Positions 1 to 64,000 of a stretch of DNA of 64,000 nt are shown piece by piece (the stretch's first letter is position 1; each line of letters starts with the position of its first letter). The notes beneath the pieces are model-generated. The model saw nothing but the letters and a program-made list of their open reading frames with translations. It was not told the DNA's origin and did no database searches. Position numbers and translations under genes: made by a program. The stretch is from Candidatus Thorarchaeota archaeon (GTDB lineage Archaea > Asgardarchaeota > Thorarchaeia > Thorarchaeales > Thorarchaeaceae): the NCBI GenBank assembly GCA_003345595.1, contig PRDI01000129.1, positions 1 to 64,000 on the forward strand, written 5' to 3'.

Positions 1-861
1 GACCAAGGAATAATGAACCTGAGGAGTCTTGGCTTTCGGATCAAGGAGGGCAAGACAGTCAAGCTTCAGCACGAAGGCTACATGGCCGGCACGGACCAGC
101 AAAGAGCCGAAGACATAAACGGTATGTTTGCAGACGAGGAAGTGAAAGCGATAATTTGTGCCCTCGGGGGACAAGTGGGGATTCGAACTCTGCGCTACTT
201 GGACTTTAGTCTGATAAAGAGAAACCCCAAGATCTTCTCGGGAATGAGTGACATAACGACTTACCACATTGCCTTGCTGGCGAAGACTGGTCTTAGTGGT
301 CTCCATCAGAGCGATGTGACTTTCGCATTTGGGGGAGAAGTGCACAGCAATAATACTTACGAAAGAGACCTCTTTCTGAGAATAACCGAGAACGCACAAC
401 CACTAGGCGTTCTGCCAGCACTCACGGGATGGGATGTCTGGCGCGAGGGCTCCACGAAGGGCAGGCTGTTCGGTGGAAATATGAACAGCATTCAGTGCCT
501 GCTCGGGACCCACTATACTCCGAAACTGACCGAGGATGTCATCTTCTTCTGGGAATCGATGACTCAGCCTCTTAGCCACATCGATCAGAAGCTAGCTCAC
601 TTCAGAGAAGCCGGCCTCTTCGACAGGACTGTTGGAATGCTCATAGGCAAGATCAGAGGAGATGAGGGAGGTTCTCAGAGGGACATGACAGCTGAAGTGA
701 AGCCGGTCGCCGTTGATATAGCTGAAGAGTTCGACTTCCCCGTGATAGCGGGCATGGACTTCGGCCACTACACACCCAACCTTCCATTGCCCATGTGGCT
801 CAAGGCTAGTATGGACACTCAGAACCTTGCGATAAGCATTGAGGAACCATATGTTGTATGA
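1..861 (+). CDS. LD-carboxypeptidase / MccF-like peptidase family S66 (5'-truncated by the window edge)
   Basis: YMAGTDQQRAEDIN, ICALGG, PKIFSGMSDIT (catalytic Ser), GRLFGGN, FFWE, DFGH (catalytic His). The frame is open back to base 1. Confidence 0.88.
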   Translation, partial: DQGIMNLRSLGFRIKEGKTVKLQHEGYMAGTDQQRAEDINGMFADEEVKAIICALGGQVGIRTLRYLDFSLIKRNPKIFSGMSDITTYHIALLAKTGLSGLHQSDVTFAFGGEVHSNNTYERDLFLRITENAQPLGVLPALTGWDVWREGSTKGRLFGGNMNSIQCLLGTHYTPKLTEDVIFFWESMTQPLSHIDQKLAHFREAGLFDRTVGMLIGKIRGDEGGSQRDMTAEVKPVAVDIAEEFDFPVIAGMDFGHYTPNLPLPMWLKASMDTQNLAISIEEPYVV

Positions 862-906
862 GAGACCGTCCCTGAAGTCTACAAGATTCAGCAAGCCCCG
901 TGTATA

Positions 907-1650
907 TCAACTAGGGCCATGTTTAGTTCTTCGAAATTCCTCGAGGTTCTCTGGAGGCCAGCCTCGCGGGGTTTCATAGTTCTTCACAAATCGAAAGTCA
1001 CACATGGAATGACCTAGCGACAGAATCTGAGTACGCTTGAATCCAACACCTATTCCGCGCATCTTTGCGTAGTCCGCCAGACAGGCATAGGGGGCAAACT
1101 CCTCCGCTCCGAACTTGCGGAGAAGCTTGAGCCACCCACACTCAGTGAAGTTCAGTCCATATTCGAAGGTCTTGCCATCGCCCTCAACGTAGTCTCCTAA
1201 CCAGTTATCAGGATAATCACCATTGTGAGTTTCTGCCATCCATTTCGTCCAGCGTCGCTTCGAGAACCGGGAAAACAGCATCATACTGGCAAGCCTCTTC
1301 TTTATCGACGGTATCGAGCCGACGTATCCCTCCATGATCTCGTACATCCACTGTCCAATCTCTCTGTTTTCCATTCGATGCTCTTTGCAGGCCTTATACA
1401 TCGCCAAGGTTACTCCAGAGTCAACCATGAAACTGGTAAAGGGGCTCTTTGCTCCTCCCACATCAGGAAGCTGAGGAAGGAGATTCTCGAACTCCTCGCG
1501 AGCCTTCTCTGTCAGGACCTCAATCGTCTTCTCATCGAAACGTGATTTCGCGACGATTCGAGCGACCCGGACCAAATCGTCGAATCGCTTCATTATGGTC
1601 CTCTTCTGAGATACGTAGTAGTTCTCTTGTTGCATCTTGTTCGTCTTCAA
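907..1650 (-). CDS. L-2-amino-thiazoline-4-carboxylic acid hydrolase-like family protein
   Basis: LPDVGG, NFTECG, APYACLADY, RTQIL..G...CDFRF three-Cys pattern. Start may be the ATG at 1635. Confidence 0.75.
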   Translation of the reverse strand: MKTNKMQQENYYVSQKRTIMKRFDDLVRVARIVAKSRFDEKTIEVLTEKAREEFENLLPQLPDVGGAKSPFTSFMVDSGVTLAMYKACKEHRMENREIGQWMYEIMEGYVGSIPSIKKRLASMMLFSRFSKRRWTKWMAETHNGDYPDNWLGDYVEGDGKTFEYGLNFTECGWLKLLRKFGAEEFAPYACLADYAKMRGIGVGFKRTQILSLGHSMCDFRFVKNYETPRGWPPENLEEFRRTKHGPS

Positions 1651-1694
1651 TCATCGAGTTGCCATACCGATAAGGGTATGCAACAGCTGCGCAG

Positions 1695-1850
1695 AAGTTA
1701 GACAACCTTGGACATTCTCGAGTAGGGGCTTGAATAGCTCGAATCACACATCTCATTGAGGCGGACTCGACACAATCCAGCCTCAAGGAGTACGACCCCA
1801 GTGCCGTTTCTGGGAGGATAAGGACTCCTGTGTCCAACTTTGTCCAACTT
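1695..1850. repeat. Imperfect 20-bp inverted repeats, each built from two 10-bp TGTCCAACTT-like units
   Basis: 1831-1850 is TGTCCAACTT twice, exact. The reverse complement of 1695-1714 is TGTCCAAGGT-TGTCTAACTT (17/20 match). Confidence 0.7.
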
Positions 1851-2006
1851 ACAATGAACAGTTGGGGCAGGCCTTGCTCTGAATGGACTGACAGCACGAT
1901 GCCGCTCGATGGAGCGGTTACTCTACCTCTCCCTGGAGATCATCCTTCTCCCACGCTTTTCAAGTCATAGGAATCCCTATGCAAGCCGCAAAGCAACTTC
2001 CTCACC

Positions 2007-2780
2007 TCACGGCGGAAATGGTTGAAGGTCTTGCATGACCATCTGAAGCAACTGATCATAGGTCATTCCTATCAACCAAGGTGTCAGAAACAGCAGGGCG
2101 ACACAGATTACGCCGAAGAAGATGGAGGCATAGCCACTCCGCGTCCACTTCACTTCCAGATCTTGGCTCGAACCGGTCGTTTCTGGCAAGACTGGCTGTT
2201 CCACTGATTCCGGTGTCACAGACGTGCTAGCCTGTTTCTCTACAACGCCGCTGTCCTCCGGAGCAGTGCCGCTCTCTTCGTTCTTCATGTCTCCCCTGAA
2301 ACCAATTGCCGCGCTTGTGGTTCGCGCTATATCGTCGGCAGAGAGCACGACTCCTCGTATCGCTTTATCATATCCTCCGAATCTTGCTCCAGTACGTATC
2401 CCGACTTGACCCACTCGTCCTATACCAGAAACACCTTCAAGTCCGGCAATGCCGAGCAAGACACCCGTGTATGCGTCCACAACGAAAGAGAATGCAATAA
2501 ACGACAAATCGAGTTTCAGGTGCCAAAACGACCTGCCCATAATCTTCCGCACACATCCTGAGCAATGGTGATGCTGGCGCACCAGTTCGAACACAAGATG
2601 AACAGTGACGATGACCACGAGCCAGAAGAGACTCACGAATATGCTGAGGACTACAGCAAGAACGATGTAGAGCACCTTGAAGGTTCTGCTCTCATCGTGG
2701 TTTACTATCCATATGTAAGTAGAGCGCAGGCGTTCATTGTCCAGCTTGAGCACCAGTCCTGAACATGGCTGCTCGTGCAT
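2007..2780 (-). CDS. Hypothetical multi-pass membrane protein
   Basis: 257 aa with about four hydrophobic helices, a Gly/Arg-rich segment and a polar linker. Confidence 0.65.
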   Translation of the reverse strand: MHEQPCSGLVLKLDNERLRSTYIWIVNHDESRTFKVLYIVLAVVLSIFVSLFWLVVIVTVHLVFELVRQHHHCSGCVRKIMGRSFWHLKLDLSFIAFSFVVDAYTGVLLGIAGLEGVSGIGRVGQVGIRTGARFGGYDKAIRGVVLSADDIARTTSAAIGFRGDMKNEESGTAPEDSGVVEKQASTSVTPESVEQPVLPETTGSSQDLEVKWTRSGYASIFFGVICVALLFLTPWLIGMTYDQLLQMVMQDLQPFPP

Positions 2781-2894
2781 TTAGACTATGCGGGCGCGAA
2801 GTGGAACAGGAACCCACGATACTCCCTGACGGCTACACTCCGAGTTTCCTCCTCTTGGCCACAGTGAGTTCTTCCACAAATCAGAAGAACCGCT

Positions 2895-3983
2895 TTGACC
2901 AAGACATTGCGGGTTCGTGATTGTTTGAGCAGTGAAATCTTGCATGTGCGGTTTGACCCTAGAGTAGTCCGTGATGGCCTTCTTCAAAGGCGGGATGATG
3001 AGGGCGCAAGATGTCTGACGTGCAACCACCGTTGCCTTATCCCAGACGGCGCAAGGGGCTTTTGCGGCACAAGAACGAGTGTCAATGGTAGAGTGACCAC
3101 ATTATGTTTTGGCAACATATCCTCGATCAGCAATAACCCCATCGAGAAGAAGCCATTCTTCCACTTTGCCCCGGGAACGATGGCATTCACCGTTGGAAGC
3201 TGGGGCTGTAATGCCACATGCGGATTCTGTCAGAACTACGAGATATCAAAAAGACACCCGAGTCCTCGGATCTCAAGGTACATGAGTCCAGAGGAGTTCG
3301 TTGAGAGGGCAACGGCAGAGGGAAGTGAGGGTATATCGATTTCCCTGAATGAGGCCGCTACACTCATGCTTGAGTGGAACTTGGAAGTCTTCAGGTTGGC
3401 CCACAGCAAGGGTCTGTACAACACGATCGTCACAAACGGATACATGACGATAGAAGCTCTCAATCTCATGATTGACGCGGGTCTTGATGCTGCTAACGTT
3501 GACCTGAAGGGTTGTGCGGAAGGTGTCAAGAGAGTCTGCGGCCTGACAGTAGGCCATGTCTGGGATACCATCGCCCATATGAGTAAAAGAGGAGTGCACG
3601 TTGAGCTAACAACGCTAGTCGTACCAGGACTCAGTGATGACACAGAGTGTCTTCAAGAGATCGCATCTTGCATAGTCAGCGACGTAGGTGCGGACACACC
3701 TTGGCACGTGAACAGGTACTTCCCTCATTATCGCTTCCGAGAACCACAGACGCCCGTTGAAACGCTCCTTCGTGCGAGAGAGATAGGTAAGCATCAGGGT
3801 CTAAGATACGTGTACGTAGGCAACTTGTGGGAGCAAGGATTGGAGGACACCACGTGCCCAGTCTGCGGCCAAGTCTGCTACACGAGGATGGGATTCCAGT
3901 CAAGAAACACAGGCACCGATTCTCAAGGAAAGTGCAGTCAGTGCGGGCACAACCTGGGCATACGATACTGGCCTAGTAACTGA
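2895..3983 (+). CDS. amrS: AmmeMemoRadiSam system radical SAM enzyme (PFL-activating-like)
   Basis: N-terminal CLTCNHRC..G.CGTR, NPIEKKPFFHF.PG, CNATCGFCQN (CxxxCxxC), YVYVGN, and C-terminal CPVCG and CSQCG. Start uncertain. Confidence 0.88.
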   Translation: MTKTLRVRDCLSSEILHVRFDPRVVRDGLLQRRDDEGARCLTCNHRCLIPDGARGFCGTRTSVNGRVTTLCFGNISSISNNPIEKKPFFHFAPGTMAFTVGSWGCNATCGFCQNYEISKRHPSPRISRYMSPEEFVERATAEGSEGISISLNEAATLMLEWNLEVFRLAHSKGLYNTIVTNGYMTIEALNLMIDAGLDAANVDLKGCAEGVKRVCGLTVGHVWDTIAHMSKRGVHVELTTLVVPGLSDDTECLQEIASCIVSDVGADTPWHVNRYFPHYRFREPQTPVETLLRAREIGKHQGLRYVYVGNLWEQGLEDTTCPVCGQVCYTRMGFQSRNTGTDSQGKCSQCGHNLGIRYWPSN

Positions 3984-4111
3984 CTCGTGAAGGTCGTCCA
4001 TGGAAACTGCGTCAGTGGCAGCCCTCGAAGGTCTGGACACGACAGACGGCACGAGCGAGGTTAGCATCAGCACGGAGGGTTTCACGAGCAGGCGGCCCAT
4101 GCGCCTTCGCT

Positions 4112-5977
4112 TCATTTCATATCTGCGGATAGCCGGGCAGGAAGAAGACGCTTCACCAAGAGTGTCAATGTTATGGTCAAAGTGAATACTAGGAATGACA
4201 GGACGAAGAAGAAGTACATCAGCGACCTGTCAGCATTGCTCAAGAACCAGAGCAGTCCAGGTCCACTGTCGACAATGAAGTATGCAGTGATAGAAAGATA
4301 GATTCCTGTTATGATGAGGACGAATAGTGCTAACCACACCATTACATCCGTCGGAGCCGCCGATTTCTTGTCAGATATCCTGAGAAGCAAGAAAAGAACA
4401 ATCAGACTAGGCAACAGTGCAAACAACGTGGGGCCGAACAATCGGATTAGGAAGTCTTCGACAGAAGTGAAGAAGTAGCTGGCCGAAAACCTCCAACCGA
4501 ATAGAATCAATCCGACATACAGCAGCACGAAGTACATGACTATGACGACCATAGTAGTCGCCACCCGTTGTCTGTCTGCAAGCGCAGTCTTTACACCGTC
4601 AAAAGATCTTCTGAGCAAGACACCTGCGACCAAGATTCCTGCGAATATGCAGACCATTACGACCAGCAGCCTCGCGGTCCGTTCTTCAGTGACCTTTGCG
4701 TCCCATGACGTTCGGAGGATACTCTCAGAAACCTCGATAGATGTGATTGCAGCGCCGATGGCAGAGCTGTTGTTTCCGCTTGTGAAGTTCCCATGGGCAT
4801 ACGTGATGAGCTGTTCAGCAACTGATACTTGGGACTGATATTGGGCCAGATAGCCCATTTTGCTGATTCTGCGCGTTGCCTGTGCTACGCGTATCTCTGA
4901 TAGATTGATTCTGTAAATGGCCTCCTGTTGGAGAGTGAGGTTCAGACATTGGAACAGGACCGTTCCTGAGCAATCGGAGGGCACAGCCCAACCCATCACT
5001 GCTGCAACGGTGGGAGCAATCGAGTTCTGATGCACAGGATCGTCATATGTCCCCGGCGTTACACCAGGACCTCTAATCAACAAGGGTATGTGAAGCACCT
5101 CTTCCTCAATCCCGCCATGTTCGCCCTTGCCAGAAAGAACATCGACTTGTCCATGATCGGAAACCACGACCACAAGTGTCGTATTGAGCAGACCCATTGC
5201 ATCGAAAGCGTCCAGCACTTCTCCTACGTATGTATCCTCGTTCTTCAGCGCTGTCACATATGACTCGCTTGCAGTACCGTTCTGATGACCTGCCTCGTCT
5301 GTTTCCCCGAAGTGAACTACCATGAACGTCGGGGAGTGGCGTTCTAGGACAAGCCGCGCATACTGTGACACAAGACTATCACGATAGTCAGGTAGGGTGA
5401 CCTCCGTGACCGGCATGCCGCTTGTGGCGTTTATCAAAACAGACTCTCCATTGGGCATTTGGCTTGTGAACGTGAGAGAGTAGTTCAGCCAAGGACTGAA
5501 CAGGTCGTACCAAGAATCACTTCCAATCATGGCGGTAGTACCCGAGTTCGTGACGGTTGTGTTCCAAAGCGAGTCCGCCGGAAACACGCCTTTGTACTCA
5601 TTGCCTATTACCTGACTCTCAGACGAGTTGACACCGGATGAGATCACGCAGTAGCCGGTCTTGCTCACACTGAGAAGAGTAGAACACTGTGCTGCAGTGA
5701 AATTGGCCCAGTCATCATAGCTCTCAATCTCTGGCCTTGATGTTTCATAGAAAGTGTCGGCGCGCACACCGTCCAATACGAACACGACAGCCCGATTGGC
5801 CAATGGAGTCATCCCCATGCCTTCGATTGACGAAACAGGTCCGGTCGGCACGTAACTGTAAGGGTTCACAAAGGCCACATAGGTGGAGAGGCCGGATACT
5901 AAGAGTTGCAGAAAGCCAAGTGAAACAAGCAACATCAGTGCCACTGCATACCTGAGACTGCGATTGCGTGACGCCAT
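4112..5977 (-). CDS. Membrane-anchored alkaline-phosphatase-superfamily phosphotransferase (PIG-N/O/G-like architecture)
   Basis: N-terminal TM; VVFVLDGVRAD, SVS nucleophile region, HFGETDEAGH, VSDHG, GEHGG; about five C-terminal TM helices; about 12 N-x-S/T sequons in the soluble domain. Confidence 0.8.
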   Translation of the reverse strand: MASRNRSLRYAVALMLLVSLGFLQLLVSGLSTYVAFVNPYSYVPTGPVSSIEGMGMTPLANRAVVFVLDGVRADTFYETSRPEIESYDDWANFTAAQCSTLLSVSKTGYCVISSGVNSSESQVIGNEYKGVFPADSLWNTTVTNSGTTAMIGSDSWYDLFSPWLNYSLTFTSQMPNGESVLINATSGMPVTEVTLPDYRDSLVSQYARLVLERHSPTFMVVHFGETDEAGHQNGTASESYVTALKNEDTYVGEVLDAFDAMGLLNTTLVVVVSDHGQVDVLSGKGEHGGIEEEVLHIPLLIRGPGVTPGTYDDPVHQNSIAPTVAAVMGWAVPSDCSGTVLFQCLNLTLQQEAIYRINLSEIRVAQATRRISKMGYLAQYQSQVSVAEQLITYAHGNFTSGNNSSAIGAAITSIEVSESILRTSWDAKVTEERTARLLVVMVCIFAGILVAGVLLRRSFDGVKTALADRQRVATTMVVIVMYFVLLYVGLILFGWRFSASYFFTSVEDFLIRLFGPTLFALLPSLIVLFLLLRISDKKSAAPTDVMVWLALFVLIITGIYLSITAYFIVDSGPGLLWFLSNADRSLMYFFFVLSFLVFTLTITLTLLVKRLLPARLSADMK

Positions 5978-6096
5978 CTAGTGTTCGCCCCGACTAGTAT
6001 TAGATGAGTAGTGGCTGAACCGGCAATGTGGGCTATATCAGTTGCTCCTCATGACCCTCAGCCCTGATCTTGCTGCAGCGTGTCCCCTAGTCGGAT

Positions 6097-6390
6097 TCAC
6101 GTCGGCTTGATCTCGCCCGCGCGCCTCAGCTCATACACGACAACATTACCTGGGTCCGGACATGCAACAGAAACGCGATCTGGGTCCTTTCCCCACGGAA
6201 AAGCACCACCGAACTCGAGGACAGTGATGAATGGGAGCATGGAGTTGTAAGCCCAGCGGCAAACCTTTGCCCTCTCACTGTCTTTCGACAGGTCAAACTC
6301 GTCGCCCACCTTGTAGAGCTTGCACGGGCTCTCTCCAGGCTGGGAACGAAGCTCTGCGACACGCGCAATTATCCGGTATCTCTTTGTCAT
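6097..6390 (-). CDS. TIGR04076-like small Cys-containing protein
   Basis: C..YKVGDEF, CRWAYNSMLP, ACPDP...VVYEL. Start taken at MTKRY (6390). Confidence 0.7.
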   Translation of the reverse strand: MTKRYRIIARVAELRSQPGESPCKLYKVGDEFDLSKDSERAKVCRWAYNSMLPFITVLEFGGAFPWGKDPDRVSVACPDPGNVVVYELRRAGEIKPT

Positions 6391-6412
6391 TCTTGTACCA
6401 CCATCCGAAACA

Positions 6413-8062
6413 TCATTTTGCATCGCGAAGCTCACGCCGCAGTATCTTTCCCACTGCACTCTTCGGCAGTGAGGAAACAAAAGAGATGATGCGAGGATAC
6501 TTGTAGGCGGCCATGTGCTCCTTGGCCCACTCTTTGATCTCGTCCTCAGTAATCTTTCCTTCGTACTCAGGCTTCAGTCTGATGAATGCCTTGATGGTTT
6601 CACCTGCCGCCGGGTCCGGAATTCCGATGACTCCAACTTCAGCGACTGCGGGATGTCTGTAGAGGAGATCCTCCACCTCTGCAGGGAATACCGAGTACGC
6701 CTTGTACTTGATGAGGTCCTTCTTCCGGTCGCCGATATACACGTAGCCGTCTGTGTCGAAACGGCCAATGTCACCGGTGTGCATCCAACCTCCTTTCAGC
6801 GTTTCGTCGGACTCCTTCTGCTTCCGCCAATAGCCAGCCATGACCTGGGGGCCTCGAATCAGGATTTCTCCCCATTCACCAATCGCCATTTCCTTGGAAT
6901 CGTCCGTTGTGTCGACTATCTTGATGTGAGTGTTGAAGATTGGAAGACCTACACTGCCTGGTTTCAGAACTCCCTCGGGAATCAGAGTCTGAATTGGCGA
7001 GGTTTCTGTCATTCCGTATCCTTCGACTATGTATATTCCAGTGAGCCGCTGAAATTGCTCCAGAATCTCGACAGGGAGCGGCGCGGCGCCGGAGAAGGCA
7101 TGCTTCAGGGACTGCAGCGCTTCCTTCTTGAGGTCAGGGCGCCCGAGCATTGAAACATACAATGTTGGCACTCCAACCAGTACCGTTGCCCCATACTTCG
7201 GAATTACATGAAGAACCTCCTTTAGGTCCGGCCTTGGAATCATTATGATGCTGGCCGCTATGTACGAGGCCAGTACGAGTACACAAGACAGGCCAAACGC
7301 ATGAAAGAATGGAAGGACGCCGACGAAACACTCCTTGCCCTCATTGACCTTGAACCACCTACGACCCGCTTCTGCGTTGAACATCAGGTTGCGGTGTGTC
7401 AGCATAGCGCCCTTGGGCATACCAGTGGTCCCTCCCGTGTACAACAGAGTGGCAACATCGTCTGCACCAAGACTGTTCTCAGGGGGTGTCATCGGCTGGT
7501 CAGACATCAAATCCCGAAAAAGACGAATCCCAGGCCCTACTGGTAGTGTTGGGTGTGCAATCTTGCCTGCAAGCTTGCCCAGGACAGCCTTGGCTTTAGG
7601 CAAGTATTCACCTGTCCTCGTATAGACTACTGCTTGAACCTCTGTGTCCTTTCTCCCTTTCTCAGCAACCTCATGGAACATGTCCAAGGCGACAAGGATC
7701 TTGGCGCCAGTATTCTCAAGTTGGTGGTGAAGCTCAAGTTCCTTGAGTAGTGGATTGACGGGTGAAACCATTGCCCCTGCTTTGAAAGCGCCGTAGAATG
7801 CAATAGGAAACTGCGGCAAGTTGGGAACCATGATCGCTACTCTATCACCCTTCTCGATGCCCAAGCCCAACAGAGCATGGGCAAACTGGTTACTCATCTC
7901 ATCGATCTGCCTGTAGTTTATCGTCTTGCCCATGATGTAGAAAGCGGGATGACTGGGAAACCGCTTGGCAGTACTCATGAGAGTTTCATGAATCGTTATC
8001 TTCGGAACCTCGATATCATATGGCAAGCCCTTTGGCCAGCTGTTCTGCCAGAACCTCTCCAT
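6413..8062 (-). CDS. fadD: Long-chain fatty acid--CoA ligase
   Basis: LLYTGGTTGMPKG, EGYGMTETSP, GWMHTGDIG, LPKSAVGKILRR. Confidence 0.92.
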   Translation of the reverse strand: MERFWQNSWPKGLPYDIEVPKITIHETLMSTAKRFPSHPAFYIMGKTINYRQIDEMSNQFAHALLGLGIEKGDRVAIMVPNLPQFPIAFYGAFKAGAMVSPVNPLLKELELHHQLENTGAKILVALDMFHEVAEKGRKDTEVQAVVYTRTGEYLPKAKAVLGKLAGKIAHPTLPVGPGIRLFRDLMSDQPMTPPENSLGADDVATLLYTGGTTGMPKGAMLTHRNLMFNAEAGRRWFKVNEGKECFVGVLPFFHAFGLSCVLVLASYIAASIIMIPRPDLKEVLHVIPKYGATVLVGVPTLYVSMLGRPDLKKEALQSLKHAFSGAAPLPVEILEQFQRLTGIYIVEGYGMTETSPIQTLIPEGVLKPGSVGLPIFNTHIKIVDTTDDSKEMAIGEWGEILIRGPQVMAGYWRKQKESDETLKGGWMHTGDIGRFDTDGYVYIGDRKKDLIKYKAYSVFPAEVEDLLYRHPAVAEVGVIGIPDPAAGETIKAFIRLKPEYEGKITEDEIKEWAKEHMAAYKYPRIISFVSSLPKSAVGKILRRELRDAK

Positions 8063-8231
8063 TTTGCACACGTCCGGAATTAGCTAGATGAAACTATACT
8101 AATCTACAGACCGGGCATATAACAGCATTGCCCATTCAAGTGGAACAAAGGCAAGTTGGCCACCAGACAAAAACGATTTGTGCCAGCAATACCATGCACC
8201 TGATTGCTGAAACGCGCTTGGAGAGGACTAC

Positions 8232-10217
8232 ATGAAGACAATCACCGTGATTGGCGCAGGCACGATGGGGCACGGAATAGCCCAGCTGGCAGCCAAGGCA
8301 GGTTATCAGGTATACCTGAATGATGTGAAGAAGGAGTTCATTGACAAGGGTCTTGAACGAATAAAGTGGAGCCTCGGGAAGTTCGCGAAGAAGAAGGATA
8401 TCACTGAGGAGCAGGCCAAAGAGATCTTCGGAAGGATAACACCGGAGCTGGATCTTGCCAAGGCTGTGAGAGCAGCTGATATCATAATTGAGGCAATCAT
8501 CGAGGACATGAGTGTGAAACAGGAACTTGGCCGCAGACTGGACAAGATCATGAAGAAGGGGGCCATATTCGCCACGAACACAAGCACACTGCCCATCACA
8601 GAGATAGCCTCTGCTTTCTCGCATCCTGAGAATGTAATCGGGATGCACTTCTTCAACCCACCACAGCTAATGCCACTGGTGGAGATAATCCGCGGCGAAA
8701 AGACTTCAGAGAGCACGCTGACGGTGATAGTCGAACTGTCACGCGAGATGGGAAAAGACATTGTCACTTGTAAGAAGGATGTCCCTGGCTTCATTGTGAA
8801 CCGCATGCTCGGGCCTCTGCTCAACGAAGCCGCATGGATGGTCGAACGAGGTGAAGCAAGCATCACGGCCGTAGACTCGGCAGCGAAGTACAGGCTTTCT
8901 CTGCCCATGGGTCTGTTCGAACTCGCGGACTACAGTGGTGTCGACGTGATCCACAATGCACAGAAGTACTTCGTCAGGAGAGGATTGGTTTCAAACCAGC
9001 CGCCCATTTGGGAGGAGAAGGTCAAGGCCCAAGAGTTCGGGATGAAGGTTGGAAAGGGCTTTTACACGTACAAGCAGGGTGCCCTCGGATGGGAGAGACC
9101 GGATATCCCGAGAGATGCAGGAAACAACGTAGACCTCGTCCGACTCTTCGCCCCGGCAATCAACTCAGGAGCAGAAGTGGTGCGACTGGAGATTGCCACC
9201 AGAGAGGATGTCGACAAGTCGGTGAAGATGGGACTAGGATTTCCGAAGGGCATTCTCGAGATGGCAGATGAGTTTGGCATAGACAAAGTGATGGATGCTC
9301 TGAAAGACCTTCGTAGCAAGCATGGTGAGTTCTACAAGCCAGACCCTCTGTTAGAACAGATGATGAGCGAGGGACGCACAGGGAAGGAGGCCGGGAAGGG
9401 ATTCTATGACTATGAGCAGAAGGCAACTGAGCTTGAAACACTCATCTTGAAGAAAGAACCCGAGAACAAGATTGCGTGGTTGGTCTTGAACAGGCCACAC
9501 AGACTGAACACATTCACTCTTGAGTCCATAGCGGACTTCCGACGCGCATTTCTTGATGTTGCTGCTGACAAGAACATCAGAGTACTCATAATCACCGGTG
9601 CAGGAGACAAGGCATTCTGCACAGGGGCAGACCTGACAGCGTTCTCAGGTGATATCAACCCCTCGGCAGCACGGGACCTTTCCGCGCAAGGTCATGATCT
9701 CTTCGCAATGATTGAGAAGCTGCCACAACCCGTCATCGCGGCCATAAACGGGTACGCCTATGGAGGTGGATGCGAACTGGCGTTGGCTTGTGATTTTCGG
9801 ATTGCGGCCGAGCGTGCCAAGATCGGTCTCACAGAAATGCGATTGTCGTTGATTCCGGGTTGGGGCGGTACACAGAGACTGCCCAGAATCATAGGGCTTG
9901 CAAGGGCCAAGGAGGCCATCATGCTTGCACGGAGGTACACTGCCGAAGAGGCACTGACGATAGGTCTTGTTAACAAGGTCGTTTCGAACGATAACTTCGA
10001 GAACGAAGTGAGGGCATTTGCACACGAGCTCGCCAAGCAGTCACCCATCGCAATCAAACTCGCCAAGCAATGCTTGAACCATGGCACTCAAGTGCCATTG
10101 GACGTGGGATTGGAGCTCGAGGCACAGGCATTCGGGGTCCTCTTCTCGACAGAGGATCTCTTCGAGGGGATTGCGGCATTCATGGAAAAGAGAGAGCCCG
10201 ACTTCAAGGGCAAATAG
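8232..10217 (+). CDS. 3-hydroxyacyl-CoA dehydrogenase / enoyl-CoA hydratase fusion (archaeal domain order)
   Basis: GAGTMGHGIA, TNTSTLPI, GMHFFNP; C-terminal crotonase domain with AFCTGAD, GGGCELALACD, PGWGGTQRL. GGAGG SD upstream. Confidence 0.95.
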   Translation: MKTITVIGAGTMGHGIAQLAAKAGYQVYLNDVKKEFIDKGLERIKWSLGKFAKKKDITEEQAKEIFGRITPELDLAKAVRAADIIIEAIIEDMSVKQELGRRLDKIMKKGAIFATNTSTLPITEIASAFSHPENVIGMHFFNPPQLMPLVEIIRGEKTSESTLTVIVELSREMGKDIVTCKKDVPGFIVNRMLGPLLNEAAWMVERGEASITAVDSAAKYRLSLPMGLFELADYSGVDVIHNAQKYFVRRGLVSNQPPIWEEKVKAQEFGMKVGKGFYTYKQGALGWERPDIPRDAGNNVDLVRLFAPAINSGAEVVRLEIATREDVDKSVKMGLGFPKGILEMADEFGIDKVMDALKDLRSKHGEFYKPDPLLEQMMSEGRTGKEAGKGFYDYEQKATELETLILKKEPENKIAWLVLNRPHRLNTFTLESIADFRRAFLDVAADKNIRVLIITGAGDKAFCTGADLTAFSGDINPSAARDLSAQGHDLFAMIEKLPQPVIAAINGYAYGGGCELALACDFRIAAERAKIGLTEMRLSLIPGWGGTQRLPRIIGLARAKEAIMLARRYTAEEALTIGLVNKVVSNDNFENEVRAFAHELAKQSPIAIKLAKQCLNHGTQVPLDVGLELEAQAFGVLFSTEDLFEGIAAFMEKREPDFKGK

Positions 10218-10231
10218 AGGGAAGTATCAAT

Positions 10232-11407
10232 ATGCCAACGAAAAAAACCAGAGAAGCAGTCATAGTGGAAGCAGTCCGAACACCGATAGGCAAGAAGAAT
10301 GGGAGCTTCGCCAATGTCAGGCCTGACGAACTTGCTTCCCATGTTCTTAGAGAAGTTGTCAAGCGCACCAAGATTGATCCGGCAATTGTGGATGATGTCA
10401 TCATGGGCTGCAACACGCAGACAGCACAACAAGCCGCCAACATAGGACGATTGTCTGTCCTGGGTGCCGGTTTCCCATACACTGTGCCGGCATGTACGCT
10501 CAACCGAGCATGTGGATCTTCACAACAGGCAGTCAATTTCGGTGCCCAATCGATAATCACTCAGAATGCTGATGTCGTGATTGGAGCAGGTGTTGAACAC
10601 ATGACACTCCTGCCCATCGGCGCTGACTTCGGTGAGGGGTATGCTTCTTTCAATCCGAAACTGGTCGAGAAGTATCCACTAGTACCAATGACTATGAGCT
10701 CAGACATGATGGCTGAGAAGTACAGAATACCGAGGGAGGAACTTGACAAGTTCGCTCTCTGGAGCCACAAGAAGGCTGTTGCAGCGTGGGACGCGGGGAA
10801 GTTCGAGAAGGAAGTGGCACCGATGGAGGCGCCTCAGGCAGATGGCAGCACTGTGGTTGTAAAGAAGGACGACAGTCCCCGTCGTGAAACATCTCTTGAG
10901 AAGTTGGCCTCGCTACCAACACTTCACGGTGGGACCACGACAGCTGGTAATGCGTGTCCCATAAACGACGGAGCCGCAGCAGTCATGATGATGTCCAGAG
11001 AGAAAGCAGACGAACTTGGTCTCAGAGCCCGTGCTGTAATCCAGACCCAGGCTGTCCTTGGGGTTGAACCAGTAATATGCCTTGAAGGGCCAATCTTTGT
11101 CATACCCAAATGCCTCAAACGCGCAGGACTGACGCTGAGTGATATTGACCTCATGGAGATCAACGAGGCATTTGCGTCGGTAGTCATAGCTACAGGCAAA
11201 ACGCTTGGTTTTGATCCCCTGACTGACAGGCGCCTTGCTGTTCACGGAGGCTCGATTGCCTTGGGACATCCTCTCGGTGCTACCGGCGCCAGGCTGGTGA
11301 CAACCTTGCTCCACGCCTTAGAAGACCGAAAGCTAAGATATGGATTGGTTTCCATGTGCATTGGACTCGGACTAGGAACTGCGACAATCATCGAACGTGT
11401 GAAATAG
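10232..11407 (+). CDS. Acetyl-CoA C-acyltransferase (thiolase)
   Basis: RTPIGK, NRACGSS (catalytic Cys), NEAFA, GHPLGATG, CIGLGLG. Start at MPTKK (10232). Confidence 0.95.
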   Translation: MPTKKTREAVIVEAVRTPIGKKNGSFANVRPDELASHVLREVVKRTKIDPAIVDDVIMGCNTQTAQQAANIGRLSVLGAGFPYTVPACTLNRACGSSQQAVNFGAQSIITQNADVVIGAGVEHMTLLPIGADFGEGYASFNPKLVEKYPLVPMTMSSDMMAEKYRIPREELDKFALWSHKKAVAAWDAGKFEKEVAPMEAPQADGSTVVVKKDDSPRRETSLEKLASLPTLHGGTTTAGNACPINDGAAAVMMMSREKADELGLRARAVIQTQAVLGVEPVICLEGPIFVIPKCLKRAGLTLSDIDLMEINEAFASVVIATGKTLGFDPLTDRRLAVHGGSIALGHPLGATGARLVTTLLHALEDRKLRYGLVSMCIGLGLGTATIIERVK

Positions 11408-11472
11408 CAGAGTGTTCATGTGCGTATGTCCTCTATACGACATGCAAGTCGTAGTCGATAGGCGGCAATGGC

Positions 11473-12279
11473 ATGAACATCGAGAAAGCTGTTGCTTTCG
11501 TGACGGCCAGAGGCAATCCAATCGAGATTGCTCGAATGTCATCCATACTATGGAATCAGAAGAGCAGCCGTTCAGCGATGACTAGACTTTCCAGGATGCA
11601 GAATGAAGATGGAGGATACTCTCTGGAGCAAGGCGGCCCCAGCACAGTCTATGACACGATAAGTGTGATTCCGTGGCTGGACGACCTGCAACTACGCAGT
11701 GGCCCTCTTGTCGATATGGCATTCAGGTTTCTGCTGAAGTATAGACAGACGGACGGAGGTTGGGATGAGGTGGATGATCTCAAGGGGACAAACGCTCCGC
11801 CGTTTCTGATTCTTGGAGAAACAGAAACTAGACCATGGCTGACCGCATGCTGTGCCCACTGGTTTGTTCGCTTTGGTCGTGCCCAGCCGCTTGATGCCAA
11901 TGGACGCCCAATGGACTTCCTGCTCAAATCTTGGGAAACACCGGGAAGACTGAAAGGGCATCTTCGGGCAACTTGGCATGCTCTAGTCCTATTCGGATAC
12001 CACCCGGGGCAGGATTCTGGCGAGTACAAGGAAACCTTGACCGCGATCGAAAGAGAGCTTGCCCCCGACATTTGGGAAGGGTCTAGCCTAGCATGCTTAC
12101 TGTGTTGCTTCAGAGATGCGGGACTACTAGGGGACCACCCACTCGTGAAGAGAGCACTGGACGAACTAGCCAGAAAGCAGCGTCCCGACGGGAGCTGGTC
12201 TTCTGAAGGCGGCGAGAAGTTCGCTGTGAGCGCCACGATTGAAGCGCTACGCGTGCTCAAGCACTATGGCAGAGTCTAG
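11473..12279 (+). CDS. Prenyltransferase/squalene oxidase repeat (QW-repeat, alpha-alpha toroid) protein
   Basis: QNEDGGY, RQTDGGW and KQRPDGSW repeats. Confidence 0.75.
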   Translation: MNIEKAVAFVTARGNPIEIARMSSILWNQKSSRSAMTRLSRMQNEDGGYSLEQGGPSTVYDTISVIPWLDDLQLRSGPLVDMAFRFLLKYRQTDGGWDEVDDLKGTNAPPFLILGETETRPWLTACCAHWFVRFGRAQPLDANGRPMDFLLKSWETPGRLKGHLRATWHALVLFGYHPGQDSGEYKETLTAIERELAPDIWEGSSLACLLCCFRDAGLLGDHPLVKRALDELARKQRPDGSWSSEGGEKFAVSATIEALRVLKHYGRV

Positions 12280-12328
12280 AATGCCGGCATTCGGCTTGAC
12301 CGAGCCACAACTGACAAGTGCTAGTCAT

Positions 12329-12844
12329 GTGCGGCAGAAACAGGGTGCTGACACGAGAGAACTCCGCAGAAAGGAGAAAGCAATTACAGATCGGAATGAA
12401 ATGCTGTGGATTTTGGAGCACACACAGTACATCACGCTTGCAATGTGTGCTGACAACGAACCATACCTTGCGACCCTGAGCCACGGCTATGACAGAGAGA
12501 GGAACTGCATCTACTTTCATTGTGCGAGGGAGGGCAAGAAGATCGACGTCCTGTCAGTCAACAATGTCGTCTGGGGTCAAGCTCTAATCGACAAGGGCTA
12601 TGTTCAAGGCGCTTGTGACCATTTATACGCCACCGTGCATTTCAGAGGCAGGGTCACGTTTGTGGAGGATACGGAGGAGAAAGAACATGCACTCAGAATC
12701 ATGATACGTGCATTGGATGACGACCCATCAACAGTCATCAAGAAACAGCTCACTCCCCAGTCAGTTACCCGCGTCAACATAGGCCGAATCGATATCGATT
12801 ATATGACCGGAAAGAAGGCAGAGAAGGTAGTGATCTCACTATAG
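12329..12844 (+). CDS. Pyridoxamine 5'-phosphate oxidase-like (NimA-like) flavin-binding protein
   Basis: RRKEKAI, LAMC..NEPY, IYFHCAREGKK, MTGKK. Start uncertain. Confidence 0.85.
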   Translation: MRQKQGADTRELRRKEKAITDRNEMLWILEHTQYITLAMCADNEPYLATLSHGYDRERNCIYFHCAREGKKIDVLSVNNVVWGQALIDKGYVQGACDHLYATVHFRGRVTFVEDTEEKEHALRIMIRALDDDPSTVIKKQLTPQSVTRVNIGRIDIDYMTGKKAEKVVISL

Positions 12845-12952
12845 AGGACTGCTGTGAGTCTGTATCCACGGTCAGTCTTGTTCTGACATCGAGGTTCATG
12901 AACAGACCAAACAGGAGGGTCATGTTCATCTAGGTAAAGCAACTGACTTTGC

Positions 12953-13582
12953 TTGACTATGTTGTTTCTTGTTTCTGTCCTAGGGATGATGGCCGCGGTC
13001 CCAATTCACTTCTTGTCGGTCGAACACTCGAAACTGGAGGAAAGGTACGGGCAAGAGAAGGGAAGAACGGCTGGGAACATACTGGGCATGATATCGGGAT
13101 GGAGTTTCTTCAGTTTCTGGGTGGGAATATGGATATCCTCACAGCCGAGGTTTAGCATCCCGGTTCTTCCTGAATTCGTTGTGATTATCTCGATTAGTGG
13201 CCTGGCAATCCCCGTGGTCCACATCGTCCTTGGGCTTCCTCTCCTCTTCGTTGGAGCTTGGTTCGGGATTGCAGGCGTCAAGGAGATCACGCTCAAAGCC
13301 TCCGAAACTCATAGATCCGAGATAATCATAAAGACAGGGGTCTACTCGAATGTCAGACACCCGCAATATCTAGGCGGCATTGTTTCTCACTTGGGAGTCA
13401 CGCTCCTCCTGTGTGCTTGGTATGCTCTTCTTGTGACGCCACTGATTGTTTCACTGAACTATGCAGTTTCTTGGAAAGAAGAGAGGGAGCTTGCGAGGGA
13501 GTACGGCAACGAATACAGAGAGTACCAGAGGAGCGTGCCGATGATGGTGCCCCGAATCCGTGGTCACAAAGCAGGTCGCTGA
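12953..13582 (+). CDS. Isoprenylcysteine carboxyl methyltransferase / PEMT family membrane protein
   Basis: TM helices, TGVYSNVRHPQY, EEREL...YG.EY..Y...VP. Confidence 0.85.
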   Translation: MTMLFLVSVLGMMAAVPIHFLSVEHSKLEERYGQEKGRTAGNILGMISGWSFFSFWVGIWISSQPRFSIPVLPEFVVIISISGLAIPVVHIVLGLPLLFVGAWFGIAGVKEITLKASETHRSEIIIKTGVYSNVRHPQYLGGIVSHLGVTLLLCAWYALLVTPLIVSLNYAVSWKEERELAREYGNEYREYQRSVPMMVPRIRGHKAGR

Positions 13583-13753
13583 CACATCAAAGCCACGGGT
13601 GAGTGCAGTCGGAATCGTTGGTTTCCCGAACCGCACCAACCTGTCTGATGCAGTGCTAGATTACATCATCCTAAAACCTTCTGGATGCCAAGACCGACCA
13701 AAGCGATTCTTGGGGGACTCCTGTCATCCCGATTCCAGTAGGATGTGCAGTGC

Positions 13754-14167
13754 CTACTGGATTCCAAACTTCGTTGTAAGCTTGACGATAAGGAATATGA
13801 CAAATGCAATGATTATGAACGTGACAAGTTGGCCGAAGAAGTGACCTACGAGGAAAGGTCCAAAGGCTATATCCTCCCATTTCAAGCCCGGGGTGGCTAT
13901 CGTGATTATCGGCATAACAAGGTCAGCAACCAGTGCCTGTACAAGAGCACCCAGATAGATGGCGAGTATGAATGCTGTGGCCAATCCCATGACCTTGTAC
14001 GTCTTCAGGAAGTCTCTGAACTCTTCGAGAAGGTTCTTCTTCACTGGTGAGGGAGCAGGGGCTGCAGGTATGAACTGTCGCTCAAGCAACGCGTGTATGC
14101 TCTTTAGCTCACCAAGAACGGTCTTATCGTCCATCATTTCATCGCCGGAAGCACTCTTGTGACTCAT
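13754..14167 (-). CDS. mscL: Large-conductance mechanosensitive channel
   Basis: EEFRDFL, V.GLATAFIL, LVADLVMPII, GHFFGQLVTFIIIAFVIFLIVK. Confidence 0.9.
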   Translation of the reverse strand: MSHKSASGDEMMDDKTVLGELKSIHALLERQFIPAAPAPSPVKKNLLEEFRDFLKTYKVMGLATAFILAIYLGALVQALVADLVMPIITIATPGLKWEDIAFGPFLVGHFFGQLVTFIIIAFVIFLIVKLTTKFGIQ

Positions 14168-14217
14168 CTTAAACCACAAAAGGGGACCTGAATGAGCTTC
14201 AATATCAATCTAGCCGT

Positions 14218-15042
14218 ATGTATCAATGGCTAGTTGAGGATAGAGAACCCGTCATGACATTGCCTGTAGACCCTTGGTATCAGTCGATCTTTGTACGTCA
14301 TTCAGAACGACTCTACTCGAGCAGACCTGTTGCGGAGAAGGATCTGTCCGAGCTGGACAAGCTGTGCGAAGAGTTCCGACCATTCGCGGGTTCGCGAGCG
14401 AAGCTCGTCAGAAACCCGCTAGATGATGTCTTCAAAGGGATTGTTGGCTCCTATGGCAAGGTCAGGAATGCCCCACACTATGTCGCGTTCATTGGTGACA
14501 CCAACTCGCCAACCGTGGAGGAGGCTCTCGGCTACATGGGTGAAGGCATTATCCTTGAGGCAACGGCCCTAGGTCTCAACACATGTTGGGTGGCTGGCTT
14601 CTTCCGTCCTGAAAGAGTGATGGAGGAGATCGACGTTTCTAAGGATGAAGTAGTAATGGCAGTCACTCCAATCGGCTACGCAGAGGAGGAACATGACCGC
14701 ATTGAGTCGCTAAGATCTGGCCGTGAGAAGCCTCATAGACGTCATGAACTCGAAAGTCTGATCATGGAGAGTGGTCTTGCTCCGAAAGATTGGATGAGAA
14801 CGGGGCTCGAGGCCGCGAGATTGGCGCCATCTGCAGCGAACAGGCAGCCGTGGCGGTTCCGCCTCGGAGAAGATTCCGTGCTGATTGAGCATCTGAGGAC
14901 CAAGAACTACTTTCGTGTACCTTACCGCCTAGACTGTGGCATCGCAATGCTTCATTTCGAACTAGGGGCACTTGTCGCTGGTGCATCAGGCAACTGGACA
15001 GTGCTACAATCGCCAAGTGTTGCAGAGTACAGAATCGCTTAG
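14218..15042 (+). CDS. Nitroreductase family protein (TM1586-like, two-domain)
   Basis: RHSERLY, LGYMGE.IILEAT.LGLNTCW, ARLAPSAANRQPW, DCGIAMLHF. Confidence 0.88.
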   Translation: MYQWLVEDREPVMTLPVDPWYQSIFVRHSERLYSSRPVAEKDLSELDKLCEEFRPFAGSRAKLVRNPLDDVFKGIVGSYGKVRNAPHYVAFIGDTNSPTVEEALGYMGEGIILEATALGLNTCWVAGFFRPERVMEEIDVSKDEVVMAVTPIGYAEEEHDRIESLRSGREKPHRRHELESLIMESGLAPKDWMRTGLEAARLAPSAANRQPWRFRLGEDSVLIEHLRTKNYFRVPYRLDCGIAMLHFELGALVAGASGNWTVLQSPSVAEYRIA

Positions 15043-15130
15043 TCAACGGGGTTCATATCAATTTTCTTATAAGCAATCGCAAGACGGCGATGGTTGTGGG
15101 GTGACTCAAGTCATGTCACATGAGGTCGAG

Positions 15131-15394
15131 ATGGAAACTAGTGCGAGAATCCTGTCCATTGCTTCTCGATATATCATAGTCAGTGTGCTGGTGATTGCTA
15201 TCGGCGCTATCTGCATAGTCTACGCAGCGCTCATCTTCCTAGTTTCGGGCTCGGCGGGCTTGATATTCGAGGTAGCCGCAGGCATCTTCATGGGTGTAGC
15301 GTTCATCGCAATTGGACTATTCATAGGGGCATGGGGACTCTTCTGGATGCGGACTGAAGGAAGGAGACTCCGCAAGATGCTTGAAGCTAAGTAA
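15131..15394 (+). CDS. Small two-TM membrane protein (paralog A)
   Basis: GAGGT SD, two hydrophobic helices, WGLFW. Similar to the next ORF. Confidence 0.65.
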   Translation: METSARILSIASRYIIVSVLVIAIGAICIVYAALIFLVSGSAGLIFEVAAGIFMGVAFIAIGLFIGAWGLFWMRTEGRRLRKMLEAK

Positions 15395-15409
15395 CGGGAG
15401 GTTGCGATA

Positions 15410-15748
15410 ATGGCGAAAGATGATCGAGTGACACCGAGTGACGACAAGAAGACAGGACATGTGCCGAAACGCGATATTCCCACTTGGGAGCAGATAACCC
15501 AGAACGTATATGACCGAATCGAATGGTATGCCACCCGGTTCATAGTGATCTCGACTGTGGGTGTAGTGATTGGGTTCATTGCTCTCGTCTATGGAGCATT
15601 GGCGGTCGTATACTTTGAGCAGAACTTACAGGTGGCCAGCGTCTTTCTGGCAGCATTCGTGGGAATCGGAGCGCTCGTCGCGTCGGCCGTCCTGCTTGTT
15701 TGGGGCGTGTTCTGGCGCAAGAAGGTCGAAACGAGAAGCATCTTCTAG
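15410..15748 (+). CDS. Small two-TM membrane protein (paralog B)
   Basis: GGAGG SD, two hydrophobic helices, WGVFW. Confidence 0.7.
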   Translation: MAKDDRVTPSDDKKTGHVPKRDIPTWEQITQNVYDRIEWYATRFIVISTVGVVIGFIALVYGALAVVYFEQNLQVASVFLAAFVGIGALVASAVLLVWGVFWRKKVETRSIF

Positions 15749-15846
15749 TCTAACTCCATTTCAGTCAGGCATTGCTGAAGTGCCTGATTCCGACAAATGG
15801 GTGGTGGGGGCTACATAGCTCCCCGGTTTCTCTGTTTCGAATTCGT

Positions 15847-16638
15847 CTATGTCTTGGCTGCCCTGCGCCTACGAAGAAGAATCAGGGCGAAGAGAGAAAC
15901 GACTACGGCTAGCGCGGCCGTAACAGCAGTCGTCAGTATCACCAGACTGGCCATCTGTTTGACCGCTACGCCGACCACGGCCCAGACAAACACGAGGCCG
16001 AATGCGATGTCACTTCTCTTCATTATCATGAGGAGACTGATCACCAGAGCTACAACTATCACGACGGCGGTCCAGACCTCTTGAGTGGGCAATGGTATTC
16101 CAGGCACGAGTACGTTCAGCGCTGATGCAATATTGGCTATGATAGCCACCGAGATCCAGCCCAGATAGACGCTCACAGGCAGATGCACTGCGAGCCTTTG
16201 CTTCAAGGGAACCTCCCTGATTCCTACCCCAAGTCGTACGTACATCATGAGCAATGACAATAAGAGTACCGTCATTGGCAGAATAGAAAGGAGGAAGAGT
16301 GATGGTACACCGTAGGAGTAGTGGAACAGGACCAGCCAAGTGATGTTGGCGATTGCAGCCAGAAGATGCAGGAAGCCTATCTGTGCAAGGTAGCCCTGAC
16401 CACGCTGGTTGGCCCTTGCCTGATAAATCATGAATGTCACTAGGAGCACATAGATGACGCCCCATATTGTAAACACATAGCCCGACGGCGTGAACAGGTT
16501 AGGATAGGAGTCGGAAACCTTACCAGTGAACACCCCATTCAAGGGAAGAATGTTTGCGAGCAGGTTGACAAGGATTGTGGCGAATATCGCTAGCACGTTT
16601 GCAGCCTGCAAAACTACCGGACTTGTTCTGGATGCCAT
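15847..16638 (-). CDS. TspO-like tryptophan-rich membrane protein
   Basis: NLLANILPLNG, VSDSYPNLFTPSGYVFTIWGVIY, SVYLGWISVA. Start at MASRT. Confidence 0.8.
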   Translation of the reverse strand: MASRTSPVVLQAANVLAIFATILVNLLANILPLNGVFTGKVSDSYPNLFTPSGYVFTIWGVIYVLLVTFMIYQARANQRGQGYLAQIGFLHLLAAIANITWLVLFHYSYGVPSLFLLSILPMTVLLLSLLMMYVRLGVGIREVPLKQRLAVHLPVSVYLGWISVAIIANIASALNVLVPGIPLPTQEVWTAVVIVVALVISLLMIMKRSDIAFGLVFVWAVVGVAVKQMASLVILTTAVTAALAVVVSLFALILLRRRRAAKT

Positions 16639-16838
16639 GATGTTAACAATTGTGAACAGTGTTATAAATCTTCCGCAATTCCTCTGTATTGGTGAACCCG
16701 ATTCACACTGCACTCGTAGAATCTGACGTATTCACTAGACTGCCTTGATTGGCGCCCCACTGTCATCATCTTCATCTTTGTATTCTCTGAAGCCGTGACG
16801 ATGCCTTAGGATGTCTGTTCCTCCTCTGTTGTATCCGA

Positions 16839-17831
16839 TTACGACCTGTGGTACTTGAATGCAACAGCGGCAATCAGCACTACTGTCAGCGCCAAACCAG
16901 TAGTCAGCAAGAAGCTAGTATCAAGAATACTGCCATCTGGTGTCGTGGTGGTTGTCGAGGAAGTGGTGCCGTCCGTGTTTTGTGGGACCCATCCACTCAG
17001 TGCCGCAACCATCCACCAGAATGCGCGGCCTTTCTGCTCGCAGCTGGTATACGTTGTGTGACCTGCTTGGTCGCCATGGAAGTCCTCATGCTCGACTGGG
17101 ATGTAGTAGTCCCCGTAGACATAGGTACTCTGTTCACCGTCGCTCCAGGCATCGAGATCTTCGAAGTCAAACAGGACCTTGTCATTTGTCATGCAATACT
17201 GACGAATCTGCTCGTTCCTCAGCCACCTGTTGTAACCTTCATCTCCAGTGGACTGAGCGTTGCAGGTCATGTACACGAAAATCACATTGGGATTTGCCGT
17301 TTCCAGTGAAGACATCGCATCAAGATAGCTCTGGGTCTCAGCCTCACCATACCAGTACAGCTGAGTGCACCATGACCATATGGAAACGGTTAGTGTGGGG
17401 TTCTCATCAAGTGTGTTCTGAGTGGTGGCAAGACCATCAGATGTTTCCCAGTACAGGTCTGGGGTGATGTAAGACTCAGGGGGATTGCCGTCAAGCATGG
17501 ACAGAGCACCGGACTCTATTGGCAAGTATCGATCGCCTTGAACCTGACTGAAAGTGGAGTTGGAATCCTCGATCAGATCAAGACCTGTGGTGATCTGACC
17601 GCCATGGCTTGTGTGCGCGTAGTGAACTTTCACATCTGACTTAGCAGCCTCTATCCACTCTGCAGGAATCGCATTCAAGTCTGTGCAGGTGTGGTCTATG
17701 ATGAGCCCACCCGACCAGTGAGCAGGAACCCTTCCCGACGTTGCACAGGGCACTTCAGAAGACACCGGGCAAACCTGCAGAAGCAGAAGAAAGATGGAGA
17801 ACAGTATGGCTAGATCAGCTTGGCGCGGCAT
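16839..17831 (-). CDS. Secreted, C-terminally anchored hypothetical protein
   Basis: Signal peptide, globular domain (HYAHTSHGGQI), Thr-rich linker, C-terminal TM and basic tail. Confidence 0.75.
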   Translation of the reverse strand: MPRQADLAILFSIFLLLLQVCPVSSEVPCATSGRVPAHWSGGLIIDHTCTDLNAIPAEWIEAAKSDVKVHYAHTSHGGQITTGLDLIEDSNSTFSQVQGDRYLPIESGALSMLDGNPPESYITPDLYWETSDGLATTQNTLDENPTLTVSIWSWCTQLYWYGEAETQSYLDAMSSLETANPNVIFVYMTCNAQSTGDEGYNRWLRNEQIRQYCMTNDKVLFDFEDLDAWSDGEQSTYVYGDYYIPVEHEDFHGDQAGHTTYTSCEQKGRAFWWMVAALSGWVPQNTDGTTSSTTTTTPDGSILDTSFLLTTGLALTVVLIAAVAFKYHRS

Positions 17832-17948
17832 GTTTCATCCTCCAAGATTGCCGGCAATCTCTTTGGTCGAGAGTAAAAGCCTTTTCTCGCGCCAAGCTGC
17901 GACCCACACCGCTATAACGACAATCACATCATCCGTGTTCAAGAAGTC

Positions 17949-18767
17949 ATGGGTGAGCGGACTGAAACTGTGTTCGTATCATGCTCGACTATTGGCGGCA
18001 TAAGATCAGGAGCAGTGCCAGAGCTGTTCCTCGTAGACCAAATCCGCACGCTGCTGAGAGTCCATGATGCCGGCTATCGTTACGTCGAAATGATCTATAA
18101 CGACCAACCAGAATGGGTTGGCAAGACAATAGTGGAAGCGTTGAGTGAGCTCTCGCTTGAACCATATTCAATACACTTGCCGAAGTTCATCTTCTCCTAC
18201 AGTGACGACGAGTTCACGGCGTTCAATGTCGCAGCCTACCCCTTTATCGAGAAGCTGGGAATCAAGGTCGCCGTCCTGCACCCGCCCGACCCATCACAGA
18301 TCATGAACACAGACTGGTCGAAGAGATTCGACATGCTCCTAGAGCTTTCGGAGAAGGCTCACTGCAGACTGACACTCGAGAACATGCCGTATCTTCCCAA
18401 TGTGAATCAGTTCATCTTGGATCGCATATCGGAGAACAGCTCCACCTCCCTTGGTGTCACAGTTGACCTGGAGTACATGAGATACAATCGGTCTGACATT
18501 GGCGAACTAATCAAGATGTTTGGAGAACGTCTGCTGAATGTTCACTTCCGTGACGGCGATGGTAATCTCGTGGACGGTGAGGGCCACAGGAGATACCTGC
18601 TTCCGGGCTCAGGAGACATCGACCTGCTTGGTGTGCTCCGAATGCTCCATCGTTCTGGATATAATGGAGTACTGACCATCGAGGTTTCCCACAGACAGAG
18701 GGACAACATCGTCAAGGCCAAGGCGTTTCTTGAAGACAGTCTCAGAGGCATTGGGGTCCAGTTGTAA
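17949..18767 (+). CDS. Sugar phosphate isomerase/epimerase (AP endonuclease 2-type TIM barrel)
   Basis: SIHLP, VLHP, LTLENMP, VDLEY, NVHFRD, PGSGDID, LTIEV. Confidence 0.82.
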   Translation: MGERTETVFVSCSTIGGIRSGAVPELFLVDQIRTLLRVHDAGYRYVEMIYNDQPEWVGKTIVEALSELSLEPYSIHLPKFIFSYSDDEFTAFNVAAYPFIEKLGIKVAVLHPPDPSQIMNTDWSKRFDMLLELSEKAHCRLTLENMPYLPNVNQFILDRISENSSTSLGVTVDLEYMRYNRSDIGELIKMFGERLLNVHFRDGDGNLVDGEGHRRYLLPGSGDIDLLGVLRMLHRSGYNGVLTIEVSHRQRDNIVKAKAFLEDSLRGIGVQL

Positions 18768-19080
18768 GGAAGCAATTAGAAGTCCAATCCCTCTCAGGCG
18801 GACTGCCCCATGCGGTTGATTCGATTGAATACTGCAAGCAGGACAACGGCCGCACTGCCGCCTAGGAGCAGCGAATTATACAGTATTGCCAGGATTCGGC
18901 AGCCGCCATCGCCAGAAGCCACGTCAGTGTTGATGAAGTTGATGCAGACCGGTATTCATCATACAAGACCCAAAGTAGGACGTCGGTCCGAAATCTCAGA
19001 TCATGTGATAAGCAGCGAAAGCGATGCAAAAAGGGTAAATCACCGAACTCACAGGACCTTACTGGACAGAGACGATTGAT

Positions 19081-19446
19081 GTGACAGAGGAAGTAACCGG
19101 GCAGCTATCCAAGGACGAACTTCGGCAGCTAAGAAGACTGAAAATGGTTAAGGAGTTCCTTGATGAGTTGAAGAGGAGGGGAATCTCTGCGGACTTGCCC
19201 GTGTGCCCTGTGTGCAAGAGCCCTCGTATTGTCGATATGACCTCGTTTCAAGACCTAGGGTACATTGGGAGCTTTCAGCCCGCCTATTATTGCCTTGATT
19301 GTGGTTGGTATGGAAGAACCTTGGCTGTCATGAGCAACCGGCCTGAGAATGATGCTGTATCCGAGGACCTCAGAGAGGCATTCCCGTCACTCCGAGAGGA
19401 AACTCCTGAAGAAGAATATCCCGAGGACGACGAGGAGCCTTCTTAG
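19081..19446 (+). CDS. Zn-ribbon protein with acidic tail
   Basis: CPVCKS...YYCLDCGWYG and a D/E-rich C-terminus. Confidence 0.7.
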   Translation: MTEEVTGQLSKDELRQLRRLKMVKEFLDELKRRGISADLPVCPVCKSPRIVDMTSFQDLGYIGSFQPAYYCLDCGWYGRTLAVMSNRPENDAVSEDLREAFPSLREETPEEEYPEDDEEPS

Positions 19447-19514
19447 AAACTCCAGCAGCCTGTAGACCCAGACGACGCCCATAGCAAGTTGGTGCTGTCA
19501 GGTATTCCATGATT

Positions 19515-20189
19515 CTACTTCCACGTTCCGCTTGCGTACCAATCACATAGAGTAGACAGGAAACACTCTGAGCACAGAGGATTGCGGGCCCGACAGACTC
19601 GCCTCCCATGGAGAACTAGATTGTGGTTTAGGGAGCAGAGGCAATGCGCGGGTATGATGCTTTCAAGCATAGGCTGTGCATTCTCCCGCGAAACCTTGAG
19701 GGGGACCAGACCGAGTCGTCGTGTCACACGCCAGACGTGAGTGTCGACGGGCAGCGTGGGCCGTCCGAATGAGAAGAGTAGCACAATCGCTGCGGTCTTG
19801 GGTCCAACCCCGTGCAGTGATGTGAGCCATTGAGCCGCATCGTCAGTCGCCATATCACTCAACAACGAGAGATCCAGATCCCCCACTCTTCGCTGTATCT
19901 CTGAGAGAGCGGCCTTGATGCGTTTTGCCTTCAGCTTGTAGTACCCTGACGACCTTATCACCCGTGCCATTTCATCCTCTGGTGCCGACATCACTTCTTC
20001 CCAAGTCGGGTAGGTCGTCCTTAGGTTGTCATACGCTCTCTGAGAATTCACGTCAGTCGTGTTTTGGCTCAAGATTGTCATAACGAGCTCATCGATTGGC
20101 GGACTGGCCTGCTCTACAACTGTGTCGCCGTAGTTCTGCTGTAGCAGTCTGCATATGTGAGTAGCCTTCTTGCGGGCAGCATCATCCAA
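19515..20189 (-). CDS. nth: Endonuclease III (HhH-GPD, 4Fe-4S)
   Basis: ILSQNTTD, LHGVGPKTA, PVDTHV, C.ARNP.C..C.L...C. Confidence 0.92.
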   Translation of the reverse strand: MDDAARKKATHICRLLQQNYGDTVVEQASPPIDELVMTILSQNTTDVNSQRAYDNLRTTYPTWEEVMSAPEDEMARVIRSSGYYKLKAKRIKAALSEIQRRVGDLDLSLLSDMATDDAAQWLTSLHGVGPKTAAIVLLFSFGRPTLPVDTHVWRVTRRLGLVPLKVSRENAQPMLESIIPAHCLCSLNHNLVLHGRRVCRARNPLCSECFLSTLCDWYASGTWK

Positions 20190-20267
20190 GGCTCGTGAAC
20201 CACCTGTTCCTTGGTTTGCGACTTGTTTGAGAACACTTTTCTGTTGGTTGGTCTAGCACTCCTGCAG

Positions 20268-20693
20268 ATGAATATGCGCGTGGTTGTGATCTACGAGAGC
20301 ACCATGGGACGGACAAGGGCCATGGCCCAAGCCATTGGTGAAGGCGCTCGTCTGGAAGGGGCGCAGTGTGACGTCATAGAAGCGGCTCAATTCGAGGAAC
20401 TGGGTGAAGCATGTGCAATCGCCGTAGGCAGTTCCACACGCATGACCAGACCACTACCTAGAATCCGCCAGATTCTCTCCGAACTAAACAGCCTGAATGG
20501 TATCAGCGCTGCGAGCTTCGGCTCATACGGCTGGAGCGGTGAGGCTCCTGACGTGATTGCGAATCTTCTCAGTGGGCTGGGTGCCAAGCTCATAGATGGA
20601 CAACCTCTGAAGGTGAAAGACTTCCCGAGCATTGAACAGCTTGAGAAATGCAGGGAACTCGGACGGAATCTCGCAAGGGCATGCACAAGATAG
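20268..20693 (+). CDS. Flavodoxin-like protein
   Basis: YESTMGRTRAMA, VGSST, FGSYGWSGEA. Confidence 0.85.
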   Translation: MNMRVVVIYESTMGRTRAMAQAIGEGARLEGAQCDVIEAAQFEELGEACAIAVGSSTRMTRPLPRIRQILSELNSLNGISAASFGSYGWSGEAPDVIANLLSGLGAKLIDGQPLKVKDFPSIEQLEKCRELGRNLARACTR

Positions 20694-20764
20694 TGTCGTG
20701 ATCAAATAGGTAGCCTCCACAAGTCTTATCATATGAACCGCCGAGCCGCGTTCCGGCGCCAAGT

Positions 20765-22690
20765 GTGGGTTACATGCTAAGACTCACAGGTTATGTCTTC
20801 AAACACCCAGGCCTCTTCATAGGTGCCATGGCTGCGGCCGGGACCGGTGTCGTGTTCAACACACTGTCACCTCTGGTCCTGGTGGTGATTATCGACTCAG
20901 TCATACCCACTGCCCAGTATGACCTTGTGTTGCCCTATGCGCTAGTATTCCTCACTCTTGGTGCATTGTATGCAGTATTCGACGTGGTCGGTCGATATGC
21001 GGCTGCCCTAGTGGGGCAACATGTTGTCTTTGACCTGAGGTCTGAGCTCTATGAGAGCCTGTTAGAGAAGGACTTGGCCTTCTATGATGAGAATGAAACT
21101 GGCCAACTGCTTGCCAGAGTCACCACAGATGTCACGACGATGAGAGAGTTTCTCGTCTGGGGCTATCGTGTCATATTCATAGGTGTGACTTCCCTGTTCG
21201 GGACATACTACGTGATGTGGTTGCTTAGCCCTCTGCTGACTACATACATGCTGTCTGCAGTTCCATTTCTTATCCTCTTTGTCTACCTCTATGCGAAGCG
21301 AGTGCGTCCTCTGTTCTTCTCATCTCGCACACAGTTCGGCGCACTCAGCAGTGTGTTGCAGGAGAACATTGTGGGGATGAGAGTCATCCGTTCGTACGCA
21401 TCGGAAGACAGAGAACTTGAGAGAGTGAACAGAGAAAACAAGCGTTTCTTGGATATTGTTGTCCGTGCGTTCAGGCTTGATGCGCTGTACTCGCCTCTCA
21501 TGACTGCGGTCTTGGGGGTTTCAACTGGAATCCTGATCTACGCAGGCGGCATGTTCTACACACTCCACAACCTCACATATGGTGAGTTCGCAGGGTTCGT
21601 CAGTCTGGTTGGCATGCTAGCCCTCCCGGCTCGGTTCTTCAGTTGGGGACTCGGTATGTACCAGAGAGCCTCGGCAGCGGCTGAGAGAACTTTCTACATT
21701 CTTGACCAGCGTGACATAATGCTGGAGCCAGAGAACCCTGTACATGTGGAGCGGCTCAAGGGCACGGTGGAGTTCGACAGGGCCGATTTCAGCTACCACG
21801 GTGGAAGATGGGTACTTAGAGATGTGAGCCTCAAAGTTGACCCGGGACAGGTCGTTGCGCTTCTTGGTGGGACGGGTTCTGGAAAGACCAGCCTTGTGAA
21901 CCTGATTCCAAGGTTCTATGATGTCGACTCAAGTCTTAGCGTTACATACAAGGGGCAGACGTTCAGAATCGATGAGAGAGGCAGGACGAGGATAGATGGC
22001 AAGGACTATGCCGTGTCTGATGGAGCGATAGTAGTCGACGGCGAGAAGATTCTAGTGAAGCAGCCCGGCGCAGTCCGCATTGATGGCGTCGATGTCCGTC
22101 AGTACTCCCTGACCGATCTGAGAAGGCAGATAGGCATGGTTCATCAGGACCCCTTTCTGTTTTCGGCTTCACTGCGTGAGAACATCGCTTTCGCACGACC
22201 GGACGCCACACAGGACGAGGTCGAAAGGGCCGCAAAAGCCGCGATGATACACGATTTCATTGTGACTCTCGAACAGGGATATGATACTGTGATTGGGGAG
22301 AGAGGCGTGACACTCAGTGGCGGCCAGAAACAGAGAGTCGCAATCGCAAGAGCGATTCTTGCAGACCCCCGCATCCTCATCTTAGATGATTCGACCAGCT
22401 CGGTCGACGCTAAGACAGAGGAACTCATCAAGCAAGCGCTCGAGAATCTGAAGGCGGGCCGGACCACCTTCATAATAACACACCGTCTATCTACAATTCG
22501 CAATGCAGACCTCATCGTTATTATGGAAAGAGGGCGGATTGTTGAAACTGGTACACACGACCAGCTGCTCGCTCGAGGAGGTGTGTATGCTGGAATCCAC
22601 ACGACGCTGAGTCAGATGGGCTCAATCTCCTTGGAGTGGGGAGAGATGGCGGCGACTGCAGAAACAGGAGGAGGTGGCAGAGGCGGCTAG
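20765..22690 (+). CDS. Heterodimeric ABC exporter, subunit 1 (TMD+NBD) with an insertion in the NBD
   Basis: Six-TM domain, GGTGSGKT, LSGGQKQR, non-canonical Walker B ILILDD, HRL. Confidence 0.92.
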   Translation: MGYMLRLTGYVFKHPGLFIGAMAAAGTGVVFNTLSPLVLVVIIDSVIPTAQYDLVLPYALVFLTLGALYAVFDVVGRYAAALVGQHVVFDLRSELYESLLEKDLAFYDENETGQLLARVTTDVTTMREFLVWGYRVIFIGVTSLFGTYYVMWLLSPLLTTYMLSAVPFLILFVYLYAKRVRPLFFSSRTQFGALSSVLQENIVGMRVIRSYASEDRELERVNRENKRFLDIVVRAFRLDALYSPLMTAVLGVSTGILIYAGGMFYTLHNLTYGEFAGFVSLVGMLALPARFFSWGLGMYQRASAAAERTFYILDQRDIMLEPENPVHVERLKGTVEFDRADFSYHGGRWVLRDVSLKVDPGQVVALLGGTGSGKTSLVNLIPRFYDVDSSLSVTYKGQTFRIDERGRTRIDGKDYAVSDGAIVVDGEKILVKQPGAVRIDGVDVRQYSLTDLRRQIGMVHQDPFLFSASLRENIAFARPDATQDEVERAAKAAMIHDFIVTLEQGYDTVIGERGVTLSGGQKQRVAIARAILADPRILILDDSTSSVDAKTEELIKQALENLKAGRTTFIITHRLSTIRNADLIVIMERGRIVETGTHDQLLARGGVYAGIHTTLSQMGSISLEWGEMAATAETGGGGRGG

Positions 22691-24485
22691 TCCAATCATT
22701 GAAGACGAGGAGGAGCGAACCCATGAGTATACGGACTCTTCGCTCCTGAAACGCCTAGTAGGCTACCTGCTTGCTTACAGGAAGCTCTTTGCCATAGATG
22801 TCATCCTAGTGGCGTCAGACATTGCTCTTGCGATAGCGGCGCCTTTTGTTCTCAGACAGGCCATAGATGTAGACTTCCCGAGCGGCGACCTTCAAGCTCT
22901 TGGAGTCACTTCTTTGATCTATGCTGCCCTCCAGATACTCACCTGGCTCTCTGCCTATGGTTCGGGCTATGTCATGAGCATGATGGGGCAGAGCGCGGTC
23001 TATAAGATGCGACAGGAGCTGTATCAGCATCTCCAGAGGATGTCACAGGACTTCTACGACCGAACTGCTAGCGGCAGGATTCTGTCCAGGCTGACCAACG
23101 ACATTGACAAGATAAGCGAGTTCCTGGCTGGCGGCCTAGTAGATACATTTGCACAGTTGTTTGTGGTTGTAGCTGTAGGCATCGTGATTTTCACCGTTGA
23201 TGTACAGCTAGCTTTTGTTTCACTGGCAGTGGTACCGATTCTTGCTGTCACAACTGTCCTCATCAGAATCAGAATGAGAGCTGCCTACAGGCGGACCAGG
23301 AAGACTATCTCTAGTGTGACAGCAAATCTGGCGGAGAGCATTTCTGGCGCAAAAGTCACAAAGAGCTTCGCTAGGGAGGATGTGAGCGGTGAGAGGTTTG
23401 CAGAGCTGAACAAGGCAGACTACCAGTCGAATGTTGATGCCTCCAGACCGTCGTCCCTGTTCTTTCCTGTGGTGCGCTTCATTGGTGGTCTGGGCGTGTT
23501 CCTGATAATCTGGTTCGGGGGAGTGCGGCTGATTGGAGAAACCCTCACCATCGGAACACTCATCCTATTCATACAGTTCAACGATCAGTTCTTCCGGCCT
23601 ATGCTGATAATCACTAACTTCTACAACACAGTACAGAGCGCCTTTGCCGCGTCAGAGCGTGTGTTCAGCATAATGGATACAGAACCAACGATAACAGATG
23701 CGACTGATGCAGTTGACATAGGAAACATCAAGGGTCACATCTCGTTCGATGACGTCACCTTCCAATACGTAGAGAACAGACCAGTACTTGTCAACTTCAG
23801 TCTTGACATAAGACCCGGAGAAACCGTTGCGATTGTAGGGGACACGGGTGCAGGGAAGACGACGATAGTGAATCTCCTCAACAGGTTCTACGACATCAAC
23901 TCAGGCTCAATCAAGATTGACGATGTAGACATCCGCAGGGTCAGTCAGAAGTCGCTACACTCAGCGATTGGACTGGTACTGCAGGACCCATTTCTGTTTC
24001 AGGGCACTATCAAGGACAATATCAGGTACGGCCGATCAAATGCGACCGAGGAGGAGATAATCAGGGCCACTGAGGCCATTGGTGCACGAACTGTGTTCGA
24101 GAACCTAGAGCACGGCTTCGATACCCAGGTGGGTGAGCGAGGGCTAAGACTGTCTGAGGGAGAACGTCAGCTGGTGAGCTTCTCTAGGGCTCTGCTGGCC
24201 AACCCCAAGATACTCGTACTGGATGAGGCCACCAGTTCGATAGACATCTTCACCGAGCATATCATTCAGAGAGGTATGAAAGCGCTGATAAGAGGTAGGA
24301 CATCGATTGTGGTTGCCCACAGACTATCTACCATACTGAGCGCAGACCGGATACTCGTGCTTGACAAAGGACGAATCGTCGAGTCGGGCACACACCCGGA
24401 ACTGATGGCAAAGGGCGGCGTCTATTACTCACTCTATGAACTGCAGATGAGGCCGAGAGTGGCCCACTCACCGACAGCCGGGTAG
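22674..24485 (+). CDS. Heterodimeric ABC exporter, subunit 2
   Basis: GDTGAGKT, degenerate signature LSEGE, ILVLDEATS. Overlaps the previous gene. The asymmetry resembles TM287/288-type exporters. Confidence 0.92.
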   Translation: MAEAASPIIEDEEERTHEYTDSSLLKRLVGYLLAYRKLFAIDVILVASDIALAIAAPFVLRQAIDVDFPSGDLQALGVTSLIYAALQILTWLSAYGSGYVMSMMGQSAVYKMRQELYQHLQRMSQDFYDRTASGRILSRLTNDIDKISEFLAGGLVDTFAQLFVVVAVGIVIFTVDVQLAFVSLAVVPILAVTTVLIRIRMRAAYRRTRKTISSVTANLAESISGAKVTKSFAREDVSGERFAELNKADYQSNVDASRPSSLFFPVVRFIGGLGVFLIIWFGGVRLIGETLTIGTLILFIQFNDQFFRPMLIITNFYNTVQSAFAASERVFSIMDTEPTITDATDAVDIGNIKGHISFDDVTFQYVENRPVLVNFSLDIRPGETVAIVGDTGAGKTTIVNLLNRFYDINSGSIKIDDVDIRRVSQKSLHSAIGLVLQDPFLFQGTIKDNIRYGRSNATEEEIIRATEAIGARTVFENLEHGFDTQVGERGLRLSEGERQLVSFSRALLANPKILVLDEATSSIDIFTEHIIQRGMKALIRGRTSIVVAHRLSTILSADRILVLDKGRIVESGTHPELMAKGGVYYSLYELQMRPRVAHSPTAG

Positions 24486-24551
24486 TACTGCCCAAGGTCG
24501 ACAGACTAGTCTGCGACAAGTGAAAGCGCGCTCGTACCTAGAGCCACTCTA

Positions 24552-25307
24552 TTACAGCTCATCAGACTCGTCATCATCGCAAGAACAGTGCGAGTGTTCT
24601 GCTGATGGCTCCCAATCATAGAAACCTCTGATATGACCTAATCCTCGCATGGCTCTTGACACTTTGTCGCTGACCATGGGACCAATTTCTCGAAGCCATT
24701 CAAGATCCGGAATCTTATCACGCCCGAGCACAATTGCTCGGCCGTCCTGACGTCTGATAACTATCCCAGACTTGCTGACTGAAACAGAGCGACCTTCGCC
24801 GTCGATAAAGACTCTCTTGTCTTGCACGAAAGCAAGACTCTCTGGCTTAGTGGCGATGACCACAGACCTGTCGTCTTCTGTGGTTCCGAGAAGAACGGAA
24901 CTGCTTCGGCCCTTGACCACAATCTTGTGACCGTCTTCGAGATGCTTCTCGACAACTGAACGCACTTCGTTCAGGAAAGCGGCTGCATCATTGTACCCAA
25001 ACCTTCCAAGGAAGTCTGCGGTCGACGGCTGAGAAGCCTTCTCTACTTCCGTCTTTCCGAGATAGATCTGGACACCCTTGAGGGCAGATGACTTGGTTTG
25101 TCCTACGGCTCCCTTTGAGGTCTCAACTATTGCATCAACGATGTAACGGGATGGACCTGCGAACGCAACTCCGACCCGTTCGCCATTGTCTGTCAGATAG
25201 ACCCACGCACAGCCTGCATCAAGCCTGACAACCGCTTTCTCATGGGAGAGAATGTCAAATGGTGCATTTGTGGTCATTACAGTTTCTTCAGGCTTTATGT
25301 TTCTCAC
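24552..25307 (-). CDS. Hypothetical beta-rich protein, translationally coupled to the ArsR-like regulator
   Basis: 251 aa, 4-nt overlap with the upstream stop; H/C/D-rich tail HSHCSCDDDE. Confidence 0.7.
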   Translation of the reverse strand: MRNIKPEETVMTTNAPFDILSHEKAVVRLDAGCAWVYLTDNGERVGVAFAGPSRYIVDAIVETSKGAVGQTKSSALKGVQIYLGKTEVEKASQPSTADFLGRFGYNDAAAFLNEVRSVVEKHLEDGHKIVVKGRSSSVLLGTTEDDRSVVIATKPESLAFVQDKRVFIDGEGRSVSVSKSGIVIRRQDGRAIVLGRDKIPDLEWLREIGPMVSDKVSRAMRGLGHIRGFYDWEPSAEHSHCSCDDDESDEL

Positions 25308-26020
25308 TGTACATCAGCTCCTTCCTTGTTCTTGTCTGCTTCCTCATCAAAGGACACACTAACCTGGCCCTCTCCACTACTGCCAGTCCGAGACCGTTGC
25401 CACTCCACTCTGCTTGTCAACCACTGGGCAAGACGGTATGCTAGGCGACCTGCGACAGTGATATAGTATGTGCCTCTGACCTCACCCTTAATCACATATC
25501 CGGCATCCATCAATGGTGTCAGATGGTGGGTCAATGAGCTGCCAGTCTTCCCTGTGAGCGTTTCGAGCTCATTGAACGACTTGCCGCCGTCTTTCAGAAT
25601 GTCAAGTATTCTGAGACGTTCTTCGCTGCCCAAAGGACTCACCGCTTGTGCAACGCGCTCGGCTGGGATGTTCTCGATTCTTCCCCGGCCATGCTTGCCC
25701 ATTCTTCTGATCATGAATCGCGGTGACTCCAGACTGACTCCGATATCGCCTACCTCTCGGACAGCTTTGCGTATCTGCTCTCCCAGTCCCTCCATCATCT
25801 CATCAAGACCATCAGTGATACTGCTCAAATCAACGAAGTGCGAATCTGGCGGAATGCAAGGCTCGGGAGGCCCGTGCGCTCTGTGACCTCCTCTGAAACG
25901 GCCTTCTTCGGCATAGGCTTCTCTTTCCTTGCGAAGACGTTCGACGTCTTCCTTCAGACTCTCTTTGAGCTTGCGCACTTCTTCGAGTTCTTTGCGAATA
26001 TCGTCTAGGTTCTCGGTCAT
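25304..26020 (-). CDS. ArsR-family winged-helix regulator with an N-terminal coiled coil
   Basis: LGSEERLRILDIL.DGGKSFNELE...G..GSSLTHHL..L..AGYV..RGTYYIT; heptad-rich residues 5-35; GGTGAGG SD. Confidence 0.85.
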   Translation of the reverse strand: MTENLDDIRKELEEVRKLKESLKEDVERLRKEREAYAEEGRFRGGHRAHGPPEPCIPPDSHFVDLSSITDGLDEMMEGLGEQIRKAVREVGDIGVSLESPRFMIRRMGKHGRGRIENIPAERVAQAVSPLGSEERLRILDILKDGGKSFNELETLTGKTGSSLTHHLTPLMDAGYVIKGEVRGTYYITVAGRLAYRLAQWLTSRVEWQRSRTGSSGEGQVSVSFDEEADKNKEGADVQ

Positions 26021-26100
26021 TATTCCTCACCATTTGTACAGTACAGTCATGCACCCGTAAGTCGTAGGTTTCGCTGGAGTTGTAAGAAATGGAGCCTCTC

Positions 26101-26247
26101 TCAGACTACAAGAGAGCCTCTGAATCGGCGCTCTTCTCCAGAGGTTTCTCTTTCCCTGTGGAGGCGTCTAATCTCCTCTCTCAGGGTTTGATTGAGTCTG
26201 CGCACTTCTTCCAGCTCTTTGCGAATGTCGTCTGAACTCGCGGTCAT
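26101..26247 (-). CDS. 48-aa coiled-coil protein paralogous to the N-terminus of the downstream regulator (not in the ORF track)
   Basis: MTASSDDIRKELEEVRRLNQTLREEIRRLHRERETSGEERRFRGSLVV. 27/44 identical to regulator residues 1-44, with no indels and nine synonymous codon differences. Confidence 0.7.
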   Translation of the reverse strand: MTASSDDIRKELEEVRRLNQTLREEIRRLHRERETSGEERRFRGSLVV

Positions 26248-26262
26248 TCTGGACACTGAGCC

Positions 26263-26288
26263 TACTGTACATTTCTACACTTATAAAT
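26263..26288 (-). promoter_or_regulatory. TATA box and TGTACAGTA motif upstream of the small ORF/ArsR operon
   Basis: Minus-strand ATTTATAA at 26288-26281. TACTGTACA at 26263-26271 is the exact inverse of TGTACAGTA at 26035-26043. Confidence 0.55.
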
Positions 26289-26449
26289 CTTCGGTTCTAT
26301 TACAGTCGGCAGAGGCAATCCTCACTCGTACCGAGAATGGCTACAAGAGACTCCCGACCTAATCCTAGTGTTTCGACCGGAATTGCGGTAAAGACGACGC
26401 TTATTATTCTCCATGGGGTGTACCTAATACTGGAAGTGAGCGTGCAAGC

Positions 26450-26722
26450 TTGTTCGAGGAGGACAGAGGCCCGGGGTACTGCTTGTGTTTTGTAATGAGC
26501 ATGCTTCCGATACTCGGCTTGTTCCTGCTTGCTCTTCCTCAACTGCCAGTCAGTGAACTGCCCTCTGTTGCCGTGCTGCTATTCCTAGTCTTCGCGCCGC
26601 TCTATGGTTGTGGAGATCTATTCAAGGGGCGGCCAATGTTCCAGTGGCACTATCACGGTGTCGAAACCGAGGTCATGGAAGAACTGGCCAAGGAAGTGGA
26701 CAGCCGTTCCTCAGCCATTTGA
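26450..26722 (+). CDS. Small membrane protein
   Basis: 90 aa with two hydrophobic segments. Confidence 0.5.
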   Translation: MFEEDRGPGYCLCFVMSMLPILGLFLLALPQLPVSELPSVAVLLFLVFAPLYGCGDLFKGRPMFQWHYHGVETEVMEELAKEVDSRSSAI

Positions 26723-26781
26723 CGGTATATTGAATGTCTGCCTGCTCTTCGGAACTGATGCTGCACAGCAGGCCTGCAGTT

Positions 26782-27300
26782 TCAGTGTAGCTGTTTCAGG
26801 CAACTGGGACAGAAAGTGCTTGGTTTTCGGTCTGTGTCATCCAAGCAGTTTGAGAAACGCATGACACAATGCTGTTTACAGTGGGAAAGACCAAACACAT
26901 GGCCAACCTCATGTAGCGCCTCCTTCGCCACCCGCTCGAAGTGCAGTGCCTCATTCTCCGGCAGGCCATAGAACACGGGGCTGAGCCGGGGCAGAGCAAC
27001 AAGAGCGTGCCCACCGTACTGCGCAAGACCGAATATGAAGTTCAGACTTGGAACAAAGAGGTCTAGGCTAACTAGACCAAGTCCGTGCTTGCCCGACGGA
27101 ACGCGATGGCCAACTGTATCCAAGAAGGGGTCTGCGGAGTACTGCCGACGCGCCGGCACGTACGCGTTCACGGGCACTGGCAGCTCGACCGGGTCCACAG
27201 ACACCTCCGCGAGATTACTGGGCAGCCCAGTGCTGAGCGCATCAGGAAGTCGATTCACTATGCTCTGTGGCGTTTTGGGAAAGACAAGGACGCGCAACAT
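26782..27300 (-). CDS. amzA: Archaemetzincin (peptidase M54)
   Basis: RRQY.A, DLFVPSLNFIFGLA, KEALHEVGHVFGLSHC...CVM.FSN...DTDRK...FC..C. Confidence 0.92.
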   Translation of the reverse strand: MLRVLVFPKTPQSIVNRLPDALSTGLPSNLAEVSVDPVELPVPVNAYVPARRQYSADPFLDTVGHRVPSGKHGLGLVSLDLFVPSLNFIFGLAQYGGHALVALPRLSPVFYGLPENEALHFERVAKEALHEVGHVFGLSHCKQHCVMRFSNCLDDTDRKPSTFCPSCLKQLH

Positions 27301-27600
27301 TGTCAATCGTGACACCCGATTTGGGATTGTGTTGACTACTATATGTATTCGTTCATGGACCTGATTGGCGTGCAACAGCTGACTCAGTTGTCAATCAAGA
27401 TCACGCTTGCAAGGGTCAATGACAATGTCACTCTGACGCTTTGGTGGTATTCTGGAACATGGATTAACGCATGCGGCCCCAACTGGCTCCTGTTGTCACC
27501 ATTTGTGGTTCTGCCCGCTGTTGTAGGCCTCATACTGGTTGTTAACGGGCTGACTCGGGCCAAGGGAATTGACTCTGATGACCTTTCCTGACCCAAGGGC

Positions 27601-27712
27601 CCATCTCTCGGACTGCAGCTTCTTGCGCTCCTCTATGACTGCAGGCACGACCTCGAAGATACCTCCGACGACACGGGAGTCTGGGATCCCAAAGATTGCA
27701 CTCTCGCGTTCC
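27601..27712 (-). pseudogene. Diverged remnant of an etfA 3' end
   Basis: Ungapped 80/112 nt identity to 30273-30384. Translates to IFGIPDSRVVGGIFEVVPAVIEERKKLQSER; the stop TGA is TGG here. Confidence 0.85.
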
Positions 27713-27806
27713 AATTGGAAGTGACGATTGCCTAAGAGGGTCATCGAGCTCAGGAATCCAACACCTCAGGCAACGTGGGTCTCAACCTAGACACGGATGT
27801 TTGAGT

Positions 27807-30119
27807 TCAAAGTTCATGCATCTGTCTGGGTTCTCCATGAGGCCTTCTTCGAACCAGTAAGGCTTCTGGTCCCCTGTTGGCCGACCTTCGTATCAATGTT
27901 ACGAGGACAGCCATCAAGGCTGCCATCCCCAGTCCGACTCCTGTCGCCACAATCAATAGTGAGAAGGCACCATCTTGGGTCGTAATGGTGGTGGTCGTAG
28001 TGGCATTCGTGAGCTTGAATACGAAACAGTCGCTCGGTCCACTCAGAGTGCCGTCGTAGGCTTTCACAGTGGGGAAGTCCCAGGAAACAGTGTACCCCGT
28101 GACGTAGGCATCACCTGTATTGACCACTGCTACGCCGTAGCCACCTTCTTCATCGCTTCCGCCCACAAAGGTTGAAAAGAGCAAGGTGTTGCCAGCAGAC
28201 GAAAGCTTGAACACAAATGCATCCTTGTATCCACCAAAGGTGCTGTTATAGGCATTCACAGTGGGGAAGTCACTCGAAAAGGTTTCACCGGTAACATATG
28301 CATTACCATTACTGTCAACCGCTATCGCGCAGCCATACTCGTGATGCCCACCGCCCACAAAAGTCGAGTAGAGCAGAGTGTTGCCAGCGGATGAAATCTT
28401 GAACACGAAGACGTCTCCAGAACCTCCATAGGCATTGCCATGGTTGCTGTCGTATTCGTTCACAGTGGGGAAGTCACTCGAAAGGGTTTCACCGGTAATG
28501 TATGCATTGCCTGTGCTGTCAACTGCTATCGCACAGCCAGCATCGGTATCACTCCCGCCTACGAAAGTGGAGTAGAGCATACTGCCAGCGGATGAAAGTC
28601 TGAACACGAAAACATCGTCGGTTTCACTGGCGGTGCTGTTGTAGGCGTTGACAGTAGGAAAATCAGTGGAATCCGTGTATCCGGTGACAAAGGCACTACC
28701 CGTACTGTTAACTGCTATCGCACTACCACCATCTTGGCCATTCCCACCCACATAGGTGGAGTAGAGCAGGGCGTTCCCGCCAGACGAAAGCTTGAACACA
28801 AAGCAGTCAGCATACCCACCAAGGGCGCTGTCGTATGCGTTCAAGGCGGGAAAATCACTTGAAAGGGTTTCACCGGTAATGTATGCATTGCCTGTGCTGT
28901 CAACTGCTATCCCATAGCTACGATCCCAACTACTGCCACCTACATACGTTGAATAGAGCAGACTGTTGCCGGCCGAAGAGAGTTTGAACACGAAACAGTC
29001 GTAGACTGCACCATTGAACATGCTGTCGTAGGCGTTGACGGTGGGAAAATCAGTGGATTCAGTGTATCCGGTGACATATGCATTGCCTGAATTGTCGACT
29101 GCTATCCCCCGAGCCCAATCGTTACCGCTTCCGCCCACGTACGTGGAATAGAGCAGAGTGTTGCCGGCGGATGAAACCTTGAACACAAATGCATCCTTGT
29201 ATCCACCAAAGGTGCTGTTGTAAGCGTTCAGAGTTGGAAAATCCAGAGAATCAGTTACCCCGGTGATGTAGGCATTACCTGCCCCGTCAACTGCGATTCC
29301 ATAGCCATGTTCGCTGCCAGTTCCGCCCATATACGTGGAGTAGAGCAATGGGTCTAGCACCAGCGGCCTTGATTTATCGTAATCGCCTACTCTGAATCCA
29401 AATACATGGTAACCAAGCGAGATGAACTCACTCTCAACGGCATTCGTTCCTTGAAATGATCTCAAACCCTCATCTGTTAGCGTTCTACCGTCCTTCTCCA
29501 GACTCAAGGACGTACTTCCAATCACCACCGAATCAGTGCCATTACATCGGACTCTGATGTCTGTCGGGTCACCACCGGGAGCCACGCGGAACTCATACTT
29601 TGCCCCATCTACCGTAGCCTCATAGAAGAGGCTGATTCCTAACCAGAGGTCATTGTATACGACACGAGCGAACCCCCTGATTCCAGTGAATGTCCCACGG
29701 TTTCCGAGAAGGTAGCTAATATTATGACTTACTCGATTGATTCCTTGCGGGATTACAGAACGCGCCGCATCAAATGACATGACTATACCATTCTCGACCC
29801 CATCTATCCATACATAGACCTTGCTGTCTGCAAAACCAATTACCCCGCCTGGGATTCTCCCATAGAATCTCACATCAGCGCAATCAACTTGACCGAGATT
29901 CTCGTAGAAGAAACTTCTGGACTCGGTCTGAACCGTTTCGACCAAAGCTTGCTGGTCGACTCCGTTCGTTTTCAAACGGGATGTCTCATCGCCTTCAACG
30001 AACTTCCAATCATTCAAACAGGGTGCCATGAATGCCACGGTTATCAGGATAATTATCAGCTCGGGCACAAAAAGCAAGTCTATCTTCGATGCACCCACGT
30101 ATCGCCTCTCCTTAGCCAA
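27807..30119 (-). CDS. SBBP-repeat beta-propeller cell-surface protein
   Basis: N-terminal TM, FYENLGQ domain, LVLDPLLYSTY, repeated IAVDS.GNAY.TG.T.S.DFPT.NAY units, Thr linker, C-terminal TM. Confidence 0.9.
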   Translation of the reverse strand: MAKERRYVGASKIDLLFVPELIIILITVAFMAPCLNDWKFVEGDETSRLKTNGVDQQALVETVQTESRSFFYENLGQVDCADVRFYGRIPGGVIGFADSKVYVWIDGVENGIVMSFDAARSVIPQGINRVSHNISYLLGNRGTFTGIRGFARVVYNDLWLGISLFYEATVDGAKYEFRVAPGGDPTDIRVRCNGTDSVVIGSTSLSLEKDGRTLTDEGLRSFQGTNAVESEFISLGYHVFGFRVGDYDKSRPLVLDPLLYSTYMGGTGSEHGYGIAVDGAGNAYITGVTDSLDFPTLNAYNSTFGGYKDAFVFKVSSAGNTLLYSTYVGGSGNDWARGIAVDNSGNAYVTGYTESTDFPTVNAYDSMFNGAVYDCFVFKLSSAGNSLLYSTYVGGSSWDRSYGIAVDSTGNAYITGETLSSDFPALNAYDSALGGYADCFVFKLSSGGNALLYSTYVGGNGQDGGSAIAVNSTGSAFVTGYTDSTDFPTVNAYNSTASETDDVFVFRLSSAGSMLYSTFVGGSDTDAGCAIAVDSTGNAYITGETLSSDFPTVNEYDSNHGNAYGGSGDVFVFKISSAGNTLLYSTFVGGGHHEYGCAIAVDSNGNAYVTGETFSSDFPTVNAYNSTFGGYKDAFVFKLSSAGNTLLFSTFVGGSDEEGGYGVAVVNTGDAYVTGYTVSWDFPTVKAYDGTLSGPSDCFVFKLTNATTTTTITTQDGAFSLLIVATGVGLGMAALMAVLVTLIRRSANRGPEALLVRRRPHGEPRQMHEL
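28206..29219. repeat. Exact intragenic DNA repeats between propeller blades
   Basis: 42 bp identical at 28206-28247 and 29178-29219; 51 bp identical at 28480-28530 and 28861-28911. Confidence 0.85.
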
Positions 30120-30272
30120 GGTAATATTGCTAAGCTTAGAAACGCATGGTATTAAACCTGCTCAGTTTCCCTTTGCTTTTGCCGAAGCCATTCCATGGGA
30201 CATAGACACGGACTTGACAAGGCAATCACCGACCTGGGAAGGGGTCATCAGGCACCTCCCAAGTTGTCCGAA

Positions 30273-31472
30273 TCATCTCTCAGATTGTAGGTTCTTGAGT
30301 TCCTCTATGACTGCCGGCACAACCTCAAACAGGTCGCCGACTATTCCGAAGTCTGCAATCTCGAATATCGGCGCCTCGGGGTCCTTGTTTACTGCAACTA
30401 TAACGTCACTTGAGCTCATGCCGATCCTATGCTGGATCGCCCCAGATATACCCAAGGCAAAGTAGAGCTTGGGGCATACCGTGCGTCCAGACTGCCCGAC
30501 CTGTTGCGATGGGGGTAGCCAACCAGCGTCCACAACCGGCCTAGAGCCACCGACTGCCGCGTCGAGCAGCTTGGCCAATTCTGTGGGAAGTGTAAGGTTG
30601 GCCGGGTCTTTTATTCCCCGTCCGCTGCAGACAATGACATCGGCTGTGTCAATCGGCTTCATGCCTTCGGCAAGCTCTTTCACTCTATTCACGACCCTAG
30701 TCCGTATCTGAACTGGGTTGATCTTCACCTCAACCTTCTCAATGGTACCCTTCCGAGAAACGTCCCGCTCCCTCGGTTTGAAGACATTCGGCCGGACAGT
30801 TGACATCTGAGGTCTCGTGTATGGGCAGAGGATCTCGGCCATGATGTTCCCTCCGAATGCAGGGCGAATCTGCACAAGCTGTCGCTTGTCATCGATTTCA
30901 AGACCAGTACAGTCCGCGGTGAGCCCAAGGCCAAGCCGAGCCGCCACGCGAGGAGCAAGGTCTCTTCCGTTGCCTGTCGCACCGAACAGTACGATTGCCG
31001 GCTTGCGAGGAGCAATCAAAGACGTGACTGCAATAGTGTACGCATCTGTCGTGTAATCAGCAAAGGCCTTGTCATCCACTACGAGAACCTTGTCAGCTCC
31101 TTGCTGAATCAACGACTCCGCGTAACTGGATGTGTCTGATCCAATGAGCACAGCTACGACCTTCTCGCGGAGATTGTCGGCAAGGACACGCGCCTTGGTC
31201 ACTAGCTCATAGGCGACGCTCCGGACTCTTCCCTCAGCAGTCTCGCATACAACCCAGACGTCCTTGTACTGAGCAATCTTGTCCTTGTCCACAGCCTTCC
31301 TCTCGATCTTTATGGCATTCACAGGGCACACTTCTTGGCAGGAGCCACAGAGAACACACTTGTCAAAGTCGAAACGTACCTTATTGCCGTCCTTGGTAAT
31401 GGCCCCGAAGTTGCAGACCTTTGGGCACAGCATACAGCCAGTGCATTTCTCTTTGTCATAGATCAGTACCAT
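30273..31472 (-). CDS. etfA: Electron transfer flavoprotein alpha subunit with an N-terminal 2x[4Fe-4S] ferredoxin
   Basis: CTGCMLCPKVC and CVLCGSCQEVCP; GLTADCTGL, RPAFGG, QVGQSG, GISGAIQH, NKDPEAPIF. Confidence 0.95.
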   Translation of the reverse strand: MVLIYDKEKCTGCMLCPKVCNFGAITKDGNKVRFDFDKCVLCGSCQEVCPVNAIKIERKAVDKDKIAQYKDVWVVCETAEGRVRSVAYELVTKARVLADNLREKVVAVLIGSDTSSYAESLIQQGADKVLVVDDKAFADYTTDAYTIAVTSLIAPRKPAIVLFGATGNGRDLAPRVAARLGLGLTADCTGLEIDDKRQLVQIRPAFGGNIMAEILCPYTRPQMSTVRPNVFKPRERDVSRKGTIEKVEVKINPVQIRTRVVNRVKELAEGMKPIDTADVIVCSGRGIKDPANLTLPTELAKLLDAAVGGSRPVVDAGWLPPSQQVGQSGRTVCPKLYFALGISGAIQHRIGMSSSDVIVAVNKDPEAPIFEIADFGIVGDLFEVVPAVIEELKNLQSER

Positions 31473-31475
31473 TCT

Positions 31476-32264
31476 CTAGATCGCCCCCTTTGATGCAAGG
31501 AACTCAACAAGTTTCTTTGCTGCGGCCTTCGGGTCGGTTCCCTCTATCTTGATGCCGCCTTTCCTCCTCTCAGGTGCGAACACTTTCCTGACTGTCGTTG
31601 GTGACCCCTTGAGTCCAATTGAGTCTGGACTAATGCCCAGCGTCGTTACGGTCACTTCTTCGAGAGGCTTCTTCTTTGCCTTCATGATGCCCATGATGTT
31701 GGGGAGTCTGGGCTCGTTCAGACCCTTTGTGGCGGTCAGCAGTGCAGGCAGCTTCACTCTCACCACTTCATAGCCCTCATCAGTCCCGCGATGCACGACC
31801 ACGAACTTACCGTCCTCCTCGACCTCAAGGTGGCGTACATAACAGACCTGAGGAATACCAAGGAGCTCAGCAATCTCCGGACCCACCTGTGCGGTATCAC
31901 CATCTATGGCTTGCTTTCCACATATGACCAAGTCATACTCCATCTTCTTGATCTGTTCAGATAGAGTGCGAGCGGTCGCCCAGGTGTCCGCACCTGCGAA
32001 CGCTCTATCAGTGAGGAGAATCGCCTTGTCTGCGCCCATGGCCAGCGCCTTCAGCAGTACTTCCTTGGCTTGCGGGGGTCCCATCGTTACGACCGTGACC
32101 TCACCGCCGAGCTTCTCCTTAAGCTGAATCGCCGCCTCAACTGCGTACTCGTCGAATGGATTCAGAATGCTGGGCACTCCTTCTCGGATGAGCGTGCCGG
32201 TTTCAGGGTTGATACGAACCTCAGCAACCTCAGGAACTTGCTTGACAGGGACTATGACCTTCAT
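31476..32264 (-). CDS. etfB: Electron transfer flavoprotein beta subunit
   Basis: VKQVP, NPFDEYAVE, MGPPQA, DRAFAGADT, GKQAIDGDTAQVGP, EPRLP, GSPT. Confidence 0.95.
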   Translation of the reverse strand: MKVIVPVKQVPEVAEVRINPETGTLIREGVPSILNPFDEYAVEAAIQLKEKLGGEVTVVTMGPPQAKEVLLKALAMGADKAILLTDRAFAGADTWATARTLSEQIKKMEYDLVICGKQAIDGDTAQVGPEIAELLGIPQVCYVRHLEVEEDGKFVVVHRGTDEGYEVVRVKLPALLTATKGLNEPRLPNIMGIMKAKKKPLEEVTVTTLGISPDSIGLKGSPTTVRKVFAPERRKGGIKIEGTDPKAAAKKLVEFLASKGAI

Positions 32265-32477
32265 GAACGTACACCCCGAGGTGTCCACGTTGTTCGGCTC
32301 GCACGGGTAGTTCGTATCATTATAAGCAATGCGTACGAGGAACTGTCAGCCGGCCAGTAGTGTCCCTTACGTAGGCGGACCCTTTCAAGGAGGTGCGAGA
32401 GCAGGCCTTACGTAATCCTTTTATGAGAGCTTCGGCGGATAACCAGCCAATTGCTACTAAGAAGGTAGTGGACACTA

Positions 32478-32855
32478 ATGGGCAAAGAGAAAGGTATTGG
32501 CATACTCATATTCATCCTCGCATTCCTCGTGTTGATTTACTACACGTGGGGTCTTGTAATCCTGCAGAACCCATGGTTTGGACCAGCTGTTCAGAACTGG
32601 GTAGTTGCCACTTTTGGACCAGGGATATGGAGAGACATCTTCCTCCCGGACCCGATGTTCCTCATCATCCTTCCCGTCTGGCTTGCCGCCGTGCTGATTG
32701 CAGTCATCGCTATGTGGATTGGTTGGACTATGATCACCACACCAGCTCCTGAGCCACTCGAAGACTTCGATTTCGAAGAGGAGAAGGTGGCCGAGGGTAA
32801 GAAGGCTGAGGAGAAGAAGCCTGAAGAGAAGAAACCCGAGGAAAAGAAGAAGTAG
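32478..32855 (+). CDS. Two-TM membrane protein resembling DPM2/PIG-P, with a K/E-rich tail
   Basis: G.L.......IYYTW.LVIL...FLP......LPVWL...WIGWTMITTP; EEKK repeats. Confidence 0.65.
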   Translation: MGKEKGIGILIFILAFLVLIYYTWGLVILQNPWFGPAVQNWVVATFGPGIWRDIFLPDPMFLIILPVWLAAVLIAVIAMWIGWTMITTPAPEPLEDFDFEEEKVAEGKKAEEKKPEEKKPEEKKK

Positions 32856-32891
32856 AACGCTTCAAGAGAATAACCCAAGTCACTACCACAG

Positions 32892-32928
32892 GAGAGCGGA
32901 CCGCGTGGTCCCTCTCACCTTATTTTCT
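32892..32928 (+). terminator. Stem-loop plus T-tract between convergent genes
   Basis: GAGAG(C)GGACC-gcgt-GGTCCCTCTC followed by TTATTTTCT. Confidence 0.55.
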
Positions 32929-33022
32929 GTTGCACAACAAGAAACTGCGATATCGCAGCCGCTCTATCTTGCTCGGATACAGCGTAAATCGCGCTTTGTA
33001 TGGAACCTGTATGTCTACTGAC

Positions 33023-34381
33023 TCACACCTTGTCTACCGCTTCTAGAATCAACTTGACACCCATCTGGGATAGCTTGTCTGCCGTGTCTTGAGACCGCCC
33101 TTCTGCAAAACACCGCCACAGGGGCTCAGTACCTGATGGCCTCATGAGCACCCAACCTTCGTCATAGAGGAGCTTCACCCCGTCTAGTGTGACTCTGTTC
33201 TGCCCCTCGGTAAGGCGGAGCAGCGCATCAAGGATCTGATTCCTCTTCTCTGGAGGAACAGGGACCTTCGTCTTCGTGCTTGCATAGTGCGGGAGTTGTG
33301 AAACTAGCTCAGACAGCGTTTTGCCCTCCAAGGCCAGCATCTCAACGGTCTGTGCCGCGGTCATTGCTCCATCGCGAACAGGTTGATGTGGAGGATAGAA
33401 GACGCCCCCGTTCTCCTCACCCCCGAGTTCGCCACCTATCTCCTTCAGTTTGTGCGAAACCACGACGCTTCCCACTTCAGTCCACACAATGCGGGCTCCA
33501 GCCTCTCGGGCAACATCCTCAATCAGCCTTCCACTGCTGACAGGCGTCACAAGTGTGGATCCTCTCTTCTTGGGCAGCACACGGGCGGCTATTAGTGCAA
33601 ACGACTGGTCGCCCCAAAGAACCTGACCTTTCTCATCGACAAATGTTGCCCTGTCAGCATCGCCGTCATGTGCAATCCCAACATCCGCTCCTATGGCGAC
33701 CACTGCACGACGGAGAGATTCGAGATTCTCGGGGAGAGGCTCCGGGTTGCGACCAGGAAAAGCGCCATCCAGCTGCGCGTTGAGCGATATCACCTTGCAT
33801 CCAAGCTCCCTCATGAGACGCGGTGTGACCAAGGAACCTACACTGTTCGCCCCGTCAACGACAACTGTAAGCTTCCTCTTCTGTATCGCTTCGACACCAA
33901 CATGGGACTTCACTGCGTCTATGAACTGGTCTATTGCGGAGTCGTATGTTCTGACAGTCCCTATTCTATCCCATCCAACATTCGTAAAGCGCCTTCCGAA
34001 GTAGACATCCTCTATGCGTAATTCGGTTTCTCTCGAAACCTCAATACCGTCTGGCCCCACGACCTTTATTCCGTTGAACTCCGGGGGATTATGCGAAGCT
34101 GTAACGACGACGCCAGCCGCGCATCCTAGTTTCGGCACGACGAACTGAAGAGTTGGAGTCGGTGCCATGCCCACATCAACCACTGAACAACCAGTGGCCA
34201 AAAGGGCAGAAGTCACGGCCCTCGTGAACATCTCGCCACCCATCCGGGAGTCTCGAGCAGTGGCAACCAGACCCGGCCCCGAGATTGTCCCGACAGCCTT
34301 GCCAAGATTGAGTGCCATGTCAACGGTCAGACTTTGGTTGATGAGACCCCGGATGCCATTGGTCCCGAAGAGACGCCCCAT
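33023..34381 (-). CDS. glmM: Phosphoglucosamine mutase / phosphomannomutase (alpha-D-phosphohexomutase)
   Basis: LFGTNGIRG, TASHNP, DGDADR, GEENGG, RPSGTEP. Confidence 0.9.
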   Translation of the reverse strand: MGRLFGTNGIRGLINQSLTVDMALNLGKAVGTISGPGLVATARDSRMGGEMFTRAVTSALLATGCSVVDVGMAPTPTLQFVVPKLGCAAGVVVTASHNPPEFNGIKVVGPDGIEVSRETELRIEDVYFGRRFTNVGWDRIGTVRTYDSAIDQFIDAVKSHVGVEAIQKRKLTVVVDGANSVGSLVTPRLMRELGCKVISLNAQLDGAFPGRNPEPLPENLESLRRAVVAIGADVGIAHDGDADRATFVDEKGQVLWGDQSFALIAARVLPKKRGSTLVTPVSSGRLIEDVAREAGARIVWTEVGSVVVSHKLKEIGGELGGEENGGVFYPPHQPVRDGAMTAAQTVEMLALEGKTLSELVSQLPHYASTKTKVPVPPEKRNQILDALLRLTEGQNRVTLDGVKLLYDEGWVLMRPSGTEPLWRCFAEGRSQDTADKLSQMGVKLILEAVDKV

Positions 34382-34458
34382 CTGTGTTCACCAAATCAGA
34401 TGTCCCCATAGGCGATGACTTAAGAGTATCGTCAGTTCCGTGTCGAGCTGAAGTCAAT

Positions 34459-34974
34459 ATGCCACTCTTTAGACGTAAAGCAGACACTGAATATGAGCAG
34501 GCTGCAAAGCTGTTGATTGATGGAAATTCCCGCGAAGCCATTGACATGCTACGGCAGCTCATCTTGAAACACCCTAGGCATACTAACGCAATGGTGTCCC
34601 TGGCTGTTGCACTCATTGAACAGCAGGAAAGACCGGAAAAGGATAGCCCACTCACGAGGGAAGCCTTGGGTCTGCTCGATAAGGCCGCGACTCTAGCTCC
34701 TAAGGACGCTGTGCCACTTTTCAACAAGGGGGTATGTCTAAGAGATCTTGGCATGCTTGAGGATGCGTTAGTCTGCTTTCAAGCGGCGCTCGGTATTGAA
34801 AAGAAACTCCCATTGGCCATTCTCCACATGGCGGAAGTCAACTACGAACTCGGTAGATGGGAGAAATCAATCGAACTCGCTAGGCTTGCGCTGATGAGAG
34901 ACCCCGGTCTGGAAGGTTCCATGGAATGGGTGCGCGATGCAGTGAGCAAAGCCGCTGGTCAGAGCAGACCCTGA
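34459..34974 (+). CDS. Tetratricopeptide repeat protein
   Basis: TPR-like helices (A.PLFNKG.CL..LG..E.AL..F..AL). Start at MPLFR. Confidence 0.8.
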   Translation: MPLFRRKADTEYEQAAKLLIDGNSREAIDMLRQLILKHPRHTNAMVSLAVALIEQQERPEKDSPLTREALGLLDKAATLAPKDAVPLFNKGVCLRDLGMLEDALVCFQAALGIEKKLPLAILHMAEVNYELGRWEKSIELARLALMRDPGLEGSMEWVRDAVSKAAGQSRP

Positions 34975-35077
34975 AACGCATCTGTCACACGACCGTGACG
35001 AAACGTTTAAGTTAACACTCTAGTGGGTCACCCCAATCCGAGTGGTCACGGCCATCTCAACCTATTACGGTGATTAC

Positions 35078-35488
35078 ATGTCACAGAAAGGAGTTCCGAC
35101 ATATCGCGGACACGAGCTCGAGGCCCTTGCCAAGATGAGCATGGACGAGCTGATAGAGCTTCTTCCATCACGCAGGAGAAGGACCCTGAAGCGAGGGCTG
35201 CCTCCCAGACAAAAGAAACTCTTGATCAAGCTCAGGAATGCACGAAAGGCTCAGAAGAAGGGCAAAGAACTCATCGTGAAGACCCATTGCCGTGACATGG
35301 TTATACTTCCCGAGATGGTCGACCTGACAGTAGCCGTGCATAATGGTAAGGATTTCGCTAGGATCAAGATAATCCCGCAGATGATTGGACACGTCCTTGG
35401 AGAGTTTGCCCCTCCAACCAAGAAGGTTTCCCATGGCAACCCAGGCATTGGTGCAACCAAGTCATCATCATTCGTACCGCTGAAGTAA
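35078..35488 (+). CDS. rps19p: 30S ribosomal protein uS19 (archaeal S19P)
   Basis: YRG..LE.L..MS, LPSRRRRTLKRG, KTHCRDMVILPEMV, MIGH.LGEF, HGNPGIGATKSSSFVPLK; GGTGA SD. Confidence 0.97.
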   Translation: MSQKGVPTYRGHELEALAKMSMDELIELLPSRRRRTLKRGLPPRQKKLLIKLRNARKAQKKGKELIVKTHCRDMVILPEMVDLTVAVHNGKDFARIKIIPQMIGHVLGEFAPPTKKVSHGNPGIGATKSSSFVPLK

Positions 35489-35634
35489 GTGCGCTTCTTT
35501 CCGAACATGCATACTCGTGACGCCTGCGTCAATCACAGTGCGTCCTTGTCCTGTTCTCTGTAGAGAAATCTTGTGTCAATTGTGGGAATGGTTCTTAGGA
35601 AAGACACCAACCAAGGACGGAACGGAGAGAGCAA

Positions 35635-36102
35635 GTGAAGACAGCTCTGATTGTATACGAAAACAAATATGGCAACACGAAACGCTTGGCAGGTGCAATT
35701 GCTGAAGGCATTCGCCAGGCAGGAAACATCGAATGCAAGGTTGCGGCAGTTGGAGAGGTACAACCTGATGAGCTCCCCGAGTACGACACAGTTCTGTTTG
35801 GTTGTCCAAACCACATGCAGGGGCCTAGCCGCGGAATCATGAGTTTCATCGATCGCGCAGCTATTGTTGACCTGAGCGGCAAGACCGGAGCAGCTTTTGA
35901 CACATACATGGGCGGCAACAAGGGAATAGCAGTGACTAAACTGGAGCAGAAGATACGGCAGAAACTTCCCGGCATGCGGCTAGTTATCCCGGGCCTATCA
36001 GCAGAGGTCAGGAGCAGAACCGGGCCTTTGGTTGAAGAAGAGATCCCGAGGGCTAGTCAGTTTGGCAAGATCATCGGCGAAGCACTGCTCAGACGAGCAT
36101 AA
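35635..36102 (+). CDS. Flavodoxin-like protein
   Basis: YENKYGNTKRLA, FGCPNH, AAFDT. Confidence 0.85.
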   Translation: MKTALIVYENKYGNTKRLAGAIAEGIRQAGNIECKVAAVGEVQPDELPEYDTVLFGCPNHMQGPSRGIMSFIDRAAIVDLSGKTGAAFDTYMGGNKGIAVTKLEQKIRQKLPGMRLVIPGLSAEVRSRTGPLVEEEIPRASQFGKIIGEALLRRA

Positions 36103-36197
36103 CCGTTCGTGAAATCCTCCGTCATTATACTCATGCGGTTTGCACAGAGATAGCGTTCTGTTCGCAGGCACTGTGAGGCCCGTTTCGTCAGCGAAGT

Positions 36198-37382
36198 CTA
36201 TATCTCGTAGCGGTCGGGTGCACGCGATAGTCGACTACAGCCTGCTTCTGTGACGGCAAAAGTGTCTTCAATGCCTAGTATCTTCTTACCCAAGAAGACG
36301 AGCTTTGGCTCGCATGCCACTACATTTCCTGGCTCGAGATCCGGCCCTCCTGAGTAGAACACAGGCAGATCATCTAGTTCCAGTCCGACACCGTGTCCGA
36401 CAAATGACACCTTATCAGACCCATCCCCCATGAAGTGTTCTTCAATGCCGAGTTCTCTGCTCAGTGCAAGCACTCTGCCGTAAAGAGTCCCCAAGTTCAT
36501 CCCTGGTTGAAGCCCTTTCTGGATGAGCAGGCGGATTTGATCCAGCGAGTCAAGCTGACTACGGGTTTCCGGGTCGAATCTGCCAAGCACGAAGGTTCGT
36601 GTAGTGTCGGATATGTAGCCTTGACAGTTGCCGCAGGTGTCCACCAAGAAGGGAGAGTCGCGTCCTATCTTCTGATGAGATGGTCCGAATGGATATTTCA
36701 GAGACAGGCCTCCGCTTGAAACAGGAGTGAATTGGCTGTTCAGAGCTGACGCAGTGCTTGAAACAACGTAGGAGTATTGGGGCATGAGAAAGCCATAGGC
36801 CCGCGTTGTTATGAAACCCCCATGGCCATTCTCAAGCAACCAACAATCCAGTTGTGCCGCCAGCTCCACTTCGGTCATGTTCGGCTTTGCTATGCCCGTG
36901 CAGAAATCGAAAGAGCGATCTACGATGTTTGCGGCTTTCTCGATCAACTCAATCTCAGACTCGGACTTCACAGAGCGTTGATGCCGGAATATGAAACTGC
37001 CATCGACAAGCTGAGTCCGGCCTGCCTTGGACTGGAGAAACGACACAAGGGAAAATGGCAAAAGATCTGCTTCTACGGCGATTCGTGTTTCTGATTTGAT
37101 TCCTAGTGTTTCGAAGAGCTTTGACTGTTTCCCAAAGCTCTGAACTATCGGAATCGCTGAATGTAGGCGGGCGAGCGCGACGTTACGCTTTACGAGATGA
37201 ACGGGCGCGCCGTCCACGGGAATGTATACCGCCCCTTCAAGTCCAATTCCTGAGTAGTAATAGAGTTCTGTTGCTGAAAGAAGCAGAGCGCCATCGATGC
37301 CTTGTTCATTCAACCTGCGACGCAGACTGCCTATTCTTGCTTCAATCTCTGATCGAGAGAAACTGCTGCTGCAACTAGACAT
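36198..37382 (-). CDS. Xaa-Pro aminopeptidase family (M24)
   Basis: RSVKSESEI, D......GYISDTTRT, GHGVGLELD, EPK, GIEDT. Confidence 0.9.
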   Translation of the reverse strand: MSSCSSSFSRSEIEARIGSLRRRLNEQGIDGALLLSATELYYYSGIGLEGAVYIPVDGAPVHLVKRNVALARLHSAIPIVQSFGKQSKLFETLGIKSETRIAVEADLLPFSLVSFLQSKAGRTQLVDGSFIFRHQRSVKSESEIELIEKAANIVDRSFDFCTGIAKPNMTEVELAAQLDCWLLENGHGGFITTRAYGFLMPQYSYVVSSTASALNSQFTPVSSGGLSLKYPFGPSHQKIGRDSPFLVDTCGNCQGYISDTTRTFVLGRFDPETRSQLDSLDQIRLLIQKGLQPGMNLGTLYGRVLALSRELGIEEHFMGDGSDKVSFVGHGVGLELDDLPVFYSGGPDLEPGNVVACEPKLVFLGKKILGIEDTFAVTEAGCSRLSRAPDRYEI

Positions 37383-37596
37383 GAATTAGTGACCAATTCT
37401 GATAATGAACGTGCATGTGAAAAACGTGACGAACTGAAACCAGCTCTGTCTGCTTCGCCTGCCCCCCCAGCACTTCTGAAACGAGGGAGTAGACGAGCCC
37501 GTCGTGTCGTCTGCGCCTTTGTTTGGAGAATGCACATTATCCTTATTAATCAGCACTAATATGATATAATATATACTACGGGAGGATAGTCTGAAC

Positions 37597-38004
37597 ATGG
37601 ACTGCCTGCATTCGGCCTACAACTCTTCTATCATATCATGCGGCAGATCCAGCTGTATAATCCTCTACAGAGGGGAGGATTGCTTCTTTTGTGATGTTGC
37701 TAGCGAGATGCTGAACAGCATCATATCTCAGTATGGCGTGTCAAACGAAGTCATCCGTGAGATCGACATTGACTCATCAGAAGAGATTGACCCTGAAACT
37801 GCCATCGTAGCACTCCCCACCATAAGGATATGTGACTCCGTGATGTCGGGTCTTCCTGAAGAGGACCTCATAAGCGACGCCATCATCCGTGTGCTGATGA
37901 AAGACTGTTTCTCGGAGCATATTGTGAGTCACAATGTAGTATCTCAACCTCAAGCGCTAGAGAGTGTGCCTGGTTCTCTCGGCCAGCGGACAGAACAGGC
38001 CTAG
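37597..38004 (+). CDS. Thioredoxin/glutaredoxin-like protein
   Basis: CFFC (CxxC), EIDID, VALPTI (cis-Pro loop). Confidence 0.7.
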   Translation: MDCLHSAYNSSIISCGRSSCIILYRGEDCFFCDVASEMLNSIISQYGVSNEVIREIDIDSSEEIDPETAIVALPTIRICDSVMSGLPEEDLISDAIIRVLMKDCFSEHIVSHNVVSQPQALESVPGSLGQRTEQA

Positions 38005-38124
38005 TCAGCAACAAAGCCTTTGACAGCAGTAGCAGACTGCGAACTTCTGCGCAAGTGGCAGCAAGTCCAGGATGGTCGTGCGGCCCCGACTCTTGCGTCC
38101 TTTCACACATAGATTTCGGACGAG

Positions 38125-38580
38125 TTAGGAATCCATCTCTATTGTTTCCCAGCGGACTCTTCCCGCTTGAACGGCCTCCTTTATCTTCCGTTCAGTACGG
38201 TTGAGCTGAGCCTCCCCGGTCTTTATGTCTGCGATAACGACCTCGATTGAACCTTCTGACTTCCCGTCCTTGATTGCTGTGTAGCCGTCAAAGATCACAT
38301 AGTCGATTGGTGATCCTATGAAGCGGGCGTCCGAGAGCACATGCCTGAACTTCTCTTGGAGTAGAGGAACTATGTGTTCCCCAATTTTGCCCTTAATGAC
38401 ATAGCGGCTGCGCTCCGTCGCGTCCTTCCTTATGCCTGCCTCCTGCTCCGCCCATGTTCTTCTGAACTCTGCCTCCACCTTGGATATGCGGTATCTCAGC
38501 TTCATGTTGAGGACAAGATACACTGCAAACGCAATCAGAAGTCCTAGCGCAAGCCCGACAAGTGTGTCCTCCAGAGGCAT
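38125..38580 (-). CDS. Membrane-anchored Holliday-junction-resolvase-like endonuclease (Endonuc_Holl)
   Basis: N-terminal TM, RKDA.ERSR..IKGK..EH, DARFIGSPIDYVIFDG, DIKTG. Confidence 0.85.
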   Translation of the reverse strand: MPLEDTLVGLALGLLIAFAVYLVLNMKLRYRISKVEAEFRRTWAEQEAGIRKDATERSRYVIKGKIGEHIVPLLQEKFRHVLSDARFIGSPIDYVIFDGYTAIKDGKSEGSIEVVIADIKTGEAQLNRTERKIKEAVQAGRVRWETIEMDS

Positions 38581-38754
38581 GTTGCCTGTTTCCCCTCCAT
38601 CCAATATATACTCGGGTAATCGGTAGGGCATACAGCTGTGACCGATGGGTCTTGTGGTCATACGGCATCTGCCGATGGAGTGTTCGGGGAAAGACTGATT
38701 AGTACCTAGAGAGCCCAAGCTCAGAAATTGCCCGAACCGGGGCTGAAACCGCCC

Positions 38755-39162
38755 ATGAGAATGCAGACTAAGATTGCGGCATTCGGCGCACTCGTCTTGG
38801 TCGCTCTATCGACAGTGACCATCATGGCGCTATTCGACGACGTGGAAGGGCCGTTCATCTATGAGGTGGATATCTTACCTGTTACACCCAAGAGCGGCGA
38901 CATGATAACCGTCAGCGCCTACTGCATTGACACCTCTGGAGTGTCCTCTGCGAGCATGTCATGGTCGGTTAACGAAACGGGGTGGGTCGAGCAGGACATG
39001 GTATTCTATGCGTGCCTGTGCCTAGCAGGAGGAAGATGGATTGCCAGCTTTGGTCCCGTCAACGCAGGTGACATAGTGCACATGTATGTGACAGCGTTTG
39101 ACAACACACCCGGTCACAACTCTGCAAACACCCAGACCTTTCAACTCCAGATAGCGACGTGA
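38755..39162 (+). CDS. Membrane-anchored extracellular Ig-like protein with a CLC motif
   Basis: Signal/TM, P.IYEV..P..P..GD.ITVSA...D.SGV, FYACLCLAGG. Confidence 0.7.
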   Translation: MRMQTKIAAFGALVLVALSTVTIMALFDDVEGPFIYEVDILPVTPKSGDMITVSAYCIDTSGVSSASMSWSVNETGWVEQDMVFYACLCLAGGRWIASFGPVNAGDIVHMYVTAFDNTPGHNSANTQTFQLQIAT

Positions 39163-39176
39163 AGTTGGTGACAAAC

Positions 39177-39371
39177 ATGAGAATCGAAGCAATCATCAAC
39201 CTAGTGATACTTGTAGTCGGAGTGATTGTTGCTATTGCACCCTGGACCTTCGCACCAGTCTGTGTGAGCCAGATGAGATGCTGGAATACTCGCGATGTGG
39301 AGACAGTCTTGGGTGCTTCTATTGCACTTCTTGCTCTTGTCAGCACGTACAGGCTTCTCGCTCACGGGTGA
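39177..39371 (+). CDS. Small DUF4418-like membrane protein
   Basis: TM - APVC...MRCWNT - TM; GGTGA SD. Confidence 0.65.
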   Translation: MRIEAIINLVILVVGVIVAIAPWTFAPVCVSQMRCWNTRDVETVLGASIALLALVSTYRLLAHG

Positions 39372-39399
39372 AGAGAAACGGTTTCTCGGGGGTCTGATA

Positions 39400-39870
39400 G
39401 TGAACCGGGAACAACGCAGGATGTTTGAAGTGGCCTTCGTCATTGTGGGATGCCTCGGTATCTACGCCTTCACAAGCACCCTCCAAGTTGTTCATTACTG
39501 CAGCTGGACCGGACTGCAGATCCGTGAACGCATTGGCCATGAGATCACATTCTACTTCGCAAACGGCACCCAGAAGTATTACTGCTGCGTGAGCGTATCG
39601 CTTTTGGCGTTTGATTATCTCATTAGCATCGGACAAGCCGATAACATCGTCAACATACGAGTTAGATGCCCGATGTGCGGGATGTCAATGGATTGGGATG
39701 ACCAGATGATTGTGTGGATTACTCAGCCTAGCTATCTATGCCCTACGACAGGCACGCCCACGATTGTCAGTGTGTGTCAGGACCTCCCGAATTCGGAGCT
39801 GTGCGAGAGCCACTTCTTACAGCTACACGGTGGCAACCTCACCACAAACCCCTACGTCTGGCCCCCATAG
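39400..39870 (+). CDS. NosL-like Cys-rich membrane-anchored protein
   Basis: TM, C..TGL.I, ITFYFANG.QKYYCC, CPMCGM, C-terminal F...HGG. GTG start at 39400. Confidence 0.6.
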   Translation: MNREQRRMFEVAFVIVGCLGIYAFTSTLQVVHYCSWTGLQIRERIGHEITFYFANGTQKYYCCVSVSLLAFDYLISIGQADNIVNIRVRCPMCGMSMDWDDQMIVWITQPSYLCPTTGTPTIVSVCQDLPNSELCESHFLQLHGGNLTTNPYVWPP

Positions 39871-39881
39871 AGGTGGTATCC

Positions 39882-40289
39882 GTGCGGAAGCGAATAATAC
39901 TCATTACTCTGGTAATATCAGTTTCATTCAACGTACTGGCGGCATTCGCCGTTAATGCATTTCCAAGAACTTCACAAGCATGGCTGTTCCCGGATCTGGG
40001 GCCAGGAGTCTTGCAGGACTCATACTACAGCAGAGCGCCTGCACTTGAGAGCCTTTTTGGTGCAATCGGTGATGTGCCCGGGGGGTACTCACTCTATGCA
40101 GGAAGTCCGCTTCAAGGGGGTTTCAGCAACAATCTCAGTACTTGGATGGCGGGGTCGCTCCCTTGGAGCCTGTCCACGCTCAATCCACACGCAAGTGTGC
40201 CGCTCGCGGCCATCGTACTGGCTTTTGTTCCTCTCCTAGCAGCCTTCATCATCGGGAGGAGATCATACGGGTCTACGAAGACACGCTAA
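39882..40289 (+). CDS. Hypothetical protein with N- and C-terminal TM helices
   Basis: GAGGTGG SD, GTG start, two hydrophobic ends. Confidence 0.6.
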   Translation: MRKRIILITLVISVSFNVLAAFAVNAFPRTSQAWLFPDLGPGVLQDSYYSRAPALESLFGAIGDVPGGYSLYAGSPLQGGFSNNLSTWMAGSLPWSLSTLNPHASVPLAAIVLAFVPLLAAFIIGRRSYGSTKTR

Positions 40290-40314
40290 TCTTGCTAGCT
40301 ACTCTCTAGGCAAT

Positions 40315-41481
40315 GTGTTCAAGTATCGAACTAGGAGCGTCGCGATATTACTTGCTCTCACATTCTCAACAGCTCTGCTCTGTTCTGTCGAGTTCATCAG
40401 AGAAGGAGTCGTGTTGGATGTTGAGGCCTCACTTGGGGAGGGCCCGGACCTTATTGTTCAGAAGCTGATCGGAGGACGTCAAGTGCTCGTGCCACTGGAC
40501 TGGGTCAACAATGTGTCTGAAACGTCAGGAATCAGACTGGTCACTCCTCGCGTTTGGGGATACTCTGATGCAGGCGACGGCAGACTGCTCACTATCATGG
40601 GTGTGAACGCAACAGAGTATGGCACCATATTCGGGGCAGTTGGTACTGACGTCTTGGCCGGCGGCAGATTCATCATGGAGAACGACACAAGGAGAATGGT
40701 AGTGGGACAGGGTATCGTTGAGATGATGGCTGCGTCCGGTGCAGCAGTGACAATCAGTGTAGGCTCGGTGTTATCACTCATAACATACAATGGCAGTCTG
40801 ATTGAGTTTGTAATAGTCGGTGTCTTCAGTGCAGACTCGAAGATACAAAGCTACGACCTGATTATGACTGACATCAGCAGTGCTCGCATGGTTCTAGGCG
40901 TTGACAATTCGTCATGCACGGACGTCGCTGTGTGGATCAACTACGGAAGTGACCTGAACGGTGTAGCATTCCAGCTCGACAGCTCGTTATCACAAGCACG
41001 TATTCTAACACGTGATGCGATGAAGAACACCATGCTGAGGACTTATGGAGGCCGCGCAGGTGTCGCTGCACTGCTTTGGGCCTGCGTGTTGGTCACAGTC
41101 CTGTTGCTTGTCTTCACTGCCTCATCTGCGGGCTCAGAAGAAGCTAGGAGAGAGGTTGGTCTCTTGAAGGCCCTCGGCTTCGACACAGTCGACATTCTGG
41201 AGATTAGGACGGTAGAAAGTGTGACCTTGGGAGCACTTGGTGCCAACTTCGGCATTTCGCTGGCGATAGTCTTTGACTTCATCTTGGGGGCACCGCTTCT
41301 GGCCGGATATCTCCTAGGGTGGAATCTTGTCCTTCTGAACGGGGGAATCCCCTTAGCTGTTTCTTCAGCCACCATTCTCACGGTACTTGCAGCAGCCATT
41401 GTCCCCGTTATGGTTGCGACGGTCGTGCCTTCGTGGCGAAATGCCATCACCGAGCCAGACACGGTTCTGAGAGGTGTGTAG
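40315..41481 (+). CDS. FtsX/MacB/LolE-type ABC permease
   Basis: TM1, large extracellular domain, RREVGLLKALG, three C-terminal TMs, P.W..A..EP...LRG. Confidence 0.88.
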   Translation: MFKYRTRSVAILLALTFSTALLCSVEFIREGVVLDVEASLGEGPDLIVQKLIGGRQVLVPLDWVNNVSETSGIRLVTPRVWGYSDAGDGRLLTIMGVNATEYGTIFGAVGTDVLAGGRFIMENDTRRMVVGQGIVEMMAASGAAVTISVGSVLSLITYNGSLIEFVIVGVFSADSKIQSYDLIMTDISSARMVLGVDNSSCTDVAVWINYGSDLNGVAFQLDSSLSQARILTRDAMKNTMLRTYGGRAGVAALLWACVLVTVLLLVFTASSAGSEEARREVGLLKALGFDTVDILEIRTVESVTLGALGANFGISLAIVFDFILGAPLLAGYLLGWNLVLLNGGIPLAVSSATILTVLAAAIVPVMVATVVPSWRNAITEPDTVLRGV

Positions 41482-41482
41482 T

Positions 41483-42160
41483 ATGACGGTCACAGTCAGA
41501 ACGGAAAACCTGTGGAAGACATACGGCGGAGGTGGACCACATCAAGTTGATGCCGTGAGAGATGTCACGATAGAGATTGAAAGAGGAGAGATCACAGCCA
41601 TTGGAGGCCCTAGTGGTTCTGGGAAGACCACGCTCTTGAGTCTAGTTGGTCTACTCACAAGACCGACCAAAGGAAAGGTCCTGTACGGTGACCAAGACTT
41701 CTCAGGGCTCTCGGAAGTGTTTAGGACAAGAGCACGACGTCAACGGATTGGGTTCATCTTCCAAGCTCAATACCTTATCCCACAGCTCACTGCTGTGGAG
41801 AACGTTGCACTCCCAATGCTCTGCTTAGATGTTCCCCGTTCTGAGGCAGAGAAGCTGGCAGCTATCAGGCTGTCAAGCCTCGGTATGAATCATCGGCTAG
41901 ACTTCAGAGTCGCCGAATTGAGCGGCGGCGAACAACAACGTGTTTCCATAGCAAGGTCGCTGATGAACGCACCAGAGATACTGATAGCAGATGAGCCCAA
42001 TGCATCAATCGACGAAAAGTCTGCTGAGGAGCTGCATTTTGTCCTAAGGGAAATGGTTGAGAGAAACAAACTGACCGTCCTATTGGCATCACACGATGCG
42101 CAGGTCTTGAATTGGGCAGATAGACGACTCAACATGCGCGATGGCAAGATTGTAGACTAA
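41483..42160 (+). CDS. LolD/MacB-type ABC ATPase
   Basis: GPSGSGKT, IGFIFQ, LSGGEQQRV, ADEP, SHD. Confidence 0.93.
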   Translation: MTVTVRTENLWKTYGGGGPHQVDAVRDVTIEIERGEITAIGGPSGSGKTTLLSLVGLLTRPTKGKVLYGDQDFSGLSEVFRTRARRQRIGFIFQAQYLIPQLTAVENVALPMLCLDVPRSEAEKLAAIRLSSLGMNHRLDFRVAELSGGEQQRVSIARSLMNAPEILIADEPNASIDEKSAEELHFVLREMVERNKLTVLLASHDAQVLNWADRRLNMRDGKIVD

Positions 42161-42198
42161 CACCATCGAGTCCCGCATAGCTCAGGCTACTGGCAGAT

Positions 42199-43179
42199 CT
42201 ACAGAACGAGCAAGAGATGGGATACCAGAGATGCCATGCTGAAGAGAATCGCTACAGAGGACACCTTTCTCAATATGCTTGTCGACGGGCGGATATCATC
42301 CAAGGCGAGCTGCCTCGCCTTCCACGTCGCCTGCAAAGCAATACGCCAACCGACGGTGGCAATTCCTAGCCAAAAGAGCCCTGAGAAGAAGGCGGTGTCC
42401 GGGAACTCCTGAAAGAGGCAATAGGGACAATGATGGGTCGGAATGCCCAGTAGCAGAGGAGCATAACTGTCATGCAACATGATTACGTAGAAGATAGCAG
42501 CCAGACCACACGTGACCGCAGTCAGAATGTCCATCAGGTCACTGGCGCGAGGTACCCACTGTATCAGGACGAGTATGATTGAAACAGCAACCGTCAATGC
42601 CGTTAGAGCAGCACCGAACCCCGATCCGAAGATGTATGAAGGTGAGAAGGGAGGATTCACGTCATAGATGCTGGAGCAGCACGGAACATACACTGGCTTG
42701 ATAGAAGCGACGAACAGGATGTCCATCGCACTGTCTAGAATCACCAACGGCAGCAATACGAATAGGAAAGACCTAGCTAGCTGGCGCGCAAAGGGCAGCC
42801 GCGCCTGACTGCGGTTGGCGAACTCCATAACGAGCCACATGCCATAGGCGAAAGGAAGAAGCAGTTTCAGTACAACGTCAATAACAGAATACGGCGCAGC
42901 TGCATTGACCACGCCATATGCACACATGGCGCCAGGGCAATAAGGAACAAGCGATTGCAGCATCCAGAAGAAGAGAGGCACATCGAACAGACGCGCGATC
43001 AAGACAACCATGCCAATCATGCCGAGGAGATAGTATCTCTGTTCGGAAGTGTGTCGTGATTCTTCGTCACCCTTGAACCCCTCAACAATCGCTGAGGAAA
43101 CGTATCCACCATATAGGGCGAGACCAAGCGAAAGTAGTCCAATGACCAGTACAACAACCGTGGTCACAGTGACAATCAT
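42199..43179 (-). CDS. Cys/His-motif multi-pass membrane protein
   Basis: About eight TMs with CPGAMCAYGV, VPCCS and PTHHCPYC motifs. Confidence 0.75.
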   Translation of the reverse strand: MIVTVTTVVVLVIGLLSLGLALYGGYVSSAIVEGFKGDEESRHTSEQRYYLLGMIGMVVLIARLFDVPLFFWMLQSLVPYCPGAMCAYGVVNAAAPYSVIDVVLKLLLPFAYGMWLVMEFANRSQARLPFARQLARSFLFVLLPLVILDSAMDILFVASIKPVYVPCCSSIYDVNPPFSPSYIFGSGFGAALTALTVAVSIILVLIQWVPRASDLMDILTAVTCGLAAIFYVIMLHDSYAPLLLGIPTHHCPYCLFQEFPDTAFFSGLFWLGIATVGWRIALQATWKARQLALDDIRPSTSILRKVSSVAILFSMASLVSHLLLVL

Positions 43180-43336
43180 TTCGCAGCGCTCCAAGTTGCA
43201 CTAGATTGTACTGTCCATCACTAAAGCGTTTGGTAGGACATTCGGCCTTCCAGGCATGCGCCCCGAACATGCATTACATACAGCCAAATGAAGCAGTGAT
43301 GATTGCAGTGACTGGAAGCCAGACAGACCCCTGCGC

Positions 43337-43732
43337 TCAAGACTCCAAGGGGCTCACTACCACTCTCAGACTATCTCGCGACAGAATTCGTACTTGAGCA
43401 CCTGGAAGAATCTGGCCATCGCCACAGCGTGCGTCCCATATCTCACCACCCACTCGAATCTTGCCTGACTTGGGGGTCACGGTCTCTGTTACCACGCCAG
43501 TCATACCCTTGAGATCATAGAGGCCATACGAGCCAGTGTCAACAAGCGAGGGGTAGACCAGATAATACTTCACTATGACGAATATAGCAGTGCCAGGAAT
43601 CGCTACAATCAGGGTGAGCAAGAGATACTCTGGAGCCCAGAAGTAGACTACCACTATTACGAAAAGCACAATGAAGATCTCGTCAATCGTAATTGCTACG
43701 AACTTGACCATAGGCGAGAAAGTACGTGTCAT
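43337..43732 (-). CDS. NfeD-like protein
   Basis: Two TMs, LKGMTGVV....P..G.IRVGGEIWDA, V.I......VV.P. Confidence 0.85.
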   Translation of the reverse strand: MTRTFSPMVKFVAITIDEIFIVLFVIVVVYFWAPEYLLLTLIVAIPGTAIFVIVKYYLVYPSLVDTGSYGLYDLKGMTGVVTETVTPKSGKIRVGGEIWDARCGDGQILPGAQVRILSRDSLRVVVSPLES

Positions 43733-43841
43733 CTAATGCTCATCCGTGCACCAATAGTGAACCTGCAGAGAAATACTTTCGCAATGGCTCGATAGCACGA
43801 TTCAAAAGGAGCATGACTCGCGCGACTTATGTGACTCACAA

Positions 43842-44987
43842 TTGAAGACCGCGATGATACAGATCATGGCCGGCGCAGCCATGCTCTCCTCTTCCACATA
43901 CGTCCCCATACTTGCCCGTGACACTCTGGGAGCGGATGATCTGTATATCTCTCTGATTGTTGCACTGTTTGCGATCACTTCCTTTGTGGCGACTTATGTC
44001 TTCGGAAGGGCGGGCGACATCTATGGACGCAGGCTGATACTACGCGCTGGACTTCTCGCGGCCCTTGTGAGCTTCTCGCTCCTGATTGTCGTTGACACCC
44101 TTGAGGGGCTGCTCATTGTACGCTTGATCAATGGCTTTTGCATCGGCATATACCCAGGCGCGCTCACGGCCTATGCCTACGAAACAAAGATGCCTATGGG
44201 CAAGTTCGCCGCATTTGGTGCGCTCGGCTGGGGCGGCGGTACCCTACTCTCGGGTTTCGCAGCCACGTTCGAGATTCATCAAGCATTCCTTGTGTCCACC
44301 TTGTTCTTGGTGGGCGCGCTCGCAAGCGCCATCACTCTTCCGCCACTCCCAGGGCTTCACATGAGAATACCTCTGTTCCCGGTCGAAACCATAAAACAGA
44401 ACATGCCGATTTTTCTGGCGATGCTGATTCGACAAGGCAGTGCCTCGGCAGTCTGGACCCTTTGGCCGCTGTTCCTAGCCGACTTAGGAGGGGACGACTT
44501 GGCAATAGGGGCCATTCAGGCACTCAACTCTGTGGTTCAGGTTCTATTCATGGCAGGCCTCACAGACCGTTTCACGTATAGACCCCTAATCGTAGCTGGC
44601 CTTGTCGGCTCTGCTGTGACATTTGGGTGGCTTATGTTAGTAAGCAACATTATTGAAGTCCTGCCCACTCAGATAGTCTTGGGCTTTGCTTGGTCGTGTT
44701 TCTACGTCGGCTCACTCAAGTATGTCACCGACAAGAATGTAGAGAAATCTACTGCCTCCGGTCTGCTCCAGTCCGTGATTGCCATATCTGGCATCATTGG
44801 CCCTGTTATTGCTGCAGTTCTCTACACCCTCTGGCCCGGCTACCACCCGATTCTCTTTACTGCCTTCGCGATGTCAATCGTTGCCCTTGTCGCGTTTAGA
44901 GCGTCCGACGCAAGAAACCAGAAACAAGAGCAATCTCCTGATGTGGTTGCAGTGCAGGACTTCCTGTCTCGACCTGTGGCCAAGTAG
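43842..44987 (+). CDS. MFS transporter
   Basis: About 12 TMs, motif A GRAGDIYGRR. Confidence 0.88.
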   Translation: MKTAMIQIMAGAAMLSSSTYVPILARDTLGADDLYISLIVALFAITSFVATYVFGRAGDIYGRRLILRAGLLAALVSFSLLIVVDTLEGLLIVRLINGFCIGIYPGALTAYAYETKMPMGKFAAFGALGWGGGTLLSGFAATFEIHQAFLVSTLFLVGALASAITLPPLPGLHMRIPLFPVETIKQNMPIFLAMLIRQGSASAVWTLWPLFLADLGGDDLAIGAIQALNSVVQVLFMAGLTDRFTYRPLIVAGLVGSAVTFGWLMLVSNIIEVLPTQIVLGFAWSCFYVGSLKYVTDKNVEKSTASGLLQSVIAISGIIGPVIAAVLYTLWPGYHPILFTAFAMSIVALVAFRASDARNQKQEQSPDVVAVQDFLSRPVAK

Positions 44988-45095
44988 ACTATGGCATAGA
45001 CTAGCCACAATTGCTACCTCGTAGGAGAGCCTGGAAGGGCAATGATCAAACATTGGTGTCGGGCCTAATTGTAGTCCCTCGGGGAAAGGGTACGA

Positions 45096-45112
45096 GAGGG
45101 AGAAACTCCCTC
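45096..45112. terminator. Hairpin between convergent MFS genes
   Basis: GAGGGAG-aaa-CTCCCTC. Confidence 0.45.
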
Positions 45113-45121
45113 CCGTGTCAT

Positions 45122-46456
45122 CTATTGGGCAACCTCAGACTTTGCCTCGTCACCCACTTCGCCGGATTTCACCAAGAGCATGAGAATGAGTGCAATGACG
45201 AAGAACACAATTGAAACCGGAAAGAGGACCTTGATGGAAGTCAAGTCAAAGATCATTCCGGTCAGAAGCGGCCCGAGAATTGCTGCAGTCATACTGAAAG
45301 CATAGTATAGCCCAGTCCCAGCTCCAAGACGAGCCTTACCAAGCTGTTCCCACACCATGACTATGCTGTTTACATTCACGAGAGCCCACCCGAACCCTGC
45401 GACTGCGAGGATGCCCAGAATCATCGTAGGATTCGTCAGATAGAACAGGACAACCAGCGACGCAATCATCACAAGTAGGCCGATCAAGATGGTGTTGCGC
45501 CGACCTATCTTACCTGCTATGAAGCCTGCGGGTATCGCGAATACGACAAAGGACAACGCGATTCCGTTCAGGAGGAAGGACGCATCGGCAGTTTCGAAGA
45601 GGAGGACTTCTTTGCCATACTTCGTGAACCATGTTTCGATTGCATTGTATCCAAAGAACCAGAACAGTATCGCGCCAAGCAACGCTATGGCGGACTTGTC
45701 CTTTGCGAAGGAAACCTCCCTGAAAGCTCCTACAATGCCAATCTCCTTTGGTTTTGCCGTATCTACAGGCGGTAGTGGTGGCTCTCTGACAATCAGATAA
45801 AGGAATGTGAGCGCAATGATCATGATCACTGATGTGGTCAGAAATGCCAAAATGGGACCAATCTTGTTGAGCGGCACCCCAAACAAGGCCGCTATGCCCG
45901 GGTCCTGAATCTTGTATATTCGCGATGCAATGAGGAATGCATAGATGGCTCCAATGCCGCCCATAAGATTGATGACACCATTCGCATTGCTCCTGTGCTT
46001 TGATGGCACTAAGTCGGGCATGAGTGCTACCACTGGCGCGCGATAGTATGCCATTGACACATTGAAGAGAGTCAGGAATGCGAACATCATCCAGAAATTG
46101 AAGGACGCCCAACCATATGCTGTCAGCATAAAGAATATGGCTGCAGCAGGAGTACCCATCAAGATGAACGGCATTCTGCGCCCGAGTCTGGACCGTACTT
46201 TGTCTGACCTTGCACCGATATACGGTTGCATGAACAGAGCAAGCACATTGTCAAGGACCATTATAGCCCCAATTATCGTGTTCTCCAGACTCCCTGAGAT
46301 GAATGTTGGGAGGAAGTCTGCAGGTAGGTAGCTGTTGTAGACGCTCCAAGAAACCCCGGTCGTGAAGAAGCCAAGGCCTATGGCGAATACATACAGCCAA
46401 CGCATCTTCTCCGGTGCTGCCTGCGCGCCGCTAGCAGCCTCTGTGTCTGTTGCCAT
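45122..46456 (-). CDS. MFS sugar transporter (SLC45/sucrose-maltose type)
   Basis: QPYIGARSD..RSRLGRRMPF, ALMPD, ANGVINLMGG.G. Confidence 0.88.
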   Translation of the reverse strand: MATDTEAASGAQAAPEKMRWLYVFAIGLGFFTTGVSWSVYNSYLPADFLPTFISGSLENTIIGAIMVLDNVLALFMQPYIGARSDKVRSRLGRRMPFILMGTPAAAIFFMLTAYGWASFNFWMMFAFLTLFNVSMAYYRAPVVALMPDLVPSKHRSNANGVINLMGGIGAIYAFLIASRIYKIQDPGIAALFGVPLNKIGPILAFLTTSVIMIIALTFLYLIVREPPLPPVDTAKPKEIGIVGAFREVSFAKDKSAIALLGAILFWFFGYNAIETWFTKYGKEVLLFETADASFLLNGIALSFVVFAIPAGFIAGKIGRRNTILIGLLVMIASLVVLFYLTNPTMILGILAVAGFGWALVNVNSIVMVWEQLGKARLGAGTGLYYAFSMTAAILGPLLTGMIFDLTSIKVLFPVSIVFFVIALILMLLVKSGEVGDEAKSEVAQ

Positions 46457-46562
46457 TCTTCTCTCTCACTCCGCGCAACTGTCAAAGCTCGTTTCCTTAC
46501 AAAATGCAGAACCGATATAATAGACTGCTGCATTCACTTCTGTGCGGACTCCTGTGGGTACT

Positions 46563-48542
46563 CTAGTGCTTTCTGAAGAGCAAGCCATCAAGGAGCTGTT
46601 CGATCGAGCATGCGCAGTCAGTGAAGACCAGATTGCGGATGGAGTCGTCGAATGTTTCAAGATAGATGACCTTCACCACATGGCGAATCTGTGGCTCATC
46701 GCGACTCCGCACAGGTCGTCCATCTTTCCACTGGCCGGTGAATACGACCTTCTTGATACGCGGGAGCAGGACTTCTTCGAACGAACTGTCCTTCTCAACG
46801 AGAATGTACTTCCTCCGCCCCCCGTCTCTTCTGTTCTGCTCAATCGTTGCGTGAGCAGTTGTGCCCGATCCCGCAAAGAAGTCCAGGACAAGGTCGTTCA
46901 TTGAGGTCGAGAGAAGGAGGATTCTCTCGACAAGGCCAACGGGCTTTGGATTGGTATAAACCAACTGTCCAAAGAGCGCTTTCAGAGTTCGAGTACCATC
47001 CGTCGTTGTCCCAACATCATCCCACCAAGTACTGACTGCGCGGCCTCTGGCATCTTTGAGGTAGTGCTTCCGTTGAATGTTTCCGCCAGTGACCTTGAGC
47101 TCTCCTTTGTCATGGAGTTTCTGCATAGTTTCCTTGGAATATCGGAAGTGACCGGCCGCGCCCATGAACTCATAGTAGGGATTTCCTTTGCGCGCGCCGC
47201 CGGGACCGTCTGTAGGAACCCACTTGTAGGGGCCTCTGCCATCGCCATCGTCATTCTTGAACTCGGCCGCTGCAATGTCATCGATAGGCACCCTGAAAGA
47301 GAATCGCTTCTCAAAGACTGATTGTTTGTTCTTTGCATAGAGGAGTATCGCATTGTGGTTGGCTGAGATGATGAGGTCATTCGAAACAGACTTCCGATGC
47401 TGGTGACATATCATCGAAACGCTGTTCTCGGGTCCAAACACCATATCCATCAGCAACTTCAGATGAAAGAGCTGGTTGTCATCGATACTCACGAAGACAA
47501 GACCGTCTTCTGTCAACCACTCTCGGGCCAAGCGCAACCTATCCGCCATCATTGACAACCAGTGAGAAGGTTTGTATCTGTCCTTGTAGACGAAGCTCTT
47601 GCTCCGAGTATTGTAGGGGGGATCGATGTAGATGCATTTCACGCGCCCATGGTATATCTCTAAGAGAGCATTTAGCGCTTGTAGGTTGTCGCTCTTGACT
47701 ACAACGCCATCGATGTGTTTATCCAAGTCATCAAGCGAGTTCAGTAGCCTATTCTTGAAGTCCTCTGGAAAATGCCTCGTGTCAACGACGAGGGAGCCAT
47801 TGTGACGCAGAAAGTCATGATTAAGAATGGTCCCCTCACTCGAAGAATCCTGAAGCATGTACAGGCGACGCCACTCCTTAATCTGAGAAGCGTTACCAAC
47901 GACCTCGTCCCACATTTCCTCGGGAATCCAGTTTATGGTGAGGCAATATTCTGTTCTGAGTACGAGTTTCTTCTTCTCAAAGAGAGTCTTGTACAGTTCT
48001 TCGACTTGGGCCACACGGTCGATTAATCTTGAGCATATATCCCGAGTAATCCCACAGCGAGTGATAGCATCCACGAGAGGAAAAGAGGAGTCCGTTCGGC
48101 TTCCGAAACTTGATAGATTCTTTCCAATGAAGACGTCTAGCTCCTGAAGAAGAGCCGCCTTCAAGCATTTGTGAATCATTGACTCTGTCGCATCGTCAAC
48201 GTAATACTGGTCCCTGTCACGCCAGGTGAATCTGACACCTTCGCTGTCTGCATGCGTGCTGATTGATTCCAGTTCCATTGGAGGAACAAGAACGCCATCA
48301 TGATAGAAGAGTGAGAAGAACCTGAGGACATCATTGAGAATCGCGTCGCTGAGCTCAGTGGAGAGAGATGGACACGTAGCAAACGCATTGGACAGTATAC
48401 TTGGCAAATCCTCTGCAAGAAGTCTGTCAAGCAGACCGTATCTTGACTCATCAAGGCAAGATACATCAGCAGTGGAACCAGTCCTGTCACGCTGGAACAG
48501 GCGCATGAATGACTGCTGAAAACGTGTGGTTGATTTGTCCAC
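46563..48542 (-). CDS. Type III Mod-like N6-adenine DNA methyltransferase, no res gene in the window
   Basis: SDNLQAL, IYIDPPYN, W..MM..RL, SIDDN, PKPVGL..RI, LDFFAGSGTT, PRIKKV, LE.FDD...NL. Confidence 0.85.
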   Translation of the reverse strand: MDKSTTRFQQSFMRLFQRDRTGSTADVSCLDESRYGLLDRLLAEDLPSILSNAFATCPSLSTELSDAILNDVLRFFSLFYHDGVLVPPMELESISTHADSEGVRFTWRDRDQYYVDDATESMIHKCLKAALLQELDVFIGKNLSSFGSRTDSSFPLVDAITRCGITRDICSRLIDRVAQVEELYKTLFEKKKLVLRTEYCLTINWIPEEMWDEVVGNASQIKEWRRLYMLQDSSSEGTILNHDFLRHNGSLVVDTRHFPEDFKNRLLNSLDDLDKHIDGVVVKSDNLQALNALLEIYHGRVKCIYIDPPYNTRSKSFVYKDRYKPSHWLSMMADRLRLAREWLTEDGLVFVSIDDNQLFHLKLLMDMVFGPENSVSMICHQHRKSVSNDLIISANHNAILLYAKNKQSVFEKRFSFRVPIDDIAAAEFKNDDGDGRGPYKWVPTDGPGGARKGNPYYEFMGAAGHFRYSKETMQKLHDKGELKVTGGNIQRKHYLKDARGRAVSTWWDDVGTTTDGTRTLKALFGQLVYTNPKPVGLVERILLLSTSMNDLVLDFFAGSGTTAHATIEQNRRDGGRRKYILVEKDSSFEEVLLPRIKKVVFTGQWKDGRPVRSRDEPQIRHVVKVIYLETFDDSIRNLVFTDCACSIEQLLDGLLFRKH

Positions 48543-48647
48543 TACTTTGTCACCAGCAACGTAATGACCGAGAGTCTACTAAGTTCGACAGCCGCTATTA
48601 ACACTGCGGGTAAACCCTGATTGCACTAACAGCTGGGGTTGGCAGCA

Positions 48648-49487
48648 ATGATTGTCAGGAAAATGAGCATTGACGACACCGACTTCGCCCTAAGCCTGAC
48701 CTCAGGAGAAGGATGGTCCGACATCAAGAGTGATTTCGAGAGCTTGATTTCATACTCGCCAGCTGCAGCGTTTGTGGGCGAAGAAGATGGCAGAAGAATC
48801 GGGATGATCAGCGCGGTTTCCTATGGCAATCTCGGTTTCATCGGCTCGCTCATTGTTGTCAGGGACTGTAGGAACAAGGGCCATGGCACAAATCTCATGA
48901 AGCACGCAATTGAACACCTCTCAGGGCTGGGAGTCAAGACACTGATGCTGGATGCCGTCGAAGCAGCTATTCCAGTGTATAGGAAACTTGGTTTCAGTAC
49001 CGTGTGCCGTTCTCTCAGGATGAAGGGCGTGGTTGAAGCAAGGAGGACAGATAATGTGCGGCCGATGACGAGAAGAGATCTGCCTACTGTCTTGACAATC
49101 GATCAAGCACACTTTGGTGCGGATCGATCACACTTCCTGAAGCGGACATGGAGCCTATTCCCGGAGTTCTGCAAGACGCTTGACATCGGCAAGAGTGTCC
49201 AAGGATATGTGATGGGCAGCCCGGGGAACGACTTCATCAGAATCGCACCGTGGATTGTGAACGGAGGTGTCCATCGAGGAGAGGATCTTCTGCGAGAGCT
49301 GGCAGCTCAATCGGGTGGAAAGGCCCTCAGAATGGGAGTCCTTGAGCGGGACACAACGACGGTTGAGTTGCTGAAGACACTCGGCTTTGAGGAAGTGTCT
49401 TCTTCATACCGCATGATTCATGGAGATTCATCGATTGTCGGGCTTTCGCAGGGGATTCATGCCATAGGCTCTCCTGCGAAAGGGTAG
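48648..49487 (+). CDS. GNAT N-acetyltransferase (YitH-like, two-domain)
   Basis: GFIG.LIV...RNKG.G..L, LDA.....VY.KLGF, D..HFGADR. Confidence 0.85.
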   Translation: MIVRKMSIDDTDFALSLTSGEGWSDIKSDFESLISYSPAAAFVGEEDGRRIGMISAVSYGNLGFIGSLIVVRDCRNKGHGTNLMKHAIEHLSGLGVKTLMLDAVEAAIPVYRKLGFSTVCRSLRMKGVVEARRTDNVRPMTRRDLPTVLTIDQAHFGADRSHFLKRTWSLFPEFCKTLDIGKSVQGYVMGSPGNDFIRIAPWIVNGGVHRGEDLLRELAAQSGGKALRMGVLERDTTTVELLKTLGFEEVSSSYRMIHGDSSIVGLSQGIHAIGSPAKG

Positions 49488-49542
49488 CTTTGTGCTTTTC
49501 CGCGCTGAACCATGTTTTCCCACATTGGCATCCAGTACAATA

Positions 49543-51027
49543 TCATTTCTCTGGGCGACGAGCCACAGTCAGCCCGAGCCCCAAGATAGCGAATAGCGTC
49601 AAAACCACGATTGGAATCGCTATGTCGATGAGTGTTGCGCCAAAGAACACCACAGCCTTGACTGCCATCACGTAGTATGTCAGTGGAAACAGATACGGCA
49701 GGAAGCTAAGATAGGAAGGCAGTAGAGAAGCCGGGAAAAAGATCCCACAGAGAAATATCTGAGGAATGACGTAGATTGGTATCATCTGTATGACTTGGAG
49801 CTCAGTCCTCATCCTATAAGATGCTGCGATTGCCAATGTCACGGACCCCATGACCAACAAGAGCACCAATGGAATTAGGAGCCCCATCGCAGACAACATG
49901 CTTGGCGAGAAGTAGACTATGACGACGCTGATGATTGTTGTTTGAACGAAGGAAACGGCAATAAACGCGATGACATAGCCTATCACTATCTCTGTTTCAT
50001 TGAGAGGTGAAGCACGCATTCTCTCAAGAGTGCCCTGTTGCCTTTCTCGCAAGAAGAAGACTCCAGAGATGATGAAGCCAAAGAAGAGGGCGAAGAAGCC
50101 AATAACCGACGGCCCCGCCAGCTCAATCATGGACATTCCGGCACTGCCATAGACATAGGTGACGGTGACTTCAGTGCCCTTGCCAACCGCAGACTTGGTG
50201 GCATCTGCAAGAGCCTTTTGAATAGCCGACAGAGCGATGCTTGCGTCTGTGCTCTCAATCCCGTTTACAAAGAGCTCAATGGTCGGCTCTCCACCAGTGA
50301 GTATCATGGTGGTAAAGTCCCCAGCAACGTAAACACCTGCAATGCTTCTTTCTTGACGAATGGATTCGATTACTGCTTCACGGCTTGCGCAGGAAATCAA
50401 AGACACGTTCCCATCAGCGGCTAGGTTCTCTTCGACCAGTGACCCAATCACGGTGCTGAAACCTTCGTCTTCATTCACGAGTGAAATATTGAAGGAGAGA
50501 TCTCCACCAATGGGTGGTGAAGGAAACTGGACAGTGACATTACGATTAATCGCGAGACCGCTTCTGCCGAGGAGTTGGGACAGTCCGTCACTAGTTGCGT
50601 TGGCCACCACCCCCATTATGAAAGTGGCCCGAGGCTGGACAGTGACATTGATATGTAGACCTAGACTGACATTCTCGCCTCTGATGATGGCTGATGTGAG
50701 AGTAGGCGGCATTATCAAGACGGCCTGCACGTCATTGCCAAAGCCATCGAAAGCATTGGCCCTAGATCTCTGGATGACCGACACGTTCTGATTCTCATCT
50801 AGCTGTGCATTGATAGCGTCCCCCAGTGTTATCCCCCACGGCTGGTCCAGTATGCATGCTGCTGTGGGCACATTTGTCACTTCGCCAGTGAACATGAGTG
50901 CAAAGATGAAAGTGACAATGAGTGGGGCAACTATCATCAGCCCTAGAGTACGCCGGTCTCGCCGTATCTGGCGAGCAATTCGTTGCACCATAGTGCGAAT
51001 CCTGTGCGCGTCGAAACTTCTACTCAT
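49543..51027 (-). CDS. ABC-2 permease with a duplicated extracellular domain
   Basis: RDRRT, RERQQGTLER...SP, G.FFP...LP, PLTY. Confidence 0.88.
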   Translation of the reverse strand: MSRSFDAHRIRTMVQRIARQIRRDRRTLGLMIVAPLIVTFIFALMFTGEVTNVPTAACILDQPWGITLGDAINAQLDENQNVSVIQRSRANAFDGFGNDVQAVLIMPPTLTSAIIRGENVSLGLHINVTVQPRATFIMGVVANATSDGLSQLLGRSGLAINRNVTVQFPSPPIGGDLSFNISLVNEDEGFSTVIGSLVEENLAADGNVSLISCASREAVIESIRQERSIAGVYVAGDFTTMILTGGEPTIELFVNGIESTDASIALSAIQKALADATKSAVGKGTEVTVTYVYGSAGMSMIELAGPSVIGFFALFFGFIISGVFFLRERQQGTLERMRASPLNETEIVIGYVIAFIAVSFVQTTIISVVIVYFSPSMLSAMGLLIPLVLLLVMGSVTLAIAASYRMRTELQVIQMIPIYVIPQIFLCGIFFPASLLPSYLSFLPYLFPLTYYVMAVKAVVFFGATLIDIAIPIVVLTLFAILGLGLTVARRPEK

Positions 51028-51941
51028 TGACCCGCCCTCCTTGCAAGGTACGAGAACGCCTCTTCGAGACCCGGCTGCTGAACCATTATCTTTCGGGCAT
51101 GCACCCCTGACGCAGATATGGCTCCAAAGGCACGGAGAAGCATTTCATCGCTCTGCGTTCTGATTCTGAAGTGGCTCCCAGTGAATTCATTTTCTGCAAT
51201 CCCATCTAGAGCTTGCTTGAGGCGAGGCGAGTCTTCAGGGCTCACCTCACCGGAGATGGTGCGCTCAAGCGGCATAGAAGAGGTGAGTTCATTTGGAGAC
51301 CCAAGTCCTATCAATCGGCCTTGAAGTATCATGGCCACGGTGTCACAACGAGAGGCCTCCTCAAGGTAGTGAGTTGTCATGATAATCGTCCGTCCCTGGC
51401 GGGCGAGCCCTTGGAAGTAGTCCCAGAACTCAGCACGCAGGTGGGGACTGATACCAACTGTGGGCTCGTCGAGGAAGATTAGCTCGGGATCATGGACAAT
51501 CGTGCAGGCTAGGCTGAGTCTTTGCACAGTGCCCCCACTCAAGACCTCAACGGGACGATCAAGGTAGTCTGTGATGCGAGTGAGCTCTGCCACTCTGGTG
51601 ACGGCTTCGCCTCTCTTGTGCAAGTCTGACACACCATATGTATCAGCAAAGAACTCAAGGTTCTCCCTTGCAGTCAGGTCAGGATAGAGAGCCTTCTGTT
51701 GGGTCATGTACCCGAGCTTGGCCCTTTCTTCAGGAGACAGCAAGTCCGACCTTCGGTCCCCAATGTAGCACGCACCTGAGGTGGGCTTCAGTATGCCAAC
51801 CATCATTCGCACCAGTGTCGTCTTGCCTGCCCCATTCGGACCAATCATACCAAGGATGGTCCCGGGTGGAATCTCAAGACTGACATTGTCCACAGCCAAG
51901 ACATCCCCGAAACGCTTGGAAACATTCGCGGCTCTAATCAA
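51024..51941 (-). CDS. ABC-2 ATPase
   Basis: GPNGAGKT, LSGG, LDEPT, TTHY.EEA. Confidence 0.93.
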   Translation of the reverse strand: MIRAANVSKRFGDVLAVDNVSLEIPPGTILGMIGPNGAGKTTLVRMMVGILKPTSGACYIGDRRSDLLSPEERAKLGYMTQQKALYPDLTARENLEFFADTYGVSDLHKRGEAVTRVAELTRITDYLDRPVEVLSGGTVQRLSLACTIVHDPELIFLDEPTVGISPHLRAEFWDYFQGLARQGRTIIMTTHYLEEASRCDTVAMILQGRLIGLGSPNELTSSMPLERTISGEVSPEDSPRLKQALDGIAENEFTGSHFRIRTQSDEMLLRAFGAISASGVHARKIMVQQPGLEEAFSYLARRAGQ

Positions 51942-52126
51942 TGGTCATGTCACCACCAAATCCTGCCTCTTCCTCGTCCAGAGGGCGTCTGGACCAGTGC
52001 TGCTCTCTATGGCCCATCCAAATGATAAAGGAGTGGTGTTACTCTAGAGGTTACAGGGAAGGTTGACGATGGATTCGGAGAACCTCAACGACTGTCATAA
52101 TGATGTGGTTTGCGGGAACAGTGCAT

Positions 52127-52142
52127 CGTGACCATGGTCACG
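52127..52142. promoter_or_regulatory. Perfect 16-bp palindrome, candidate operator
   Basis: CGTGACCATGGTCACG in the divergent ABC/TrmB intergenic region. Confidence 0.55.
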
Positions 52143-52246
52143 TTTAGCCTTCAGAACCGCGAGGGCTGACAGATTCCTGTTACCCCAAAAGTGACAAGAA
52201 CTTGAAGAGTTTCTACGTATGCTGTCAGTCGGCCCGAAGTGATCAC

Positions 52247-53074
52247 ATGAGTAGCGATGACGTTGTGTCCGAGCTGATGCACCTAGGTCTGAACAGGAGC
52301 GAAGCAAGGGCCTACAAGGTGCTGGCTTCTGTTGGCCAATCTACGGCGCGTGCAGTCGCAGATTCTTCAGGAGTGCCGAGGAGCAAGGTCTACGAAGTCC
52401 TCTATTCCCTTGAACAGAGAGGCCTTGTCAGGAGAGCAGTTGGCACGAGTCCCACGGAGTTCAGAGCATACGAACCGCGCAACGCGATACCGTATCTGAT
52501 AGAGAAACTGCAGAACTCGGGCAAGTCCGTACTAGCCGAGCTTGAGAGTCTCGCCATGCAAAAGAAGGCTGCATCAGAAGAGTTCGTGTGGACTGAGGCG
52601 GGCAGTGACCAAATCAAACTGGGCACGAGAGAGGCAATCGCAAGGGCAACAAAGGAAGTCTTCATTGCAACAAGGGACCCGGGCCTTCTGAGTTCGCTGA
52701 GGCCTGCGTTGGCTGACGCGAAGAAAAGAGGAGTCGAGATAAAGCTGGTATCAGGGGGACTCAGCGATCAGAATCTGGAGGAGTTCAAACATTACGCAAC
52801 CATCGTCGATGTGACAGAATTGAGCTCTCGAGTTCTCATTGACCAGCTGCAGAAGGTCCTTGCTGATGAAACGATTGAAACTGCCGGTTGGGACCCGAAT
52901 CAGATCTCTATGGTTCTGATTGACAACTCAGAGAGTGTTGCTGTCTTCAAGCCATTGCAGGATTCGGCACGGCCGTGGTGCTTACACGTTAGAAGTCCAC
53001 TCATAGCCATCTTCCAGCGACAAGTGATTGTTGCCCTTCTTGGAGCAGTCGAACGTCTGCTTTCAGGAAAGTAA
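52247..53074 (+). CDS. TrmB-family transcriptional regulator
   Basis: LGL...EARAY..L, TA..VA..SGVPRSKVYEVL.SL..RGLV; C-terminal effector domain. Confidence 0.9.
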   Translation: MSSDDVVSELMHLGLNRSEARAYKVLASVGQSTARAVADSSGVPRSKVYEVLYSLEQRGLVRRAVGTSPTEFRAYEPRNAIPYLIEKLQNSGKSVLAELESLAMQKKAASEEFVWTEAGSDQIKLGTREAIARATKEVFIATRDPGLLSSLRPALADAKKRGVEIKLVSGGLSDQNLEEFKHYATIVDVTELSSRVLIDQLQKVLADETIETAGWDPNQISMVLIDNSESVAVFKPLQDSARPWCLHVRSPLIAIFQRQVIVALLGAVERLLSGK

Positions 53075-53214
53075 TCAGAATCCCGCCAAGGTCTGAAATG
53101 ATTGGCGGACTCGAGTATCCTACCCACCAACTCACGGGGACAGATTGATATTCAGGCTCAGGAATCGGCTGGTCAAGGGAGCCTGTGAATAAGCTCTCAG
53201 GAGCGAAGTCGGGT

Positions 53215-54024
53215 TTGAAGGAGTCCCATTTGAAAGCCATGAGATGCCCTTCATGTCACAAGGCACTTCGCCTTTCCGAGAGATATCCGGAAGGTGATGA
53301 GATTGAGAGTGGAAAAATCGTGTGTGAGAAAGGGCACAGATGGGCTATAGACGAAGGCATCCCAACGATGATCTACCCCAAGGTGAACGAGAAAGACGAG
53401 GCTTGGATCAGACAGTACGACGACTTGGCCGAGAACTATGACGAATTCCTGAAAACATATGATAAATGGCTTGGTGTCGACATGATGAAGGAGAGGGAGA
53501 GAGCAGGACTTTATGTTACAATGGAGGGTCCTGTCAAGGTACTTGATATCAGCGTAGGGACAGGCGCGAACTTCGTTGCCCTGTTCAATGCGTTCAGGAA
53601 CGAGATGGGCAGGTTCAATCTCCATGGTCTCGATCTATCACGTGGAATGCTGAGAGTTGCGAAAAGGAAGTTCAAGGAACTGGATATCACTGTGGGCCTT
53701 GTCAACGCAAGTGTCTTCAACACACCATTCCAAGACAACTACTTCAGCCTAGTGCTCCACAGCGGCGGCATCAATACGTTCTCGGACAAAGGCCGCGCAC
53801 TCGAAGAGATGTGGCGTGTGGCGAAACCTGGTGGTGTCGTCTTGGTCAGTGACGAAGGGCTGTCTCCGGAGGTGAGAGGCTCGGAGAGAGGAAGAGAGAT
53901 ACTCAAGACCAACGCGTTATTTGGATCAAAACCGCCGCTGCAGTATGTCCCGCAAGGAGCACGGAACCTCGAAGTCACCTACGTCATGAATGGGACTTTC
54001 TATCAGATGGCCTTCGGCAAATGA
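53215..54024 (+). CDS. Class I SAM methyltransferase with an N-terminal Trm112-like domain
   Basis: MKE..L..MRCPSC...IESG.IVC..GH.W.I.EGIP; VLDISVGTG, GLDLSRGML, RVAKPGG. TTG start inferred. Confidence 0.85.
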   Translation: MKESHLKAMRCPSCHKALRLSERYPEGDEIESGKIVCEKGHRWAIDEGIPTMIYPKVNEKDEAWIRQYDDLAENYDEFLKTYDKWLGVDMMKERERAGLYVTMEGPVKVLDISVGTGANFVALFNAFRNEMGRFNLHGLDLSRGMLRVAKRKFKELDITVGLVNASVFNTPFQDNYFSLVLHSGGINTFSDKGRALEEMWRVAKPGGVVLVSDEGLSPEVRGSERGREILKTNALFGSKPPLQYVPQGARNLEVTYVMNGTFYQMAFGK

Positions 54025-54121
54025 TCCGGGTTTCCGAATTGAAGTTATACTCAAGAATTAGGAGAAAGCAGTAGGGACAGCTCGTCCTCTCCAACCAGTC
54101 CTAGGAAAAATAGAACGGTGC

Positions 54122-54262
54122 TTACGTGGCTTCCCACATAAGCACATCTTCAAGCGTCAAGGAGCGACACGTGTTATTCTGATTGCCCTTGTCAGCGCTC
54201 TTTGCGGTATGTAGAAATGCTCTTGTCCTGCGAGCAACTTGGCGGATTCCCTGGTCTTGCAT
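54122..54262 (-). CDS. 46-aa small ORF (not in the ORF track)
   Basis: MQDQGIRQVARRTRAFLHTAKSADKGNQNNTCRSLTLEDVLMWEAT. Starts 13 nt after the upstream small ORF and is followed by a T-tract. Confidence 0.45.
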   Translation of the reverse strand: MQDQGIRQVARRTRAFLHTAKSADKGNQNNTCRSLTLEDVLMWEAT

Positions 54263-54275
54263 TGCTAGCTCTTCC

Positions 54276-54383
54276 CTATCTCCTGTAAACATAGGCGTAG
54301 TAGAGAGCGCTAGTGCTCATCACAGTTCGAGGGTGCTTGCTAGCAGTCGTGTTCGGCTTCTGAGAATCGGTTTCGTGTGCCAT
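54276..54383 (-). CDS. 35-aa small ORF with a Tyr-rich C-terminus (not in the ORF track)
   Basis: MAHETDSQKPNTTASKHPRTVMSTSALYYAYVYRR; GGTGA SD and upstream TTTATATA box. Confidence 0.55.
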   Translation of the reverse strand: MAHETDSQKPNTTASKHPRTVMSTSALYYAYVYRR

Positions 54384-54443
54384 AGTCTTTCACCATTGGT
54401 TTGTGTTGGAAACTATTCGATGGTTTTGGTGTGTACTCGAAAG

Positions 54444-54522
54444 TATATAAAGGTTTGGTCACCCAACCATTATGATGGACATTATGTCAGTGACCAATGG
54501 TTCATAGAACAAAACTTTAATA
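54444..54522. promoter_or_regulatory. Divergent promoters flanking an extended imperfect palindrome
   Basis: Minus-strand TATA TTTATATA (54451-54444), plus-strand TTTAATA (54516-54522); AACCATT...GACAT-T-ATGTC...AATGGTT at 54465-54502. Confidence 0.6.
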
Positions 54523-54588
54523 CGCAAACTTTCAAAGAGGCCCATGAACATGGAAAATGCCTCTAAGGTAGGACTTGGTGATACGGAA

Positions 54589-55326
54589 ATGTCCGAGGAA
54601 CTGACTGACACACTGACCGGGATTGTAGTGACGCAGGAAGGCAAGAAACCTCAGAGGGAACTGGAATTCGTGACAGACGAAAAGAAAGCCAGCGTTCTTC
54701 TTGAACCCGTCCGGCGTCATATTGTCAACGTTCTCAGAAAAGGCATCGATGACGAAGTGACTTCGGAGGAGTTCAACAAGGAAACCAGTGAGAGAATCAT
54801 CCGCAAGAGAGCAGTGAAGCGCTATACGATGTCAGTAGTTGAGATTGTAAAGGCATCGACCTGTGACAAGAGTGCCCAGGGATTCACAAAGAACCAAGTC
54901 TACCATCACCTGCCGACATTGATTGAGGCAGGGTTTGTTATCAAGTATGGCACAGTCACTACTGGCAAGCGCACTACAGACTACTACCGAAGGACAGCAA
55001 GGGGATTCGTAATAGCGGTCAAGCCGGCTGCAAAGGATGAGAAGGTCGTTCGAAAAGAGGTTTCTGAAAAGATTGGGAGGATATTGAGCACGTTCCAACT
55101 GGACGTGCAAGACGACCGCAAGCAAGAACTTGTGGATCTTGCGACCCGTCTGTCAGTGATGGAAACATCTTGGCGGGCAAAGATAGGCAAGCTAGTCAGA
55201 GACGACATCGCTGATCCTGACATAATCGACATCTTTGCGTCGCTGGTGGACATATATGGCGAAGGTTCGGAAGAGTACAGAAACCTGAAACTGAGAATGC
55301 GTGAGATACTGTTCCCCTCGGGCTGA
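54589..55326 (+). CDS. Winged-helix (ArsR-like) transcriptional regulator with an insertion
   Basis: LLEPVRRHIV.VL, MSV.EI, VYHHL..L.EAGFV, YYRRTA; GGTGA SD before MSEEL. Confidence 0.8.
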   Translation: MSEELTDTLTGIVVTQEGKKPQRELEFVTDEKKASVLLEPVRRHIVNVLRKGIDDEVTSEEFNKETSERIIRKRAVKRYTMSVVEIVKASTCDKSAQGFTKNQVYHHLPTLIEAGFVIKYGTVTTGKRTTDYYRRTARGFVIAVKPAAKDEKVVRKEVSEKIGRILSTFQLDVQDDRKQELVDLATRLSVMETSWRAKIGKLVRDDIADPDIIDIFASLVDIYGEGSEEYRNLKLRMREILFPSG

Positions 55327-56004
55327 TCGTACATCATTCGAAGTGAGTCTACACCTCAAGACCTCAGAACGCTTGCAGTAAGCACAAGTCCGGACCTTAC
55401 TGGGACGCCCAAGACCAGCGACAGATCTTAAGCTACAGGCAGTTACGTCACGGCTGCTCAGTACACGAAAAAGCGCTTCATCCTTCTGTTGGTCGCTCAA
55501 CAGTCCTTGTTCTGGGTAAAGGTGATGGTGGGTCAGGAATTGGACTGAACACGATGGCCAAGCTAGTTGCACGAGGCGCGTAAGGGCTCGACATAGGTCC
55601 TCTGTCTTGTATCATCACAGCTTCAATCGCGGCCACGTCAGTCGATAACACATTGACCGTTTTGCTCGTCTTCGTCCTTCATGATCGTTTCTATGCCGCA
55701 GCGCTCTGGTGCTGACGAGCTGGCTTGATCACAGGTTTCATCTGAAGAGCAAGGACTTGATCCTGGTCACCTTGGTATTCATTTGTGCCCACCCAGTCTT
55801 CAGGATCGCCATCCTTGTTGACAATAGTGTCCTTCCCTTGCCCTTTCTGCTACTGGCCCTGCAAGAGGAAACTCAGCGGCGCCGGCCGCAGATGACTGGC
55901 TTCCTACTCTGATTGGCGTCATGCTTTCACATACAGCCTATCTTCCTTATCGCCAAGTGCTCCTGTGAGTTCGGCCACGCCGGAGTAGAGGACTGTTTCC
56001 ATGC

Positions 56005-56376
56005 TCAGAGTCGGCCGATGAGTTTGAGCGCGGTCCTGGAAACGTCAATGGCGGCTAGCTCGGGAACAGAATCGGCAGTAGCCCACGCCATCAACCATGT
56101 CTTCCCCTCAACTAGCGCCATGAGAAAGTGCCCATTGTTCTGTGACGTCGCTACATAAGACCCGGGACTAGACGCAATCCTGCTGTACTTCACACCATTG
56201 GCAAGGATAGAGGCTGCAGCGGTTTCGGCCGCAGTCGTGAGCTCACGTCCATCCTCAACCAGTGACCAGTTGCTCGTCTGCCACAATATGGTACCGTCTC
56301 TGCACACTGCAAACGCCTGAATCTTTGGGTTGTTCTGGAACAGGTTCTTCCACTCTTCATCAATGACCGTTGACAT
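56005..56376 (-). CDS. Asgard profilin (copy 2)
   Basis: IQAFAV..DG.ILWQTSNW, NGVKYS, VATS..NGHF, W...W; 123 aa. Confidence 0.8.
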   Translation of the reverse strand: MSTVIDEEWKNLFQNNPKIQAFAVCRDGTILWQTSNWSLVEDGRELTTAAETAAASILANGVKYSRIASSPGSYVATSQNNGHFLMALVEGKTWLMAWATADSVPELAAIDVSRTALKLIGRL

Positions 56377-56430
56377 GGGTGAGGCCGCCTAAGAGCTAGC
56401 CAGTCAGACGTAACGCCGCCTGCCGCTCAA

Positions 56431-56823
56431 TCACGCTCGAATCTTACCCTTCAGGAACTTCGCCGAGCGGTCTACGTCGACGTATATCCCGTCAGGAGTA
56501 GCACTTGCGTTCGCCCAAGCAACGACCCACTTATCGCCTTCAATCCTGACGAGCACAAGAGTGCCGTTGCCTGCGGCACTTCGCGCAACAAGACTGTCAG
56601 GGTTCGATCTCATGGTGCTGTACTTTACTTGGTTCTGGATCACGCTCGCCGCCTTCTGGGCCACAGCCGAAACGAGAGCCTTAGCATCCTTAGACAGGTC
56701 CCAGTTGTTGGTCTGCCAGAGGACCTGTCCATTAGCATTGACCACACCAAAGGCCTGAATCATGTGTCCTGAGTCATTATAGGCCCGGGTGTAAGCTTCC
56801 ATCACGACTTGATTGTATGACAC
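56431..56823 (-). CDS. Asgard profilin (copy 1)
   Basis: IQAFGVV..NGQVLWQTNNWDL, QVKYS..RS....LVA....G.G.LV; 130 aa; GGTGA SD. Confidence 0.85.
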   Translation of the reverse strand: MSYNQVVMEAYTRAYNDSGHMIQAFGVVNANGQVLWQTNNWDLSKDAKALVSAVAQKAASVIQNQVKYSTMRSNPDSLVARSAAGNGTLVLVRIEGDKWVVAWANASATPDGIYVDVDRSAKFLKGKIRA

Positions 56824-56952
56824 TCTGCATTCACCCCGTTGGACTCTGTGTTCTGTGAAGCAGTTAGCAGGATACCTGATTTAAGATAATCTTGATGGTC
56901 CTCCACAGAGCCTTGGAGCATGCTCTTATGCAGGGACATACACGCCCTCATT

Positions 56953-57264
56953 GTGACTGACAAGGCAATCTGGGAAACGAGTGAGGGCATCATGATTAGA
57001 GTGCTTGTCAAGCCCAGAAGCAGAACGATTAGACTCATTGAAGAGATAAGCGAAGCAGGGGTGCTCGTTAACCTGAAAGAACCCGCGAGGGAGGGCAAGG
57101 CCAATTCTGAGCTTGTCAAACGGCTCGCAAAGGCGCTGAGTGTTTCGTCCAGTGATGTAGCCATCGTTGCTGGATACGGAACAAGAGAGAAAATTGTGCG
57201 TATTAGAGGGCAAAGTCAGGCAGAGGTGCAAGAGCTTCTTCTCAAGGCCACGAGGAGTCAATGA
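56953..57264 (+). CDS. DUF167/YggU family protein
   Basis: V.VKPRS, P..EGKAN.EL...LAK.L.V, I..G...R.K. Start uncertain. Confidence 0.88.
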   Translation: MTDKAIWETSEGIMIRVLVKPRSRTIRLIEEISEAGVLVNLKEPAREGKANSELVKRLAKALSVSSSDVAIVAGYGTREKIVRIRGQSQAEVQELLLKATRSQ

Positions 57265-57362
57265 ACCATGAAATATGGTGCCTGCCGCCCCGATTATTCC
57301 AACATCTATATCACACTGCTTTTTGTGCCCGATGTTGTTGGAATGACCTCGGAGGCCAAGCC

Positions 57363-59621
57363 TTGATCGCTGACCACAAAACTACGAGAATACTTCTCAC
57401 GGCCCTATTCTCTGCAGGGCTGTTCTACTGTGGGCTAGTCATTTCCAGCAGTCGTTTCGATATATGGATTGGCGCCTCGATAGTCGTGGGACTGCTACTT
57501 GTTTGCCTGTCCCTCTTCATGGGGCCTCCGACCAACAAGGGACTCATCTCGCTGGCTGTTGTGGGACTTGCCCTTTTCCTTGCTGCATTCATCCTTGGGC
57601 CTCCATCAGAGGTGCCCCTGATAACGACAGCAGAGATTGCCGTCTATATCATGGCAATGACAGAGTCGAAGTTTCCCCTCACTAAGCGGGCATTGGTCAC
57701 GGGGATTGTCGTTGGAGTGATCATGACCTTTCTTGGTGTGTACCTGATGCTCAAGCTTGGCGTGGTCTATTTCATAGGTGCAGAGATGATGGGGGCAATC
57801 ATTCTCAGCACTCGGGGTAAATACACCAAGGAAGAGAACACGATCGTCGTCGCAATCGCTAATGGTTCCTCAATGATATGCGCAGGGATTCTCATCACGC
57901 TGCCCGCGTTAGTCATCTACGAAACCCAGTACAAGCCCCCACTTGAACCCTCTATTGCTCCCGCTCTCCTCACACTTCCGTTTATCGCCTTTCTCATAGG
58001 CACAAGTGCACTCTTCGGCATCATGCTTCTTGTGCCATTCAGGAGTCACTTCGAGAAGCAACCTTGGCCTCAGCTCAGACCACAGGCAGAAATCATAATC
58101 TCAATGGGAGCTGATAAGACTGCGAAGAAGGACGTATTGGTTGGTCTAGGGGGTTCTGCTTCGTATGTAGGGGCGACAAAGATTGTAGAGCAGGCCACAG
58201 GAGCAGCTCTGGGATCTGTCCCAACTGCGTTCAGGACCCTCGTCCCGGCCACGGGGTTAATCCCTGATTGGATTGGCTTGAGTAACTCACCTCTTATCGC
58301 TGCCATTGGATTCTTTGTCGGATGGAAACGAGCACTTGTCCTCCTTCTAGGTAGCACAATCTCGCTCACAGTCTGGCTAATCTTAGAATTCGCCCCCCTT
58401 GAAGGCATCGGCGCACACCTGCAGCGCCCTGAGATTCTCTACCTAGTCTTTGGCGTGTTCGCGGCAGTCATCGTTTCCGGAATCACATCAGCTAGGCAGA
58501 AGAAGACAGCTATTCAGGAACCAAGATCAACCGTCAGAGATGAAGAAACACGCGAAACAGGAGCCGAATCAGAGGAGCCATCGAAAGAGATGCCATCAAA
58601 GCGCGTTGAGGTGCCGAAGCTCATGCGTCTGAAAGAAGAACTCATGTCTGTTGACACGATTCTGCATGACATTAGAGAGATAGCCGCAGATCCGCAGGGG
58701 TTCTTGAAGAGCAGACGAGGACAAGTACCTCCATGGATTGCACTGGTTTCGATGCTCATGTACATGGCAATCGGCATCGTATTCTTCTGGGTCATCACTC
58801 CCTTCGCAGGACTTCAGATCCAGTGGGCTCTCACCATGCTTGGTCCGCCAGTGGCCCTACTCTCCGTCTATTTCACGGCAAGGGCCATCAGTGAAACCGG
58901 AATGTTGGCAGGCTACATATCTGACGTGATGGCAATACCTGCGATTCTCTTGTTTCGAGTGTCATTCGCAGCTATCACGACCTTCATGACAATGATAGGT
59001 GCGTTTCAGGACGCGGCCATAGCGTTTCTCGTTCATCTCAGGTTAGGAACTTTCACCGGCGTGAGGGGTAGGGACATATTCAAGGCCATATCTGTGGCAG
59101 CCATACTTGGGACATCCGTCGGTTCCTTCATCATCTTTGGAGTCTACAAGATCTATGGTTTCGGCGGTACTGAGTTCCCTTGTCCTATAGCGCAATTGTT
59201 CGTCATACTTGTGACAAGCTTGATGGGTCTAGGCAACCTTCAACTCCCTTACGTTGACAGGCTTGTGCAATTGCACCCCGCCTTGGCAAATCCCGAACTG
59301 GCCCTCATCTACGTGTTGGCCTTCACCATGTTTGGATACCTTCTGAGCAGGCAGCTCTTAAGGGTCGGACTAAGCCCCATTACTCTGGCAGTGGGTCTTC
59401 TGATTCCCCCCGCGACAACTGCAACGATGATGATTGGTGCTTTGATAGACTACAAAGCCAAGAAGCGTCAACAGCAACCAGAGAAAGTAGACATGATGCA
59501 GATAACAACTCAGAGCCCTGAGTACAACAAGACGTCTCGCCTACTGAGCGGTGTTGTGTCTGGCGAGGCGATAGTGATAGCACTCTGGGCGCTGAGCAGC
59601 GCCATGCTCTTGTTCATCTAG
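57363..59621 (+). CDS. OPT/YSL-family oligopeptide transporter
   Basis: LTKRAL, YL.LKLG, ENTIV...A, PWP, ISETG, FPCP.AQ, VGLLIP, SG.VSGE. TTG start after GGAGG. Confidence 0.8.
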   Translation: MIADHKTTRILLTALFSAGLFYCGLVISSSRFDIWIGASIVVGLLLVCLSLFMGPPTNKGLISLAVVGLALFLAAFILGPPSEVPLITTAEIAVYIMAMTESKFPLTKRALVTGIVVGVIMTFLGVYLMLKLGVVYFIGAEMMGAIILSTRGKYTKEENTIVVAIANGSSMICAGILITLPALVIYETQYKPPLEPSIAPALLTLPFIAFLIGTSALFGIMLLVPFRSHFEKQPWPQLRPQAEIIISMGADKTAKKDVLVGLGGSASYVGATKIVEQATGAALGSVPTAFRTLVPATGLIPDWIGLSNSPLIAAIGFFVGWKRALVLLLGSTISLTVWLILEFAPLEGIGAHLQRPEILYLVFGVFAAVIVSGITSARQKKTAIQEPRSTVRDEETRETGAESEEPSKEMPSKRVEVPKLMRLKEELMSVDTILHDIREIAADPQGFLKSRRGQVPPWIALVSMLMYMAIGIVFFWVITPFAGLQIQWALTMLGPPVALLSVYFTARAISETGMLAGYISDVMAIPAILLFRVSFAAITTFMTMIGAFQDAAIAFLVHLRLGTFTGVRGRDIFKAISVAAILGTSVGSFIIFGVYKIYGFGGTEFPCPIAQLFVILVTSLMGLGNLQLPYVDRLVQLHPALANPELALIYVLAFTMFGYLLSRQLLRVGLSPITLAVGLLIPPATTATMMIGALIDYKAKKRQQQPEKVDMMQITTQSPEYNKTSRLLSGVVSGEAIVIALWALSSAMLLFI

Positions 59622-59713
59622 TTTGCCTGTCCAATACACTGTGCCAGTTTCCACAGGAACTAGGAGTCCATGCCAACCGCCCATTCGGGTGAACGGACAG
59701 TCTGTTGGGTTTG

Positions 59714-61096
59714 TCACTCCCGGGCCACGTCTTCAATGGCCCGATCCCATTCGTCTTTTTCTTCGGACTCTCCGCGACGCTTCCTACGAACATGCGTCCG
59801 TTCCCTTCTCGCTTTCTCTGCTTTCTTCTTCTTCTGCTTCATCTCTCGCTTTTCCCGTTTCAGCTCCTGTTTCTGCTCCTTGGTCAGATTCCCTTCTATT
59901 TCGACTTCTCTCTTGACAATACTTCCAATCAGCATCGCAGCGAAAGGAAACAAGGCCACTACGGGAACCAAGAACAGAAGCATGAACTCCGGCTGCAAGA
60001 GCTCCACACTATTGGCTATCCCCGTAGGAAGGTTAAGTAATGCCACAAAGACCCACGGGTTCATCAACAGAAAGGAAACACCGACTACTGCCATGAGACG
60101 GATTGCCGAACCAGTTACAGCCGATCTGATGACATAGCTCTCTGACGGCGCAGCCGCCTTGGCTGTCAGTTCATCCTTGGCTGCAGGGTCATTACGAAGC
60201 AGTTCGTCAACAAAATGCTGCAGGCGTCGCACATCTGCTACAGCATCCATATTCTCAAGAGCATCTTTGGTGCCGACGACCTTCCTTTCAATCGCTTCAC
60301 GGAGAAACGAAAAGGCCGTCGCTCCAGAGGACCGACTCATGGCGGTTGTGCTGACTTTCTCGCCCCTCTCCATCCTGTCTTGCTTTCGAGTGGCCATGCG
60401 CAGCGCCAAGAGCTGCTTCTTCAGAGTCTCTTCCCTTTCCTCTATGGGCTTGCCAACGGAGTGACTGTATATCATCTGGTAGCTCGATTCCAGATAGGCG
60501 AATGATACAAGTGCAAGTATCTGTGCCTTGCTGACTAGGAACTCGTAGAAGTCGGTTGGAAAAACCTCGTAGTTGGGAATAGCTACGTCCCTGAAAGCAG
60601 CTATGACCAGTATCAACTGAATAGATATGAAAGCGCCAATCACGAACTTGTGGTCCATCCGGACAAGCGACTGTAGGAACAAGGCAATACCTACTGCGGC
60701 ACATAGGAAATAGAGAAACGTGAAGGTCTGGTTCCAGAGGGTCATTAGTATCCCAATGAAGTCATTCATGAATGATGTGAACACCTCATTCACATTCATC
60801 ATGGGGCCTGAAACACCGTAGGGCTGCATGTACCAGAAACGAAGAATGAGTGTGTTGTACAGGCCCCCCACAAGGTTGTTCAGAACCTGACCACCGAGAA
60901 GAGGGGACGCGACACCATTCACAATCATGATTGCTAGAAAGAACATGATCAGCGAAAGGAGTCTGAATACGGTCACTATGTATTCATAGGGTATGCCCCA
61001 GTCCCACCTCCCAGACATTATGCTATAGACTGTGTACGACAGGTAAACGAAGGTCGCCACAGAAACAACACGCAGAATCCAAGTGACGACTCTCAA
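59714..61096 (-). CDS. Membrane protein of the MoxR operon with a charged coiled-coil tail
   Basis: Several TMs and a K/R/E-rich C-terminus. The TTG start overlaps the DUF58 stop (TTGA). Confidence 0.7.
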   Translation of the reverse strand: MRVVTWILRVVSVATFVYLSYTVYSIMSGRWDWGIPYEYIVTVFRLLSLIMFFLAIMIVNGVASPLLGGQVLNNLVGGLYNTLILRFWYMQPYGVSGPMMNVNEVFTSFMNDFIGILMTLWNQTFTFLYFLCAAVGIALFLQSLVRMDHKFVIGAFISIQLILVIAAFRDVAIPNYEVFPTDFYEFLVSKAQILALVSFAYLESSYQMIYSHSVGKPIEEREETLKKQLLALRMATRKQDRMERGEKVSTTAMSRSSGATAFSFLREAIERKVVGTKDALENMDAVADVRRLQHFVDELLRNDPAAKDELTAKAAAPSESYVIRSAVTGSAIRLMAVVGVSFLLMNPWVFVALLNLPTGIANSVELLQPEFMLLFLVPVVALFPFAAMLIGSIVKREVEIEGNLTKEQKQELKREKREMKQKKKKAEKARRERTHVRRKRRGESEEKDEWDRAIEDVARE

Positions 61097-62415
61097 TGAA
61101 GTGCCACACCCCTCTGCTTTGCAGCATTGTACTGATGGATGATTGCTGGGAGGAAGTCTTCTGGACCCACATTGACAACTTCGATGCCAAACCGTGAAAG
61201 TGCTCGAGAAATCTTGACGCGCCGCTCCCACAGCTCCTCTGAAACGGCCTCCGAGAGGACTCTCTCAACCGGTCCAAACTGTCCTACTGGTGCTTCAAAC
61301 CAGGGACCGAACGGACTGATGACCACGGCCCTGTGTCCGTTTGCCACGACTGCCTTCATTGCATTCAGCAATGGACCGGGCGATTCTTCTAAGTCTGTAA
61401 GAAAGAAGAAGAGGGATCGTTTCCTAGTCTGACTAGTCACGTGTGACACGGCCGTTTCGTAGTCGCTCCAACCCATTGGCTCGGCCATCGCTAGAGCATC
61501 AAGCACCTCGTACATGTGGTCAGGCTTTGTGTTTGGTGGGACGTAGTTGTGAACAACGTCTGAGAACACACACACCCCCACTAGGTCCTTCCTCTCAAGC
61601 CCCATGTATGTGAGTAAGACCGCTGCTCTGATGCCGTATTCAAGCTTGGTGTTTTCTGGGTAGCCATTGCCCATGCTCCCAGATGAGTCAACCATGCAGA
61701 TGAACTGAACATTCTTCTCTTCCTCATACTGCTTGACCATCATCTCTCCTCGCTTTGCAGTCGTCTTCCAGTCAATGAGCTTGAACGGATCACCGGGCAC
61801 GTACTCTCTGAACCCAGCGAACTCAGTGCCCATTCCGACAACCTTAGTCTTGTGAGAGCCGAACATGAGCCCGAGCTGACGTTGTTTGCCTATGGTTTCC
61901 AAGCGGCGCACATCTTTCCAGGTCGGATAGACTAAGATCTCGGTCCTAGCCTTCACGGTTCGCTTGTAGTAGTGGAGTCCAAGCCGGTCACGCATGATGA
62001 CCTCTGTGGGACCGAGATAGTAGCGACCTCGCATCCTGGCCTGCAAGATGTAAGAGAATGCGATACTGCTGCCGGCTTCAATGCGGGAGGCCATGAAGTT
62101 CTCGCCTATAGCCAGTATCCATGTTTCGGGGTATTGATCCCAGACTTCGATGAAGTCGAAGTTGCGGCGCGAGGTATTACGGATAGTCACACGCACCCGG
62201 AGGAAATCACCAGAGAAGACCTTGGTCTTGTCAATCTTCCGATCAACCTCGATGCCAGAGAGGTTGGCAGTCACTGCAAACAGGGGAAGTGTGACCACTA
62301 GACCTACTATCAGATATACGCCAAGAAGAATGAGATAGAAGTTGAAAAAGGAAAAACCACTTGTCAGAAACAGTATTCCCGCGAACAGGACAGTAAATCC
62401 TCTCTGAGTTATCAA
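61093..62415 (-). CDS. DUF58 (VWA-containing) protein
   Basis: RGRY.LGP, LVYP, G.EF..REY.PGD....IDWK.TA, DSSGSM, TDL. Confidence 0.92.
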   Translation of the reverse strand: MITQRGFTVLFAGILFLTSGFSFFNFYLILLGVYLIVGLVVTLPLFAVTANLSGIEVDRKIDKTKVFSGDFLRVRVTIRNTSRRNFDFIEVWDQYPETWILAIGENFMASRIEAGSSIAFSYILQARMRGRYYLGPTEVIMRDRLGLHYYKRTVKARTEILVYPTWKDVRRLETIGKQRQLGLMFGSHKTKVVGMGTEFAGFREYVPGDPFKLIDWKTTAKRGEMMVKQYEEEKNVQFICMVDSSGSMGNGYPENTKLEYGIRAAVLLTYMGLERKDLVGVCVFSDVVHNYVPPNTKPDHMYEVLDALAMAEPMGWSDYETAVSHVTSQTRKRSLFFFLTDLEESPGPLLNAMKAVVANGHRAVVISPFGPWFEAPVGQFGPVERVLSEAVSEELWERRVKISRALSRFGIEVVNVGPEDFLPAIIHQYNAAKQRGVALH

Positions 62416-62452
62416 TCTCAGTCTTCTCCAGTGTTGTTCCTTTCAGATCTGT

Positions 62453-63442
62453 CTATTTCGGACAATCCACTTCTCCGAGTATCTTCGAGACAATACGATC
62501 TACGCTCAGTCCCTCGAGCTCGGCCTCCGGTTTCATGACGAGTCTGTGATTCAGGGCTTGAACACAGAGCTTCCGTACGTCCTCTGGGATCACATAATCA
62601 CGCCCCAACATTGCCGCTCTCGTCTTTGATGCACCCATAAGAACGAGAGAAGCACGAGGAGAGCCACCAAGGAGTATCTGAGGGTCATTACGGGTACGAA
62701 CTACGATGTCCCGGATGTAGTTGATTACATCCTCATCCAGGTACACCGTTTTACATGCATTCTGCATCCGGACGATGACTGAGGGGTCAGCAAGCACTCT
62801 CAGATCTGTCGCCTCACCTTGATGCTTCCTCCGAATCACCTCAGCCTCTTCACTGGGCGTTGGATAGTCCAGTACCAGTCGGAACATGAAACGGTCAAGC
62901 TGTGCTTCTGGCAGAGGATAGGTACCCTCTTGCTCGACCGGGTTTTGAGTGGCAATTATGAGAAACGGCAGGGGGAGTTTCCTTGTCACGCCCTCAGTCG
63001 AAACCTGTCGTTCCTCCATAACCTCCAACAATGCACTCTGAGACTTCGGGGGACACCGGTTGATTTCATCTGCGAGCACGAGGTTGGCAAAGACAGGACC
63101 CTTGCGGAACCAGAACTCTCCGCTCTTCTGATTGAAGACGTTGCTTCCGAGAATGTCACTCGGGAGAGTATCGACGGTCAACTGAATCCGCTTAAAGGCA
63201 CAACCCAGAATCGATGCGAAAGTACGGGCCATGTAGGTCTTCGCAAGGCCGGGGACTCCCTCCAACACGACATGTCCATTGGAGAGGAATGCAACCATCG
63301 TGTCTCGTAGGATTTCAATCTTGCCAACGATCACTCTTTGACACTCGCGTATTATCTCTGAAGTCAGGTCATGAACCTCTGCTATGCTCATGGCCTGTGA
63401 AGTGTCGACTTGACTCACTTCCGTTGTTTCTTCTACAGTCAT
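62453..63442 (-). CDS. moxR: MoxR-family AAA+ ATPase
   Basis: EGVPGLAKT, RIQLT.D.LPSD, ADEINR.PPK.QSALLE, ATQNPVEQEGTYPLPEAQLDRF, SPRAS. Confidence 0.95.
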   Translation of the reverse strand: MTVEETTEVSQVDTSQAMSIAEVHDLTSEIIRECQRVIVGKIEILRDTMVAFLSNGHVVLEGVPGLAKTYMARTFASILGCAFKRIQLTVDTLPSDILGSNVFNQKSGEFWFRKGPVFANLVLADEINRCPPKSQSALLEVMEERQVSTEGVTRKLPLPFLIIATQNPVEQEGTYPLPEAQLDRFMFRLVLDYPTPSEEAEVIRRKHQGEATDLRVLADPSVIVRMQNACKTVYLDEDVINYIRDIVVRTRNDPQILLGGSPRASLVLMGASKTRAAMLGRDYVIPEDVRKLCVQALNHRLVMKPEAELEGLSVDRIVSKILGEVDCPK

Positions 63443-63452
63443 TACTTCTATC

Positions 63453-64000
63453 TCACCTTCTTGATTCAACTAAGAGCGATGATATATTGTGCATCCAGAA
63501 GAAGAGAGTCATCAGCTCGCTCTCTCTGATCTTCATCTTGGGTCTCGAGGATATCTCCTCTATCCTCTCAATCGTCTTGAAGAACTTGGTTTCATCTAGG
63601 CTCGGGTCCTTGTAGCGCATGAGTTCCCACAGCTTCCTTGCATCGTATTCTGACCACATGTGTTTGCGTTTCAGATCGCGCTTGAGCTTCCTGTACAGCA
63701 TCTTCACCACACGTGCATAGTTGCCCTCTGTCCGATAGTAAGTCATGCGCTCGCTGAAGTATGTCTGTCCGCGCCTTAGGAATACGTCAGACACACTCCT
63801 GACCTCTGGCTTCTTCATGTCTGGCAGATACTTCTTGAGACCTATAACAGTCAGTAAGGGATACAACGGAGCAAAGAAGGGCATCGTACTAAGCCATAGA
63901 GCGCGCCCTAGATAGAACCCATAGAAGAACTCTGGTGACTGCCAAGGCACGGCAAGCAGGTTCTCGCAGAAGACAACGGGCCATGATGCGTTATATTGAG
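63453..64000 (-). CDS. C-terminal part of a MoxR-operon protein (possibly DUF4350-like), truncated by the window edge
   Basis: The frame is open to the window end; one TM followed by a helical cytoplasmic tail. Confidence 0.6.
   Translation of the reverse strand, partial: QYNASWPVVFCENLLAVPWQSPEFFYGFYLGRALWLSTMPFFAPLYPLLTVIGLKKYLPDMKKPEVRSVSDVFLRRGQTYFSERMTYYRTEGNYARVVKMLYRKLKRDLKRKHMWSEYDARKLWELMRYKDPSLDETKFFKTIERIEEISSRPKMKIRESELMTLFFWMHNISSLLVESRR

Follow-up and report, generated by a model that had tools for sequence, protein, structure and literature searches.

SinI of Bacillus subtilis is a 57-aa paralogue of the SinR oligomerisation region that is encoded by an adjacent gene and lacks a DNA-binding domain; it is under separate Spo0A control, and formation of the structurally solved heterodimer abolishes DNA binding (PMC3163267). 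H-NST of pathogenic E. coli is a homologue truncated to the N-terminal dimerisation/oligomerisation domain, and it antagonises the full-length protein, probably via heterodimers (PMC7074111). A trans-microProtein has been defined as a protein of <140 aa with a single putative interaction domain and homology to a larger multidomain protein, in a survey whose main text does not contain the words prokaryote, bacteria, or archaea (PMC5381583). Our literature search found no archaeal report of such a domain-only antagonist.

The window analyzed here, a 64,000-nucleotide stretch of a Candidatus Thorarchaeota genome (G000), carries a 48-codon ORF that copies the N-terminal coil of the regulator gene downstream. 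Its size and homology are those of a trans-microProtein (<140 aa, one domain in its own frame, effector domain gone). A sequence-only reading of this DNA named plant LITTLE ZIPPER and animal Id proteins as analogues, and these share with the small ORF a small size, a single putative interaction domain, a separate frame, and homology to a larger transcription factor. However, both are long conserved and separately transcribed, and no bHLH or HD-ZIP homology is claimed here; the bacterial proteins are closer. As with SinI and SinR, a small adjacent gene is paralogous to the putative oligomerisation region of a regulator; core hydrophobic residues are conserved between the bacterial pair and, at the heptad d positions, between the two proteins here. 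The SinI-SinR interface is the C-terminal two-helix hook of an XRE-type repressor, whereas predicted binding at this locus would involve the N-terminal heptad helix of an ArsR-type protein, one promoter appears to drive both genes, and the copy is young and limited to one species pair. H-NST is also an N-terminal-only version of a larger protein, but it is island-borne, horizontally spread, unlinked to hns, and about twice as long, and its target is a nucleoid protein with a proven N-terminal dimer interface. Archaeal leader and coupled cistrons (PMC6728339) resemble this locus in placing a short first cistron ahead of a gene that has a Shine-Dalgarno-like site of its own; they differ in that the leader here is a partial copy of the gene that follows it and ends 80 nt before the next start.

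A leader ORF born by duplication of the regulator's 5' end

The parent gene encodes a 238-aa ArsR-type winged-helix regulator (window 25304 to 26020, minus strand). Its HTH_5 match (residues 133 to 178, E = 1.3e-7) scores 31.8 bits against a Pfam cutoff of 22, placing the protein in the ArsR/SmtB family. In the AlphaFold model, which is of a monomer, an N-terminal heptad helix (residues 3 to 42) is followed by a disordered or low-confidence linker, an amphipathic helix (66 to 91), a winged helix-turn-helix domain (120 to 212), and an acidic tail, and the closest folds are SrnR, CzrA, SqrR, and HlyU (E about 1e-3). The regulator is like these proteins in its HTH_5 domain and fold at residues about 120 to 212 and in the palindrome adjoining its TATA box; it differs in about 110 extra N-terminal residues, which hold the conserved heptad helix and the amphipathic helix. 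Orthologues occur in nearly all family genomes, and the named homologues come from Candidatus Thorarchaeota. Long acidic N-terminal extensions lie in frame ahead of the coil in many orthologues (L019, L021, L025, L026, L028, L059, L071, and L074), so the N-terminal end of this gene has been repeatedly remodelled. In one genome (G003:C8:81094-81772, L008), a frameshift near residue 70 separates the regulator into coil-only and HTH-only parts; because the cluster relatives P0131 and P0132 read through the frameshift point, this split is probably an assembly error or a private lesion.

A family-wide partner gene for a 251-aa beta-rich protein (24552 to 25307, minus strand) overlaps the regulator stop by GTGA, an arrangement resembling described termination-reinitiation pairs (PMC6728339), and it lies beside the regulator in 40 of 41 genomes. 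The model of this protein (pLDDT 78) contains two beta-sheet modules and a C-terminal helix; there was no Pfam match and no clear PDB match. A likeness to Polo-box domains (Foldseek E about 5e-3, TM about 0.2) was unsupported by a wide fold search, in which the best matches were mixed beta-sheet proteins with Z scores of up to 5.7. An Atlas search returned no usable match. By eye, the C-terminal helix resembles regulator helix 66 to 91. Divergent from the regulator's promoter, a hydrophobic ORF of 90 to 100 aa (26450 to 26722, plus strand) lies between that promoter and an M54 peptidase gene; it is called in several relatives, and its 5' end differs among alleles.

The small ORF (26247 to 26101, minus strand) consists of 48 codons and a TGA. 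Its alignment to regulator residues 1 to 44 is gapless, with 27 of 44 amino acids and 97 of 132 nucleotides identical, nine codons differing only synonymously, and 17 replacements, so the counts given in the sequence-only reading are all correct. Within G000, the pair match with a tblastn E value of 4e-12, and the same search of the genome returned no third copy of the coil. Also borne out were the claims that the peptide has no DNA-binding domain (Pfam finds HTH_5 in the regulator and none in the small ORF) and that it heads the operon, being the first ORF 3' of a TTTATAA box that ends about 35 nt before its start. All five known alleles have an identical start, stop, and length, with zero lesions. 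A run of regulatory codons or a terminator match was not found in the leader.

Alignment to close relatives shows that the small ORF was born by head-to-tail duplication of about 225 nt, extending from roughly −90 to codon 45 of the regulator. In an unduplicated relative (L031 and L044 to L046), whose regulator is 90% identical, the promoter sits directly on the regulator and there is no small ORF, and the last 95 nt before the regulator start align, in the duplicated genomes, to the 3' end of the small ORF and the 80-nt spacer behind it. The alignment of spacer to promoter has P ≤ 0.001 against 2,000 shuffles, with 39 of 61 positions identical without gaps in the relatives. Copy 1 kept the promoter, and its ORF (26101 to 26247) comprises regulator codons 1 to 45 and three read-through codons in duplicated upstream DNA, where it stops at a TGA; in copy 2 the promoter was lost and the complete regulator gene remained. 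The small-ORF alleles group together in one clade and the regulator alleles in another, at 100% support. The sequence-only reading had set a partial duplication remnant against a functional module. Duplication is the demonstrated origin, so those two ideas are not mutually exclusive, and the copy has not evolved neutrally (dN/dS about 0.3, see below).

Several other explanations of the arrangement were rejected. An assembly artefact is ruled out by the 26% divergence between the copies and by the presence of the same arrangement in G001 and in more than 10 independent metagenome contigs. A frameshifted N-terminal repeat of one long protein is ruled out by the relatives, whose long frames are acidic extensions with no second coil, and by a copy period of 226 to 227 nt, which is not a multiple of three. 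Nor is the small ORF a truncated full-length paralogue, because duplicated promoter DNA begins after codon 45; no relative carries, at this place, the full-length second regulator that the sequence-only reading would have taken as the mark of a pseudogene. Constraint imposed by an overlapping antisense ORF is also ruled out, as the matching antisense frame holds a stop in G000.

The putative live promoter (26281 to 26306, minus strand) contains a half-site, ACTGTA (26306 to 26301), a BRE-like ACCGAA (26295 to 26290), and a TATA box, TTTATAA (26287 to 26281); its function is predicted from the archaeal promoter consensus, and its layout matches that upstream of the regulator across the family. 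Just 3' of the TATA box, a TGTA-N6-TACA palindrome (26264 to 26281, minus strand) precedes the regulator at all 34 related loci compared and is probably the regulator's autoregulatory operator. A regulon scan of G000 found no second clear strong palindrome site. The two 9-mers described earlier as an inverted pair bracketing the small ORF exist (26263 to 26271 and 26035 to 26043), but they pair perfectly in this genome alone. The first lies within the palindrome as its right half, and the second is a decayed duplicate of the same half that became a perfect match here through a one-base insertion and lacks the terminal match in every other allele. As a functional bracket, the pair is ruled out by the allele comparison and the 34-locus palindrome survey.

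The spacer (26021 to 26100, minus strand) is the decayed second promoter copy, with mutations in the TATA box, the BRE-like element, and each half of the operator; it differs from the unduplicated promoter at 21 to 22 of 61 positions, and the live copy at 9 to 11 of 61. A ribosome-binding-like GGTGA (26031 to 26027), one base off an ancestral GGTAA, precedes the regulator start in all alleles. The distance from small-ORF stop to regulator start is 79 to 80 nt, leaving no overlap of the termination-reinitiation type, and no conserved structure was found over the regulator start. As judged from these elements, the small ORF and regulator would share a single intact promoter, with no separate control. 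An 8-bp inverted repeat within small-ORF codons 34 to 45 (26115 to 26146, minus strand) was inherited from the parent gene, and its 3' arm is the duplication end; the repeat may have caused the slippage. Folding scores for it are weak in this genome (z = −1.3) and range from −2.2 to −3.8 in other alleles, with one compensated pair among alleles, and another window of the gene scores −3.4. Regulator codons 35 to 46 (25885 to 25920) have diverged fast in this genome only, and the inverted repeat is lost from its regulator while still present in the small ORF and in other alleles.

Selection on the small ORF and its coil

Comparison of paralogues cannot assign selection to the small ORF, and orthologous alleles were used instead. 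Between G000 and G001, the small ORF has 8 synonymous and 4 replacement changes. In a codon model of 12 sequences, dN/dS on the small-ORF branches was 0.30 (95% interval about 0.15 to 0.6; P = 0.0007 against 1), and in the small-ORF crown only it was 0.33 (P = 0.03), compared with 0.22 for the same codons in the regulator. The sequence-only reading would have counted a ratio near 1 against its proposed switch. With the worst-case rooting, in which half of the stem is assigned to the regulator, P was 0.007 to 0.011, and the ratio stayed under 1 whichever of the tried rootings and frequency models was used. A ratio of 0.7 was rejected (P = 0.02 to 0.035; P = 0.035 for coil codons). Coil codons 2 to 32 gave 0.30 to 0.40 (P = 0.003 to 0.01 against 1), looser than the value of 0.14 for the regulator coil (P = 0.05). 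The most conserved part of the small ORF was codons 33 to 45 (dN/dS of 0.10), which lie beyond the conserved coil and overlap the inverted repeat. These values come from 44 codons, five related alleles, a recombining population, and a tree fixed by the analyst.

The decayed promoter provides a twin control from the same event. Relative to the unduplicated haplotype, small-ORF replacement sites differ by 13 to 15%, synonymous sites by 29 to 34%, and the dead promoter by 34 to 36%; replacement sites differ from the dead copy (Fisher P = 0.001 to 0.003), and synonymous sites match it. In neutral simulations, 23 to 51% of small ORFs survived without a stop, and 6 to 30% when the start was also kept, so the open frame alone is uninformative. 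These comparisons show amino-acid-level purifying selection on the small ORF, weaker than that on the parent coil.

The residues that changed do not point to one explanation. In the heptad register, a positions are 5, 12, 19, 26, and 33, and d positions are 8, 15, 22, and 29. The peptide keeps its d residues (Ile8, Val15, Leu22, and Leu29, with Phe at position 29 in G001). It also keeps two g-e pairs of the kind typical of parallel dimers, Glu11-Arg16 and Glu25-His30, and it is altered at a positions 5 (Leu5Ser) and 19 (Asn19). Lys19 is invariant in 86 of 86 homologues, and all small-ORF alleles have Asn there; Leu5Ser, Glu27Arg, and the single-allele changes Glu14Lys or Glu20Gln are absent or nearly so in the family. 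The 10 most conserved columns take 3 of the 18 small-ORF replacements, about as many as expected by chance; for regulator alleles, it is 1 of 13. This pattern fits relaxed constraint or specialisation alike. A complex prediction for the peptide with regulator residues 1 to 95 scored 0.09 against a mark of 0.32, with controls that did not fold, and is evidence neither way.

Distribution of the copy and leaders in other genera

Of the 86 family genomes searched, G000 and G001 alone gave a second match to the coil, and the leader copy is present in 2 of 72 family genomes that have promoter and regulator in view, again the one species pair; broad conservation was not seen among those 72. Metagenome contigs supplied three further alleles of the G001 species complex, each encoding 48 aa with the same stop. 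A search of 5.8 billion proteins for stand-alone coil copies returned one cluster, from the same species pair, and a search of 1.84 billion representatives returned one real match, also from this pair, plus a generic repeat protein; both searches are insensitive, having also missed the leader of genus g7 described below.

Over most of its flanks, the unduplicated haplotype is 1 to 5% divergent from the G001 group. In L044 and L031, a recombination block that spans about −700 to +500 relative to the regulator start is 11 to 25% divergent and carries the unduplicated promoter. Duplicated and unduplicated haplotypes co-occur in one lake-sediment sample (JGI 3300031999). Because G000 is the outgroup and has the ORF, its loss from the unduplicated lineage, through import of a block without the duplication, is the most likely history; alternatively, an old polymorphism persists. 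Under either history, the small ORF is dispensable. Absence from relatives had been named as evidence against the switch, and here the outcome is divided: the copy is confined to one species pair and missing from a co-occurring close lineage, but it is intact in all five alleles.

Genus g7 has a coil-derived leader of its own. In 3 of 3 genomes (G024, G033, and G009; L011:rc, L010:rc, and L014:rc, and L095:1051-1194), a 47-codon ORF occupies the usual start position and ends 15 nt before the regulator TTG. Its homology to the N-terminal end of the regulator is in exact register (P = 5e-5 to 4.5e-4 in shuffle tests), and shifted registers all score lower. The g7 duplication unit is 159 nt, unlike the unit of about 225 nt here, and the present copy carries lineage-specific residues of its own parent and cannot have come from the g7 leader, from which we infer that the g7 event was independent. 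Start, stop, and exact length are kept in three species, which neutral simulation reproduces, with the frame open, in ≤0.1% of runs, while dN/dS is 0.69 and not different from 1 (P = 0.22). The G024 leader retains the hydrophobic core and Lys19, though synonymous divergence of the regulator exceeds 1.1; in the other two, the core holds Ser, Gly, Pro, His, or Thr and the coil is lost. A joint codon model of g7 leader and regulator was saturated, and the coil-keeping branch was not distinguishable from the others (P = 0.6).

Shorter leaders were seen elsewhere. Genus g10 (L072 and L075; G026 and G012) has a conserved 36-aa leader that lies between the palindrome and the start of the regulator and does not clearly resemble the coil; its stop overlaps a GGAGG site just ahead of the regulator ATG. 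In G002 (L003), an 18-codon ORF overlaps the regulator start, and in G015 (L016), a 146-nt regulator leader may contain a broken coil remnant, which is not significant. Together, the g7, g10, and G002 leaders indicate that leader ORFs recur at this regulator operon and that the open frame outlasts the coil.

Possible roles of the leader and their meaning

The small ORF is real, more than a remnant and less than the switch claimed for it, and it cannot yet be filed as a microProtein. Our preferred reading, held tentatively and at somewhat less than an even chance, is that it is a leader gene of recent origin that is translated, and that its coil, still under selection, may buffer the parent regulator. 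We infer translation of the ORF along with a role in cis and one in trans. In cis, the small ORF would take over the short-leader start that formerly belonged to the regulator, and the regulator would be translated as a second cistron from the GGTGA site. In trans, the heptad face of the peptide would bind the N-terminal coil of the regulator and so sequester a fraction of that protein. With one transcript under the regulator's own palindrome, this would act as a fixed-ratio buffer or a threshold in an autoregulatory loop, rather than as an inducible switch. Probably the trans role is optional, and it could vanish while the open frame persists. ArsR/SmtB cores dimerise via their own helices, and DNA binding may therefore depend on an interface other than the coil; the peptide may instead affect higher-order assembly or partner binding.

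The peptide itself might be irrelevant, with selection acting on the start, the open frame, and the stop position, perhaps also on the hairpin, so that the leader sets downstream regulator translation or protects the transcript while the coil is being lost. We place this on the doubtful side of the scale. Such a role in cis would explain why the small ORF is the first ORF after the promoter with conserved frame and ends both here and in g7, where start, stop, and length persist at a dN/dS of 0.69 with the coil gone in two of three species; the 36-aa g10 and 18-aa G002 leaders likewise recur without a coil, and translational coupling of cistrons is documented in archaea (PMC6728339). What argues for the peptide is that coil codons here are more constrained than at the g7 level (0.7 rejected, P = 0.035), and a purely cis mechanism also has to contend with a stop 80 nt from the regulator start, too far for the overlap-type termination-reinitiation of PMC6728339, and with the failure to find a conserved structure over that start. 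Improbable by comparison is a slowly decaying remnant with no selected role, its apparent constraint arising from small numbers, from recombination or gene conversion with the parent, or from weak selection against a harmful translated product. The presence of the copy in 2 of 72 genomes, its loss or original absence in the co-occurring lineage, the neutral survival of such frames (23 to 51%, or 6 to 30% with the start), and substitutions that do not avoid conserved columns would all be expected of a remnant. The ratio below 1 under all rootings and frequency models tried, and the separate clades of small-ORF and regulator alleles at 100% support, would not, and gene conversion would not leave synonymous sites as diverged as the dead promoter while sparing replacement sites.

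A partner other than the regulator could also be the peptide's target. Several family-invariant coil residues (Glu11, Glu14, Arg16, Lys19, and Glu20) are charged and form an invariant surface outside the hydrophobic core; this surface might bind a third protein that the peptide titrates, perhaps the 251-aa protein, whose gene is coupled to the regulator family-wide, or a protease or adaptor, in which case regulator activity could rise rather than fall. The peptide has altered exactly such residues, Lys19 in all alleles and Glu14 or Glu20 in single alleles, and we regard this decoy as a long shot. In the other direction, the most far-reaching proposal is that the same Asgard regulator has given rise to dominant-negative coiled-coil microProteins on two or more independent occasions, through tandem duplications that included the promoter, with the younger one here still functional and the unduplicated state alongside it, which we consider unlikely. 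The dominant-negative switch of the sequence-only reading survives in that a putative dimerisation-type segment without a DNA-binding domain is intact and selected; the promoter that it appears to share with its putative target would preclude independent control. As a conserved regulatory module, the idea fares less well, since Lys19 (86 of 86 homologues) is lost along with Glu14 in one allele, and the older g7 copy has lost its coil in two of three species.

The feature is minor and dispensable, the lineage that carries it is uncultured, and the concept has bacterial examples already. The origin of antagonists such as SinI, Id, and LITTLE ZIPPER has usually been inferred from old, fixed cases. 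At the Thorarchaeota locus, several stages are visible in sequence: an unduplicated haplotype, a recent duplicate whose second promoter is dead and whose peptide is under selection, and, from a separate and older event, a duplicate that has kept its coil in one species and only the open frame in two. If the dominant-negative reading were true, these would form a natural before-and-after series for the birth and decay of microProteins, and if the peptide does bind the regulator, the locus would provide an archaeal example of control by a domain-only antagonist. If it does not, the duplications would still show that the 5' end of a gene can repeatedly give rise to a leader ORF ahead of that gene.
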